From Candidatus Poribacteria bacterium (lineage in GTDB: Bacteria; Poribacteria; WGA-4E; WGA-3G), in the NCBI GenBank assembly GCA_965205025.1, contig CBDBFU010000004.1, forward strand, positions 64,001-128,000: a stretch of DNA of 64,000 nucleotides, written 5' to 3'. A model generated the notes under the pieces. The model searched no databases and was not told where the DNA came from. It saw only the letters and a list, made by a program, of their open reading frames with translations. Each line of letters begins with the position of its first letter. Position 1 is the stretch's first letter. The translations under genes and the position numbers were made by a program. Below, one piece after another: positions 1 to 64,000 of this stretch.

Positions 1-3000
1 TATGAAGACATGTTCCGCGATCAAATCAAAGGCGACCATAGACTCTTGAGGTACGACTACGATACCTTTGGACGAGAGGAGGAGATTGACCAATTTAGAT
101 CCTTTGTCCAAGACACTGACAAAAGATTGTTCGTTATGTCTGGGAGTGGCGGCATCGGCAAAACTAAACTTGCAATTGAATTCGCAAAAATGGTCGAACA
201 AGAACACCATGACTATGAACCCTTATTTGTTCAAATTGCCGAAGATAGTTTTGAAAATGCGTTGGCAGATATTCCACCAAATAGAAAGTACATCTTCTTT
301 GTAGATGACGCGCATGACTATATAGACAACCTTGGCGGTATTAAAATATTGCTTAAAAGTTCTGGATATAGTGAATCGAAAGCAGTCCTTATAACACGAA
401 AGCCGTTTAAAGCATCTTTGAGAGGGATTTTCTTATCTGCGTTACCAGAACAAGCCATTCACGAAATGGAAATTCCAAGACTATCGTTTGAGAAAACCAA
501 AGATTTTATCAATTCACATATACATATCCAAGACAGTGTCCGTTTGAATGACTTGGCAAAAATTGGAAAAGATACACCTTTAATTACTGTAATGGTGATA
601 GATCTATTCAATAAAGGAAATGATCTTAGTAAATTAACAGAAGATAAATCGATAGAACGTGTTTTTGAATCCTATATAAATGACATATTTAGTAAACACC
701 TTCGTAAATATGACAAACAACACAGAACATTACTTAACTGGTTCAGTGGAATCGAACCAGTAGACATTGAAGATAACAGAACACTCGAAAAATTGGCTGA
801 ACTCTTAAAACTGGAAATCTATGAGATAGAAAGATACCGTGATGATCTTATAGGATCCGGTTTACTTGTTCAGTATGGAAGGAAGTCAAGGGTTTTCCCT
901 GGTCCACTCAGCGATTATATTTTACGGAATGCATGTTTTTTATCCGATAGGAATACTTCCTCTTTTCACAAGTCATTGTTAGAAGAGTTTCTACCGATCT
1001 GCCCTATCAATGTTGTTAAAAACTTAGCACGGGTAGAAATCACAGCTGGTAAAACAGAACTTCTTGACGAGTACGTAAATAAGCTTCAATTACTGGCACA
1101 ATCAGGTGATAACGCTGATCGGATGCTTATTCTACTTCAAATGGAAGGCATCTGTTATTTTCGACCAGATGATGCAATTGAGATCTTTAATATCATCCTG
1201 GATAATCCGCATTCTGAAGCCACTGAAGTGGTGGACAAGTTTTGGGGGAAATTCACGGTGACACATCAAGCGTTAGTAGAAAAGATAGCGAATGAAGCAC
1301 AAAAGACTGTTTACACGCTTTCAGGATTCCGCGGAACGTTAAATGTTATTCGAAAACTTTTCCAGGCGGATAACCTGGATTCCCCTAATGTTCGTAGACC
1401 AGAATGGTTACTAAGGGATATAGTCCGTTTCCGAAATGGTAAATCCTTTGTATTTCAAGAGGAAACTCTTGAAGCATTTGAGATGTGGAAAAATGAAGAT
1501 ATACCAAAGCTCAGTATAGCACTGCTCAACGCACTTGATTCTTTACTTGTAATGGATTTTCAAGAAACTGTCAGTGAAGGATTTACATTGAAGATTTCTT
1601 GGCACTCATTAAAATACACTCCAGCATTAATCCAGATTAGAGAGCGTTCTATCAATCTCATAGCAGATTGTATGAAAGTAACTCAGTATACTAAAGTTAA
1701 ATTGAAAGCGATAGATTGTATTAATAAAGCTCTAAGACCGTTTGAGGGTCCTCGTAGGAACCCTGATTTGATGGATGAAGAAGAACAATTATTTCTACAA
1801 GCAGAGCAAGAACGGCTTTTTCAAATACTTACCAATCAATTATCAGAAGAATCTGATTTCAATATCCTCAATGCCATAGATGAGTGTTTACATGTATACA
1901 CGGAAAATCCACCCGGCTACTTAAAACAACGTGCTACACAATTGTTAGAAAAATTTGAGAAACAAGATAACTATAATCACTATCTTTTTTATAGGCAATT
2001 TACTGGAAAATATCGACAGTGGACAACCCCAGAAGAAAAAACAAAAATTCGTTGAAAAGTATATAGAAGAATATCCAGCTAAACGTCTTGCAGAATTAAT
2101 GAGTGCATTCCTGGGCTCAAGTGTGTACGAAACGAATACTTTGGCAGTAACTGAACATCTATGGACTATTGGTAAACTTAACCCAGTTTATGGATCTGAA
2201 TTGTTAGATTATATTCTTTCTTTGCAGACTGATGTAAAAGATTACGCAGCAGGGTTACTTGGTGGTATTCGTTATTCCAATAACGATAAGGCATTAAAAA
2301 TAGAACACCAATTATTGAAACAAGACAATATATCTGTCAAAAGAATCGTTGTAAAGAGTTTTTTATGGGTCATGGAAGGACAATCTTTAGATAAAGATAA
2401 TCTGCAAATTTTACTTCAATTGGTAGATATACCAGATGAAGGCTTAAATTCAGACATTGTTAAAACTCTACCTAATTTCTATAACGTGGACGTAGAATCC
2501 GTTCGGGAGATATTACTACGATTATCAACCAATGAATCATCATTGATTAAATCGGAGACTATAAAAGTTCTTTTGAGATTCCCATCACAGAAATACTTGG
2601 ACACTTACAAACAGGTAATGCACAATTGTGTGAAATTAGAACACCTTGATTATCATTCTGAGGAAGTCCTACATGCCATATTTATGTCTGATCCGATATG
2701 GGTTATTACGTTTTTTGAGAAACGAATTGTATACCAAGAGATGGAATTTAAGAGGAATGCTACAAATTATGAGGCAATTCCAATTCGAACTAACAATCTG
2801 TTTAGGGAAATTGACTGGAATGACAATAACGTTATGAATGCTTTAAGGCGGGTTAGAGATTGGGGTTTAGGACCTCCGAGTTATCGTAAATGGCTGGCTC
2901 CCGGATTATTGTCATCTATGGTTGATGGGAACAGTTCTCAAATTGAAGGCACTAAAATCAACAAAACGGTGCAAACAATCCTTGAAGAATGGATTGACTC

Positions 3001-3347
3001 AGAAGATTCAGATAAGATGTGGTGGGTAGCTTGTTTGTTGAGAAATTTTGATAAAGACAAAAACTTTTTACTCTCTTGTAGAATCACTTCTTATAAAAAG
3101 TAAAGGAAATGCAAAGATATTAACCGAAATTGAAGTTTCTATTGGTAATGTAGGTGCTTATTCCGGACCTCTTGGTGAACCGCTACCTCACCATGTAAAA
3201 CGCCTCGAATACCTTAAGGCATTGCAAGACAAAACTGAATCCTCAATTGTCAAACAGTTTGCAGATCGCCTCATAGATAGAACAAAACAGGAAATCGAAA
3301 GAGAACAGCAAAGGGATGAAGAATTTCTTGAAGGAGAGGAATGGTAA
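1..3347 (+). pseudogene. Large STAND/NACHT-like P-loop NTPase with helical C-terminal region, split by two +1 frameshifts (ORFs 10-2055, 1955-3103, 3048-3347); 5' end outside the window
   Basis: Walker A GSGGIGKT, Walker B FFVDDAH, preceded by FGREEEI. Frame is open from base 1. Removing one base in A/T runs near 2036-2047 and 3059-3069 joins the three ORFs (..EEKQKFVEKY.. and ..DKTFYSLVE..). Pseudogene versus sequencing error is unresolved. Confidence 0.7.
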
Positions 3348-3873
3348 ACCTAACGCACGAACAAGACCTCCTTGACGAAATTGACAACCTTAATTCACAA
3401 AACCAAATTCAAAATTCTGTCGGTTTACCCCCACAAGAAGTTAAATCAAAAATTGAGAGACTAATTAAAACGACCCAACAGCGGATTAACGCCACAGAAT
3501 TACATCTGAACTTAATAAAAAAAATAGATTCAGAAATCAGTTAATACATGATGACATAGATAGTGTAGTTCATCCAATATCTCCTCTTTCAGGTCTTACA
3601 TCTGATCCAAAATTGAATTTCTACAATTCATTCTTTCCTACTAATACCTCCCCAACCAGTCCTACTACAGAAGTAATCACTTTCTGCAAATATGTTTTTC
3701 AAGAGACTGTCAATTTTATAGATGTATGTTATAAGTTGACTTATGATGACCTACAACAAAGCGGAAGTCTTCCAGTTTAGTATTCTCAGATTTCTAATGT
3801 CAGAGAACTTGAAAAAGTGATAGCATTCATGGCAGGATTGCACTGCAAATTTCGCATTTTTGACATTGAGTAA
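3341..3873 (+). pseudogene. Decayed small protein with HEPN-like Rx4H motif (RNQLIH)
   Basis: ORF 3341-3544 overlaps the NTPase stop (ATGGTAA). A -1 shift at the A8 run 3517-3524 gives ..IKKNRFRNQLIHDDIDS.., open to TAG 3778-3780 and then to TAA 3871-3873. Confidence 0.4.
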
Positions 3874-3912
3874 GTCAAAATATGCTGATTCAATCCTTAA
3901 TTCAATTTTTTC

Positions 3913-3941
3913 TTGCACAATTTTTGTATAATTGATACAAT
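3913..3941 (+). promoter_or_regulatory. Sigma70-type promoter upstream of structured leader
   Basis: TTGCAC (3913-3918), 17 bp, TGnTACAAT (3933-3941). Confidence 0.55.
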
Positions 3942-3943
3942 AC

Positions 3944-4075
3944 CTGCTGACGTTAATAATTCGCGAAGCGCGCGTGGGTTACGTCAGGAAGCTGCCTAAG
4001 TTTGCTTAGGTGCGTCACCGGTGCAGCAACACCAGCGACGCTTAGCACTGACATAAACGGACTATGACAGCGCTG
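3944..4075 (+). ncRNA. Candidate structured RNA or leader (GC-rich, several hairpins)
   Basis: GC-rich island in AT-rich DNA. Stems CTGACGT/ACGTCAG, CCTAAG-tttg-CTTAGG and GCGTC..GGTG-cagcaa-CACC..GACGC. Lies directly after the predicted promoter. Confidence 0.4.
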
Positions 4076-4523
4076 GTTTCTATTATAGCATATAGCATAA
4101 AGTTTTTCTTTCTGTTAGTTCTAAGATGGGAACCAGCTTCCTATAGGGATGAGTTGCCTGAAAATACTTCTCTTTTATTGACAGATATGTCTGTCAACCC
4201 ACCCTGTAGACTGTCAAGACTATATACACAACCCTGGTGTAATTTTGATACAGTCTAAATTCAAATACACCCATAAATTACTATATATCACAATCGGTTT
4301 GTTTCTATTCACAAATTCTCATATTCTGTCGTAGCGATTTTCGATTCACGACATACTATCGAGAATCGGAATCTTCTCCTATTTTGTATGATGTTGTGAA
4401 TTGAGAAGTTTTGATATTCAAAACTCAAACGAGACCAACGGGTGTAATATAAATATGTCAAGTGTTAACTGTCATAACGCATAAAATTAAGAAAATCTAA
4501 TTTTTTCATAAGAGTTCCACTTG

Positions 4524-7500
4524 ATGCAACAAGATCAGAACAGAACATCAGAATCCCTACAAAAACTACAAGACCTACTCCAAAAACTTTTCCGTGCAGA
4601 TGCCGCCGACCTTGACTTCGGCATCTACCGTGTCATTAACCAACGACGCAATCTAATCCAAGCTTATATTGACCAAGAACTTCCCACCGAAATAAATGAT
4701 GCGCTTAACGCAAACGCCGAAATTGAATCAGATCGCGAAAAACTTGAAGAGCTAAAAAAAGGAGTCGTAGATGCTTTTGGTAATGATGTGTTAGATGTAG
4801 AGGGAAATCTAATTGATGAATCCATTAAAGAGCGTCCTGGAGTTAAGAAATACCTTGAGGAGAAAGAACGAATTGGCTCCCCGCAAACTCGTGATCAGCG
4901 CGCAGATGTCGTTTTCAATCATCTTTACACCTTCTTCTCACGATATTACGATAACGGAGACTTTATCCCACGCAGACGTTATTCACAAACCGAACGTTAC
5001 GCTGTTCCATATAACGGTGAAGAGGTATATCTCCATTGGGCAAACCGAGATCAATACTATGTCAAGAGTGGAGAGCACTTCTCCGATTACAGATTTAAGT
5101 CTCAAGAAATTACCGTTATCTTTGACCTTCAAAATGTAGATATTGAAAAAGACAATGTCCAAGGCGTTAAACGTTTCTTTATTCCTATAGCAGCAGAGAC
5201 TAAATATAACTCAGAAACCGACAAGGTGTGCATCCCTTTTGAATACCGTCCCCTTACCGATGACGAAAAATCACGCTACGGCACCCGCGACCAACAGGAC
5301 AAAATCATTGATGCTGCAGAACCTGAAATCTTGGAAAAACTGTCAAACCATTATAATGCATTATCTGCCCTTGAGCATCAAACAGAGGATGTAACCATCC
5401 TCAAGAAACACCTCCGAACCTATACACGCCGCAACAATGCCGACTTTTTCATTCACAAGAACCTTGGGCAGTTTTTTAATCAAGAATTGGATGTCTTCAT
5501 CAAAAACGAAGTGATACCGATGTCCTCACTCATTTTTGATGATGTTAATTTCAATTTAGAGAATCTAAACAAGGTAAATTGGATTGAAACAGCAAATCTC
5601 GTTCTCACCATCGCTTCTAAGATTATTGATTTCTTGGCACACATTGAAGAATTCCAAAAACGTCTTTGGCTAAAAAAGAAGTTTGTTCTTTCTACCGATT
5701 ACTGCTTTACGCTTGACCGTGTCCCAGAAGAACTCTATCCCGATATAGCGGAGAACGATGCACAACTTGAGGAGTGGAAAGACCTTTTTTCTATTCACGA
5801 AATAGACCACGACCTTATCCATACCGATTACTCCGAGCCGCTCTCCGTTAACTTTCTCAAAGAAAATCCGAACCTTGTTTTGGATACCTGCCACTTCGAC
5901 TCTGACTTCAAAGATCGCCTCTTGACACATTTTAACGATCTGGATAACGAGACAGACGGCTTGTTAATTCATGGGGAGAACTTTCAAGGATTGAATCTGC
6001 TGACTGAGAAATACCGAGAATCTGTAAAGTGTATCCACATTGATCCACCGTATAATACTCAAACAAGTGGGTTTCTCTATAAAAACTCATACCAGCATTC
6101 AAGTTGGTTATCAATGATGGCAGATAGATTGACTTTATCTGAATATTTTATGGCCCAGGATAGTTGTTTCTTCTCTCATATTGACGAGAGCGAATATGAG
6201 AAACTTTTCTTGTTTTTTAAAACATTATCAATGGATGATCAAGGGACAGTTGTGTGGGATAAAAGGAACCCCATTGGAGCATCAAATACGATAGCGACAC
6301 AACACGAATATACTATTTGTCATTCTAAGGGAAATGTAAAATTAAAGTCACAACATGCTAATGGTGAAATAATATTAAAAAAAGCATCGTCATTAATGAA
6401 AGCACATAGTGGAGTTACAGTCCAATGCCGTAAAGAATTTAAAACTTGGATTAACACAAATACAGAGTTAAGCGGAATGGAACGATCCTATTCTGCAATT
6501 GACGATAATGGACATGTTTATACAACTGTCCATATGGGAGCTGGAGATGTCCGAACAGATCCTAAATACTTTAGACATTTAATTCATCCTATTACTAAGA
6601 AACCTTGTCCTGTGCCGAAAAATGGTTGGTCAAGTACTCCAGAATACATAGATGGTTTATTACAGAATAATGAAGTTAGCTTCGGCGTTGATGAAACAAC
6701 TCAACCACGCCGAAAGTGTTATTTGAAAGATAATCTGACAGGTGAATTAACGTCTGTAATTTCAACTGGTGAACGGGGCAAACACCAACTGGATGCGTTT
6801 GGTTTAGATTTTCCGTATTCTCACCCCGTAGGTTTGTATGAAAAACTTGCTTGGTCAGTTACACCTGATGGAGAAGGTATAATACTTGACTTTTTTGCAG
6901 GTAGTGGTACTAATGCCCACGCAGTTATTAATCTCAATCGTAAAGATCATGGAAACCGAAAATACATCCTTATTGAGATGGGACACCACTTTGATACTGC
7001 ACTGATGCCTCGCGTCAAAAAAGCTGTTTATGCAGAAAAATGGAAGGATGCAAAACCTGTCTCTCGTGATAGTAGACTTTCCCACATCATTAAATACCAG
7101 CGTATTGAATCTTATGAAGATGCCCTCAATAACATAGAATTCAACGAAACTGATTATCAAAATCTGTTAGTTAACGAACACCAATTGAGTTATATGTTGG
7201 AAAGCGATACAAAGGAATGTCCAACGTTTCTAAACATCTCGGAACTCCAAAACCCGTTCAGTTATCAACTTGATATTGTCAAAGATATGCAGACACATAC
7301 ACAGACAGTGGATTTACCCGAAACCTTCAACTATCTTCTCGGTTTATCAGTCAAGACTCGTCAGTGCTTGTACGATGATGACAGACGTTATCTTGTCTAC
7401 AGAGGAACAGTTGGGCAAAAGTTGGTCGTCATTATCTGGCGTGAAACTTCAGGGTGGGAACAAGAAGATTATGAACGTGATTATCGTTTCATTCAGGAGA

Positions 7501-7607
7501 ATGAACTCACAGAAGGTGCAGCAGAGGTGTATGTCAACACAGATAGCAATGTCCCGGAGGCAAAATCTTTAGATCCGCTTTTTAAACGGTTAATGTTTTC
7601 ACAATAA
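4524..7607 (+). CDS. mod: Type III restriction-modification methyltransferase (Mod subunit)
   Basis: N-terminal DLDFGIYR, catalytic IDPPY, SAM-binding DFFAGSGT, C-terminal VDLPETFNYLLGL. Lies upstream of a Res helicase. Confidence 0.92.
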   Translation: MQQDQNRTSESLQKLQDLLQKLFRADAADLDFGIYRVINQRRNLIQAYIDQELPTEINDALNANAEIESDREKLEELKKGVVDAFGNDVLDVEGNLIDESIKERPGVKKYLEEKERIGSPQTRDQRADVVFNHLYTFFSRYYDNGDFIPRRRYSQTERYAVPYNGEEVYLHWANRDQYYVKSGEHFSDYRFKSQEITVIFDLQNVDIEKDNVQGVKRFFIPIAAETKYNSETDKVCIPFEYRPLTDDEKSRYGTRDQQDKIIDAAEPEILEKLSNHYNALSALEHQTEDVTILKKHLRTYTRRNNADFFIHKNLGQFFNQELDVFIKNEVIPMSSLIFDDVNFNLENLNKVNWIETANLVLTIASKIIDFLAHIEEFQKRLWLKKKFVLSTDYCFTLDRVPEELYPDIAENDAQLEEWKDLFSIHEIDHDLIHTDYSEPLSVNFLKENPNLVLDTCHFDSDFKDRLLTHFNDLDNETDGLLIHGENFQGLNLLTEKYRESVKCIHIDPPYNTQTSGFLYKNSYQHSSWLSMMADRLTLSEYFMAQDSCFFSHIDESEYEKLFLFFKTLSMDDQGTVVWDKRNPIGASNTIATQHEYTICHSKGNVKLKSQHANGEIILKKASSLMKAHSGVTVQCRKEFKTWINTNTELSGMERSYSAIDDNGHVYTTVHMGAGDVRTDPKYFRHLIHPITKKPCPVPKNGWSSTPEYIDGLLQNNEVSFGVDETTQPRRKCYLKDNLTGELTSVISTGERGKHQLDAFGLDFPYSHPVGLYEKLAWSVTPDGEGIILDFFAGSGTNAHAVINLNRKDHGNRKYILIEMGHHFDTALMPRVKKAVYAEKWKDAKPVSRDSRLSHIIKYQRIESYEDALNNIEFNETDYQNLLVNEHQLSYMLESDTKECPTFLNISELQNPFSYQLDIVKDMQTHTQTVDLPETFNYLLGLSVKTRQCLYDDDRRYLVYRGTVGQKLVVIIWRETSGWEQEDYERDYRFIQENELTEGAAEVYVNTDSNVPEAKSLDPLFKRLMFSQ

Positions 7608-7830
7608 TACCAATTTTGCTTAATTAGTTTACATTAATAGCAAATCGGAGAAGCTAATTTAGTTCAAAAGGATTCTATAAACATTCCGTCCCTACGGGAC
7701 TCAAGATAATGGATAAGCACGTTTTCTATAGACATTTCGTCCCTACGGGACTCATAATATCTATATGATAAACCTTATATCACGTAAGTCACGTAAGTCA
7801 TAATGTAAATTTATCAATTGAAAATGGTAT
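7607..7830. repeat. MITE-like element with ATACCA..TGGTAT ends containing two REP-like units
   Basis: Imperfect terminal inverted repeats ATACCAATTT / AAAATGGTAT. Two copies of TCTATArACATTyCGTCCCTACGGGACTCA at 7674-7703 and 7725-7754. Confidence 0.55.
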
Positions 7831-7934
7831 TATATGGTCTTAATTATTTCAAGGGAAATGACCCATGAAACTCGAAGAAAATAAAAGAATCTGTTGTTCA
7901 AGGAAACGGAGTGAGTTTGTTGAATACCTAACAC

Positions 7935-9389
7935 TATAGGCGTCAATTTTAGAAAAAGGATGTCTGATTTTTCAATAATAATTATTGTTAAGTGAAAACA
8001 TCTCCTATATAATGTATAAAAATATTACCTTTTACTTTATACAAGAGGTGTTTCCAATGAATACATTATCACAGGTTCCTGAAAAAATGCAACAGATTCT
8101 AACAACCATTGCTGATGAAGCAGCCCTTGAAACAGGATTTTGCAAAAGAAATCGAAAACTTGCGGGGAGTCATTTTGCTCAGACACTTATTTATAGTTGG
8201 TTAGAAAATCCTGATGCCACCTATACTCAACTTACACATACTGCTGCTTCTCTCGGTACTCCAATCTCACGACAAGCGATTGAACAACGATTTACTGCTG
8301 AAGCTGCACAAACCCTCAAAGCAATCCTTGACGCGGCTGCGTCCGAAGTGATTTCTGCGGATCCACAAGTTCTCCCACTCCTTGAACAGTTCAACGGTAT
8401 CTATATACAAGATAGTTCTTGGATAACACTCCCTGATACGCTTCACGATATTTGGGAAGGTGCCAGTAAAAAGGATTATCCGAACAAATCCGAACTGAAA
8501 CTCCATCTACGCTTCGATGTTGCTACAGGGACATTCGAACACTTTCAACTCACCAACGGCATCACCGCTGATAGCACTGTAGAAAAACAGATTGACCGGC
8601 TCCCCCAAGGGAGTTTACGCCTTGCGGATCTCGGTTATTTTTCGCTACAAACCCTTCAAGAACTTACGGACGAAGGGGTCTTTTGGATTTCACGGTATAA
8701 AGTTAGGTGTTCGGTTTTTGACAATACAGGAAAGCCTCTTTGTTTACATAAATGGCTCAAGTTTCAGACCGAAAACATTATCGAAACAGATATTTTCATA
8801 GGTTCAAAAAAGCGGATGAAAGTAAGATTAGTAGCTCAGAGACTCTCCGAAGAAGAAACCGAAAAACGACGACGAGATATCAACTATCGTGCTAAACGAA
8901 AGCATACACAAGCATCACAGGCACGACTCCAACTCGCAGGTTGGAATATCTACATTACAAATATTGGAACGGATCAACTCACCGCTGAACAGATATGTGT
9001 CATTGCGCGGATTCGATGGCAGATCGAGTTGATATTTAAGTGCTTTAAAAGCCTTGGAAAAGTAGACACATCACGAAGTAAAAAACCGTATCGTATTCTA
9101 TGTGAAATATATGCTAAACTGATCGCTGCAATCATTCGGCATTGGGTGATGTTGGTCATAGGATGGCGATGTTTACGGCATAGTTTATCGAAAACAGTAG
9201 AGCTTATTACGTCCTACACACGCACAATCACAATAAGCTTTCGCAAGTCAAAGAGACATCTTAGAGAGACATTTGATGAGATAAAACAAGTATTCGAAAA
9301 CGGGTGCTACATTGAAAGAAGAGCTAATAGAAAAACAACATTGGAATATCTTGAAAATGCTACAAAAAACCGCTAAATTGACGCCTATG
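7935..9389 (+). mobile_element. IS4-family insertion sequence (1455 bp), 15-bp TIRs, 20-bp direct repeats
   Basis: TIRs TATAGGCGTCAATTT (7935) and AAATTGACGCCTATG (9375-9389). Identical GTTTGTTGAATACCTAACAC at 7915-7934 and 9390-9409. Confidence 0.92.
8057..9376 (+). CDS. IS4-family DDE transposase
   Basis: IQDSS, LADLGYF and RWQIELIFKCFKS (YREK-like; the Tyr position reads ARIRW). ATG 8057 follows a GAGGTG RBS. Confidence 0.9.
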   Translation: MNTLSQVPEKMQQILTTIADEAALETGFCKRNRKLAGSHFAQTLIYSWLENPDATYTQLTHTAASLGTPISRQAIEQRFTAEAAQTLKAILDAAASEVISADPQVLPLLEQFNGIYIQDSSWITLPDTLHDIWEGASKKDYPNKSELKLHLRFDVATGTFEHFQLTNGITADSTVEKQIDRLPQGSLRLADLGYFSLQTLQELTDEGVFWISRYKVRCSVFDNTGKPLCLHKWLKFQTENIIETDIFIGSKKRMKVRLVAQRLSEEETEKRRRDINYRAKRKHTQASQARLQLAGWNIYITNIGTDQLTAEQICVIARIRWQIELIFKCFKSLGKVDTSRSKKPYRILCEIYAKLIAAIIRHWVMLVIGWRCLRHSLSKTVELITSYTRTITISFRKSKRHLRETFDEIKQVFENGCYIERRANRKTTLEYLENATKNR

Positions 9390-9467
9390 GTTTGTTGAAT
9401 ACCTAACACCCAGAAGGCACCAACAACGCAACTCAAAAAAGAGACACGGCAACTCACAGAACACACG

Positions 9468-12400
9468 GTGAACGCAATGCCTAACGCACGACAGCAACGC
9501 AAACTTGACAACCATCTCACCCTTCACGGATGGTTAAATAGCCACTTCAAGTACAAAACAACACAAGACCTTCTTAACGCAGTAAAAAACGAAGAGGAAG
9601 GCTTCAATCCAGATGGACACTCTCCCATCTGTGAATTTCTTATCTCCCGTGCAGAGCCAGATTCAGCAATTGAGAATGCCCTACCAACCTACGACAGTAA
9701 CATCAAACGACACCTGTCCGCTATAAACAGTAAACGTACACAACCGATTGTTCTCCGCTATTTCCAATACCTTTCCCTGATCTATACCGAAATATTCCTT
9801 GATTGGAAATTCAACAAAAGTGGTGAATTCTTACGTCAACTCAATGATTTTGTCCAAACACGTAACGATGCGCGAGCACCGAGTGACGCGATGGATACAC
9901 CTTTTTCAGAAGCAGACGTTGAAAAACTCGCCTTCTGGATGGCAACGGGTGCTGGCAAAACACTTATTATGCACATCAATTATCACCAGTTCCTGCATTA
10001 CTGCAAAGAAAAGTTAGACCACATTGTGCTTATCACACCTAACGAAGGATTAAGCGAACAGCACATGCGTGAACTCGCAAACTCGGATATCCGATGCGAA
10101 CGGTTTAACGTTGAAGGTAATCGTCTGTCGCACGCGGACGATACGATGCAAGTCATTGAAATTACAAAGTTAGTAGAGGAAAAAACAGGTAGCGGGGTAA
10201 GTGTTCCAGTTGAGGCATTTGAGGGAAATAATCTTATTCTTGTTGATGAAGGACATAAAGGCAGCGGTGGTAAAGTTTGGCGTGAATACCGAGAAGCACT
10301 TGCCGAAACAGGTTTCACTTTTGAATACAGTGCGACCTTCGGACAGGCACTCGCTGCTGCAAGCAATGCTGATCTCATTGATGAGTACGGTAAATCCATT
10401 GTATTTGATTATTCCTACCGATATTTCTATGGTGATGGATACGGTAAGAACTTCCGCATTCTCAACGTCAAACATGACGACGCAACCCAAACGGAGATGC
10501 TACTTTTAGGCAATCTTCTGAGCTTCTATGAACAGAGACGTTATTTCAGTCAAAATACTGAGGTAGTGTGTGATTACGGTTTAGACTCGCCACTGTGGGC
10601 ATTTGTCGGTAGTAGGGTGAATGCCGTTTATTCCGAAAACAAACAATCACGTTCTGATGTTCTTAACGTTATAAGCTTTCTGCATCAGTTCCTGAGAAAT
10701 GAAAAAGGATGGGCAATTGATACTATTGAGAAAATCCTCAACAACGATTCCGGATTAAAAGATGACAACGGTAGCGATGTTTTTTACAATAGACTTAGTT
10801 ATCTCAAAGAATCCAGAGATACACCAGCGCAAATTTACACCGCTATTCTCAACGAGGTATTTCACACTGATTCAAGTGGGGAATTACACCTGAGTGACGT
10901 CCGTAATGCTCCTGGTGAAATCGCTTTAAAAACAACACATGGTAGTAAGGAATTCGGACTCATTTACATCGGTGACACGTCTGCCTTCAAAAAACTTGTT
11001 GAAAATGACGATGCAGGTATTAAAACGGATTCTGAAGATGTTCTCACCGAGAGTCTCTTTAACGGCATTAACACCGTTGACAGTCCAATTAATATTCTCA
11101 TTGGCGCGAAAAAGTTCATTGAAGGATGGGACAGTTGGCGTGTCACCGCTATGGGACTATTGAACATTGGTAAGCAAGAAGGCTCTCAGATCATTCAGCT
11201 TTTCGGCAGAGGGGTTCGCCTACGTGGCAATGATATGTGTCTTAAACGAAGTAGTGCCGTTGGTGGTGAACATCCGCCTAATCTTCCACTTTTAGAAACA
11301 CTTAACATTTTTGCTGTCCGTGCCAATTTCATGGTACAATTCCGAGATTACCTTATGCGTGAGGGTGTCCCACCCGACGAACCTGTCCAATTGGAATTAC
11401 CCATCAAACCGAACATAAATTACCTTTCGAATCAACTTTTTGTTCCAAAAGTGTTGGAATATAACAAAGCTGCGAAAGGAAAGTGTGTAATGCTTAAAGC
11501 AGATCCAGCTGCTATTATTTCCCATACGACCCAAAGCGTTGAGATTATTGGGAGTAGTTCACAGAGTGGTATCCAAGGGGATCGAGCGGATGCGGCACTC
11601 CAAACTCATATTGAAGATAAATACTTGAAATTAGTAGACTGGGAGAACATTTACTTGCAACTCCTTGAGTACAAGCAAGAAAAAGAATTTCATAATCTGA
11701 TTTTTAATACCGAGATTCTTCAACAGATACTTAATCCAAACAAAGGTTTATATGAACTTTATGTCATGGATGAGTCTGAAGTTATGCCGAAATCATTTGT
11801 TGAATTGGAACGATTAGAGGAATTAGTACTAACACTCCTCCGCAAATATATTGCTAAATTTTATCGTATTATTCAAAAACGTTGGAATGATGAAGCAGTA
11901 CGCTTAGATAAGTTGAAAAAAGAGAACCCTAACTTCACTAATTGGAAAGTTTCCATCCCTCGAGAGGATGCAAGTGAACTTGAGCCACAAATAAAACATC
12001 TCATAGAAAATGGCGTTATATATGGACCTGATTTAACCCATCTTCCCAATATCTATAATGACCGTCATCTCTACCAACCCCTTCTCACTGTAGGTGAAGT
12101 AGACACGGTGTTACGTACAACCCCGCCAGCCTTAGAGGAAAGTGAAAAACACTTTGTCGAAGATCTTCGTCGTTACGTACGTAATCAAGATGAGACACTC
12201 CTTGCCAAAAAGGAGATTTACCTCTTACGTAACCAGAGCCGTGGCAAAGGAATGGGTTTTTTCGTAAATGAAGGCTTTTACCCCGACTTCATCCTCTGGA
12301 TACTTGAAGGTGTGAAACAGCGGATCGTTTTCATAGAACCCCACGGTATGATCTATGAAGTCATAAATGAACACAACGACAAAATTACTCTTTTCAAGAG

Positions 12401-12617
12401 ACTGCGATCCCTCTCCCATGAACGTTTCCGTGGTGAACACGTGCAAATGGATGCCTATATGATTTCAAGAACCAGTATGTCTAATCTTATACGTAAATAT
12501 CAAGACGAGGACAGAGATACATTTGCAGAAAAATGGCATATCCTTTTCCGCACCGATACCGATCCCACCTACCTTTCCCCAATCTTTCAAGATCCAGATT
12601 CAGATTTTTCTGCCTGA
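9468..12617 (+). CDS. res: Type III restriction endonuclease/helicase (Res subunit)
   Basis: WMATGAGKT, VDEGH, EYSATF, KKFIEGW, QLFGRGVRL and C-terminal nuclease FYPDFILW..FIEPHG. Start could be ATG 9477. Confidence 0.92.
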   Translation: MNAMPNARQQRKLDNHLTLHGWLNSHFKYKTTQDLLNAVKNEEEGFNPDGHSPICEFLISRAEPDSAIENALPTYDSNIKRHLSAINSKRTQPIVLRYFQYLSLIYTEIFLDWKFNKSGEFLRQLNDFVQTRNDARAPSDAMDTPFSEADVEKLAFWMATGAGKTLIMHINYHQFLHYCKEKLDHIVLITPNEGLSEQHMRELANSDIRCERFNVEGNRLSHADDTMQVIEITKLVEEKTGSGVSVPVEAFEGNNLILVDEGHKGSGGKVWREYREALAETGFTFEYSATFGQALAAASNADLIDEYGKSIVFDYSYRYFYGDGYGKNFRILNVKHDDATQTEMLLLGNLLSFYEQRRYFSQNTEVVCDYGLDSPLWAFVGSRVNAVYSENKQSRSDVLNVISFLHQFLRNEKGWAIDTIEKILNNDSGLKDDNGSDVFYNRLSYLKESRDTPAQIYTAILNEVFHTDSSGELHLSDVRNAPGEIALKTTHGSKEFGLIYIGDTSAFKKLVENDDAGIKTDSEDVLTESLFNGINTVDSPINILIGAKKFIEGWDSWRVTAMGLLNIGKQEGSQIIQLFGRGVRLRGNDMCLKRSSAVGGEHPPNLPLLETLNIFAVRANFMVQFRDYLMREGVPPDEPVQLELPIKPNINYLSNQLFVPKVLEYNKAAKGKCVMLKADPAAIISHTTQSVEIIGSSSQSGIQGDRADAALQTHIEDKYLKLVDWENIYLQLLEYKQEKEFHNLIFNTEILQQILNPNKGLYELYVMDESEVMPKSFVELERLEELVLTLLRKYIAKFYRIIQKRWNDEAVRLDKLKKENPNFTNWKVSIPREDASELEPQIKHLIENGVIYGPDLTHLPNIYNDRHLYQPLLTVGEVDTVLRTTPPALEESEKHFVEDLRRYVRNQDETLLAKKEIYLLRNQSRGKGMGFFVNEGFYPDFILWILEGVKQRIVFIEPHGMIYEVINEHNDKITLFKRLRSLSHERFRGEHVQMDAYMISRTSMSNLIRKYQDEDRDTFAEKWHILFRTDTDPTYLSPIFQDPDSDFSA

Positions 12618-12713
12618 TAACTGTCCATTTTATTGATTGGTTGTATTAACACAATATCTTAGCCAATTATTCTGTATTTATAGTAAACTTTAGATTTAAT
12701 TAGACACTTTACT

Positions 12714-12757
12714 TGTAGGAGCGACCTCCTGGTCGCGACCGGGAGGTCGCTCCTACA
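12714..12757. repeat. GTAG-type REP palindrome doublet
   Basis: TGTAGGAGCGACCTCCtGGTCG-CGACCgGGAGGTCGCTCCTACA, a near-perfect 44-bp palindrome. Confidence 0.8.
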
Positions 12758-12852
12758 GAAGAGGTGTGGGACGCGAACGTAAGTTGAGCCAATAGAAAAT
12801 GTAGTATTCATTTTATTGTTTACTATAGTTCTGGCTGTGTGATGAATTGCAC

Positions 12853-12888
12853 CGTAGGCGTCAATTTAGTGAGATTCGTATATTTTTA
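12853..12888 (+). repeat. Solo IS4-like terminal sequence; inverted partner at 16267-16302
   Basis: cGTAGGCGTCAATTTAG matches the IS TIR. 30/36 identity to the reverse complement of 16267-16302. Confidence 0.55.
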
Positions 12889-13163
12889 GGTTGGTTTTTA
12901 TTTGTATGAACCACCAAATCAACGCGGAGGCTTCAAATCAACGGTATGAATGCTATTTAGCATTCCCCGTGGTTAGGAAACCGAACCTACCAAGTTTGGG
13001 AAAATGGGGATTACCGAATTTAAAACTTAATCCTCATCCAGTTTGTGCAGTATTTCAATACATGCTTAACAATTGTTCATGGATTAAACATTTATAGAAA
13101 TGGTATCAGATGAAAACCAAAAATGCATTCCAATCATGCTTTAGTTATATGTATATTAACATA

Positions 13164-13254
13164 TGTGATTCACGGAGAATTGGTATACTCAAAATTATAA
13201 ACCCTTATAGAATAAGGGCTCGTAGAATTGCTCCGTGAAGGTTTCCGTGAAAGT
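13164..13254 (+). repeat. Dispersed core-plus-arm repeat (empty-site copy); inverted copy at 51431-51636
   Basis: TTCACGGA..AAACCCTTATAGAATAAGGG..TCCGTGAAggttTCCGTGAA. The reverse-complement copy at 51431-51636 is interrupted by a MITE. Confidence 0.8.
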
Positions 13255-13497
13255 ACAATCATCTCAGAAATATAAATATTAACACTTTTCTCCATTCACA
13301 TTATCCATACATCTAACATATATTAGGTATTTTATCTAACTTTGAAAGTGTATGTGGCGTTTCTGGAATCCAGATACAATAGCATCGTAATTTTTAGTGA
13401 CAATAACTTTACATACCCCTAACACATCCTGAATGTTGAAAATCCTGATTAATTGTGGTATTATCATTAAGCATACACTCAATGAAAAGAGAATAAT

Positions 13498-14544
13498 ATG
13501 TTAATAAGATCAATATCTATTTTTGGGATTTTTATCATCCTTGTTTTAGCTGCATCACTAATCTCAACCAGTTACAGTGATAATCATAAAAAGGAAGAAA
13601 TCCAAGAAAATAATACTACTTCACAGAAAAGAGAATGGTTAAATATCCAAGGTGGTGTAATTGGTGGAAGTTTCTCCCAATTTGCAGGTGGAATAAGCCA
13701 AATTGTTAAACACCATCAACCAAATATCAGAATCTCCGTGGTTGCCTCCGCTGGTTCAATTGAGAACACTCGGAGAGTTAATAAAGATAAAGATGCTCTC
13801 GGAGTAGTTTTTGCATCTGAAAGTTCCCTCGGATACCACGGTCAGGAGATCTTTGAAAAACAGGGACCAAAGACAAACATACGCATGGTCTCGCTCCTGT
13901 ATTTCGCTTATGGACAATTTTCCACACTTGAAAATAGTAAAATAAATAAACTTGAAGATATCGTTGGGAGTAAAATTGCTTGTGGTGCCCCTGGGTCTGG
14001 TACGGCACAGACGATGGAACGTCTTACAAAAGCAGCAGGGATTTGGAGGCAATTTAAACCCATTTATCGAGGTGGAACTGCAGGAGCACAAGAACTTCAA
14101 GATGGACAGGCAAAAGGATTTCTTTGGTTGGTGAGTGTGCCAAACAGTGCAATTATAGAATTAACTGCGGTTAAAAGGATCCGAATGATTGACCTTGATA
14201 CACCTGCCAAGAAGTACGGTTTCTATGATAAATATCCTTTCTATTTTTCAGGGAGTCTACCAGAAGGCGCTTATGAAGGAAAAGTCAAACCGGTAAAGAC
14301 TATTGTAATGCCAACTGTTCTTATAGCTAATAAAGCAATTTCTGAAGAGACTATCTATAATATATTAAAACATGTGTATAGTCCTGAAGGAAAGAAATTG
14401 ATGATTCAGACAAACCAAGCTGCTTCTGATATGACAGTCGAAAATGCCCCAAAAGCATTCTTAATACCACTCCATAAAGGGGCATATAGATTTTGGAAAG
14501 AACAAGGTGTAGAAATTCCTGAAGAAGCAATGCCGATAGATTAA
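13498..14544 (+). CDS. TAXI-family TRAP transporter solute-binding protein
   Basis: Signal peptide. GGVIGGSF, SAGSIEN, GAPGSGT and C-terminal IPLHKGAYRFWKEQG motifs. Confidence 0.9.
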   Translation: MLIRSISIFGIFIILVLAASLISTSYSDNHKKEEIQENNTTSQKREWLNIQGGVIGGSFSQFAGGISQIVKHHQPNIRISVVASAGSIENTRRVNKDKDALGVVFASESSLGYHGQEIFEKQGPKTNIRMVSLLYFAYGQFSTLENSKINKLEDIVGSKIACGAPGSGTAQTMERLTKAAGIWRQFKPIYRGGTAGAQELQDGQAKGFLWLVSVPNSAIIELTAVKRIRMIDLDTPAKKYGFYDKYPFYFSGSLPEGAYEGKVKPVKTIVMPTVLIANKAISEETIYNILKHVYSPEGKKLMIQTNQAASDMTVENAPKAFLIPLHKGAYRFWKEQGVEIPEEAMPID

Positions 14545-14563
14545 AAAGCAAACTTTGGCATAT

Positions 14564-14821
14564 TACTATAGTTTGGACAGTTTAAAGCGATACACATTTC
14601 GCCCCGCGAATCAACGGTATGAATGCGCGTATGGCATTCACCGGGGCTTGAACCTTGGCGGATAAAGCGTTTCTACACACATTTCGCCCCGCTGGGGCTA
14701 TGTCTGGTCTATCAGAGTTTACTTTTCTCAGAGTTGGGTTGGGCGTGAAAAAAGTGGCGAAAATCCAGAAACACTTTGAAAATAAGGGAAGCACCTTTCA
14801 GAAATTGTCCAAACTATAGTA
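14564..14821. mobile_element. MITE (about 255 bp) with perfect TIRs, probably TA-flanked
   Basis: TA-CTATAGTTTGGACA..TGTCCAAACTATAG-TA. Two internal ACACATTTCGCCCCGC REP-like units. Confidence 0.7.
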
Positions 14822-14879
14822 ACATATTAATAAATAATAAAAAAACAGCTTAATTCACGATATTAAGGAATTGGAATCC

Positions 14880-16023
14880 ATGTCAACACAAGCCTTCAAA
14901 ATAGTATCCGTCGAAAGCCTACTCTATGAATGGGACAGACCTCCTATCTGGAATGGGATGCACGTTTACGACAAAGGCAGACTACATTTGGTCAAGGTGA
15001 CTGCGAAAAGCGGCACAGAAGAAGTATACGGATACGGTTTTAATGGTGCTACTGCTGCAACAAGACCCCTTCACCTTTTTCCAATTTATTTAGACCTATT
15101 TCGTCCTGCTCTAATTGGTCACAACGCTACTGATACACCTTATATCACATGGTTAGCAGATAATTACAAGATTTATGGACCGGGTGGATATCACACACAG
15201 GTTTTAGCTGCTGTAAATCAAGCTTGTTGGGATATAAGAGGAAAACTTGAGGGTAAGTCAATCCATGAACTCTTAGGTGGTAAGAAGCAGCGTATTCGAA
15301 CATATATCGCTGGTGGATATTATAGTAGAGGAAAGGGATTAAAAGAACTACGGGAAGAGATGGAATATAATATCACTGAATTCAATACTACAGCAATTAA
15401 GATGAAAATTGGACATCAAGCTGCTGGTATTGAAACTGACTTACGTCGTATTGAGACAGTTCGTCAAGCTGTTGGTCCTGATATTAAGGTGATGGTTGAT
15501 GCTAATTGCTCTCTTTCTGTAGAGCGGGCAGAAGCCTATATTCCCGCTCTTCGAGCAAACAATATATTATGGCTTGAAGAGCCAATTCATAGTCACGATT
15601 ATAGGGGTTATAAGACAATACGTGAAATAGCGAAGGATTACGATATATATATTGCAACTGGAGAAAATGGCTACGGATTACACTACTTCCAAACACACAT
15701 AGACAACGAAGGGGCAGATGTTTTCAATTTGGATGTTGCTATCCTTCCTGGGTATGATACATCAATCAAGGTAGTTGAAGAAGCGTTAGCTGGCTGATAA
15801 ATGGATTTCCCCACATGGTGCACAAGAATTACAGATTCATATCGCTGCAAGTCGTGAGAATTGTTTGATGTTAGAATATTACCCGCCAGCGGTTGATCCG
15901 TTACGCGGGGAGATGTTCCTTCCACAAATGGAATTAGATAAGGACGGTCATGTAACTGTTCCGAGCACGCCTGGAATTGGATTTGAACCCAATTTTGAAC
16001 TACTTAAACACTATCGCATATAA
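14880..16023 (+). pseudogene. Mandelate racemase/muconate lactonizing enzyme family protein with +1 frameshift near 15792
   Basis: KMKIG, MVDANC, WLEEP and ATGEN motifs. The C-terminal part (ADKWISPHG..VPSTPGIG..HYRI*) continues in another frame to TAA 16021-16023. Confidence 0.8.
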
Positions 16024-16428
16024 TGAAATTAGAGTTTTCTAATGAAAACTATTGGTTAGTCCACGCTAATTTTACAAGAGTATTTCTTCTGTAGGAGGGG
16101 ATTCCCAACCGAGATCTTTTGTACTTGATCCACTTAATCTGTCCCCCAAACAACTAAGCACCTCAAATCCCTCTCCTCCATGTAATCCGCGATTCAGAAA
16201 AGAAACCATTCGCATACCAAGACCCTCTCATCCGTGAAATCTGTGATTCAGACAACCCAAATTTTATAAAAATAAACAAATCTCACTAAATTTACACATA
16301 AGGATAAGGGACAAATTATTTACATACCTTAAGAATATCCTAAGAAGAATCTAATTTGATTAAATTGATGAATTCTGATATATTTCTACCAAATTTATAC
16401 GGTTAATTCCTATAAGGAGGTAGAGTGA

Positions 16429-17223
16429 ATGAAACCTGTCTATTTCATATTACTACTTATTCTCATCGTAAATATATCTGTGTTAGCCGAAATTCCAAAC
16501 GATAAAGACTTGCTATTGTGGATTGGTGAAGGAAGTGGTGCAAGAGCCATTGATGCTACGGGCAATGGGAATGATGGTACATTTGGTGGTTCAGCAAAAT
16601 GGGTTGCTGGACAAGGAAAATACGATGATGGAATTGTTCTTCGAGGAAAAGAGACATATCTTGAAATACCTAATGTAATTACCGAAACAGGAAGTGTAGT
16701 TTTTTGGTTCAAACCCGATTGGGATGGTAAAGATGATAAGGATTACAGACTTTTCGATGCAAGTCTTGGTGCCATTTACTTTTTTATCGGGAAAGGTTCC
16801 GCCCACCCAGACATTGCCCCACCACACTTTGGTATCTATTTTGAGGCTGCAGACGATGCTGATTGGCAGGATGTTGACTTTGATCCTACAGGTATCATTA
16901 AAAAAGGCCAATGGTTTCATTGTGCTGTTACCTGGGATTTCACTGGTGGACCACCATATGTCTATATTGACGGGAAAGAACGAGTTAAAAGCCGTGATAT
17001 TACAGGAGGATTCCCAAAACTACACGAAAAGCCAAGATTTGGTTGGGAAACTGTAGAGTATGTCGCAATGAACAACGGAGCTGAAGGAATCATTGATGAG
17101 ATATCATTCTGGGCACGTGCCTTAGATGTAGATGATATTCAGGATTTGATGGGTATAAGTCAGGATGTCGATGCAGTAGAGAAGTTGGCTATTTCATGGG
17201 GGGAACTGAAAGTAATCAAATAA
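16429..17223 (+). CDS. Secreted LamG/concanavalin-like domain protein with Poribacteria-type C-terminal tail
   Basis: AGGAGG RBS, signal peptide, DATGNGNDG, WFHCAVTWD, GIIDEISFW, tail VDAVEKLAISWGELK. Confidence 0.85.
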   Translation: MKPVYFILLLILIVNISVLAEIPNDKDLLLWIGEGSGARAIDATGNGNDGTFGGSAKWVAGQGKYDDGIVLRGKETYLEIPNVITETGSVVFWFKPDWDGKDDKDYRLFDASLGAIYFFIGKGSAHPDIAPPHFGIYFEAADDADWQDVDFDPTGIIKKGQWFHCAVTWDFTGGPPYVYIDGKERVKSRDITGGFPKLHEKPRFGWETVEYVAMNNGAEGIIDEISFWARALDVDDIQDLMGISQDVDAVEKLAISWGELKVIK

Positions 17224-17304
17224 TTTTCAACATAATGTATCTTATGGATTATAATAACTGTCCTTACTATTATTAAAACCTATATTGATTAAACACATGT
17301 CCGC

Positions 17305-17343
17305 AAAAAGGGGTAGTTGTTTTCAAACAACTACCCCTTTTTT
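17305..17343. terminator. Bidirectional intrinsic terminator between convergent genes
   Basis: AAAAA-GGGGTAGTTGTTT-tc-AAACAACTACCCC-TTTTTT. Confidence 0.85.
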
Positions 17344-17358
17344 ATTATTGCAATTTAA

Positions 17359-18429
17359 CTAAAAGGAATATAACGCCATCACAGAAACTAACATACCCAA
17401 TTTGAAGGCATCATTCTCTTGATATGTTCCATCTGACAGTCTAACATTATCATCATAGAGGGTTTCCTGTTGTATTGGAAGCATGACTGTTATTGACAAT
17501 GGCACATTATATGGTGTTGCAATCGATGCTCCAAAAGATGCCAGACTAAATCGCAGCCCAGTATTGATGTCAATTTCTCCTGCCCAATGTGCATAGGACT
17601 GATACAACCCAAGATAACTTGCCTGAAGAGTTACCCAATTATTGACTATGTAATTCAATCCTGCTGTATAAGTGATATCCCAAGAACCTCGATAGGTTTT
17701 ACTGTTTTCATAGAAAGGGTATTTGCCTCTTACATTGAGATTCGCACTCAACCCCCCATAAACAGGTAAAATGTATCGAATATCACCTATGGGATTAAAT
17801 GTACCTGTTCCAAATTGTATATGTAGATGCTTCAACCCTTTGTCACCAAGTATCCACGGATCTTCTTCAGTCTTACCCAACGGTAGCGTTGTTCCAAACT
17901 TAGCAAATAGTGTATCGTGCTGCATTAATATACCATGTGTGGTATACCCTAAAAGAAGATCCATATCTGAAATACCGCGGTAGGTTTCGTTCCGATGATG
18001 GATGTCTTGATTACGTAACATTGCCTCTTTCTGCAAGCTATCAGCCGGTTCTACCTCAACAATATTCGCATCCTGACTTTTTATTTCATAAGGGAGAGCA
18101 GCTTCCAAACGCCAATCATTATTGATGTGATATTTTAAGCCAAAATCGAATCGGACTACATTCAACTTCACTTCATGACGGTGCAATGGTACTAAAATCA
18201 CATCGCCAGAAGGAGACAAACCTTTTGCTTCGTGGTGTCCACCTTGGGCATAAAATCCTCGCGTCCCAAAAGATACCTGGAATTTACTATTTTCTGAAGT
18301 TAACCTAACTTCACTTACCCCACCCTGAGGGATAGTGGGGTTGCTTCACGCACCTCAGCTTTCTTGGGCAAAACCGAGTGGAAGGAAAATAAACTGTAGT
18401 GTTATAAATAACAAAAAAAGAAGTCTCAT
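17359..18429 (-). CDS. Putative outer-membrane beta-barrel channel (COG4313/SphA-like) and candidate selenoprotein with N-terminal UxxU, 356 aa
   Basis: ATG 18429 with AAGGA RBS is in frame with the track ORF and reads MRLLFLLFITLQFIFLPLGFA-QES-U-GA-U-SNPT. TGA at 18357-18355 and 18348-18346. Barrel-like motifs GISDMDL, LPLGK, QFGTG and terminal Phe (ALYSF). Confidence 0.8.
18317..18341 (-). promoter_or_regulatory. Candidate bacterial SECIS hairpin downstream of the UxxU codons
   Basis: ACCCCAC-UAUCCCUCAGG-GUGGGGU begins 13 nt after the first UGA and 4 nt after the second. GC-rich against an AT-rich background. Confidence 0.55.
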
Positions 18430-18551
18430 TATTTTTCCTTTGGAATTATATTAGTATGTATTTAACATTTTAGTTGTATATTGACACACTTGTAATCACT
18501 CAAAGTTCCCAAATCAGCATTGAGAGCATTACAATGAATTGTTTAGATTTA

Positions 18552-18665
18552 ATGAAGATTAATTTACTAATTCGGTAACTTTCCTGTAAAGTCCGGTACG
18601 GTTAGGAAACCGCACCTACCGGGTTTGGGAAAGTAGAATTACCGAAATATTTACTTAATCCTCAT
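18552..18665. mobile_element. 114-bp MITE family A, copy 1 (identical to 51476-51589)
   Basis: TIRs ATGAAGATTAA / TTAATCCTCAT, internal hairpin CCGGTAcGGTtaGGaaaCCgcACCTACCGG. Partial related copy near 12970-13037. Confidence 0.85.
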
Positions 18666-18694
18666 ACAATCTAAATATACATGCTATATACATG

Positions 18695-18723
18695 ATTTTA
18701 ACATATACAATCACAGTTGTCAA
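18695..18723 (-). promoter_or_regulatory. Sigma70-type promoter facing the UxxU gene
   Basis: Minus strand TTGACA, 17 bp, TGnTAAAAT. Confidence 0.55.
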
Positions 18724-18793
18724 AATAGATTAATATGTAAATTAAATCTTCCCATAATACCGTTAGTGTACTGTATAACACCCTAAAATCATA

Positions 18794-18822
18794 TTGACAG
18801 GACAGAAATGATAACATATACT
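18794..18822 (+). promoter_or_regulatory. Sigma70-type promoter of the ABC operon
   Basis: TTGACA, 17 bp, TATACT. Confidence 0.6.
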
Positions 18823-18884
18823 TTATCCTCAATCAACATTGATAATTTCATGATATAAAAGCAACAAATTTAAATGGAGAAATA

Positions 18885-19736
18885 ATGAGCAATTATGAGG
18901 TGTTTGTTAATGCTAAGACACATTTAGTAGTAGAGACTGATACCGGAAGATGTTTAGGAGGATTGGGTGCTAACTTCTACCGTCCCTTTGTGTTTCCATT
19001 TTATACACCTGCTGGACATACTGTTATTCAGGAATTCGCTTTTGACCATCCATTTCATAATGGTATATTTGTTGGGCAAGCACCAGTAAAAGTAGGAGAA
19101 CGTGAGGCTGGTTTTTGGGGTTCACCTCCCCGTCGTTCCTTTACAGATAAAGTATTCATAAATTTAGGTCGTATGGAAACACAGCAAGAGATTTCCATCT
19201 CTCCACATACAAACGGTGTTGAATTTGTACAGAAGGTTATTTGGCGGGATGAAAATGAAGAACCACTAATTGATGAAATTCGGACAGTAAATTTACACTC
19301 TGTTGAAGATGGAACTGTTTGTGACATGACAAGTGAGAAAACAGCTTCTTATGGAATAACAGAATACCCACAAACTAAATTTGGAAGCATCGGTATGCGT
19401 GTTGAACCCAGACTCTTACCTGTTATGGGAGGTATTGTACTCGCTGACAATAATCGTAAAGGCAAGGCAGAAGTTGTTCAGGAAAGTGATTCTGATTATG
19501 TCGCATACCAAAATCAGTTGCCTGGACACGGTGATTACGGTATTTTGATGACTATTCTTGATAAAGATATCCGTGGACCGTGGTTCATTCGAGATTACGG
19601 TATGGCACTCTATAATCCCACTTGGAGAGATTCAATTACAATACCTGAGAATGAAACATGGAAAATTGGTCTTAGGTTCGTTGCTTATGATGGCGCGTTA
19701 ACAACCGAGAGAGCAAATAACTGGTGTAGGGTTTAA
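18885..19736 (+). CDS. DUF6807 (annotated 'PmoA-like') family protein
   Basis: RPFVFPFYTPAG and DHPFHNGIF motifs. GGAG RBS. Confidence 0.7.
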   Translation: MSNYEVFVNAKTHLVVETDTGRCLGGLGANFYRPFVFPFYTPAGHTVIQEFAFDHPFHNGIFVGQAPVKVGEREAGFWGSPPRRSFTDKVFINLGRMETQQEISISPHTNGVEFVQKVIWRDENEEPLIDEIRTVNLHSVEDGTVCDMTSEKTASYGITEYPQTKFGSIGMRVEPRLLPVMGGIVLADNNRKGKAEVVQESDSDYVAYQNQLPGHGDYGILMTILDKDIRGPWFIRDYGMALYNPTWRDSITIPENETWKIGLRFVAYDGALTTERANNWCRV

Positions 19737-21332
19737 ATGAAAGAAAAAACTCTACTTGAGCTTCAAAATCTAACGAAGAATTTTGGCAACCTTGTTGCCG
19801 TTGAAAACGTAAATTTCCAACTTCAATCCGGTGAAATCCATGCAATTTTAGGGGAGAACGGTGCTGGTAAATCAACATTGATGAATCTAATCTATGGATT
19901 ATATCAGCCATCCGGTGGATCTATAAATATCTACGGTAAGAGAACTATACTTAGATCTCCGAGTGATGCAATTGCCCATGGAATTGGAATGGTACACCAA
20001 CATTTCATGCTTATTGAGAATCTCACAGTTGCTGAGAATATCGCTCTTAGTGTGGCAAAATTCGATCCGGCAAATCAAAAAAATACTTCCTCCGATTCTG
20101 ATATTGATTCCCTACCTAACAGTTTCGAATCCTCTATTAACCTAAGTAAGTTCCGTTATGATAAATCTGAAGCGACAAAATTAACTGAATCCTTATCACA
20201 ACGATTTAATCTCCCTGTTGAACCGAATACTCTTGTACGCAACCTCTCTGTAGGATTAAAACAACGAGTAGAAATCCTAAAAGCTCTTGCGGTAAATGCA
20301 CGTATATTAATTCTTGATGAACCAACAGCAGTTCTTAGTCCACATGAAGTTGAAGATTTCTTTGGTATACTTCGTACATTACAAGAGGATAACCGTTCAA
20401 TCATCTTCATTAGCCACAAGATGAAAGAAGTATTAGCAATAAGTGATCGCATTACCGTATTAAGACACGGAAAAAATGTGTATCACGGCAAAACAGGAGA
20501 ACTCTCTGCCCGTGGTCTTGCGAGAGAGATGTTGGGTGAGGAATTATCAGAAGTAATACGAGAAGAACATAAGGCATCGAGTGATCAAGTTCTCAACATC
20601 TCTGAACTTACGGTAAAGGGGAACCGAAGAGAAAACGCAGTAAAGAATCTATCATTGGAAACTCATCGTGGTGAAATCGTTGGAATAGCAGGTGTTGATG
20701 GGAACGGACAACGCGAATTAGCTGAGGCTATCTTAGGATTAAGACCTATTTCTTCAGGTACAATAGAAATTTTAGGAAAACAACCAACTAAGACAAAAGA
20801 TATACGCCAATGTGGTGTAGGTTATATTCCAGAAGATAGACGAACAAAAGGTGTGATACAGTCCTTTTCTATTGCTGAAAATTTATTGTTAAATTACAGA
20901 CATCTACATAATGTTGCACAAGGTGGCGTAATAAACCAAGTTTCGAAATATGATTTCTCACAAAACCTGATTGCCTCCTACGATATCCGTCCAACAATTC
21001 CAGATATTCCAGTATCAACCCTTTCTGGTGGGAATCAACAGAAAATTGTTCTTGCAAGGGAAATATCTCCACAACCCGAACTTCTCATCGCTGTAAACCC
21101 GACACGGGGTCTTGATATTAATGCAACGTTTTTTGTTCACAAGAAATTACTTGCACAACGTGACAAAGATAAATCTGTGCTCTTAATCTCTACAGAATTG
21201 GATGAAGTACTACGTATCAGTGATAGAATATATGTCATATCCAGAGGAAGAATTATTGCAGCTACAGAACATCGAGATGATATTGAAGCATTAGGTTTAT
21301 TAATGACAGGGGAGTCGGATAGGGATGTATAA
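19737..21332 (+). CDS. Sugar/nucleoside ABC transporter ATP-binding protein (two ABC domains)
   Basis: GENGAGKST, MVHQHF, LDEPT, GIAGVDGNGQ, LSGGNQQK. Confidence 0.93.
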   Translation: MKEKTLLELQNLTKNFGNLVAVENVNFQLQSGEIHAILGENGAGKSTLMNLIYGLYQPSGGSINIYGKRTILRSPSDAIAHGIGMVHQHFMLIENLTVAENIALSVAKFDPANQKNTSSDSDIDSLPNSFESSINLSKFRYDKSEATKLTESLSQRFNLPVEPNTLVRNLSVGLKQRVEILKALAVNARILILDEPTAVLSPHEVEDFFGILRTLQEDNRSIIFISHKMKEVLAISDRITVLRHGKNVYHGKTGELSARGLAREMLGEELSEVIREEHKASSDQVLNISELTVKGNRRENAVKNLSLETHRGEIVGIAGVDGNGQRELAEAILGLRPISSGTIEILGKQPTKTKDIRQCGVGYIPEDRRTKGVIQSFSIAENLLLNYRHLHNVAQGGVINQVSKYDFSQNLIASYDIRPTIPDIPVSTLSGGNQQKIVLAREISPQPELLIAVNPTRGLDINATFFVHKKLLAQRDKDKSVLLISTELDEVLRISDRIYVISRGRIIAATEHRDDIEALGLLMTGESDRDV

Positions 21333-22410
21333 TCTCTTCTACATCTATCGAAAAGCAACATCCATTTGTTTACGTTATGCAAAGTACTATCGTTGGGTTA
21401 TAACACCTATCCTGATCCTTTCAGCCGCATTTCTAACAAATGGAATTTTACTGGTATTGTGTGGATATAATCCTTTACAGGCTTATGCAACAGGAATTAC
21501 AGGGGCATTCGGAACTGCCCACGGATTAGGTGAGACCTTAGTAAAAAGTATACCGTTTCTTATGACAGGTCTCTCCGTTGCGATTGCGTTCAGATGTGGA
21601 ATTTGGAATATCGGAGCAGAAGGACAATTTCTAATTGGCGCATTAGCTGGAACTTGGTTTGGGACTAAGGGAGTATACCTATTACCTAACATCCCGTGGG
21701 TGGCAATACCGCTCTGCATGACCATTGCAATTCTTGGTGGTGGAATATGGGGGGCAATCCCGGGTGTTCTCAAGGTTACACGTGGCGTCAATGAAGTAAT
21801 TAGTACGATTATGTTAAATTACGTTGCCTTATACCTTGTGAGTGCTATGGTCGATGGTGGTCCACTACAGGAAATATCGAGAACAGGACCACAAAGTGAT
21901 CCAATTGCTAAGTGGGTATTTCTACCTCGTATTTTCCCCTCATCAAGGATACATATAGGTATCCTCATTGCAATAATATCAGCAATTATACTAACATTTG
22001 TATTGTTTAGAACGTCTTTCGGATATCAGATCCGGGCAGTAGGTGAAGGGGCATCGGCAGCAGAAGCAGCAGGGATTTCTATTCCTCTTAACACTCTGCG
22101 TGTTTTTTTTATTAGCGGAGCATTAGCAGGACTTGGAGGAGCTATAGAACTCATGGCACTTGCACCCCAACTTACAACAACTTTTTCTCCTGGATACGGT
22201 TATACTGCAATTGCTGTCGCTTTATTAGCAAAGTTACATCCACTTGTAACCATCGCATCATCGCTATTATTTGGAGCTCTCACAATGGGTTCCTATGCAA
22301 TGCAACTAAACATAAGAATCTCCAATAAGGTCACCTGGATGATGCAGGCAATAATTTTACTTTTTGTTATCGGATCAAGTTCGTTTAAATTACTCAGTAA
22401 ACGAGAATAG
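21325..22410 (+). CDS. Nucleoside-type ABC transporter permease
   Basis: WNIGAEGQ, NEVISTIMLNY, GYGYTAIAVALL; hydrophobic. Confidence 0.9.
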   Translation: MYNLFYIYRKATSICLRYAKYYRWVITPILILSAAFLTNGILLVLCGYNPLQAYATGITGAFGTAHGLGETLVKSIPFLMTGLSVAIAFRCGIWNIGAEGQFLIGALAGTWFGTKGVYLLPNIPWVAIPLCMTIAILGGGIWGAIPGVLKVTRGVNEVISTIMLNYVALYLVSAMVDGGPLQEISRTGPQSDPIAKWVFLPRIFPSSRIHIGILIAIISAIILTFVLFRTSFGYQIRAVGEGASAAEAAGISIPLNTLRVFFISGALAGLGGAIELMALAPQLTTTFSPGYGYTAIAVALLAKLHPLVTIASSLLFGALTMGSYAMQLNIRISNKVTWMMQAIILLFVIGSSSFKLLSKRE

Positions 22411-22458
22411 TATACACATAACCGTTATACAATAAACAATTTTTTTGGGAACAGTACT

Positions 22459-23394
22459 TTGGATTTATTGGAAGAGTTAATAGCATCAACATTAAGAGGG
22501 GCTACACCCTTATTAATTGCTGCCTTGGGAGAGGTGATTTCACAGCGCGCGGGTGTAATTAATATAGGTATAGAAGGTATGATGCTGATTGGTGCATTTT
22601 TTGGATTAGTTGCATCATATTTTACTGCGGAACTAATCTTTTTTGCTCCATGGATTGGACTCTTCGTGGCAGGTTTAAGTGGTTTAATTACCGCTGGTCT
22701 TTTTGTTGTTTTCGCTATAAAGCTTCGTGGAGATCAAGTTGTAATTGGTACGGCAATTACATTGCTCGCATTAGGATTAACGGAAGTACTGTACCAACGT
22801 ATTTTTGGTGGGACCGGAACACCACACAATATTCCTTATTTTGAGAAAATAGACCTGCCCTTACTCTCGCAGATCCCGTTTTTAGGCAATACACTATTTT
22901 CCCATAATATCATCGTATTTTTAGCATTCTTGTTTGTACCGGTCATATATTTTTACTTATATCATACACAACAAGGCTTAAGAGTACGGGCATGTGGTGA
23001 ACACCCCAAAGCTATTTCTACAGTTGGTTCGAATGTATCTCTAATTCGAACTGCCTGCTTATTATTTGCAGGAACAATGGCAGGAATTGGTGGAGGTTAC
23101 TTGTCACTTGCAGATGTTCCGATATTTACACCAAATATGACAGCGGGTCGCGGATTCATTGCATTGGCAATCGTTATTTTTGGGAAATGGCATCCAGTAA
23201 AAGCTTGTGCTGCAGCGCTCCTGTTTGGTCTCGGTTTTGCCCTTGATGCCCGATTTCAAGCATTTGGATGGAATGTTCAATATCAGTGGTTCTTGATGCT
23301 GCCTTTTGTATTGTGTTTAGTTGTAATGTCTGGATTTGTGGGACGTTCTGAAGCACCACTTGCATTAGGGAAACCGTACGACCCGTCTGAGTAG
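22459..23394 (+). CDS. Nucleoside-type ABC transporter permease
   Basis: AGVINIGIEG, GRGFIALAIVIFGKW, PLALGKPY. Confidence 0.9.
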   Translation: MDLLEELIASTLRGATPLLIAALGEVISQRAGVINIGIEGMMLIGAFFGLVASYFTAELIFFAPWIGLFVAGLSGLITAGLFVVFAIKLRGDQVVIGTAITLLALGLTEVLYQRIFGGTGTPHNIPYFEKIDLPLLSQIPFLGNTLFSHNIIVFLAFLFVPVIYFYLYHTQQGLRVRACGEHPKAISTVGSNVSLIRTACLLFAGTMAGIGGGYLSLADVPIFTPNMTAGRGFIALAIVIFGKWHPVKACAAALLFGLGFALDARFQAFGWNVQYQWFLMLPFVLCLVVMSGFVGRSEAPLALGKPYDPSE

Positions 23395-23401
23395 TCATTT
23401 C

Positions 23402-26400
23402 CTAATAGGGAGTTCCTACACGTATATAGAAAGTATTAATTGGAACATTCGGTACTGTAATTATCGGTACCGCGTAATCGATCCCGCCAATAAATGGACC
23501 AAGATCTAACCTTAATCCAACACCTACCGATGAAGGTAACCATTCAAACTTAACATCCTCAAAAGTATCCCACACATTTCCTGAATCAAAAAATAAAACT
23601 CCATCAAATGGTGCAAAAATGGGGAAACGTAACTCAGTATTAAAGATAAACTGTATATTTCCACGGTGCTTTCCCGTACTATCCACTGGTCCAAGTCCAC
23701 GTTCCTCATAACCGCGTACAGTTGTACTACCACCTGCCCAGAAGCGTTCAAACGAGATTAATTCTGAATCTTGATCTTCCTCTTGTAAACCTGTGGTGAT
23801 GCCTATTCGGATAGCTGGTGCAAGTACAAAACCACGGTCGTTTAACAACCGATGTGCACGAAAGTCAGCAATTGTCTTAATAAAACTACTTTTACCACCC
23901 AGAAAACCTCCAGCATATTCCACAGTTACCTCATTCAACATACCTGACTTAGGATTAATAGGTGGTATCCGATTATCGTGTCTCCATAGTAAACGTAAAC
24001 TGCTAACTGTAGTTGACGGATTAATAACTGATGTAGTTTCTGATGTATCTTTTAGTCCTCTGTAACTATACTCAAAATTAAAACGATGCGAATCATATAA
24101 TCTTCTACTAAGAGTAAAACTTCCTTGCAATGCTCTGACACCGTCATCTTCTTCTAATTTCCTTCCAAGAAATTGCAGACTCCCACTTGTCCTCCCTAAT
24201 AGCCACGGCTCTGTGAGTGTTGTATCATAAAGATAACCTCGTGTCCCCCACCTGCCACGTAACCGAAACCTATTATTACGTTTTAATAGGTTAACATGAC
24301 TTAATGAGATCGTACCTCTCGGACCATCAGAAGAACTATATCCGATACTTGCACCGTATGCTCCCGGTTTTCGTTTCTGTAATCGGATTAAGACATCTTG
24401 GTATATTGGTTGAGTGGATAAAAGACTCCCTGGATTTGGTTGTATATTTTGATATGTACTTCCTCCAAGGTCGGTTTGTGTTCTTCGTTTGGTTCGGATT
24501 CCTGGTTCAAAGACACCTGTGTTATTTAGGTTTTGAATGGCTTTACTCAGTTTTTCTGGTGTGAAAAGTGTTCCTTGAAGGTGTACGACTTCACGATCAA
24601 GGACAAATTGTCTAACACCCGCGTCTCCAGCAAATAAAATTTCACCAAATCCTATCTTGTCCCCTTCATTAATCTCAAAATGAACCACACCATGTTCAAA
24701 TACAGATAGGGTAGTGTGTCCCTGTTTTAAGGTATAACGAGGGTTACCATTAATATCTTGAATACTCCACTCATCACCGAGACTGGTAGCGATGTATGTC
24801 CCCGAAAGTGATAGATGATGTTTTTGGAATTCTTCTGTAATTTCATTCGGAACTAATCCTGAATTCAACATCTCAGAAAAATTTCCATCAATTTGAAAAA
24901 CAGGAGTTATCATTTTATCTATATATTGTGTGTTCGGTGGATTTATAATTTCAACGTCCATATACCCATGATCCTGGTATACTTTCAGAATAGCGTTCTG
25001 AAAGCTTTTTAGTATTAAAGGAGCATTAGGCTGAGGGAGTTTGCTTGGTAGGGCATTAAGAAGAGTAGCAGTATCAAGTGCATTGTTACCTGAGAAAACA
25101 CATCGGTTAATTACCTCTTTGCGATCTTCAAAAACTATCAGATGGATCGAAACTTCACCAAACTTGCTGTTCTTAGGTATTCTTTTGTCCAGTTGTTGTA
25201 CTCTGATAGATGCTTTAGGGTAACCTGCTTTTTGATACAATATTCGTAATCTTTCAAGATCTTGTGTTAATTCTTGCTGAGTGAATATATGTTTACGAAA
25301 TAGTTGGATTGCTATATGAGAAGGTTTGGTATCAATTTCTCGTAACAATTCCTGTTCACTAAACGCAAAATTCCCTTCAATGATAATGTCTTTAACTATA
25401 TATCTTTGACCTTTAGTAACAGTAAATTTAATATGTAGAGGAGAGTTCGTTAATTTCTCCCATTCTACTGTTGTATTGTCATAGCCTTTTGCCTTAAAAT
25501 GAGACTGCACGGTTTGCGACCATAGAGTTTCAGAATTCAGATACGTAATAATCCTATTTCTAAGAAGATCTTTCTCTGATTCACCTGTAATGACACCTAT
25601 TTGTTTGAGTACATTCCGAACAATAAAATCAGAGAATATCATTTTTCCACTTTCATCTACAAATTCAAGTAATAACTGTGTGCCTTCAACTATCTTGATA
25701 GTTAGTAGTCCTGTTTCCTTGTTAAAGTCGGCAACTATATCACTATTAGGATAGTACTTCTCTTTATAGAAATCTTGAATTGCTAAGATTGCATCATTTA
25801 CATCGGATTTACGATATACTTCTCCAATAAACTCTCCTGCGACCCCCTTAAGATATTCAGAGAATACTGTTGAATTTCCTTGAAGATGGAATTTAGAGAT
25901 AATTGTTGGACTCCCCAAGTCAATCTGATATGTTAAAATCCCAGTATCTGTTTCTGTAATTATCTCTATCTGGCTATTAAAGTATCCATTATCCGCACAC
26001 ACTTCCTTAATCGAACTTTCATCTCTCTTAGCAATAGTTGGTAGATACATCCCACCAGGTTCCAATCTAATCGTATCTCGGATTGCTTTATTTAGTTCAT
26101 CTGAATCGACACCTATAAGTTTTATCGATTGAAGATGCATAACATTCTCTAATTCAAACTGCACAACAATCCCTTCAGATGTATCTTTGGTGTATACATT
26201 AATTTGTGAAAACTGATTTAAAGAATAGAGAGAATTTATACTCAGTTTTATTGCATTCCGGGAAAACTTTGAACCAAGCTCTATTTGTGTATGTTCTTTT
26301 AGAATGTTATGAATTTGGTCGTTAGTTACAGGTAGATTGTCTATGGTGTATTCAATCCTAACGACCTTTTTTGAGTGCAAGGAATGCTCTGTAGGATTTA

Positions 26401-26539
26401 TGGGTAGAACAGTAATGTTCTCCTCTGCTGAATAAGAATTCAAACAAAAGACACACTGGAATAACAGAATTATCCCTTGAAGAATATAAACCTTATCAGA
26501 CAGATAGGTAAAGGATCTTAACTTGGTGTTCAGACACAT
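23402..26539 (-). CDS. tamA: BamA/TamA (Omp85) family outer-membrane protein with multiple POTRA domains
   Basis: Repeated POTRA signatures (IEGN..FS..EL), GGSTTVRGY, FFDSGNVW. Directly downstream of tamB. Confidence 0.8.
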   Translation of the reverse strand: MCLNTKLRSFTYLSDKVYILQGIILLFQCVFCLNSYSAEENITVLPINPTEHSLHSKKVVRIEYTIDNLPVTNDQIHNILKEHTQIELGSKFSRNAIKLSINSLYSLNQFSQINVYTKDTSEGIVVQFELENVMHLQSIKLIGVDSDELNKAIRDTIRLEPGGMYLPTIAKRDESSIKEVCADNGYFNSQIEIITETDTGILTYQIDLGSPTIISKFHLQGNSTVFSEYLKGVAGEFIGEVYRKSDVNDAILAIQDFYKEKYYPNSDIVADFNKETGLLTIKIVEGTQLLLEFVDESGKMIFSDFIVRNVLKQIGVITGESEKDLLRNRIITYLNSETLWSQTVQSHFKAKGYDNTTVEWEKLTNSPLHIKFTVTKGQRYIVKDIIIEGNFAFSEQELLREIDTKPSHIAIQLFRKHIFTQQELTQDLERLRILYQKAGYPKASIRVQQLDKRIPKNSKFGEVSIHLIVFEDRKEVINRCVFSGNNALDTATLLNALPSKLPQPNAPLILKSFQNAILKVYQDHGYMDVEIINPPNTQYIDKMITPVFQIDGNFSEMLNSGLVPNEITEEFQKHHLSLSGTYIATSLGDEWSIQDINGNPRYTLKQGHTTLSVFEHGVVHFEINEGDKIGFGEILFAGDAGVRQFVLDREVVHLQGTLFTPEKLSKAIQNLNNTGVFEPGIRTKRRTQTDLGGSTYQNIQPNPGSLLSTQPIYQDVLIRLQKRKPGAYGASIGYSSSDGPRGTISLSHVNLLKRNNRFRLRGRWGTRGYLYDTTLTEPWLLGRTSGSLQFLGRKLEEDDGVRALQGSFTLSRRLYDSHRFNFEYSYRGLKDTSETTSVINPSTTVSSLRLLWRHDNRIPPINPKSGMLNEVTVEYAGGFLGGKSSFIKTIADFRAHRLLNDRGFVLAPAIRIGITTGLQEEDQDSELISFERFWAGGSTTVRGYEERGLGPVDSTGKHRGNIQFIFNTELRFPIFAPFDGVLFFDSGNVWDTFEDVKFEWLPSSVGVGLRLDLGPFIGGIDYAVPIITVPNVPINTFYIRVGTPY

Positions 26540-26541
26540 TA

Positions 26542-29500
26542 TTAGAAACGTCTCTCCAACAACTGTAAATCAACCCCAAATTCACCTTTTTCATCTCCTT
26601 CCATTCTAATAGACATATTATTCCCAAAAGGCAAAGGATATTCCCCGATGATGTGACGTTGTTTTGGATCAAACCCTGAGGAGATAGTGAATGTGATACC
26701 AGCAAAAGACCTTGAAATAGAATTGCCTGGTGAAAGCAACGCGAGAACATCCGCATCAGTAAATATAACAGTCGTAGAAGAATTTATGGGTTCAGCCCCT
26801 AAATTAACTTTCGCATTACCTATGTCTCCATTTTCGAGTTTGCCTGTAACTGTTGCAGTAATCATTAAATCCGCTATGCTTCCATCACTAAGTACCACAC
26901 CTCGAATTGGATTAGGTGTCATGAGTATAATGTCTAACTCTGGATTAAAGGATTTGTCACTAAGATTTCTGATTGTAGACCCCTCTTGTATCTCAAATAT
27001 CTGTGTTATAATACTAATCTTCCCTCGTAGAATAGAAAGATCCCCCGTAAAAATAGGTGCTTGAATTGCCCCAGTAAGTTGTCCTCGACACTTAATCTCA
27101 ATGTCTGTATGTCCCCCAGTTGATGATAACAGGTGAAATTTGTTAGGGATATCTATACCCAAATCTAAGGTGACATTTCGTATGAATGGCATATAGAACA
27201 ATAGATCTGTATCAGTTACTGTACCTGCGGAGAATGAGTCAAGGAGATCTTCCCAATTCCAATTCTGTTTATATTGCCCCGAATGGATTCTGATATCTCC
27301 ATTAAGCTTTGTGTCTGCAATCATCCCTGTTAAATGTAAATTCTCAGAACTTAACTCAATCTGGTATTTTTCATTTTCAGTAAAGATAGAGTTTTTCATA
27401 CTACCTATAACATCCACACTCTGAACTTGAAACCAATCAGTAATTATATTACCATTTGCTGTGAAGTCTCCACCGTTTAGTTGTCCTTTCATTTCATCAA
27501 ATCTAATACCTTGTTCTGTGAATTCAAAGGTAGATTCAAGATTCTCAAAAAATATAGGAGAACGTGCAATAGATAGTGAATCAATATTAAAGTTGCCATG
27601 TCCAGAAATCTTTGATGCATCTACGTTTCCAGTAATTGTTGCAGTGATATTACCTTCCCCAACGGCAGATTGAACATGAGGATCAATAAGTGGTAATATA
27701 CCGAGTTGATCCATTATTACACTAATTCTTACATCCATTGGATCTGATGAGGGTTCAATTTTTGATTCTATCAGAGATATATTTAAAGGAACACTACCTG
27801 AACAAATAACTCTATTCTTACCAATACGAATTTGTGTTTTCTCTTCTACAATCGTCCAATGTTGGTTGAGAGAATCATAACGAAACTCTCCAGAAAATTC
27901 ATCAATCCCAGCTTGATTTATAGTCAGTCTTTCTCCTTCTAATCTGATAAGAATATTCGGTGCAGCGTATTCACCTGTAATACTAACAGTTGTGGACAAC
28001 ATTCCATTCATTTTATAGAGTTTTGTAAATTCATTAGGTAGGAAATAATTAAGGGTAGAAATATTGAAATTGCTAATCTTTAGATTGGCGAAGATCTCTC
28101 CATACAGATCCAGTCTGCCAAAACAACTTAGAACAAGCGGATTAGTGACTTCATTTGGATTGACAGGAATCGTATTCTCAAGTCTTAACCCTTTCAATCT
28201 GAATGTGCCAGTATTAAGAGTAAATGGAACGGTTTCTGGATTTGTAAATTCATATTGCTGATCTAAATAAAGAAAACCGAATGAAATATGATCGATAGTA
28301 AATTCTGCTTCTGCCTCACGCGAAATAGCATCAAAGTTTACACTTCGAACTATTTTCGGTATTGGAATTTCCTCTCCTTGTTGAAAGAAACTATCAAATG
28401 ATAACATCATTTTAGAAATAGATGTCGTCACCTCACCATTTACTTCCTTGAAGAAATCAGAAGGTAGAACCTTCTGTAAAACAGAACCCAGAGGGTATTT
28501 CGTGAATGATACATCCTCGATGATTAAATGCTTAGGCATTAACCCCTCAAGTTGTAATTCGCCTTTTCGTAGATCGAAATTTCCATCACCCATTTCAAAT
28601 TTACATTGAACTAACTCAATAAGACCTTCACGTGCCTTAAGTTGTAACCTCATCTTTTCCAACACTTGATTTAGTGCTTTCGTCTGAACTTTCCTTGCTT
28701 CTATAAATACATTTCCATCCATATAAGGACTTTGGGTCGTACCATTTAGTGATAATTTAATATCGGTGACTCCATCTGCTTCTGCAAAAATAGTGTCTAT
28801 TCCTGGAAAAAATGTAAGCGGCAATTCATTTCCTGCCAATTGAAGATTTATGGGTAAATCAATAAACCTGTCTCGTATTGAAACTTTTTCTAAATTTAGG
28901 TTGAAGGGAATAAATCCAGTTAGTTTTAGTGAATGTCCATTATTGTTAAGTTCAGATAGTATAGTTATCTGCTTTTCCAAATACTGGATGTTCCCACTCC
29001 ATTGGATAGGTAGATTGGATTGTTTGTGTAATAGGTTTATAAGTGATCCTTGCCAGTTAACATCTATTTTAGGGGTGATAATATTCCCCCCAATACCAAT
29101 GTTAACTTGAGAATTGAGAGTAGGAGAGGTAAGTCTTAGAGGAATTAATGTGGTTATGATACTATCTTTTAATGCTAAATCGATAGGGGTAATATTGGTA
29201 ATTTGGATATTGTGGCTATTTAAAATAAGCTCATGAATCTCGCTGGTCATTGAAATATCATTATAGTTAAATCCGTTACCTGAAATTTTCATACTTCCAC
29301 TGATATTTCCAGTAAGGAGTGAAGAATCTACATTGAAATCCTTGAGAAAATCGGCAATTTCCAACTTCTCAGCAGAAACTGCTAAGGTATAATTGATTTT
29401 CTTATTGTTGATCCTTGAAAATGATGTCTCGCCATCTACCTGGATATTACTTTTCCCAATCTGACCATTGACTAATAAATCATTAATACCAACTAACTCT

Positions 29501-32500
29501 GATCCAATCGTTGCAGTGGCATGTATTTTATCCATTCTGATAGGTTTTTCAAATGTACCAATGTATATAGGATAATCATCAACTGTATGTGAATTAATGT
29601 CAATAATAGGTTCTGCTATACTACCATTAATATTTAGTTGCACTTTAACATTCCCGTTTAAAAATGTCGTATCTCTTGCAGAAAGATGGTTCACTACTTC
29701 ATTAGGTAAAGAGTTTTTCAGGATATTTGAGAAATTAGTTAATCCGATATCATCACCGTTGACATTCAGCTTGAGTTGCGATTTCTCAATGTTTTCTTGA
29801 TTGATTGTTATATCACCATCTACTTGAATGATATTATTCAATAAATCAAATGAGAATGGCAGAATATGTAGTTTATTATTATTATAATTAAACTCACCAT
29901 TAGCATTACTAATCCCAATATCTCCTGAATCAGTATTCCAAACTAAGGAGGGTATTTGCCAACTAACACTCACTATAGGATTGGTCAAAGTGCCTTGCAG
30001 TTTCAGATCATAATATGCTAATCCAGTAATCGGAAGATTTAATTCATTGACGAAAGCATTTAGTGTTAAGTCTTGGTTATGAGATGATACGATGTTAATC
30101 TTTTCAGTTTTTGCATCAATTGTACCTGCGATTTGTAGGAAGGGTTCCCGACCTTGACCTATAGCGAGGGAACTATCAGTGAATGTTATAATATCATCCA
30201 GAATTTCTATTCGAATAGGGTTGGGGTTTGAGAAATGTAATGAATTGTATTGAAGTTCAGTGTCGTTGATAACTATATCAACATCATACGGATATACCCG
30301 TCTTTCTGACTCCTCTTGCTTAGTAGATGCCAACTCAGCAATTGTGCCTTTGATTCTAACTATGCTGTCTGCTGTTCCTGTTATGGATTCGAGGGTAGGA
30401 TGGAAGATCCGTAAAATCGGTGCTGCAGCGATTTTCTTACTTATAGCTGTAAAGTCATAGGGATTGTCTGCACCAACACTCACTGTACCTTCTATATTGG
30501 TCGTATCTTCAAATGCTTTACCAACGAATTTAAAATATCCTGGATCAGTACTTTTCTCAGGTGGCTCTATTAATTTACCATGAACATACCCATCACCGAG
30601 AGGATTATTATTGAATGAAAGATCTGTAATGTGTATTGAAACTTCTGTAGAGGAAACATCTGGTTTTTTATAGAATGAGGTGACATTTACATTCATCATA
30701 CCATTGAATGGAAAATCATCAATACTTGCAGCAACAGCAATCTCAGACATTTTAATTGGATTGTCTTTATTATTCTTTAGACTAAAATCAAACTCACCTG
30801 TCTTAGATACATGTGTATTAAGAGTAACTAATTGATCCCGTGAAGTTATTTGGAAATCTTGGATAGTTAAGGAGGTATCATTAATATCTAATTGAAACTG
30901 CAATGGATCTAACTTAATTTCCCAAGCTACTCCAGATTCAACACTAAATTCTCCTCTACCATCAAGATGTGTAAGAGAATTGTAAAGATTTAACTCACCA
31001 GAGATGATCCCATCTATTGGATAATTATTCTTAAGAAGGATTCTGTTATAGTCTTGATCCAAAACGAGTTTTTCAGCAATTATTCTCATATTGACAGGGA
31101 GTTTCCCTTCCAACTTAACTTCACCCTCAATGGCTATTTTTGTGTCTCCATCAAAACCATTCTTTGTTAAGTATGCGTTTTCAAAATACACAGTACCATT
31201 CTGGTATTGATAATCCCCTGCCAATCGTCCCATTGGAATATAATCATTATCAAAGAAGGCATCTGGTATTTCAATATGTCCTGTAGCAGTCCTATCCTCT
31301 TTGATTTGTGTTGTAATCGTACCAATACCTTTTAGGGGTAATGTATTAGCAATTTCACAGAGCTTACCAAAGTCTACATTACTCAAGACCACCGTTGGAG
31401 TTTTAAGATTCCCATTAATATCAACATCAGATCCGTCTATTTTCCCATCTACCATTATTGCCAATGAATCATCAGATTCTGGTTTGATAGTACAATTTAG
31501 AGATGAATCCTGTAATTTGATAGTCTTAGTCCGAGTTAGTAAACTTGCATCTGATAGTTGTATATTTCCATTAAAATCAAAGTTTCCATTATTAGTATTA
31601 CCGGTTAGTTTTGCTGAACCAGAAATGATCCCAGATTTAATTTGTGGGACTGAAGATGGAATTTCAACCCAAATAGGAATAAGTGGTTTGAGTTGAACAT
31701 CAGATATATCCCAATTGCTCTTATAAGATATTGGATTTTTTACGAAGTGTTGGATTCTTTCGATAATATTCCCTTCAGATGAATTGTCAAATGTCAAACT
31801 ACCCGTGCCAGAAAGATTACCCTCTGCAATCTGTAGACTTAACTCATTAAATGTAATCATTGAATCTTCGTTTAATTCTAATGATGTATCAACAAATATA
31901 TTTGAAATGTCTATCCGTTTTGTGTTGGTTATTAATGGTGTCTTCAGATCTACCCTCTTCTCAATTAGCAATTTCGGTGCTACTACAATAATAGAACCAT
32001 TTAGAGTTGTGTTTGTTCCGTTAACCTCAATTGAAATCTTCCCATTCCCATTTAATTGTAGATCGTGAATAAAGAGTCTTTCAATATCTGCTGCGTCAAA
32101 ATCCAGCTCTGCGTTTAACTCCCATTTATTATTATTCCACTCACCACTCAAAATGAGATCTGAGTTGCCAAATTTCAGATGATGTTCTCGTAAATTACCC
32201 CCTGTTGACGATAGGTTAAATTGGATTTCCTTCTCTAAAGTGTCAACAGATAACTCTTCTCCATCTATAGAAAAACTACCTTTGCCAAAGATAAGTTTGC
32301 CAGAATGTCCGGATTCCTTTTGCTTTCCATCCACTTTTAAGGTGATGTCTGGGAGGTTAAACTGGGTATTATTCTTTTTATCAATGAAATTAATTTGACC
32401 CTTTTTGACATTGACATTTGAAATATCTAAGGTAAAAGATGAGTCCGATTCCTGAGATGATTCCCGTAATACTTGGGTAAGGTTGACCTGTCCTTCAGCA

Positions 32501-32862
32501 TTGCGACGTATGTTTAATTCAGGATAGTTTATTTCCAGACCTGAGATAACCAATTTGCGTCTAAGTAAACCAAAAAAATCGTAATTTAATACTATATCTG
32601 TTGTAGTGAGAACAGGAGGAGTATCAACATTTTTTTCTCTTATCCTAAACTCTTTAACTTCTATTCCAGTAAAAATATTTCCACTTAACCTATCAATATA
32701 TACAGTGTATTTAGCATCTATTTGATCCTCTATGACTCGGATTATGGGTTCTTTAAGAAATTCATCCAAGAAATAACTTGATCTAAGGAATAGAAATCCA
32801 AACAATCCAATTAGTAAAAAGCATATAGTAAATGCAAGTATTATTTTCTTTCTTCGTGTCAT
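26542..32862 (-). CDS. tamB: TamB/AsmA-like translocation and assembly module protein (2106 aa)
   Basis: N-terminal anchor, long Gly-rich beta repeats, C-terminal TamB-like region (FNPELDI). Adjacent to the Omp85 gene. Confidence 0.82.
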   Translation of the reverse strand: MTRRKKIILAFTICFLLIGLFGFLFLRSSYFLDEFLKEPIIRVIEDQIDAKYTVYIDRLSGNIFTGIEVKEFRIREKNVDTPPVLTTTDIVLNYDFFGLLRRKLVISGLEINYPELNIRRNAEGQVNLTQVLRESSQESDSSFTLDISNVNVKKGQINFIDKKNNTQFNLPDITLKVDGKQKESGHSGKLIFGKGSFSIDGEELSVDTLEKEIQFNLSSTGGNLREHHLKFGNSDLILSGEWNNNKWELNAELDFDAADIERLFIHDLQLNGNGKISIEVNGTNTTLNGSIIVVAPKLLIEKRVDLKTPLITNTKRIDISNIFVDTSLELNEDSMITFNELSLQIAEGNLSGTGSLTFDNSSEGNIIERIQHFVKNPISYKSNWDISDVQLKPLIPIWVEIPSSVPQIKSGIISGSAKLTGNTNNGNFDFNGNIQLSDASLLTRTKTIKLQDSSLNCTIKPESDDSLAIMVDGKIDGSDVDINGNLKTPTVVLSNVDFGKLCEIANTLPLKGIGTITTQIKEDRTATGHIEIPDAFFDNDYIPMGRLAGDYQYQNGTVYFENAYLTKNGFDGDTKIAIEGEVKLEGKLPVNMRIIAEKLVLDQDYNRILLKNNYPIDGIISGELNLYNSLTHLDGRGEFSVESGVAWEIKLDPLQFQLDINDTSLTIQDFQITSRDQLVTLNTHVSKTGEFDFSLKNNKDNPIKMSEIAVAASIDDFPFNGMMNVNVTSFYKKPDVSSTEVSIHITDLSFNNNPLGDGYVHGKLIEPPEKSTDPGYFKFVGKAFEDTTNIEGTVSVGADNPYDFTAISKKIAAAPILRIFHPTLESITGTADSIVRIKGTIAELASTKQEESERRVYPYDVDIVINDTELQYNSLHFSNPNPIRIEILDDIITFTDSSLAIGQGREPFLQIAGTIDAKTEKINIVSSHNQDLTLNAFVNELNLPITGLAYYDLKLQGTLTNPIVSVSWQIPSLVWNTDSGDIGISNANGEFNYNNNKLHILPFSFDLLNNIIQVDGDITINQENIEKSQLKLNVNGDDIGLTNFSNILKNSLPNEVVNHLSARDTTFLNGNVKVQLNINGSIAEPIIDINSHTVDDYPIYIGTFEKPIRMDKIHATATIGSELVGINDLLVNGQIGKSNIQVDGETSFSRINNKKINYTLAVSAEKLEIADFLKDFNVDSSLLTGNISGSMKISGNGFNYNDISMTSEIHELILNSHNIQITNITPIDLALKDSIITTLIPLRLTSPTLNSQVNIGIGGNIITPKIDVNWQGSLINLLHKQSNLPIQWSGNIQYLEKQITILSELNNNGHSLKLTGFIPFNLNLEKVSIRDRFIDLPINLQLAGNELPLTFFPGIDTIFAEADGVTDIKLSLNGTTQSPYMDGNVFIEARKVQTKALNQVLEKMRLQLKAREGLIELVQCKFEMGDGNFDLRKGELQLEGLMPKHLIIEDVSFTKYPLGSVLQKVLPSDFFKEVNGEVTTSISKMMLSFDSFFQQGEEIPIPKIVRSVNFDAISREAEAEFTIDHISFGFLYLDQQYEFTNPETVPFTLNTGTFRLKGLRLENTIPVNPNEVTNPLVLSCFGRLDLYGEIFANLKISNFNISTLNYFLPNEFTKLYKMNGMLSTTVSITGEYAAPNILIRLEGERLTINQAGIDEFSGEFRYDSLNQHWTIVEEKTQIRIGKNRVICSGSVPLNISLIESKIEPSSDPMDVRISVIMDQLGILPLIDPHVQSAVGEGNITATITGNVDASKISGHGNFNIDSLSIARSPIFFENLESTFEFTEQGIRFDEMKGQLNGGDFTANGNIITDWFQVQSVDVIGSMKNSIFTENEKYQIELSSENLHLTGMIADTKLNGDIRIHSGQYKQNWNWEDLLDSFSAGTVTDTDLLFYMPFIRNVTLDLGIDIPNKFHLLSSTGGHTDIEIKCRGQLTGAIQAPIFTGDLSILRGKISIITQIFEIQEGSTIRNLSDKSFNPELDIILMTPNPIRGVVLSDGSIADLMITATVTGKLENGDIGNAKVNLGAEPINSSTTVIFTDADVLALLSPGNSISRSFAGITFTISSGFDPKQRHIIGEYPLPFGNNMSIRMEGDEKGEFGVDLQLLERRF

Positions 32863-32887
32863 TCTTTATATTTAGGTTATTGTCCAA

Positions 32888-33715
32888 TCATTGATAAAAA
32901 ATACTATGGGCGGTATCCACAACCTCAGTTACGTAATCGGTAATAAATGCTAAATGTTGTTCTACCTTAGAATTATGATCTTCTGTGTTAGTTTGTTTTT
33001 GTGCCCACAACAAATATTCAATATTCTTAATATCTTGGTGAATTGGTGAAAAACTTATCCCTTTTGTCCATAAAGAACAAGTTTCTTGTAGATAAACGAT
33101 TAATTCTATCAAGGTTTCCCTATGTACATTAGGATCATCAACAATACCGCCTTTTTTGACATATACACGTCCAGCTTCAAACTGTGGTTTTACAAGTGCA
33201 ATTATTTCAGTAATCTCTAACGTATCAAGTACTACTGGGATTACTTTACGCAAAGAAATAAATGAGACATCGAACACAGCGATATCAAGTGGATGTGAAA
33301 ATAAATCCGGTTTTATGTGTCGTATATTCGTCTTATCCAGTATTTCTACACGAGGATCTTTTCTAAGCTTCCACGCAAGTTGTCCGTAACCTACATCAAC
33401 AGCGTATACAAAAGCAATTTCATGTTGAAGTAAACAATCAGTAAAACCCCCAGTAGAAGCACCGACATCAATTGCGACTTTGCCCTTTACAACAATATGA
33501 AAATCTTGCAATGCCTTCTCTAACTTGAACCCTCCCCGACTGACATATCTTGATGGGGTAGCAATCTCAATTTCAGCTTCAGGAGAAATACGTTGTCCAG
33601 GTTTTAGGTTTGAATTGTTATTTACCTTGACAGCACCAGCCAATACAAGTCGTTTTGCTTGAAGACGAGTTTCTGCCAAGCCTTTCTGGACAATAAGAAC
33701 ATCTAACCTTTCCAT
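32888..33715 (-). CDS. tlyA: TlyA rRNA 2'-O-methyltransferase
   Basis: S4 domain, YVSRGG.KL, DVGASTGGFTD, DVSFISL, LVKPQFE. Confidence 0.95.
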   Translation of the reverse strand: MERLDVLIVQKGLAETRLQAKRLVLAGAVKVNNNSNLKPGQRISPEAEIEIATPSRYVSRGGFKLEKALQDFHIVVKGKVAIDVGASTGGFTDCLLQHEIAFVYAVDVGYGQLAWKLRKDPRVEILDKTNIRHIKPDLFSHPLDIAVFDVSFISLRKVIPVVLDTLEITEIIALVKPQFEAGRVYVKKGGIVDDPNVHRETLIELIVYLQETCSLWTKGISFSPIHQDIKNIEYLLWAQKQTNTEDHNSKVEQHLAFITDYVTEVVDTAHSIFYQ

Positions 33716-33770
33716 TCCTGATAGTTTCCTATGTAAAAAACACTAATGATCTCAATCCGTCCCAACCGAT

Positions 33771-34994
33771 TCAATCAGTTTTGCTTTTTAATAATGAGCT
33801 AACGGTAATATCTTTTAGTATTTCTGAATGCGTGTGCTGTAATTCACTAAATATCTCTCTTAACTTTGAGGATGTTGGTAATATCTTCGAAAAATTTTCT
33901 GTAAGTTCTCCATCAACTACTTCTATAATAGAATATAATGTAATTTCACTTAACGAACATGCTGGAAGATATCCTTTTGTATCCCCTTCTACTTCATATA
34001 TTAAGTCCAAATTTTTAAATCGTTTAAATACTCTCTGTACGATTGATTCTGGAACCCCTACTGTTGCAGCGATGTCTGATGGTAGACATGCACCTTTACC
34101 TTCATGGAAATGATTAGCAGCAACAAGGAATAATGTAATTATACCTTGTAAATTGATATACTCACTATTATCATTTATCTGTTTTCCATATATACCATTC
34201 TGATGATTGGTATGCTGCGTTGCATGGGTCACTTCAACACCCAATAGAATCACAATCCATGTGGCATAAATCCAAATTGCTAATAATACTAATAATGCAA
34301 ATGTACCGTATATTTCACTGTAATTATTGTAAACCAACTCAAAATAATAACTAAAGACAATCCGCGCAATTTGAAATAGCGTACCAGCTATAATTGCCCC
34401 CGTAAGAGCAGCTTTCCATTTGACGCTGGTGTTTGGTAATGCGGTATACATGAAAAAGAACAAACAATAGATAAGAAACCATGGAAAAAAGTTCGCCAAT
34501 AATCTGTTATCCACAGTCGAAAAAATAAAGAATATTGCCAGTGGTCCTACCAAAAGCAACATACAAAGAACTGAGTATTTTTGAAATGCTCTTATAAATG
34601 GCAGACGTTGTCTACTTCTCCATATAGTATTGAAATGTTCTTCAATAGACATAAAGAGGATTACAGATACTACGAGGAATAAGAGGAAACCACCAACACC
34701 AAGGCTGGTAAGATTTCGAGTAGCAAATTCAGAGATCCCAGCAACAATTTCTTCTGCCCCATAGTGTGGAAAGAAGTCATTCAATGCAGCAATTAAGGGA
34801 GAATCTTTATTTTCAACTACTCCGAATGTTTTTAGCAAGAAAAGTGCTACTGCTGAGAGGGGTATGAAACTGAGAAGGGAGTTAAATGCAAGTGAGGCTG
34901 CTTGATGTAAACATTTATCCTGCTTAAATTGCGATAATATATTTGCACTGATACCCAATACATAGGTAGAGAACGACCTAAATGTGTGATACAT
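33771..34994 (-). CDS. YihY/BrkB family membrane protein with C-terminal winged-helix (Rrf2-like) domain
   Basis: AASLAF..LLSFIP, FNTIW, YSEIYGTFA, followed by a soluble HTH-like tail. Confidence 0.85.
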   Translation of the reverse strand: MYHTFRSFSTYVLGISANILSQFKQDKCLHQAASLAFNSLLSFIPLSAVALFLLKTFGVVENKDSPLIAALNDFFPHYGAEEIVAGISEFATRNLTSLGVGGFLLFLVVSVILFMSIEEHFNTIWRSRQRLPFIRAFQKYSVLCMLLLVGPLAIFFIFSTVDNRLLANFFPWFLIYCLFFFMYTALPNTSVKWKAALTGAIIAGTLFQIARIVFSYYFELVYNNYSEIYGTFALLVLLAIWIYATWIVILLGVEVTHATQHTNHQNGIYGKQINDNSEYINLQGIITLFLVAANHFHEGKGACLPSDIAATVGVPESIVQRVFKRFKNLDLIYEVEGDTKGYLPACSLSEITLYSIIEVVDGELTENFSKILPTSSKLREIFSELQHTHSEILKDITVSSLLKSKTD

Positions 34995-35143
34995 TTTGTA
35001 TATTTAGATGATATAAGCATTAAACCAAATTGACTGTAAAATGAATCTCATATCCCATTATCAAACGGATTCGAATCGACTATTTCCATATAATGTCTAA
35101 AATTCGACTCAATCTTAATTTAGCCCACACAATTCAATCTATT

Positions 35144-37003
35144 TTAAGATTTTACCGCTAAAGCAATACCTGCTCGGATAATCGCTTGCGTATCATAACC
35201 ATAACGGCTGTATAGAGTTTCAACATCTCCGTGTTCTATAAATCGATCTGGTACACCAAGGGTAGTCACACGAACATTTGTAAGACCTTCAGCTGCCAGT
35301 GTTTCAAGTACAGCACTCCCAAAACCTCCCATTAATGCCCCATCTTCTACTGTAATAATCTTGCCGATTTGTCTTGCTAAATCTACGATTAATGTCTTAT
35401 CTATAGGTTTAATAAAACGTGCATTTACAACTGTAGTATTGATTCCTGTTTCGTTTAAAGTTTGTGCTGCTTCAAGTGCAGGATATACCCTATTTCCAAT
35501 TGCCAAAATGACTAAATCCTCACCTTCACGGCATATCTCAGCTTGCCCAATTGATAGAGGAGTAGGGTCGTTTGTCAACTTAACCCCTATTCCTGTTCCC
35601 CGTGGATAACGTAACGCAATAGGACCTAATTCATAGGTTAGTACGGTTTTTAGCATGTGTTGTAATTCGTTCTCATCCTTTGGTGCCATTGACACGATAT
35701 TTGGAATAGCTCTGAGATATGAAATATCAAAAACACCATGATGAGTAGGTCCATCTGCCCCAACTAACCCGGCACGATCAAGTGCGAATATAACCGGTAA
35801 ATTTTGAATACAAACATCGTGAAGAACTTGATCGTATCCTCGTTGTAGAAAGGTTGAGTAGATTGCAACCACAGGTTTTAACCCTTCAGTCGCGAGTCCA
35901 GCAGCAAATGTGACAGCACATTGTTCTGCTAACCCAATATCAAAACATCGATCAGGAAATACTTCTGAGAATTTATCTAATCCTGTTCCGCCTAACATGG
36001 CTGCCGTCACGCCAATAATTCGAGAATCTTGCTTGGCTTCTTCAATAAGTGTATTGCTAAAAACATCGGTATATTTAGGAGTAGCAGAGGAAGGTCGGAG
36101 TGATTTACCTGTCTCCAAATCAAATTGCCCACTAACACTATAAAACCCTTCAGGATCTTCTTCAGCAGGTTTAAACCCCTTTCCTTTCTTTGTTACCACA
36201 TGGACCAAAATAGGTCCGGTTAACTCTCGTATCCCTGTCAAAACAGGGATAAGTGATTCTAAATCGTTACCGTCAAGAGGACCAAAATACCGAAAACCAA
36301 ATTCCTCAAATAAAGTGCCAGGTTTTAGTGAAGCCTCAATTTTCTGTGCAAGTGCTTTGGCATCAGATGATATAAAATTCACTAATTCCTTAGCACCTGA
36401 TCGAAGGCGATTATATCCGCGTGAACTAATCAATTTATGAAAATGTTTAGAGAACGCACCAACAGTAGGTGAAATAGACATCTGATTGTCATTTAGGATA
36501 ACTAACATATCCTTCTTGTAATCCCCAGCGGTATTTAATCCTTCAAGTGCCATACCTCCTGTTAATCCACCATCACCAATAATTGCAATAACCTTAAAGT
36601 CATCATTGTTTACATCACGAGCTGCTGCAACACCTAATGCAGCAGCAATTGATGTACTCGAATGTCCTGCCCCAAATACATCATACTTACTTTCTTCACG
36701 ACTTAGGAATCCACTTATTCCATCGGTTTGACGCAAAGTATCAAATACATCAAGTCGACCTGTAAGTAATTTATGTGGGTAAGCTTGGTGTCCTATATCC
36801 CAAATTACTTTATCATAAGGAGTATCAAAGACAGTGTGTATAGCGATTGCGAGTTCTACGGTACCAAAGTTGGGTGCAAAATGCCCCGGATGTTTAGATA
36901 AGACAGTCAAGAGTTGGGCGCGCATTTCCTGGGCAAGTGTTTTTAATTCGGATATCTTGAGATTCTTAAGGTCAGAAGGATCCTTTATTTTCTCTAATAC
37001 CAT
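35144..37003 (-). CDS. dxs: 1-deoxy-D-xylulose-5-phosphate synthase
   Basis: WDIGHQAYPHK, GHSSTSI, GDGGLTGG, DRAGLVGADGPTH. ATG 37003 after a GGAG RBS is preferred over 37045. Confidence 0.97.
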   Translation of the reverse strand: MVLEKIKDPSDLKNLKISELKTLAQEMRAQLLTVLSKHPGHFAPNFGTVELAIAIHTVFDTPYDKVIWDIGHQAYPHKLLTGRLDVFDTLRQTDGISGFLSREESKYDVFGAGHSSTSIAAALGVAAARDVNNDDFKVIAIIGDGGLTGGMALEGLNTAGDYKKDMLVILNDNQMSISPTVGAFSKHFHKLISSRGYNRLRSGAKELVNFISSDAKALAQKIEASLKPGTLFEEFGFRYFGPLDGNDLESLIPVLTGIRELTGPILVHVVTKKGKGFKPAEEDPEGFYSVSGQFDLETGKSLRPSSATPKYTDVFSNTLIEEAKQDSRIIGVTAAMLGGTGLDKFSEVFPDRCFDIGLAEQCAVTFAAGLATEGLKPVVAIYSTFLQRGYDQVLHDVCIQNLPVIFALDRAGLVGADGPTHHGVFDISYLRAIPNIVSMAPKDENELQHMLKTVLTYELGPIALRYPRGTGIGVKLTNDPTPLSIGQAEICREGEDLVILAIGNRVYPALEAAQTLNETGINTTVVNARFIKPIDKTLIVDLARQIGKIITVEDGALMGGFGSAVLETLAAEGLTNVRVTTLGVPDRFIEHGDVETLYSRYGYDTQAIIRAGIALAVKS

Positions 37004-37004
37004 C

Positions 37005-37232
37005 CTATTCTCCGTTTTCAAAATCTTCCATCGGATCGGATTCATCCTCAGTCACTTCTTCAGTTACATTTTGTATTCTTAACTCTGCCTGTTTAAGAAG
37101 TTCTTTGCAGGAACGTACTAAACCAACACCTTCTTCAAACAAGTTTAGAGAAGCATCTAACTCCATCGTTTCTGGGGACTCTAATTCTTCAACTATATTT
37201 TTTAATCTTTCAAGTTTTTCTTCAAATGTCAA
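37005..37232 (-). CDS. xseB: Exodeoxyribonuclease VII small subunit
   Basis: TFEEKLERLKNIVEELE..LDASL.LFEEG; follows xseA. Confidence 0.93.
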   Translation of the reverse strand: MTFEEKLERLKNIVEELESPETMELDASLNLFEEGVGLVRSCKELLKQAELRIQNVTEEVTEDESDPMEDFENGE

Positions 37233-37246
37233 TATATTCTCCTTAA

Positions 37247-38488
37247 CTATTCATTAAAACTCTCATCAACAGTACACCTGAGACTTCCTTTTGATAAAGT
37301 TACATCAAGTCCATCACCTTTGAATAACTGATGACTCGATGTTATAATTTCGCCAGACAAATTCCTGGAAATACTATATCCACGTTCAAGAGTTGCTAAG
37401 GGACTTACACCATGTAGTCTCGCAGACATAGACTGTAGGTTATTACTTTCAGACTTAAGTTTTTCAGTAATTGCTCTCTGATACGCTGCTTCCAAATCAT
37501 CAATTGACTGGGATAGATTATTAATGGCGTCTCTTCGTCTTTCTGGGGAAAGTCTGGAGTTTAGATCTGTTAGTATTCCTTTAAGACCACTTAATTGATT
37601 CTGTGATGCATTCGTCAACCGTTGTAACCACTGTTCAAGTTGAGTAATTAGTTCATCTTTATCTGGAACAACATGCTCCGCAGCAGCGGTTGGGGTGGGA
37701 GATCGATGATCAGCGACTAAATCTGAAATAGTAAAATCTATTTCATGTCCGACAGCAGAAACAATCGGAATCTCAGAAGCAAAAATAGCTCGTGCAACAA
37801 TTTCTTCATTAAAAGCCCAAAGATCTTCAATTGAACCACCACCACGACCTACGATCAAGACCTCAATGTCCTTTCTCCTATTCATCGCATTTATAGCTTT
37901 AACTATTTGGCGTGGTGCTTTATCTCCTTGAACTGAAGTTGGATACAGCAGAAGTTCTGCTATAGGATAGCGTTTTTGAATCCGTTGATATATATCCTGA
38001 ATAGCTGCTCCTGTTGCAGAAGTAATAACTCCAATTTTCTGTGGATATCTTGGTAATGGTTTTTTGTGAATGTCATTAAATAGACCTTCTTCTGCGAGTT
38101 TTTGCTTGAGTTGCTCAAATGCTCTCTGGAGTGCACCTTCACCAAGTGGTTCTATAGTGTTTATTTTTATCTGATAGTGGCTACTTGCTGGATATATATC
38201 AATTTTACCTTGTACCAATACTTCCTCTCCATCCCGGAGTTGAAACTTAAGTTTTGCAGCATTGTTGCGAAACATGACAGCATTTAAGATATTGTTTCCA
38301 TCTTTTAAAGAGAAATATATATGACCAGATGAAGGTCGTCTTAGATTTGATATTTCTCCTTTAACCCAAACATCACTTAATTGCGGATGTTTCTGGAGTA
38401 TACGACTTATAGTCCTGATTATTTGTGATACAGAGTATATAGTTCGAGGTATTGGTATATCTAATTGCATACTTGTCAAATAATTCAC
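37247..38488 (-). CDS. xseA: Exodeoxyribonuclease VII large subunit
   Basis: GEISN..SGHIYFSLKD, RGGGSIEDLWAFN, SAVGHEIDFT. Confidence 0.97.
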   Translation of the reverse strand: MNYLTSMQLDIPIPRTIYSVSQIIRTISRILQKHPQLSDVWVKGEISNLRRPSSGHIYFSLKDGNNILNAVMFRNNAAKLKFQLRDGEEVLVQGKIDIYPASSHYQIKINTIEPLGEGALQRAFEQLKQKLAEEGLFNDIHKKPLPRYPQKIGVITSATGAAIQDIYQRIQKRYPIAELLLYPTSVQGDKAPRQIVKAINAMNRRKDIEVLIVGRGGGSIEDLWAFNEEIVARAIFASEIPIVSAVGHEIDFTISDLVADHRSPTPTAAAEHVVPDKDELITQLEQWLQRLTNASQNQLSGLKGILTDLNSRLSPERRRDAINNLSQSIDDLEAAYQRAITEKLKSESNNLQSMSARLHGVSPLATLERGYSISRNLSGEIITSSHQLFKGDGLDVTLSKGSLRCTVDESFNE

Positions 38489-38514
38489 TAAGTGATATAA
38501 ACTAATCTAAGCAG

Positions 38515-39300
38515 TTATATTTTGTATTGAATCCTTTGAATACTTTCAGCTAAACCGGTGTTATCATCCAATGTAATATCTACAGCATTAAGTCTGATAT
38601 TGTCTTTTGCCACAACAAAACGAGTTGGCATCATTGTTAGAAAACTCTCAACAACTTGCTCTCTTTTACTACCAATTACCGAATCATGAGGTCCGGTCAT
38701 ACCTACATCTGTAATATAAGCGGTACCCTTAGGTAAGACCCGTTCATCCGCTGTTTGTACATGTGTGTGTGTACCAATTACAGCTCCAATTTTGCCGTCT
38801 GCATGCCATCCCATTGCTATTTTCTCAGATGTTGCCTCAGCATGAAAATCCAAAATAACGAATGGTGTTTCTGCCTTAACTTCAGTTAATATGGAATTCA
38901 ACGCATGAAATGGATTAGCATATCTATTCATAAATATCTGACCAGCAAGATTGATAACTGCAAGTTTTGTACTCCCATCAACAGAAGGAACTATTGTCAC
39001 TCCTTTTCCCAGTATTTCTGTCGGATAATTGGCAGGACGAATAAGTTGCGGGGTAGTATCAATAAAGTCAAAGATATCTTTGTTATCCCAAACATGATTC
39101 CCTGTTGTAATCGCAGAAACACCGGATGCTAACAGTTGGTCTACAATTTCAAATGTAATTCCTTTACCACCTGCAGCATTTTCACCATTCGCAACTATGT
39201 AGTCGTATGTAATAGAGGATTTATTAAGTTCTTTTAGATATTCAGTTGTTGCTTTCCTTCCGGGGTTTCCGACAATATCACCAATAAAAAGTATTCTCAT
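38515..39300 (-). CDS. ymdB: TIGR00282/YmdB metallophosphoesterase
   Basis: GDIVG, NGENAAGG, GNHVWD, DFHAEATSEK, GTHTHV. Confidence 0.93.
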   Translation of the reverse strand: MRILFIGDIVGNPGRKATTEYLKELNKSSITYDYIVANGENAAGGKGITFEIVDQLLASGVSAITTGNHVWDNKDIFDFIDTTPQLIRPANYPTEILGKGVTIVPSVDGSTKLAVINLAGQIFMNRYANPFHALNSILTEVKAETPFVILDFHAEATSEKIAMGWHADGKIGAVIGTHTHVQTADERVLPKGTAYITDVGMTGPHDSVIGSKREQVVESFLTMMPTRFVVAKDNIRLNAVDITLDDNTGLAESIQRIQYKI

Positions 39301-39501
39301 TTTATTCCCGTATTTATTTAAGTGTTTATAATTGGTTTATGGTATATATTCTGTGTGCTTATTGTAATTTTATTTTGATTTATGCAGAAATAACAAACGA
39401 TATATTAGTTTATGGTGAAGTTGAAATATACACTTTTTACCACGGTAGGTGTTGAATGTATAATTAATTCTAAGACTATCATAGTTAATTTCATAAATGG
39501 T

Positions 39502-40023
39502 CTATACTGATTCAAGTTCAGCAAGAGTAAAGACTGATGCGAAATTACACCCAATTGCTTCTATCTTTTCACTACCACCCGATTGTCTGTCAATAACTGA
39601 AACCACATGTTCTACTATGTATCCTTCATCTCTAATTTGAGCTACGGATGTGCACACCTGACCAGCTGTTGTAATCACATCTTCAATTACAACAAGTGAA
39701 CTTCCCTTTTCTACACCCCCTTCAATTAAATTACAAGTACCATATTTTTTCGCTTCCTTACGTACAAAACAACTCGGAATTCCTGTCTGTAAAGAGATAG
39801 CTGTGGCAAGTGGAATTCCTCCCAACTCTAATCCTGCCAATCCATCGATAGAATTCGGCAAGAGATTTATCATCTCATTCGCAATTTCTCTCAATAAGTT
39901 TGGATTACTTTCAAAGCGATATTTATCCCAATAGAAATTGCTTATATTTCCAGAACGAAGTATAAATTCTCCTGTAAGATAAGAAACTAACTTAAGCTGT
40001 TTAGCCAATTCAAACTTTGTCAT
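39502..40023 (-). CDS. pyrE: Orotate phosphoribosyltransferase
   Basis: GEFILRSG, GLELGGIP, RKEAKKYG, IEDVITTAG. Confidence 0.92.
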   Translation of the reverse strand: MTKFELAKQLKLVSYLTGEFILRSGNISNFYWDKYRFESNPNLLREIANEMINLLPNSIDGLAGLELGGIPLATAISLQTGIPSCFVRKEAKKYGTCNLIEGGVEKGSSLVVIEDVITTAGQVCTSVAQIRDEGYIVEHVVSVIDRQSGGSEKIEAIGCNFASVFTLAELESV

Positions 40024-40045
40024 TAAGAGTCACCAATCAACCTAT

Positions 40046-41092
40046 TTAATACACCTGAATATGAGCAATATCAGAGTCTACTACTTCTCCGATAATGGCG
40101 GCTTCTGGACAATTCCCAGAATGTAGTTCTTCTATTGCAGAATCCGCATTCTCTGCAGGAAGTGCAAAGAGTAATCCACCAGATGTTTCTGCTTCCATCA
40201 ATATATGCTGCATCTCATCGGAAACTGTGGACTTAAATGTCACTTTATCAGATAGAAATGCAGTATTGGCAAGATACGCTTGTGTGTAAGTATCTTGAGC
40301 AACAAGAGAAGGAGCATCTGGGAAATATGGGACAGTCTTACAGTTAATCATTAGGCCAATATCATTTCCGCCAGCCATTTCAGATGCATGTCCAAGTAGT
40401 CCATAACCGGTTACATCTGTACAAGCACTCGCATCATACTTTAACATTACTTCAGAAGCCGTAGCATTTAATCTTGTCATAGATTCAACAACTTGTGGCA
40501 ATATCTTATCGCTAATTTTGTCAAATTTTAATCCTGTTGTGAGAATACCTACACCCAGATTCTTCGTTAATATCAGGACATCTCCCGGTTGTGCTCCATA
40601 ATTCTTAATATATTTCTCTGGATGAACAACCCCTGTAACCGCTAATCCATACATCAATTCTGGTGAATCTACTGTATGGCCTCCGACAAGAACAGCCCCT
40701 GATTCTACAACTTTATCCGCGCCACCTTTGATAATATCACCAAGGACTGACAACTCAAGATCAGATTTTGGCCAGCATGTAATATTCAATGCTGTCTTCG
40801 GCTTACCCCCCATACTATACACATCACTTAATGAATTTGTCGCTGCAACAGCACCGAAAGTATATGGATCATCAACAATTGGTGTGAAATAATCTACAGT
40901 ATTAACAAGAGCAATATCATCTGAGAGACGGTATATTCCAGCATCGTCAGATGTTTCAGTTCCTACGAGCAAATTGGGGTCTGTTGATTCTGGCAAGTTA
41001 TCCAATATGTGTTCAAGCTCACCCGGAGCAAGTTTAGATGCTCAGCCAGCACATTTTACAGTAGCAGTTAGACGAATCTTTTGTTTAGTCAT
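40046..41092 (-). CDS. selD: Selenophosphate synthetase, selenocysteine-containing form (U17), 348 aa
   Basis: Frame extends from ATG 41092: MTKQKIRLTATVKCAG-U-ASKLAPGEL with TGA at 41044-41042. Motifs DDAG, DYFTP, NSLSDVYSMGG, GGHT, DVTGYGL.GH, ETSGGLL. Hairpin GCUC-cgggu-GAGC 12 nt after the UGA. Confidence 0.96.
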
Positions 41093-41190
41093 AGTATAGG
41101 ATGTGTATTGAACAGATCTTTGTATGAAGAATTCTATATTATGTGGTTATCATTGAAACCAATTATGATAAACCATTAACATCGTATAGG

Positions 41191-42090
41191 TTAGTCTTTC
41201 AGTTGTTTAAGAACGGTTTTCACATACGCGACACTTCGTCCATCTTGATGGAATTGGTCTCCATAGCGGACACCTTCGATTGCCAAATACCCATCGAAAT
41301 CAACATTATACAATGCGGAAATAGCAAATCGGTAATCAATTTCACCATCAGGTAGTGGAACTTGGACATAAATCGCAGTTTCTAAATCGGGGATATGGAC
41401 TCGATAAAGACTCTTACAATGCCAATAGTTGACATGTGGTGCTAATGCTACAATCGCTTCTTCACAGGTTTCTTCTGGTATGTCGTAAGTCCAATAAATG
41501 TTACCTAAATCCGGATTTAATCCAACGTTAGAAGCATCGATCAACTCAAGTAGATGTAAGGCTGACCAACTATTATCTACAATTGAATTTTGATGAACTT
41601 CAATTGAGATAGAAACATCTTTATCAGAAGCAATTGCCGCTACTTCAGAAATGGCATCCGCTGTCCGTTCATAATCTAAAGTTCCTGCGTGACGACTTGA
41701 ACCTTGAGAAATGGGTTCACCACGATATGTGCCTTTTGCGTTTGGATCCTTTGGAGGTGTAGTGACAGTAGAATTAACTACTTTGGATCCAATTTTAGTA
41801 GCAAAATCCACTGCATTCTTCATGGCTTGTTTATTATTCGATGCAGTTCGAGGATGAGCTGCACCACCTCCACCGCGGACAGCAGCACATGTTAATCCTG
41901 AATCTTCAATCTGTTTTCTAAGATCACCAATTTCTGTATCTGGAAGATTCATCGTTGGTAGTTCAATACCATCAAATCCAATTTCTTTAGTTTTCTTAAG
42001 AAACTGTAGTCGGTTATCTAAATCAGATGGTAACCCTCCACCATTGTATGGAAATAGAGCACATCGTCGAAAAGCATAAGCTATCTTCAT
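41191..42090 (-). CDS. Sugar phosphate isomerase/epimerase (TIM barrel, AP endonuclease 2 superfamily)
   Basis: GFDGIEL, SIEVH, NPDLGN, GEIDY, GYLAIE. Confidence 0.85.
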   Translation of the reverse strand: MKIAYAFRRCALFPYNGGGLPSDLDNRLQFLKKTKEIGFDGIELPTMNLPDTEIGDLRKQIEDSGLTCAAVRGGGGAAHPRTASNNKQAMKNAVDFATKIGSKVVNSTVTTPPKDPNAKGTYRGEPISQGSSRHAGTLDYERTADAISEVAAIASDKDVSISIEVHQNSIVDNSWSALHLLELIDASNVGLNPDLGNIYWTYDIPEETCEEAIVALAPHVNYWHCKSLYRVHIPDLETAIYVQVPLPDGEIDYRFAISALYNVDFDGYLAIEGVRYGDQFHQDGRSVAYVKTVLKQLKD

Positions 42091-42698
42091 CCGTCTTCTC
42101 CATCAAAAAGGTATGTCACAACCTGCTGAAGTTCTTGAAAAAGTTGATTGAATTGTTTTATAACATCCCCATTACACGTCTGCAATTTCTTACTTTCAAT
42201 CTGTGTCCGTAAACTTTCTAATATGTTCTTATAATACCAAGTCTGTTCTGGCAGACCTCCATGAAACCGTTCCCATATAGTGTCCCCAATCAAATCGTAC
42301 TCAGAGATAACTGTACGTAGGTTATGTAGCTTATCGGCACATGTGACTATACACACCTCAGCACTTGCATTCTTTAATGAATTAATACATTCAGTTTTAC
42401 GCGCTCTCCACTTAAGGGACTTATTCTCTGAACAACCATCTACTATATCTGCAATGGTGTCACCAAAATTTTCACGAATGGAAGCGAGTGTTAGATCTGT
42501 GTCTTCAACAGTATCGTGTAGAATACCTGCAATAACCACAGTTTCTGAACATCCTGCATTCATTAACAGTAAACCTACAGCATAGGGATGAGAAATATAA
42601 GGGGTATTAGTTCCTTTCCGAAATTGTCCGTGGTGGGCTTCCGCTGCGACTTCAATTGCTTCCTCAATTCGATTTTTACGAGTTCCTTTTTCAGTCAT
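42087..42698 (-). CDS. HD-domain protein (Mesh1/small alarmone hydrolase-like)
   Basis: HHGQFRK, PYISHP, LHDTVEDT, ADKLHNL. ATGA overlap with the next gene. Confidence 0.8.
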   Translation of the reverse strand: MTEKGTRKNRIEEAIEVAAEAHHGQFRKGTNTPYISHPYAVGLLLMNAGCSETVVIAGILHDTVEDTDLTLASIRENFGDTIADIVDGCSENKSLKWRARKTECINSLKNASAEVCIVTCADKLHNLRTVISEYDLIGDTIWERFHGGLPEQTWYYKNILESLRTQIESKKLQTCNGDVIKQFNQLFQELQQVVTYLFDGEDG

Positions 42699-42925
42699 AC
42701 CACAGGTCGCCAATCCCAAAAGAGTGAGTTGCCATCCTAATTAAACAAAGAGAATGTGAAGTGCGTGTCTTAGAAAAATGAGGATTTTTAGCGTGTTAAA
42801 TGATACACTATTTAATGCTATCGGTCAAGATCTTTTTATACTAACATGAATAATCAATTTAATACCTTGTTATGTTTCTTAACAACGTCAATTCACAATA
42901 GGGGTGTAAATCAAAGGACACATTT

Positions 42926-44380
42926 ATGGGTACAATCGCAATTGGTGGGATAATGCATGAGTCAAATACGTTTAGTACAGTAACAACTGATTTTGATGCA
43001 TTCTCTCATTCTAATGGGGACAATCTTATTGATAAGTGGGAAGATACTCACCATGAAATGGGTGGCTTCATTGAATATTTGGCAGATCAGAACTACAGGA
43101 TGCATCCCACACTCATGGCTTCTGCTACACCCGCTGGTCCTGTAACTGATTCAGCATTTGAGCAACTCACCACTGATCTAATAAATCAATTACTATCATC
43201 ACCGAATTTAAATGGAATACTCTTGGCTTTACATGGTGCGATGGTGGTAGAAAGTTATCCTGATGGGGATGGAGAAGTTCTAAAAAGACTACGTGATAGC
43301 TTCGGTGAATCAATACCGATTGTTGTAACACTTGACCATCACGCGAATGTTTCACAACAAATGGTAGATAAATCAACAGCTCTTGTCATATATAAGACGA
43401 ATCCTCACATAGATCAACGTCAAAGGGGAATACAAGCAGCAGAACTGATGATAAGGATACTTGACGGTGTGGTTTCACCCACACAAGCACTTGCAAAGCC
43501 TCCTATGATATTAAACATACTTTATCAAAATACAAGTGCTGCACCGATGAATCCTATATTAGATGAGGTTAAAAGGCTTGAATCTCAAGGTGACATTCTT
43601 GTAGGTAACGCTGCAGCTGGGTATCCTTATGCTGATGTATACGAAGTTGGTCCATCATTTGTTATCGTAAGCGACAATAATATGCAAATTGCCCAAAAAG
43701 AAGCAGATAGATTATCAGACATGTTATGGGATGAGCATAAAAACTTAACCCTCAATCTTCCAGATGCCGAAAACGCTGTAAAGCAAGCCATAGAGAGTGA
43801 TAAATATCCTGTTATCTTGGTGGAAATGGGGGACAATATCGGTGGTGGTTCACCTGGGGATAGTACTTTTATTCTATCTGAATTAGTCAAACAGAATGCC
43901 TCAGGGTACGTAGTTGTTATCTGTGATCCAGAATGTGTACAATCCTGTAGCCAAGCCGGTGTCGGTAATAAAGTATCCTTACAAGTTGGAGGTAAATCGG
44001 ATAACCAACACGGCGAACCTGTTTCAATACAAGGAACGATACGATCCATCCATGATGGACATTTTATTGAGACGGAACCAAGACATGGAGGACAAAGGAA
44101 TCATGACCAAGGGTTAACTACAGTTGCTGCAGTGGATGACTCTTTGGTTGTATTAACAAGTAAACGTCAAACACCGTTCAGTTTACATCAACTGTATAGC
44201 CTCGGTATTGATCCTGAAAGGATGCGAATAATAGTCGTTAAGGCAGCAATAGCATACCGTGCAGCTTATGAACCAATTGCAGGCAAAATCATTGAAGTTG
44301 ACACTCCTGGATTGACTGCAGTGAATCCATTGCATTTTACATATAACCATGTTCGTAGACCTTTGTTTCCATTGGATTAA
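42926..44380 (+). CDS. MlrC/M81 family metallopeptidase
   Basis: HESNTFS, LHGAM, LDHHAN, NPHID, DNIGGG.PGD. Confidence 0.9.
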   Translation: MGTIAIGGIMHESNTFSTVTTDFDAFSHSNGDNLIDKWEDTHHEMGGFIEYLADQNYRMHPTLMASATPAGPVTDSAFEQLTTDLINQLLSSPNLNGILLALHGAMVVESYPDGDGEVLKRLRDSFGESIPIVVTLDHHANVSQQMVDKSTALVIYKTNPHIDQRQRGIQAAELMIRILDGVVSPTQALAKPPMILNILYQNTSAAPMNPILDEVKRLESQGDILVGNAAAGYPYADVYEVGPSFVIVSDNNMQIAQKEADRLSDMLWDEHKNLTLNLPDAENAVKQAIESDKYPVILVEMGDNIGGGSPGDSTFILSELVKQNASGYVVVICDPECVQSCSQAGVGNKVSLQVGGKSDNQHGEPVSIQGTIRSIHDGHFIETEPRHGGQRNHDQGLTTVAAVDDSLVVLTSKRQTPFSLHQLYSLGIDPERMRIIVVKAAIAYRAAYEPIAGKIIEVDTPGLTAVNPLHFTYNHVRRPLFPLD

Positions 44381-44404
44381 CGTATTTCTCCAAAAGTGTC
44401 AAAA

Positions 44405-44433
44405 TTGACAACTCACTTCTCCTGTGGTATTCT
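44405..44433 (+). promoter_or_regulatory. Sigma70-type promoter
   Basis: TTGACA, 17 bp, TGnTATTCT upstream of 44476. Confidence 0.55.
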
Positions 44434-44475
44434 GAAAAGCAAAGAAAACCAGAAAATGTGTAATGAGGAAGAAAA

Positions 44476-46077
44476 TTGAAACGATTTGGCACACAAGGTC
44501 CTGTTCATCCTGATAGGAATTATATTGTCAGTCGATCAGAAGAGATTAATGACTTCATTGATCGAGTTAAAGATGGACGGTATATTGTAGTCTTCGCCCC
44601 TCGTCAGACTGGTAAAACTACTTTTTTCCAACGAGCACTTGAAGCGTTTGCTAACCCTGAATCAACTTATCTACCTATACAATTGAACTTTGAAGAATAT
44701 CATGACTCTCATCATTCCATCTTTTACAACCACCTGCGTCAAGATATTTATGATGAGATTGAAAAGACACTTCAGAAACGAAATCAACACATGTCAGGTT
44801 CACTTCAGAACTTTATAAATGATGCTGACATTACCGAACATATATCAATGCGAAGATTCTTTATGGAGTTAGATGAGATTGTTAGAAGTGAATTTAATAT
44901 AAAAAGAATCATTCTAATAATTGACGAATTTGATGGTATACCTAAAGTAGCCATCAGTGGATTTCTTCATTCACTTCGTAGAATATATTTGTTAGATTCA
45001 CCTTATAAATGTCCACATAGTGTTGGAATTGTTGGTGTGAAAAATATAGCACAACTCAATTTTGATCGCTCAATTTCTCCATTCAATATTCAAGATGAAT
45101 TCTATCTACCAAACTTTAATCTTGAACAAGTACGAGATCTCCTTCAACAGTATACAGATGAGGTTGGACAGTCATTTGATACGATTGTAGTTGAATCTAT
45201 TCACAAACAGACTGCTGGACAACCATTTCTGGTGAATCGGTTAGCACAAATACTTACTGAAGAATTAGAAATCTCAAAAACTGAAACAATCTCAATTGAA
45301 CATTTTCTACAAGCACACACCCAATTACTTCATGAGAGTAATACGAACATTGAGCATTTGACAACTAATGTTCGACGAAATCCAAAATTCGAGAGTATTT
45401 TGATGAAAATAACTGCTTCAGAGGATAGTGTTCCATTTAACCTAAGGGATGAACTGATTAGTGAACTTTCGACTTATGGTGTCATTCGTAAAGGTACAGA
45501 TGGAATGTGTGAAATAGCGAACCCTATCTATCTATACACCATATTGCAAACATTCAAACCTGCTGTAAATGGATTAGAACAGCAATACCTCCCTGAGGAC
45601 ACGAATAACGGGTTTCTTGATTATCTGAAATCAGATGGACATATCCAAATGGATAGGCTGTTGGATAACTTTCGGGATTTTATTACCCGCGCTGGATATA
45701 AGATATTGGAAGTGCCTGATACCCCTCAAGAATCTGTGGGTCGTCATCTTTTACTGTCATACTTTGAGCAGTTTGTCAAGTTAGTGGGAGGCTTCATGCA
45801 CATTGAAGTGCAATCAGGACGGGGTAGACTTGATTTATTAATCACTCACAACCAACGGAAATATATCGTTGAAACAAAGGTATGGAGAGGGAAAGCCAGA
45901 TATGATGCTGGTAAAAGACAACTTGCTTCGTATCTCAATACCGAAGGTGCTACTGAAGGATATTATGTTGTCTTTGATCACCGAACAAACCCCGAACCTC
46001 GTTCTGAAACAGATGAACTTGATGGTTATCTTATCAGAAGTTATGTAATTCCAGTTATACAACAGCGTCCGACTTAA
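44476..46077 (+). CDS. AAA-like ATPase fused to C-terminal PD-(D/E)XK-like domain
   Basis: APRQTGKT, IIDEFD, SPFNI, GQPFLV. C-terminal GRLDLL..IVETK..QL..Y. Confidence 0.82.
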   Translation: MKRFGTQGPVHPDRNYIVSRSEEINDFIDRVKDGRYIVVFAPRQTGKTTFFQRALEAFANPESTYLPIQLNFEEYHDSHHSIFYNHLRQDIYDEIEKTLQKRNQHMSGSLQNFINDADITEHISMRRFFMELDEIVRSEFNIKRIILIIDEFDGIPKVAISGFLHSLRRIYLLDSPYKCPHSVGIVGVKNIAQLNFDRSISPFNIQDEFYLPNFNLEQVRDLLQQYTDEVGQSFDTIVVESIHKQTAGQPFLVNRLAQILTEELEISKTETISIEHFLQAHTQLLHESNTNIEHLTTNVRRNPKFESILMKITASEDSVPFNLRDELISELSTYGVIRKGTDGMCEIANPIYLYTILQTFKPAVNGLEQQYLPEDTNNGFLDYLKSDGHIQMDRLLDNFRDFITRAGYKILEVPDTPQESVGRHLLLSYFEQFVKLVGGFMHIEVQSGRGRLDLLITHNQRKYIVETKVWRGKARYDAGKRQLASYLNTEGATEGYYVVFDHRTNPEPRSETDELDGYLIRSYVIPVIQQRPT

Positions 46078-46210
46078 AATATTTCCCATACTCTAAGACT
46101 ATCTTCCTGATTTAACCTTCCAATCCTATCCTTCCATATAGATTTTAATCAACCATTAAGAAATATTTTCGTTAAATACAGCATATACTGTTTTAATTAC
46201 GGAGTTTTTT

Positions 46211-48679
46211 ATGCACCATCCGATGTCTGGTCACTCTGGTCGTGGTCGATCTTCACGGATGAGCTCCTATGGTGGAAAATCGCGGTTCAAGAAAAATGGT
46301 GATAATCCATTAAATACAAAAGAAGAAGTGCCTGAACTACTCGAAAAACAGGCGACAGAACTACTTGATAATGGGGAGGAAATAAAAGTAGCTGTTTCAA
46401 CCGACTTGCGTTTTGACAGCACTTATGGAAAAGACTGGTTATTAATTACTGAAAAACGGATCATCGCATTTAATCAGAACGGAGTTATAGGTCATAACAT
46501 CAAGGAAGTTTCTTTAGATTCTGTAGAAGATATTGAAATCCTTGAGATGTATGGTAATAATATTCTCAAAATTATTACAACCGATAATGCAATTGAATTA
46601 GCTCGGTATTCAAAAAAATTAACACAGAAGTTTAATCTTGCCGTTAATGAATTAGAAGAACTATCACAGAATGGTAGAAGTTCTACTGATAAAAACGAAG
46701 GACGGGGTCCAAGTGGAAGACGTGGTCGACGTCGTCCAGGTGGGAAACCAGGAGCTGATAAGAGTCGGTGTGATAAATGCGGACAACCCATCCCCAGTTG
46801 GTCTGGTATCTGTGTCAACTGTGTTCAAAATAGTAAGTTAATTTTCAGGCTCCTCAAGTATTCATTTCCGTATCTACACGTAATCATCCCTGCTTTATTA
46901 TTGATCTTAGTCATTAGGTTCGTCACCTTATACACACCAGTACTGAGCCAACAGTTAATAGATCATATTTTAATCCCTGTAGGAAATGCTGTTTCTAATA
47001 ACCAACCCTTACCTGAAACCACTTGGGGACCTCTCCAAGGCACTGTGGACATGTTAAGTGGTTGGTTCGGACCTATGCCTGCGGGTGGTTCCTTTGGACA
47101 TCTTATCGGTATTGTGTTACTTATGGCTTCCATTCGCTTATTTTCTATGGTCACCTCGTCTATTCGTGGATATATGATGGCATGGGTTGGACAAAATGTC
47201 ACAAGGCGTCTTCAAAATGAAGCCTATGAACATTTAAATACCCTTTCAATTGATTTCTTTCAGGAACGGGATACTGGAAACTTGATGTCCAGAATCACCA
47301 GCGATGTTTCCAGACTTAGAGACTTCATTTCAAACGGACTTCAAGATATAATCGGGGATTCACTAACTCTCATCTATATGTGTATTTTTATGTTCTATGT
47401 CAATTGGTATCTGGCATTTTGGACATTGATACCAATACCGTGTTTAGTATTCTTCACCATCTTTTTTGGAAAGAAGTTGAGTAAAGTATATAGTGTTTTA
47501 TGGAAAAGGTATGCTAATATTAGTTCCATTCTTGCCAGTACTATTCCTGGCGTCAGGGTTGTCAAAGCATTTGCTCGTGAACGTTATGAAATTAGTCGAT
47601 TTAGTGATCTGACCCACCAAGTATTTTCTGGGGAAATGAACGCAGCCAAACTTGGTACTCTTTTTCGGCCAATCATGGAGTTTATCACCTATTCTGGTTC
47701 TATAATAATCTGGTTGATTGGTGGATGGCTGATATTTCAAGATGATATCACATTGGGTACTCTGTTTATGTTTCAATCCTACATGATGCAGTTCTTTGGA
47801 CCAGTACGAACATTATGCCAAATGAATGAAAGGTTCATTAGAGCAGGAACTTCGGCAGAGCGGGTCTTTGATATATTGGATACCCCACCAAGTGTGGCAG
47901 ATAAGCAAGATGCTGTAGCATTAACAAATATCAAAGGTGATATTCAATTTAGAGATGTTTACTTTACTTATGATAATGAGAAAAATGCCCTTAACGGTGT
48001 TAGTTTTGATGTCGATGCTGGTGAAATGATCGGTTTAGTCGGTCATAGTGGAGCAGGTAAGAGTACACTGATAAATTTGATAACACGGTTCTACGATCCC
48101 AACCAAGGATCAATTATTATAGATGGACACGACAGTAAAGATATTCGAGTTAAAGCACTCCGACAACAGGTTGGTGTGGTACTACAAGATCCTTTCCTAT
48201 TTGAAGGAACTATAGCAGAGAATATAGGATATTCCAAACCGGGAGCATCACGATATGAGATTATTGCCGCAGCTAAAGCAGCAAATGCTCACGATTTTAT
48301 TGTTAAATTCCCAGATGGTTACGATACGATGGTTGGTGAACGCGGGGCTCGTGTCTCTGGTGGTGAACGCCAAAGGATTTCCATTGCACGTGCTATCTTG
48401 AAGAATCCGCGTATCCTAATATTAGATGAAGCAACATCTTCAGTTGATACAGAAACTGAGTCGAAAATACAAGAAGCGTTGGAAAGACTCGTCCAAGGTA
48501 GAACAGTATTTGCTATAGCACATAGACTATCTACACTTAAATATGCTGACCGTCTTGTTGTATTAAAAGAGGGTGAGGTAGACGAAATTGGCACACATGA
48601 AGAACTGATTACACAGGGTGGTACCTATGCTGGATTGTGTGAAAAACAGACTGAATTATCCAAGATCCGTGCTTGGTAA
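46211..48679 (+). CDS. ABC exporter (TMD+NBD) with N-terminal PH-like domain and Cys4 ribbon
   Basis: GHSGAGKST, VSGGERQR, LDEATS. N-terminal extension of about 215 aa containing CDKC..CVNC. Confidence 0.9.
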   Translation: MHHPMSGHSGRGRSSRMSSYGGKSRFKKNGDNPLNTKEEVPELLEKQATELLDNGEEIKVAVSTDLRFDSTYGKDWLLITEKRIIAFNQNGVIGHNIKEVSLDSVEDIEILEMYGNNILKIITTDNAIELARYSKKLTQKFNLAVNELEELSQNGRSSTDKNEGRGPSGRRGRRRPGGKPGADKSRCDKCGQPIPSWSGICVNCVQNSKLIFRLLKYSFPYLHVIIPALLLILVIRFVTLYTPVLSQQLIDHILIPVGNAVSNNQPLPETTWGPLQGTVDMLSGWFGPMPAGGSFGHLIGIVLLMASIRLFSMVTSSIRGYMMAWVGQNVTRRLQNEAYEHLNTLSIDFFQERDTGNLMSRITSDVSRLRDFISNGLQDIIGDSLTLIYMCIFMFYVNWYLAFWTLIPIPCLVFFTIFFGKKLSKVYSVLWKRYANISSILASTIPGVRVVKAFARERYEISRFSDLTHQVFSGEMNAAKLGTLFRPIMEFITYSGSIIIWLIGGWLIFQDDITLGTLFMFQSYMMQFFGPVRTLCQMNERFIRAGTSAERVFDILDTPPSVADKQDAVALTNIKGDIQFRDVYFTYDNEKNALNGVSFDVDAGEMIGLVGHSGAGKSTLINLITRFYDPNQGSIIIDGHDSKDIRVKALRQQVGVVLQDPFLFEGTIAENIGYSKPGASRYEIIAAAKAANAHDFIVKFPDGYDTMVGERGARVSGGERQRISIARAILKNPRILILDEATSSVDTETESKIQEALERLVQGRTVFAIAHRLSTLKYADRLVVLKEGEVDEIGTHEELITQGGTYAGLCEKQTELSKIRAW

Positions 48680-48734
48680 ATAACGTTTAATTTCTGTAGT
48701 TTTGTGATAATAGGATTTCATTAGGAGTTAAGCA

Positions 48735-49244
48735 ATGCGGGAAGCAATAAAAGTCACTGATGACTTAATATTTCTTGATGCAAATACGATTAGCATACAA
48801 CGTAATGCATTTGGAGAAATTGTTGTTCAGTTACCCGATGGATATACACATACCAAGGTTGAGCCGATACGTAGTTTTCCTGTAAGTGAAACAACCAGGT
48901 ATATAGCACTTATTGACAGTGAGGGTGAGGAAATTGGCATAATTGAGGATCTGAGAAACTTACCTGCTAAGTCCCGTGAAATACTTGCGGAAGAGTTACA
49001 GAAACGGTATTTTATGCCAAAAATTACAAAAATTAATTCGATTGAAGGACAATACGGGGTGACGCATTGGAATGTTGAAACTTCTCAAGGAGATGTTGAA
49101 TTCGGTATGCGTACACGGTACGATATTGTAACTCTTGAAAATGGACGTGTACTCATTAAGGATGCTGATGGAAATAGGTTTGAAATTGAGAATTATGAGA
49201 AATTAGATCCAAAAAGTTATGCGTTACTTCAAACACAGATATAG
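48735..49244 (+). CDS. DUF1854 family protein
   Basis: RSFP, RYFMPKI, WNVET.QG, DADGNRF. Commonly paired with this ABC transporter type. Confidence 0.8.
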   Translation: MREAIKVTDDLIFLDANTISIQRNAFGEIVVQLPDGYTHTKVEPIRSFPVSETTRYIALIDSEGEEIGIIEDLRNLPAKSREILAEELQKRYFMPKITKINSIEGQYGVTHWNVETSQGDVEFGMRTRYDIVTLENGRVLIKDADGNRFEIENYEKLDPKSYALLQTQI

Positions 49245-49320
49245 CTGCTATAAAACTGCATATTTCTTCTTTAGAATCAGAATAAAATTCACATAATTTG
49301 TAGCGATAAGGAGACCAAAG

Positions 49321-50445
49321 TTGGATAATGTAAAGATTGAACGGATTGAATGGGCGCGTCTAACAGGTGAACGTCCCCGTAAGGCAGGTTGCAACTCGCG
49401 TCTCGGTGAACATGGTTTGCATGTAAGACCACCGATTGCAAGAATAACTACCTCTGACGGGATATCTGGTATAGGGTTTTCATCTATCTCCCGTGATAAA
49501 GCAGAAGCTATAGTTGGATTTCAATTGACTGAAGCATTCGATCCTGAAAATGGAGTTTCAGAAGATTATCAATTTATGGAATACCCTATATGGGATTTGG
49601 TTGGACAGTTACAACAAAAACCTGTATACGAAATGTTGTCCAATGGGAACGGTGACTTTAAAGTACGGTGCTATGATACCTCTCTCTACATTGATGACCT
49701 ACACATAGACGATAATAAAGAAGCAGCTGCTCTAATTGCCTCCGAAGCACTTGAAGGAAAAGCGCGAGGACATAATGCATATAAGATCAAGGTCGGTCGC
49801 GGGGCAATGCACATGCCTCTGGAGAAAGGGAACCAGCGGGATATAGATGTTATTAATGCAGTACGTGAAGCAGTGGGATCTGATGCAACTATTCTTATAG
49901 ATGCCAACAACGGATATAATCTAAATATCACGAAACAGATATTAGGTGAAACAGCGGAGGCAAACGTATATTGGATGGAGGAAGCATTCCATGAAGATGC
50001 ACGGGTATACTCACTCTTAAAAGAATGGTTAAATGCCGAAGGAATAAAGACCAAGATTGCGGATGGAGAAGGTAGTGCATCTCCACATTTAGTTAATTGG
50101 GCAAAAGACGGTATTGTTGATATTCTACAATACGATATATTCCATCCAGGATTTACACGATGGTTAGAATTAGGTCCCGAATTAGATGCAGTAAATGTGG
50201 GAACAGCACCTCATCATTATGGTGGATATTACGGTAATTTCGTTACTGGACATCTCGCAGCTAAAGTTGAGAAGTTTGAGTTTGTTGAATGGGATCATGC
50301 AACAACTCCTGGAATAGATGATTCAGCATATACTATAGAAAACGGATTTATTAATGTGCCAAACCTACCTGGGTTTGGCTTGAGTATTGATGAAGACCCA
50401 TATCAAGAAGCAGTTAAAGAAAACGGTTTCACAGTAAATTTATAA
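49321..50445 (+). CDS. Enolase-superfamily (mandelate racemase-like) protein
   Basis: KIKVGRG, IDANNG, WMEEAF, ADGE, VPNLPGFG. Confidence 0.88.
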   Translation: MDNVKIERIEWARLTGERPRKAGCNSRLGEHGLHVRPPIARITTSDGISGIGFSSISRDKAEAIVGFQLTEAFDPENGVSEDYQFMEYPIWDLVGQLQQKPVYEMLSNGNGDFKVRCYDTSLYIDDLHIDDNKEAAALIASEALEGKARGHNAYKIKVGRGAMHMPLEKGNQRDIDVINAVREAVGSDATILIDANNGYNLNITKQILGETAEANVYWMEEAFHEDARVYSLLKEWLNAEGIKTKIADGEGSASPHLVNWAKDGIVDILQYDIFHPGFTRWLELGPELDAVNVGTAPHHYGGYYGNFVTGHLAAKVEKFEFVEWDHATTPGIDDSAYTIENGFINVPNLPGFGLSIDEDPYQEAVKENGFTVNL

Positions 50446-50459
50446 TAAAGGAATACATA

Positions 50460-51197
50460 ATGCCATTATTGACTGATGCTGATAAAGATTTTTTCAAAGA
50501 AAACGGTTATCTTGTTGTCCGCGGTGCACTTACTCAAGATCAGATTGATGCCGCATTGGATAAAGTTTGGGATTCCCTTGAAGAAGATAGAAATGATCCT
50601 GAATCTTGGATTAAGAAGGGATATCGTACGGCTCCAGTAGGTGGAGATGAAGCTATCAAAGGAACTGTCTATGGAAACAACGTCTTCACTATGGCTGAAG
50701 AGATGGTGGGTGAAGGTAAACTACATCCCGATGGTGGTGCTGGTCCTCACATTAATTTTCCTGATCCTGATAGAGAGTGGAGTCAGCCGATGGGACACTT
50801 AGACGGATACCATACCCCTTCAAATGGAGTTCCAAAAGGGGTTGTCGGTGCATTTACACTTGCTGCTACAGTTTATATTGATAAAGTAGAAAAACAGGGT
50901 GGTGGTTTTACCATCTGGCCAGGAAGTCATAAAATCTGGGCAGAATACTTTAGACACCATGACCTTGATAGCCTTCCGGGTGGTGTTGCTCCGTTTGATC
51001 TCGGTCCAAGTTATGAATTCACAGGTGAAGCAGGGGACGTCTGTTTTTGGCATCACCAAATGAGTCATACAGCAGGACCAAACTGTGGACGTAATGTGAG
51101 AATCGCTCTTATCACAAGATATCGTAGGAAAGATTTAGACGATATTAGATTTGAGACTCCTGAGGATATGTGGAAATATTGGGATGGGTTATCATAG
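50460..51197 (+). CDS. Phytanoyl-CoA dioxygenase (PhyH) family Fe/2OG dioxygenase
   Basis: FFKENGYLVV, HLD facial triad, WPGSH, GDVCFWH..SH, distal Arg. Confidence 0.88.
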   Translation: MPLLTDADKDFFKENGYLVVRGALTQDQIDAALDKVWDSLEEDRNDPESWIKKGYRTAPVGGDEAIKGTVYGNNVFTMAEEMVGEGKLHPDGGAGPHINFPDPDREWSQPMGHLDGYHTPSNGVPKGVVGAFTLAATVYIDKVEKQGGGFTIWPGSHKIWAEYFRHHDLDSLPGGVAPFDLGPSYEFTGEAGDVCFWHHQMSHTAGPNCGRNVRIALITRYRRKDLDDIRFETPEDMWKYWDGLS

Positions 51198-51475
51198 ACT
51201 CAGATCCGACAGATTGATTTCTTGACGAATACATCACGCTTACTCGGAGTTACAATGTTTAAACACACCTCAATCACACTGTTTCCTATCTAATAATCCT
51301 TCTCTCTAAACTCTTGATACCACAAACGCTATTCATACCTCCAAAGTAAGATAAAAGATCTAATTATGTTAGAGGTATTGATAATGTGAATGGAGAAAGG
51401 TGTTAATATCTGTTGTTCTGTGATGTTTTCACTTTCACGGAAACCTTCACGGAGCAATTTTACGAACCCTTATTC

Positions 51476-51589
51476 ATGAAGATTAATTTACTAATTCGGT
51501 AACTTTCCTGTAAAGTCCGGTACGGTTAGGAAACCGCACCTACCGGGTTTGGGAAAGTAGAATTACCGAAATATTTACTTAATCCTCAT
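51476..51589. mobile_element. 114-bp MITE family A, copy 2, nested in the core-plus-arm repeat 51431-51636
   Basis: Identical to 18552-18665. Flanked C..C. Confidence 0.85.
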
Positions 51590-51704
51590 CTATAAGGGTT
51601 TATAATTTTAATGATACCTATTCTCCGTGAATCACATTCGTTAATAATATTATAACTTAAGTGTGTATTAAGTGCTTATATGTTTTTCATACGAAGTGTA
51701 TTGT

Positions 51705-51777
51705 GACATAGCACTCCGCTGGAGTGCCAGACTGTTCCGATATTGTTTTCTATAGACATAGTACTCCGCTGGAGTAC
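51705..51777. repeat. Two REP-like hairpin units
   Basis: GACATAGCACTCCGCTGGAGTGC and GACATAGTACTCCGCTGGAGTAC, with compensatory stem changes. Confidence 0.7.
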
Positions 51778-52236
51778 TGTATTCTTGATATTGCAAACTC
51801 CAAAAAATAGACTTATCATTAGATTCTCAGTTGCTCCCTGAAATGGAATTGTCAAAATTATAGTAGTGAAGAATAATCTGTAATTCTCGAAATTCAGACT
51901 GGATGAATTGGAATTGAGATTTCATTGGTGTTAAGTAAAGTTCTTAGCATGAAATTCCCTATCTTGTGTTTGGATTCGCAGATAACACATATTTCACGTA
52001 TTAGATCGGTATCATTTTGACATTATTTCACTTTTAGGCTTTGTATAAAATTGGCATATATTGGTTTTGAGGATACTCTTCAATATCTGACATTTATGAT
52101 TGTTAAAAAAGCATCAAACCAGATATTTAATCCTAATATACCAACTAAAAACATTGTATAAAAACAGACATTTAATCCTAAATACTTAGACGGTAGATCG
52201 TGTTGTTGCATTTCTCTATGCATCGAAAACATGAAA

Positions 52237-52267
52237 AAAGTTACACTTTTCGTTACATGGTGTAACG
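52237..52267 (-). repeat. GTTACAccaTGTAACgaaaagTGTAAC motif; copies near 53697 (+) and 54049 (+, variant)
   Basis: Direct sequence identity between copies. Confidence 0.75.
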
Positions 52268-52519
52268 TTGAAATTGGTGTGATTTACCCCTATAACCCCT
52301 GTCATAGACTGACTTTACACCACTTTGAATTGACTTTATAAGAAATTCGAAAAAATGTGATTTTGTGTTATTGTTGTGCTTCCTGATTTTGAGATTCCCA
52401 ACGGTTAAAAAGGTATGCTTTTTTGACGTATATGAAATTTTGTAATTAGGATCGTTTTTATAAATTGTCATTAGTTCAGCAATTTTCAATATTAAATATG
52501 CATATTGTGCGTCAATGAC

Positions 52520-52542
52520 GGGCGGGGAAACCCCGCCCCTAC
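52520..52542. repeat. REP-like hairpin
   Basis: GGGCGGGG-aaa-CCCCGCCC-CTAC. Related unit near 53783. Confidence 0.65.
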
Positions 52543-52598
52543 GGGTTGAACACCTATCGAAAATCACAAGATTATTATTTAATATTGCTTAGTCATGT

Positions 52599-53054
52599 CT
52601 ATATGTGACTAATAGCACCGATAGAACCGAGATGCTGTGTGATTTGCTCAATAACAATAGGTTCAGGTTTTTGCGGAAGTATTTTTAATGTTTCCTCTAA
52701 ATACTTCATAGCTCGGAATCTTGCTTTCAAATCTAATACGCTACACGCCGTGTTTTTAAACCGAAATGTTTTTACCATTTTCGTACTCACATTTACCATA
52801 AACAAGGATAAGTTCACTGCATTATTCACAGGTGTTTTTTTTACATTCATAAAATCTTCCAACCCCAACACTGTAATGAGATGTAGACCATTTTGTTTTA
52901 CCATTTGTAAAGCATAATTGTGTCCGAAAAAACCATCAAGAACAAAATAACGGACTTTGATACGATTGTTCATCTGTTGGAGAAATGACTTGACCAGTGT
53001 TTGAAGTTGTTTCAAAGTATTGCTGTACATAACATCCTTCCCCCACAAGATCAT
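52599..53054 (-). pseudogene. Internally deleted DDE transposase remnant (IS701/IS4-like)
   Basis: YFVLDGFFG joined directly to the C-terminal GLEDFMN segment. The middle region expected to carry the catalytic Glu is absent. Confidence 0.6.
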
Positions 53055-54314
53055 AATAAAAATAATGAATTAACACATAGAAAAATTCAACTTAAACACA
53101 ACAACCAAAAAATAACTGAAAAATATTGAAGAAAACCAAACCATAAATCAACTAAAGACATGAAATAATATTAGACTTGACACAGCTATTTTTATTATGT
53201 TACTATATATATCACAGTAAAATCAGGCTGAAATGTATCCACGAAAGTATTGCAACTGTTGTAAAAAAGAAATTAAAATCTCATACCCTTACAAACCTAT
53301 ACCAGAACAGGGTTTAGAACACTTCAAACAAGAACAGAGTATGAAATTTCAAAAAAAATAAAAAAAATTAACATTTTTTTAGGTATTTCTATAAAACCCG
53401 TTCTGGGACTAACTTTAGAGCAGTTTTAAACATTGCAAACTTAAAATTGTGTTGTAAAAATAAAACTATGGTGTATCTCATAAATATGAATCGTTATGCA
53501 CATCAACAGAAAGAAGATAGAGCAAGAAATAGGAACATGAGAAATGACAATCCAAGATTTTCATAAAAATAGCGAATGGCTTCAGGGGTCAGGAAATTCA
53601 GGAAAACCAGAAAATGACACAAAACTCAAAATTCTAAAATTTCAAGAAAATTATCATAAACCCAGTCCACTACAGGGATTAGAGCAATATTACAAAGTTA
53701 CACCATGTAACGAAAAGTGTAACTTTTTCATTTTACTCTCTTTCGTTTTACTAAAGAGTATCACATTAATACAGTTCCTCTTCGTAGGGACGGGGTCTCT
53801 CCGTCCGTATTTTCGATATATTATACATGGCAAGAACAATGAATCCTCCAAATTTATGATTTATGGGATATGTTCCCATATCTTGTCAAAATGGACGGTT
53901 AAGATATTTCACATTCATACGATCCGAAATGGATGGATTAGAAGAATAGAGAAAGACACAAGGTTCATCATTTTGTTAAATTATTGTACCCTTAAAAAAG
54001 TGGCTATAAACATAGTGTAGTACTGACGGGAGAGAGGTTTTACCAATGTCACACCATGTGACAAAAAGTGTAACTTTATTAAACATATAGATAATATAAA
54101 ATTTACTATTGTGAACAACTAAAATACAGAATTTACACAAGAATTACCCTTCGTTTAATATTATACATGGCGAAAAAAGAACCCTATGATTCCGTTATAT
54201 TCATGCCAAAAACTTTACACACCCTACAAGTCTTTTAACTTGCGTAAACCCATCCTAACATGTTATAGTTTAAGACTATACTCAGCATAGAAACATGACA
54301 AAAACGGTGTCTAA

Positions 54315-55373
54315 GTGGAGTTATCATTAGCCAATCCATACCTAACTCATCTACAACCCCCACCAGCACACAGTTATCGATACAAACAGTGGTGTGCAAG
54401 GGGTTATCAACCCAATCTTCATCCCTTATCATCCGACAGTGAAATAGGCACTTTTATCGGACAAATGGGTTGGGTCGGAGCACATGCACACTCACACGAT
54501 TATCTATGGGCATCAGCGGGGAATATGGGTGTGATATTGTCTGAGACAGTAGAGGAAAAATGTCTACTTACCTTTGAACAATCTCCTCGATATGCACTCC
54601 CTGAAGCAATTGTGGTTAAAGGATTAGCAGGAAGACATATCCTTTTGTCCAAATCAGGTTCAAGATTGGATATGATTGGCATAGAACATCCTGCATTAAA
54701 TCTCACCGTTATAGAAGTTGAACCAGATGGAACACATTACCGGATGCGGTTCGGTACACAAACACAAGAACAGTTGAATCATGCCAATTTAGAGGATTCG
54801 ACTATAAAATGTGTCCCAACAAGCGAAATGTTCCACTATCTTCTTGTTTTTGAACAGTTAGAGAATGATGGATTCCAAGCATTAGTCCACTTGCAACCCA
54901 AGTTTTTAAACCTTATTTCCCGTACACAACATGGACACCCAGATAGATTTTACAGTTTTCTGAGAGGATATGAACCCGAAACACCGATTATCTATGACAC
55001 CTGTGGTGGGATAGGATTCGTACAAGAGAGAGTTCCAGGAATACCTGATTTATCGTTTGAAAGTCTAAGGTTATTTGAAAATGGATCTGATCCCATGCGT
55101 TACATATTATATTGGATTGGACATGGAACATTCTCACGCGGGTTAGATCTTTTAGATGCATATAAACATGCCGAATATTTCGAAGCAGTGGCACGAATGG
55201 CTTGGGAGGCAAATCAAGGACAGGTTTCTGCTGAGGCATACAGCGAGGACATAGTTGACTGTATCCTTCGTGAATTCAACGCAAGTCGTAATCAAGACTC
55301 AGTTGAACCCATAACACATATAGACCAAGACCAAGATGAAGAGATACCTCAGAATCTGTATAACTATCCATAA
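54315..55373 (+). CDS. Class II aldolase/adducin family protein (RhaD-like, divergent)
   Basis: WASAGN, PTSEM..Y, EPETPI, WIGHG..GLDLLDAY..EYFE. Start position uncertain. Confidence 0.65.
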   Translation: MELSLANPYLTHLQPPPAHSYRYKQWCARGYQPNLHPLSSDSEIGTFIGQMGWVGAHAHSHDYLWASAGNMGVILSETVEEKCLLTFEQSPRYALPEAIVVKGLAGRHILLSKSGSRLDMIGIEHPALNLTVIEVEPDGTHYRMRFGTQTQEQLNHANLEDSTIKCVPTSEMFHYLLVFEQLENDGFQALVHLQPKFLNLISRTQHGHPDRFYSFLRGYEPETPIIYDTCGGIGFVQERVPGIPDLSFESLRLFENGSDPMRYILYWIGHGTFSRGLDLLDAYKHAEYFEAVARMAWEANQGQVSAEAYSEDIVDCILREFNASRNQDSVEPITHIDQDQDEEIPQNLYNYP

Positions 55374-55449
55374 TAATTGAAGAATGTAATATTTAAATAC
55401 ACAAAATAGTCGTAAGAAACATATTTATATCTGATTTACCGAATATATG

Positions 55450-55564
55450 ATACCATTTCTAATTGAAAATGTCTCTTTTTTGTACCACAAACTTTCAGTT
55501 TGTGACCTGAAAAATGACTACCATAATAACCGCCTAATGAGACAATAATTTATAGAAGTGGTAT
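55450..55564. mobile_element. 115-bp MITE family B, copy 1
   Basis: TIRs ATACCATTTCTA / TAGAAGTGGTAT, internal CACAAACTttcAGTTTGTG hairpin. Near-identical to 60030-60144. Confidence 0.85.
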
Positions 55565-55684
55565 GATATTGGTTATGACAGGAAAAAACACATATCGTTT
55601 AAACATCAAAACCAGAATATCGGTAACAGATTACATAAACAAAAAGATAGGATATACATCTAAGTTTAAAATTGTCTAAGGAGA

Positions 55685-56158
55685 TTGTTAATGCGCGAAA
55701 TAAAACCCTCTCAGATTGAAGAATCACAGGAGCAAGAAACTCCTCAACAACCGAACTTAGAATCATATCTACGCGATAATATTTTTGGTGATGATTTCCG
55801 GGCATATAATGAGAAAATAGAACAATTAACACAGGAACTTGAAGATACGCGAAAGAGTATCTCAGATGTCGAAGCAAGGCTTGTGAGTGAACTCTCAGAG
55901 GTGAAAGAACAACACGGGAATTTACCTGACAATATAGTACAACGGGTTGATACACGCATTGATGAACTAATTAGTCGCAGCGAAAATGATCTTGATAAAT
56001 TATCACAACTTATCAATGAGTTTGCTACTGATTTCCAAGCTCAGATTGAAGAACTTAGAACAGAATCCAAAATGCTTCAAGAGAATAGTCAAGTAGACCG
56101 ATATACGTTTGCTGATGCACTGATTAGAATCGGTACACAACTGAAGAATGAAGAATGA
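55685..56158 (+). CDS. Coiled-coil hypothetical protein
   Basis: LRDNIFG motif followed by heptad-rich helix. ATGA overlap with the next gene. Confidence 0.7.
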   Translation: MLMREIKPSQIEESQEQETPQQPNLESYLRDNIFGDDFRAYNEKIEQLTQELEDTRKSISDVEARLVSELSEVKEQHGNLPDNIVQRVDTRIDELISRSENDLDKLSQLINEFATDFQAQIEELRTESKMLQENSQVDRYTFADALIRIGTQLKNEE

Positions 56159-57276
56159 AAACACAAGTCCTTTACCTCACAGTTGCAATTGTTTTATTAC
56201 AAAGTGGGATTTCACTCATAGCAGCATCCACGACCCCACAAGAAAGCGAGAGTGAAATATCAATAATTGCCGTTGGTGATATCACCATCGGAAGCACCTT
56301 CACCCCTTTGATTGAACGGAGTGGCGCAGGTGTATTTTTTGAAGGAACGGCATCGATAATTCAATCTGCAGATGTAGCCACTGTATCCCTCAATTCCAGT
56401 ATATCAGATAGAGGCGAACCTGATCCAAGTCAAGAGTTTCGATTTCGTGCAGCACCCGGACTTGCACGCGCTTTAGCAAATGCAGGTTTTGATGCTATTT
56501 CCTTAGCAACACCCCATATCATGGATTTCGGTATAGTTGCGCTTGAAGATACGGTAACAAATCTGGATTGGTATAATGTGAAATCCATGGGTGCCGGTAT
56601 TACACCAGAAGCAGCAAACGAACCCGCGTGGATAGAAGTTAACGATAAGAATATCGCATTTTTTGCCTATCTCCGTGGTAATGAATTCAACATGGCGACC
56701 TTAGATCCTGTTGCTTCAGCTGCCTATAGTCAAATGACCCGGGCAGTTAGAAGCGTTGATAATCAGGCTGATCTGGTTATCGTCTGGCTACATTGGGGTA
56801 AAAGTGAAGCTGATGCAGAGACCAGAAAAGCAAGTATTGGTCGACAACGCATCTTTGCACAAGCACTGATTGACGAAGGTGCCGATTTAGTCTTATGTCA
56901 ACAACTTCATTCACTTGGTGGGATAGAAATCTATAACAAAAAACCAATTATTTATAGTTTAGCTGACTTTATCTACGACAACTACTCTTTACAATATGCT
57001 CGGACTGTGATTCCAAAAATTGTCTATGATGATGGAAAACTAAAATTCATTGAATTGATACCAATCTTAGTAGATAAAATGGGAGAATCAATTCCGCAAC
57101 CAAGTCTACTACATGCAAGAGAAATCGTTCCAAAAACAAAAAAGCTAAACTTAGAAGGAACAGCAATAGAAACTTTGAAGGATTATCAGAAACGGTGCGC
57201 TGAACATAATACAGAGGTTATAATTAGAGAAGAACGTGGTTGGATTGAAACTACTAACTTAACAGGTGATAATTAG
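56155..57276 (+). CDS. CapA (PGA_cap) family metallophosphatase-fold protein with degenerate metal site
   Basis: Signal peptide, AVGDI, FRFRA, HIMDFG, LHWG, YSLADF. Confidence 0.85.
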   Translation: MKTQVLYLTVAIVLLQSGISLIAASTTPQESESEISIIAVGDITIGSTFTPLIERSGAGVFFEGTASIIQSADVATVSLNSSISDRGEPDPSQEFRFRAAPGLARALANAGFDAISLATPHIMDFGIVALEDTVTNLDWYNVKSMGAGITPEAANEPAWIEVNDKNIAFFAYLRGNEFNMATLDPVASAAYSQMTRAVRSVDNQADLVIVWLHWGKSEADAETRKASIGRQRIFAQALIDEGADLVLCQQLHSLGGIEIYNKKPIIYSLADFIYDNYSLQYARTVIPKIVYDDGKLKFIELIPILVDKMGESIPQPSLLHAREIVPKTKKLNLEGTAIETLKDYQKRCAEHNTEVIIREERGWIETTNLTGDN

Positions 57277-57457
57277 ACATTTATTTGAAATATTGCTAAA
57301 CTATACACTACGGACATTATCTGTAGGAATCTTTGTTAACGGAGTCTCAGTGCAGAAGTGTATTGGTTAGTCAAATTATTAGGTCTTCATTATACATCCT
57401 AACTCTACCTGAAACCACCGTATCGATACACCTGAAATAATATAGGAGGCGATAACT

Positions 57458-59950
57458 GTGGAAAATGAAAACAAAATAGAACAAGAAGATGCTGAAGATA
57501 TCAAAGAGGTTAAAGTTAAGAAAGACTCTGAAGATATTGAGGAAGCAGAAGAAGAAGAAGAAATAGTAGAATTACCTATTCTACCAGTTGATGATCTGGT
57601 TGTATTCCCTTCAATGCCACCGGTTCCACCTTTTCCACCACATCACGTCGCGCTTTCAGGTAAAACTGTTATGGATGCTGTTGATGATGCAATGCTAAAT
57701 TGTAAACGAGTACTTTGTATCTTCCAAACAACATCTGGTCGAAGTTTAGACACAGATCCCGACGTTGTGAAGGATATGACGATCGATGAATTAAGTCCCA
57801 TTGGTAGTCAGATTAATATCCTACGATCGAAAAAAGATGATGACGATGTTCTCTTTCTCGCTTACGGACGTTCCAGAGTACAGATTGAGGAAATTCTTCA
57901 CACTGAACCATTTCTAAAAGCACGGGTTCGTCTAATTCAAGATGAAGAAACTCCAGAATTATCTAAAGAAATATCCGAGTCATCCGATCAAGATGATATG
58001 GAGATTGAAGCACTTGTCCGCAGCATAGACGAAATGTTCCAACGGATTGTACAACTTTCCTCACGCTATCAAGAGGAACATGGACTGATGACAAAAAATA
58101 TTGATGAACCCGGTCAATTGGCGGATTATGTCGCGGCTGTCTTAGATATAAAACCCCAAGAAAAACAACAGATCCTTGAAGCCATTGATATTCCTGAACG
58201 GTTAAACAAACTCACTGTTATCCTCGCTAAAGAAGTTGACCTCCATGAATTGGAAAGTAAAATTCAATCCAACGCACAGGCTGTTATCAATAAGGGACAA
58301 CGCGAATATTTCCTACGTGAACAACTAAAGGCTATACAGACAGAACTCGGTGAAGCAGATGATATAACAGCTGATATTGATGAGATGCGGGAACAATTAG
58401 AATCCGCTGATCTACCTGAAAAAGCAGAAAAAGCGGCATTAAAAGAACTCAATAGATTGTCAAAGATGCAATCCTTTTCTCCAGAATCAACTGTATCCCG
58501 CAATTATCTTGATTGGCTACTAAACCTGCCATGGTCGGTAAGCACAGAGGATTCTATCGAACTAACGAAGGCTATGGAGATTCTTGACGAAGACCATTAC
58601 AACCTGACAAAGGTAAAAGAAAGAATCGTTGATTATCTGGCAGTACAGTTACTCAAATCCGATATGAAGGGACCTATCTTCTGTTTTGTAGGACCACCAG
58701 GTGTTGGAAAAACCTCTTTGGGTAAATCAATTGCTCGTGCAATCGGAAGAAAATTCGTTCGGCTCTCTTTAGGTGGTATGCATGACGAAGCGGAAATACG
58801 CGGTCATCGTCGAACATATATAGGATCTATGCCGGGACGGATTGTCAAAGGCATACGACAAGCAGAATCTAATAACCCTGTCTTCATGCTGGATGAGATT
58901 GATAAACTCGGTTCAGATTTTCGTGGGGATCCTGCAGCAGCACTCCTTGAAGTACTTGATCCTGAACAGAATAACGCATTTACTGATAACTATTTAGATG
59001 TCCCATTTGATCTATCCAACATCATGTTTATCACAACTGCTAATCAAGTTCATACGATTCCACCTCCCCTACGCGATCGTATGGAAACAATTGATTTGCC
59101 AGGATATACCTCGAATGAGAAAAAACAGATAGCCAAGCAATATCTAATTCCTCGACAACTTACAGCTAATGGAATCACTGAAGAACAATTAGAGATTTCC
59201 GATGACGCTATTGAAAATGTTATTACAAAATACACCCGAGAAGCAGGAGTTCGAAACTTAGAAAGAGAACTCGGTACACTTTGTCGGAAATCCGCACGCA
59301 AAGTCGCTGAAGGAGAAATAGAACTGACTACAATCGAAGATGATGAGATTCCTACCTACCTTGGTCCACCAAAGTTTGAATCCGAGATTGCAGGACGGGA
59401 ACCTGATGTAGGGGTGGCTACAGGACTTTCTGTTACACCTGCCGGTGGAGAAATTCTCTTTGTGGAAGCAACAGCAACACAGAGTCAGACCGGAAAAAGT
59501 GATTTACGTATTACAGGTCAGTTAGGTGACGTAATGCAGGAATCCGCACAAGCTGCTCTCACTTATGTTAAATCACAATCATCTACACTCAAATTTGAGT
59601 CTGATGTTTTGCAGGATGATATACATATCCATGTTCCTGCTGGGGCAATACCAAAAGACGGTCCCTCCGCTGGTATAACAATCGCAACTGCGATCGCCTC
59701 AATAGCAACAAAACGTGGTGTAAATCCCGAAATCGCTATGACCGGTGAAATGACATTAAGAGGTAGAGTTCTTCCTATCGGTGGCATAAAAGAGAAAATA
59801 CTTGCTGCCAAACAGGCTGGTATTAAGACGGTTATTGTACCACAAGGTAATGAGAAAGATTTTGTTGAAATCCCAGAAGACATTCAAGACGGTCTCAACT
59901 TCCATTTTGTTGAACATGTTTCCGAAGTCTTTTCTGAGGTTTTTGTATGA
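57458..59950 (+). CDS. lon: ATP-dependent Lon protease
   Basis: [46 protein letters not shown]. Confidence 0.97.
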
Positions 59951-60029
59951 CATTAGTTCAGAATTAAGGTATAATTAGCATCAATAACAACTAAAAGGAC
60001 TTTCATACTGCTTAATGCAATAAGAACTT

Positions 60030-60144
60030 ATACCATTTCTAATTGAAAATGTCTCTTTTTTGTACCACAAACTTTCAGTTTGTGACCTGAAAACTGACTA
60101 CCATAATAACAGCCTAATGAGACAATAATTTATAGAAATAGTAT
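60030..60144. mobile_element. 115-bp MITE family B, copy 2
   Basis: Near-identical to 55450-55564. Flanked T..T. Confidence 0.85.
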
Positions 60145-60320
60145 TACAACTTCTTGACAACATCTTAAAACAAGCACTCAATGCCGAAACACTTGACGAC
60201 ATCAATTTACAAGGTACAGACAATTAATATTCATATTGAATACCAGAGAGATCACATTACGATACTTGCTATGTGATAAAACATCGATACGAATTCCCTT
60301 ATTTGGGAAGGAGAGACGAT

Positions 60321-62582
60321 ATGAAAAGCGTTAGATGGAAAATCACTATACCCCTTCTGATAGTATGTGCAATCACTGCATATACATATATGGCTGCTCC
60401 AACAATTTGTTGGGGACAAGCAAATAGTGAAACCCAACCCGATGACGAAGTAACCGAACGTACACCTCTTTTCCTCAAAGATATCGCACCTATTCTTGAT
60501 AAGCAAGGATGTTCCGCAGGATTATGCCACGGAAAATTTGGCGGACAAGGTGGGTTAAATCTATCTCTTCTCACCCTCAATCCTGAATCGGATCATAAAC
60601 CAATTGTATTCCATAATCGTGGTAGACGGATCAACCTAATTGAACCAGATCAGAGTCTACTATATCTTAAACCCACAGGACAAATTCCACATGCTGGTGG
60701 TATGAGATTTGAACCTGATTCTGATGAAGCAGATACAATTCTTCGTTGGATTTCTGCAGGAGCTCCCTTCTCACCTGATGAACCCCGTTTGGATAAACTT
60801 GAGATGCAACCAAATGAGGCTGTCTTTAATACTGTCGGAGAAACAAAACAGTTAAAAGTCATCGCACATTTTACAGATGGTTCGATAGAAGATGTAACTC
60901 ACCATGCCGTCTTCGAATCTAAGGACGAACCTGTTGCAGCTGTCACAGAAAATGGATTGGTAACGAGCGAACGGTGGGGTGGAACTGCTGTCTTAGCACG
61001 ATACTTAGGTGTGGTCTCGTCTACATTCATTACTGTTCCACGAGAATCAGATGGTGAACCTTATTCTGAATTGCAAAAGAATAACTTCATTGACGATTTT
61101 GTTGCAGCGAAACTTAATAAACTAAACGTCCGTCCCTCTGAACTCTCATCGGATGAAGTATTTATTCGTAGAATTTATTTGGACACAGTTGGAAAATTAC
61201 CTACCACTGAAGAAGTTCGTACATTTCTCAACGACGAAAATCCAGATAAACGATCCGTACTGATTGATACCCTAATGAACACACCTGAATGGGTTGACCT
61301 CCGGACACTGAAAAAGGCAGATATGTTACGGGTGCATCCACGTAGACTTGGAAATGGACAATATGGAGATAGAGCTGCAACCCTATTCCATGAATACATA
61401 AGAGATTCAGTCGCAGAAGATAAACCCTACAACCAATTTGTCCATGAAATCATTACTGCACGAGGGAGTACATATCAGCATGGACCTACAAACTATTATC
61501 GTATTGAACGCCAACCTTCAGGTAGAGCAGAAACCACAGCACAAGTCTTCTTAGGTATACGCCTAAGTTGTGCCAGATGTCATAAACACCCATTTGACGA
61601 ATGGACAACTGATGATTATTGGAACTTTGCTGCATTCACTGGTAAAGTCAATACTCGTGGTGGTGAAATATATCAAGAGCTCGTTGTTTACCACAATCCT
61701 GGTGGACGGGTCATAAATCAATCTGTTCAAGGAAATAGAGGACAGGTAGCTGTACCAACATTCCTCGGAGGAAATACATTACCAGAGGCATATAGACCAG
61801 ATGCTATCAACCATCTCGCGGACTGGATTATTGATGATTCAAATCCATATTTTGCAAAAGCTACGGTTAACCGTCTATGGAGCTACTATTTTGGTAGAGG
61901 TATCGTTGATCCTGTAGATGATATGCGTGCAACAACACCCGCAAGTGTTGAAGGACTATTAGAAGCGTTAGCAGAGGAATTTATACGAAGTGGATACGAT
62001 ACCAAACATATCATCAAACTAATTCTAAATTCACGCACCTATCAACTGTCAGCAGCACCGAATGAAACAAATGAATTGGATGATAGATTCTTCTCGCGTT
62101 TCATGCCAAGACCTCTCATGGCACAAGTTTTACTGGATGTGCTAAACGATGTTACTGGGACATCACAGAAATTTGGACGGTATCCTGACGGCACGCGAGC
62201 AATTGAAGTACCACTACCCGTCAGTTCACGTTTCCTTAATCTTTTTGGACGTTCTGACAGGGAATTCTTAGGCAACTTAGATCCATTACTTGAACCGACA
62301 CTGACACAGGCATTACATATCATAAACTCTCAAAATATGAATGAGAAGTTGAATGCACGGAAAGGTACAATCACACAACTTCTTAAACCGAAGACGGGAG
62401 AAAAGTTGCCACCAAAAGATCTCGTTAACGAATTGTATCTAATGACACTAAGTCGTTACCCGAGTGAAGTGGAACTTGATACAGCATTAACACATCTTAC
62501 TGAAGAATCAACAAGGCGAGATGATACTGAAGACCTGCTTTGGGCATTAATATCTTCTCGATCTTTCCTCTTCAATAGATAA
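60321..62582 (+). CDS. Secreted DUF1549/DUF1553 (planctomycete cytochrome c-associated) protein with Ig-like domain
   Basis: ATG 60321 after AAGGAG, signal peptide, CSAGLCHG, FIRRIYLD, CARCHKHP, NRLW..FGRGIV, DLLWAL. Confidence 0.85.
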   Translation: MKSVRWKITIPLLIVCAITAYTYMAAPTICWGQANSETQPDDEVTERTPLFLKDIAPILDKQGCSAGLCHGKFGGQGGLNLSLLTLNPESDHKPIVFHNRGRRINLIEPDQSLLYLKPTGQIPHAGGMRFEPDSDEADTILRWISAGAPFSPDEPRLDKLEMQPNEAVFNTVGETKQLKVIAHFTDGSIEDVTHHAVFESKDEPVAAVTENGLVTSERWGGTAVLARYLGVVSSTFITVPRESDGEPYSELQKNNFIDDFVAAKLNKLNVRPSELSSDEVFIRRIYLDTVGKLPTTEEVRTFLNDENPDKRSVLIDTLMNTPEWVDLRTLKKADMLRVHPRRLGNGQYGDRAATLFHEYIRDSVAEDKPYNQFVHEIITARGSTYQHGPTNYYRIERQPSGRAETTAQVFLGIRLSCARCHKHPFDEWTTDDYWNFAAFTGKVNTRGGEIYQELVVYHNPGGRVINQSVQGNRGQVAVPTFLGGNTLPEAYRPDAINHLADWIIDDSNPYFAKATVNRLWSYYFGRGIVDPVDDMRATTPASVEGLLEALAEEFIRSGYDTKHIIKLILNSRTYQLSAAPNETNELDDRFFSRFMPRPLMAQVLLDVLNDVTGTSQKFGRYPDGTRAIEVPLPVSSRFLNLFGRSDREFLGNLDPLLEPTLTQALHIINSQNMNEKLNARKGTITQLLKPKTGEKLPPKDLVNELYLMTLSRYPSEVELDTALTHLTEESTRRDDTEDLLWALISSRSFLFNR

Positions 62583-62601
62583 TTTCCTTACAATACCTAC
62601 C

Positions 62602-62640
62602 AAATAAGGCAGATGGATAAACTCCTATCTGCCTTATTTT
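62602..62640. terminator. Intrinsic terminator between convergent genes
   Basis: AAATAAGGCAGAT..ATCTGCCTTATTTT. Confidence 0.75.
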
Positions 62641-62720
62641 ATGTCTAAATTCTCTAACTTTCCAAATATATCTTTTTTAGGAATCTATCTCCTAATCTAT
62701 CAAAGTACAAGTAAAATGGA

Positions 62721-64000
62721 TTATTCAGGTAATGTATCAAATGCTCCTGATGAAACAATGTGATTAATTATTTCATTATTAATTGCATCCTCTCCAAAAC
62801 GATCTTTGAAGTCAGAAATTGAAATAAATATACCGTTACGATTTCTTTCTGTAATAATCGAATCAACTATTTCTTCATTAAGTTCGTCAATAGTGAGTAG
62901 ACCAACTCGGATACTCTTTCCGTCTATTGTGAAGTCTTTTGAACTATAGTTGATATCTAATGGAAGTAGGTTGATTTCTACATCCAAGAAATCTTTGAGT
63001 CTTGAACATTCTGCTTTGTAAAGCTGAATTTTCTCTGAATCTGTGATCTCGCTATTCATTATTGCTGTCATAAATTCATGCGGATAATGAACTTTGAGAT
63101 ATGCCATCCTATAGGCTAACAATGAATAAGAAATAGCATGTGATCTGTTAAAAGCATACTCCCCAACAGTTTTCAGATAGTCAAATATTTCTTGAGCATC
63201 ATCTCTTATCATACCATTATTCATTGAACCGCTTATGAAATCGGAATGTAATTCATTTGTTGTAAATTCATCCCTTTTACCTATTGCATTCCGCAGTATT
63301 TCTGCCTTACCAAGAGAAAATCCCGCTACATCACATACAATCTGCATAACCTGTTCTTGATATAAACAGATACCGTATGTATTCTTCAAGACTGGTTCAA
63401 GGGATGTATGTATGTATTCTATCGGTTGATTGCCATGTTTACGTTCTATGAACAATTGAAGATCCCCGTTATGAATAGGTGCAGGACGATACAGGGTAAG
63501 GATAGCAGAGAATTCTTCGAAGTTCTCAGGTCTTAACTCTGCTACGACCTGTTTAAAATCTTGTGATGTATCAAATTGAAATATACCGGCAAGTAATCCT
63601 TCACTAAATAGTGTATAAGTTGTTATATCATCAAGTGGGATATCTTCAAGATTAATCTTGACTTTATGATTCTCTGAAATCATTTCCAAACAGTCTGCAG
63701 TTTCTGATAGACTCCGTACACCGAGTGAGTCAAATCTTACTAACCCTATATTTTTAATGTCTTTACTTCCAAACTGAGCTGCTATTTGCCCCTTTCGATC
63801 CTTAAAGAGAGGCACGTATCCAGTGAGTGGACCGTTTGCAATCGCGATTGCAGATGCATGGGTGAAGACATGATGTTTCATTCCTTCTATTGCTCTACTA
63901 ATTTCGATTAATTCTTTATTCTCAGGTAGTTCTACAAGTCTTTGAAATTCTGTATCTCGTTTTATTATTTCATCAAGAGAAATACTTATACCTGGAACAA
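62721..64000 (-). CDS. dnaE: DNA polymerase III alpha (DnaE)-like protein, 5' partial, ending right after the HhH motif
   Basis: GLVRFDSLG, GIFQF, LYRPAP, TYGICLYQEQVMQ, YAFNRSHA, ends GAFDTLPE*. Frame is open to the window edge. Confidence 0.85.
   Translation of the reverse strand, partial: VPGISISLDEIIKRDTEFQRLVELPENKELIEISRAIEGMKHHVFTHASAIAIANGPLTGYVPLFKDRKGQIAAQFGSKDIKNIGLVRFDSLGVRSLSETADCLEMISENHKVKINLEDIPLDDITTYTLFSEGLLAGIFQFDTSQDFKQVVAELRPENFEEFSAILTLYRPAPIHNGDLQLFIERKHGNQPIEYIHTSLEPVLKNTYGICLYQEQVMQIVCDVAGFSLGKAEILRNAIGKRDEFTTNELHSDFISGSMNNGMIRDDAQEIFDYLKTVGEYAFNRSHAISYSLLAYRMAYLKVHYPHEFMTAIMNSEITDSEKIQLYKAECSRLKDFLDVEINLLPLDINYSSKDFTIDGKSIRVGLLTIDELNEEIVDSIITERNRNGIFISISDFKDRFGEDAINNEIINHIVSSGAFDTLPE

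Follow-up and report, generated by a model that had tools for sequence, protein, structure and literature searches.

A locus on the minus strand of a 64,000-nucleotide stretch of Candidatus Poribacteria DNA (hereafter the window) raises the question of whether a gene that standard translation opens at a TTG codon in fact begins further upstream and reads two in-frame TGA codons as selenocysteine (Sec) and, if so, what such a protein would do at the outer membrane. A first-pass annotation of the window, made from its letters alone, had proposed that the gene encodes a new type of selenoprotein, an exported beta-barrel with a UxxU motif near its N-terminus, which might serve redox-gated or soft-metal uptake. 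Here, the reading frame, its conservation, the Sec machinery of the genome, the RNA downstream of the TGA codons, the protein fold and the gene neighbourhoods of the family are considered in turn.

Results

A read-through frame with two in-frame TGA codons

Under translation table 11, the locus yields an open reading frame of 286 aa (17359..18219, minus strand) that starts at TTG, lacks a signal peptide and is the form present in public protein sets. The first-pass annotation had looked 70 codons upstream in the same frame and reported a ribosome-binding site, an ATG and a signal peptide there, and all three can be read in the sequence. A Shine–Dalgarno-like AAGGAA (18435..18440, minus strand) was found by direct reading 5 nt ahead of the ATG at 18429..18427, and the frame from this ATG comprises 356 codons plus a stop codon at 17361..17359 (whole gene 17359..18429, minus strand), encoding a signal peptide, the UxxU motif and a 12-stranded barrel that ends in ...ALYSF. 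This frame holds exactly two internal stops, both of them TGA and spaced as in a CxxC motif, as had been claimed: TGA 1 at codon 25 (18355..18357, minus strand) and TGA 2 at codon 28 (18346..18348, minus strand). The product reads MRLLFLLFITLQFIFLPLGFA followed by QES-U-GA-U-SNPTIPQGG..., in which MRLLFLLFITLQFIFLPLGFA is the signal peptide (18367..18429, minus strand), probably cleaved after GFA. The signal peptide is retained in relatives, with the motif 3–4 residues downstream of it, and the His-rich motifs and C-terminal Phe to which the annotation had drawn attention are both found in the window protein. Contigs of two runs, possibly the source of the window, match the stretch with 0 differences, which bears on the presence and identity of the sequence and not on its expression. 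Directly past the stop codon lies a terminator-like 17-bp hairpin flanked by A and T runs (17305..17342). This hairpin is common to the window gene and a convergent gene.

Conservation of the TGA codons and alternation of Sec with Cys

A search of 5.8 billion proteins returned 556 homologues. The best 120 of these, whose source names point to Candidatus Poribacteria, are all short (261–327 aa) and devoid of a signal peptide, and have therefore been cut at the same site by gene callers. A six-frame search detected the gene in 122 of the 151 genomes of the phylum, and all 150 matches listed, at 50–99% identity, carry one to three in-frame TGA codons and no other stop. The motif codons were TGA..TGA in 34 and TGC..TGA in 2 of 36 loci (L009–L044), and 20 further copies comprised 13 with UGAU and 7 with CPAU, the latter being a paralogue. 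In the Poribacteria copies examined, down to about 38% identity, codon 28 is always TGA and codon 25 is TGA or TGY, and coding sequence is kept on both sides of the in-frame UGA among orthologues. Such a pattern of conserved TGA codons without other stops is far beyond chance.

Cys codons occupy both positions in Bacteroidota and high-GC relatives, and the first position in the Poribacteria paralogue. Among 80 loci of a species-representative genome set, 41 were UxxU, 18 CxxU and 19 CxxC, and 2 had no motif; all UxxU and CxxU loci came from Poribacteria or unlabelled MAGs and all CxxC loci from Bacteroidota. A further 80 metagenome loci, found via the high-GC CxxC clade, comprised 60 CxxC, 13 UxxU and 2 CxxU loci (fifteen high-GC copies with a UxxU or CxxU motif) and 5 with none, and any stop at the two motif positions was TGA. 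CxxU was seen in one Poribacteria paralogue and two distant copies. In distant full-length proteins from a library of 1.8 billion representatives, AC[PAS][AG]C.NP is aligned to U25/U28, and N30 and P31 are invariant. The tallies from Poribacteria, Bacteroidota and metagenomes therefore indicate alternation of Sec and Cys at both positions. Sec forms occur in more than one lineage, with UxxU and CxxU probably independent in other metagenome lineages. The first-pass annotation had named CxxC, CxxU or UxxC at positions 25 and 28 of homologues as support, and loss of the TGA codons, or Trp, Arg or variable residues in their place, as counter-evidence; CxxU and CxxC align at both columns, the TGA codons are kept across the Poribacteria copies examined, and the 79 Cys-form loci read show Cys and never TGG Trp.

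Sec machinery and use of TGA in the genome

The window belongs to a genome of 5.66 Mb that is 95% complete. The annotation had suggested confirming selA, selB and selC in this genome, and all three were detected along with selD: selA (599 bits), selB (366 bits), the tRNA-Sec gene selC (78.5 bits) 58 nt downstream of selB, and a Sec-type selD (364 bits), each exceeding its curated cut-off. selA, selB and selC are placed on contigs other than that of the window, and selD lies within the window (40148..41074, minus strand), 22 kb from the barrel gene; its earlier description as Sec-type agrees with an in-frame TGA in ...VKCAGUASK.... TGA terminates 240 of the 1385 stop-to-stop ORFs of at least 400 codons in the genome, and is therefore a normal stop that has not been reassigned. 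selB exceeded the cut-off in 146 of the 151 genomes of the phylum, and the three barrel-bearing genomes without a selB match are 80–81% complete; since selB is nearly universal in the phylum, its co-occurrence with the barrel is not discriminating.

RNA hairpins downstream of the TGA codons

Two hairpins follow TGA 2. The first, H1 (ACCCCAC/GUGGGGU; 18317..18341, minus strand), begins 5 nt past TGA 2 and is the GC-rich hairpin noticed in the first-pass annotation; it is present, and taken alone over 86 nt it stands modestly above shuffles (z −1.76; 13 of 200 shuffles equally good). The second, H2, has the sequence GAAGUUA-GGU-UAACUUC (18296..18312, minus strand). In an alignment of 55 distinct Poribacteria sequences (A3), H1 pair 24–52 is UA in 22, CG in 19 and UG in 7 sequences, and H1 pair 28–42 is AU in 22, GC in 17 and GU in 6. 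H2 has the consensus GAAGUYA-GUU-URACUUC with 97.9% of cells paired; at its pair 63–69, CG (28 sequences) alternates with UA (26 sequences) via synonymous third positions of Val and Leu codons. Over H1 and H2 together, 86.8% of cells pair, compared with 27–51% in slid-partner controls, and the observed covariation score was reached by 0 of 500 shuffles. RNAalifold run on all UxxU sequences recovered H2 but not H1, because the register of H1 shifts between subclades, and the support for H1 thus comes from a covariation test in which the structure was given by hand. Compared with randomised synonymous codons, the 60 nt past codon 28 fold more stably in CxxU (z −2.65, n = 26) and UxxU (z −1.40, n = 74) forms, but not in Bacteroidota CxxC forms (z −0.28, n = 18). 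In the GC-rich clade, the same randomisation (z about 0 to +0.5) is uninformative because the hairpin is encoded in the first and second codon positions.

The published bSECIS model has a loop of 3–9 nt with G in its first two positions, 16–37 nt from the UGA. The H2 loop meets the G[G/U] rule but lies approximately 39–43 nt from TGA 2, beyond this range, whereas H1 is positioned as in the model but a G-start loop is absent from most sequences. Scanning both strands without an ORF filter, we found that 95 of the 102 Poribacteria Sec forms have a hairpin with a G[GU] loop; 11 stray matches (Poribacteria UxxC/CxxC, Bacteroidota UxxC/UxxU) were off-target and were left out. Among high-GC Sec forms, 13 of 14 have a textbook hairpin (loop GGUC, GGU or GGC) in full agreement with bSECIS, exactly 17 nt past UGA 2 and hence 26 nt past UGA 1, and this hairpin occurs in 5 of 55 high-GC CxxC relatives. 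The Bacteroidota CxxC forms have a G[GU]-loop hairpin in 0 of 19 and 1 of 19 cases at the two distances. RNA structure thus tracks Sec, with covarying hairpins in the Sec forms that are wanting in the Cys forms. The selD gene of the same genome has an ordinary small hairpin with loop CGGGU about 16 nt past its UGA, and an Rfam search of 17200..18900 returned no SECIS and no other credible family.

Predicted fold and relation to known barrels

The structure prediction suggested in the first-pass annotation, made with AlphaFold2 and 78 sequences, returned the expected outer-membrane barrel (pLDDT 87.6, pTM 0.84), with strands in residues 50–355; the truncated 286-aa form would begin within strand 1. 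Residues 1–45 have pLDDT values below 60–72, and the placement of this N-terminal part in the lumen is thus by analogy. Among the 78 aligned members, H144, H145 and H201 are invariant, H65, H85 and H203 occur in 90% or more, and R146, D155, P183 and the stretch QFGTGTF.P are also invariant or nearly so. Judging from strand order in the model, most of the highly conserved residues would sit in extracellular loops or the upper barrel wall.

The best structural match was Pput2725 (PDB 4rl8; Z 24.7, rmsd 2.7, 253/268 residues), which belongs with SphA and TcpY to the COG4313/Phenol_MetA_deg (PF13557) channels, 12-stranded barrels like the window protein. The segment of Pput2725 before strand 1 occludes the lumen, and the window protein likewise has an N-terminal segment ahead of strand 1. 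A language-model search placed the window protein next to PF13557 clusters. PF13557 itself passes its threshold in one relative (P0073; 25.7 bits versus 22), stays below it in another (P0222; 19.3 bits) and gave no match to the window protein at E ≤ 1. The COG4313 channels are thought to carry hydrophobic molecules and not metals. Unlike them, the window family is marked by a CxxC/UxxU-SNP motif near the N-terminus and by a cluster of invariant His residues (HHR, HxH), and it is linked to metal and thioredoxin genes whereas COG4313 is linked to the catabolism of hydrophobic substrates. The amyloid-secretion barrel FapF (PDB 5o65) was also matched (Foldseek E 1e-11, Z 23.1), but the two proteins are 11–13% identical and have neither a fap operon nor the CxxC motif in common. 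Further structural matches were autotransporter barrels and then FadL/TodX at Z ~14. Searches of Pfam and NCBIfam with the window protein gave sub-threshold matches to generic outer-membrane proteins, no HMA domain and no NF041115 match; four CxxC relatives had no match in NCBIfam, and neither database has a family model for the barrel. A profile of the 78 members compared with PDB sequences gave nothing meaningful (best E 0.39).

Gene neighbourhoods

The window copy is monocistronic, with a Laminin_G_3 gene on one side and a divergent DUF6807/ABC-transporter cluster on the other. No metal-related or mer genes lie beside it; MerA reaches 383.9 bits in its genome, short of the 454-bit cut-off, and no MerT was found there. 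In other Poribacteria, the UGAU type, which is the commoner, is flanked by an aldo/keto reductase gene and a family-5 solute-binding ABC system, neighbours that carry no metal signature. A conserved 145-aa membrane protein is encoded close to UGAU-type loci. The CPAU paralogue of Poribacteria has a 145-aa Cys-rich protein directly upstream in 17 of 17 loci. On its other side, 10 loci encode a His/Met-rich protein, an OEP and a CusB-like protein that contains HMBD domains.

In Bacteroidota, the CxxC gene directly follows a same-strand gene for an HMA+thioredoxin protein in 17 of 20 loci. The same 20 loci include MerTP-type/HMA genes (14), MerA (5), an HMA P-type ATPase (5), an ArsR regulator (9) and a CsoR-like repressor (8). 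At one of them (L078), both MerTP (287.9 bits) and MerA (501.2 bits) exceed their NCBI curated cut-offs, which are 180 and 454, and two products of genes upstream of the CxxC barrel, HMA-thioredoxin and MerTP, gave sub-threshold matches to NF041115-type/Sec metal-protein models. A thioredoxin-domain gene abuts the barrel at a locus of the high-GC clade (L165), and barrels fused to HMA (P0137) or to thioredoxin and cupredoxin (P0237) were also found. The soft-metal idea of the first-pass annotation is thus indirectly supported by the mer and cus neighbourhoods of the relatives and by these fusions, but finds no echo around the window copy, which has no metal genes, or in its genome, which has no MerT and no MerA above the cut-off. 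Since the Poribacteria copies lie outside mer operons, the import of mercury for MerA cannot be their role.

Discussion

A probable two-Sec outer-membrane barrel

The identity of the window protein as a two-Sec, signal-peptide-bearing, 12-stranded outer-membrane barrel is well supported, and we regard it as very likely that the gene encodes a true selenoprotein with two Sec residues. The protein very probably stands for a selenoprotein family of sponge-symbiont bacteria that had not been catalogued before, and it adds a further form to the channels of COG4313 type. A 2026 catalogue of 119 prokaryotic selenoprotein families records UxxU in a Prx-like family, in NF041115 and in the FmdB family, and the barrel family is missing from the 119 families of its Table 1 (PMC13188914). 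Two outer-membrane selenoproteins are recorded in the same table, the GSU2204/MtrB-PioB barrel (NF041027) and an FCYXU-type TonB-dependent receptor (NF049945) (PMC13188914). Both share with the window protein a Sec residue in an exported outer-membrane barrel, but they differ from it in fold, size and motif, have one Sec each and show no NCBIfam sequence match to it. The first-pass statement that UxxU in a barrel forms an unrecognised class therefore holds for the barrel family, which is uncatalogued, but not for prokaryotic UxxU or outer-membrane selenoproteins as such, which were already known. Our literature search found no description of the barrel family or of an outer-membrane component of mer systems, though supplementary tables might hold one.

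In NF041115 (UxxU_metal_bind), MerT with C/SxxU and a MerT/CopZ fusion, UxxU replaces the CxxC of a soft-metal site, as in the window family; these are small HMA-fold or inner-membrane proteins, whereas the Poribacteria form is an outer-membrane barrel without HMA. Among eukaryotes, selenoprotein L holds, within a Prx-like fold, a UxxU motif from which a diselenide can form, but it is a soluble thioredoxin-fold protein of aquatic animals that depends on a eukaryotic SECIS.

Proposed mechanism

Considering these results, we propose the following scenario, an exported two-Sec barrel with a soft-metal-binding plug, which taken as a whole we judge probable. Translation would start at the ATG at 18429 and the product would be exported, both UGAs (codons 25 and 28) being decoded as Sec by SelA, SelB, tRNA-Sec and SelD with the assistance of the conserved hairpins just downstream. 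After removal of the signal peptide, the mature protein would start with QES-U-G-A-U-SNP and continue through about 25 flexible residues into a 12-stranded barrel of COG4313/FapF type, with invariant His, Glu and Asp residues in the extracellular loops and upper wall. By analogy with COG4313, the N-terminal segment may lie within the barrel lumen, where the dithiol of the motif, here a diselenol, could bind or hand over thiophilic metals, for instance Hg(II) or Cu(I)/Ag(I), on their way through the outer membrane, and a periplasmic thioredoxin-fold or HMA partner may keep the motif reduced or unloaded. We infer the cleavage site, the position of the N-terminus in the lumen, the identity of the metal and the direction of transport. 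A part in the capture or hand-over of a thiophilic metal is indicated by the thioredoxin-fold and HMA partners, by the His cluster and by the neighbouring mer and cus genes; the soft-metal role, suggested by gene context, is nevertheless put forward as a tentative proposal with odds a little short of even. In Poribacteria, the role may be metal trapping, Cu/Ag handling or a redox function.

If all parts are taken together, the family may be the missing outer-membrane step of thiophilic-metal traffic, a reading that we consider somewhat doubtful in its entirety. An outer vestibule rich in His would supply Hg(II) or Cu(I) to the dithiol of the lumen plug, which would pass the metal to a periplasmic HMA-thioredoxin or MerP-type partner; in sponge symbionts and certain soil lineages, a diselenol would be the upgraded form of this dithiol. 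The two UGAs of Poribacteria, 9 nt apart, would use a split SECIS composed of H1 as a spacer and H2, with its canonical loop, approximately 40 nt downstream, an arrangement outside the current bSECIS model.

Alternative explanations

The main rival to the metal reading keeps the selenoprotein but takes UxxU/CxxC as a redox switch that gates a COG4313-type channel for small or hydrophobic substrates, the diselenide or disulfide of the plug being reduced by the neighbouring thioredoxin-fold protein. A thioredoxin-domain gene is indeed the most constant neighbour or fusion partner of the barrel (17 of 20 Bacteroidota loci, L165 and P0237), the motif is a classic redox motif and selenoproteins are mostly redox proteins, in the COG4313 relatives the substrates are hydrophobic and the N-terminus is mobile, and no metal genes lie near the window copy. 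However, the thioredoxin partner in Bacteroidota is fused to an HMA domain and encoded among MerTP, MerA and P-type ATPase genes, the genes around the CxxU paralogue form a Cus-like cluster, and invariant His residues grouped in this way are seen more typically at metal sites than in a redox gate, so that a purely redox role appears unlikely.

That the barrel handles selenium or sulfur species instead of metals, such as selenide or polysulfide held as Se-Se or S-Se adducts, is very unlikely: a diselenol in the plug could carry such adducts and selD falls within the same 64-kb window, but there is no conserved sel linkage, selD being 22 kb away and the other sel genes on other contigs, and the genes associated with the Cys-form relatives are mer, HMA and cus genes. 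It is also highly improbable that the UGAs are read as Trp, Cys or another standard residue through near-cognate decoding or recoding. The public records of two relatives (P0165, P0189) do show W at the motif positions, as translation with TGA as Trp (table 4) would give, and neither Poribacteria hairpin fully fits the bSECIS consensus; however, TGA ends 240 of 1385 long ORFs as a normal stop, the genome has a complete Sec machinery, Cys and never TGG Trp stands in the 79 Cys-form loci read, and the high-GC UxxU forms bear the textbook GGUC-loop hairpin 17 nt past TGA 2. Finally, the view that the TGAs are ordinary stops, with the real gene being the TTG-started ORF or a pseudogene and the upstream part a leftover ORF, is scarcely credible, for although table 11 yields exactly the 286-aa ORF and the best 120 database homologues are annotated in the same truncated form, this form would lack a signal peptide and begin inside strand 1, the upstream 70 codons are conserved in frame to about 38% identity with TGA alone at two codons, relatives carry Cys codons at both columns, and truncation in databases is the usual effect of gene callers on selenoproteins.

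Implications for the selenoproteome and mer systems

Gene callers truncate the family everywhere, and public protein sets consequently hold only headless barrels. The layout of the RNA in Poribacteria challenges the spacing rule of SECIS programs, and this unusual spacing is perhaps the reason that the family has been overlooked. If a diselenol does sit in the plug of a channel, selenium would have a novel extracytoplasmic use. In the available parts of the mer reviews, no protein is assigned to the passage of Hg(II) across the outer membrane, and one review mentions this membrane in a figure legend alone. The Cys forms represent an undescribed outer-membrane gene attached to mer operons and thus a concrete candidate for this crossing. 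The Sec forms, which also occur in soil and mat metagenomes, add a widespread two-Sec family to the prokaryotic selenoproteome. In the high-GC clade, some of the barrels carry N-terminal extensions.

Discussion

Summed depth in the contig sets from two runs was 483 over a 50-nt stretch of the barrel gene (18337..18389 of the window) vs 30 elsewhere, because several other contigs carry a near-identical copy of this stretch, which spans the signal-peptide end, the two-Sec UxxU motif (UGAU) and H1, the hairpin following the second UGA. Such nucleotide-level hyperconservation across paralogues or strains is consistent with an RNA-level constraint. The genome that encodes the barrel also encodes a selD that is itself a selenoprotein (40148..41074, minus strand; VKCAGUASK, TGA near 41044), in which a small hairpin with the loop CGGGU lies approximately 16 nt 3′ of the UGA, an ordinary bSECIS layout.

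Two public protein records of barrel relatives, P0165 and P0189, store W at the Sec positions, as under TGA=Trp translation; this is an annotation artefact masking a selenoprotein. One orthologue (G058:C5:4400-5467) contains three in-frame TGAs, not two, and the extra TGA may encode another Sec, mark a genuine stop or come from an error in the assembly.

Immediately 5′ of the Bacteroidota CxxC barrels, within mer-like operons, lies an HMA + thioredoxin fusion gene (L078:5208-5990 and its counterparts, in 17 of the 20 Bacteroidota loci), whose product matches NF041115, the UxxU metal-binding selenoprotein model, below threshold. It seems to be an undescribed mer accessory gene. Among the high-GC relatives, three extended proteins of 500–560 aa (L197:5329-7011, L206:5338-6966 and L223:5502-7001) carry an N-terminal extension of approximately 200 aa with no Pfam match, the place of which is taken by a separate thioredoxin-domain gene in neighbouring lineages.

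Ahead of CPAU, the CxxU paralogue of the barrel, a 145-aa Cys-rich protein (CPLLC..FCH..CCQ..CCS) without a match in Pfam or NCBIfam is encoded at L100:5398-5835 and in 16 other CPAU loci, in every one in this position. The paralogue is followed in 10 CPAU loci by a His/Met-rich 232-aa protein and then by Cus-like efflux genes.

Elsewhere in the window, a 2106-aa ORF (26542..32862, minus strand) comes directly after a 1045-aa Omp85/POTRA protein (23402..26539, minus strand), a pair that presumably resembles a TamA/TamB-like translocation module.
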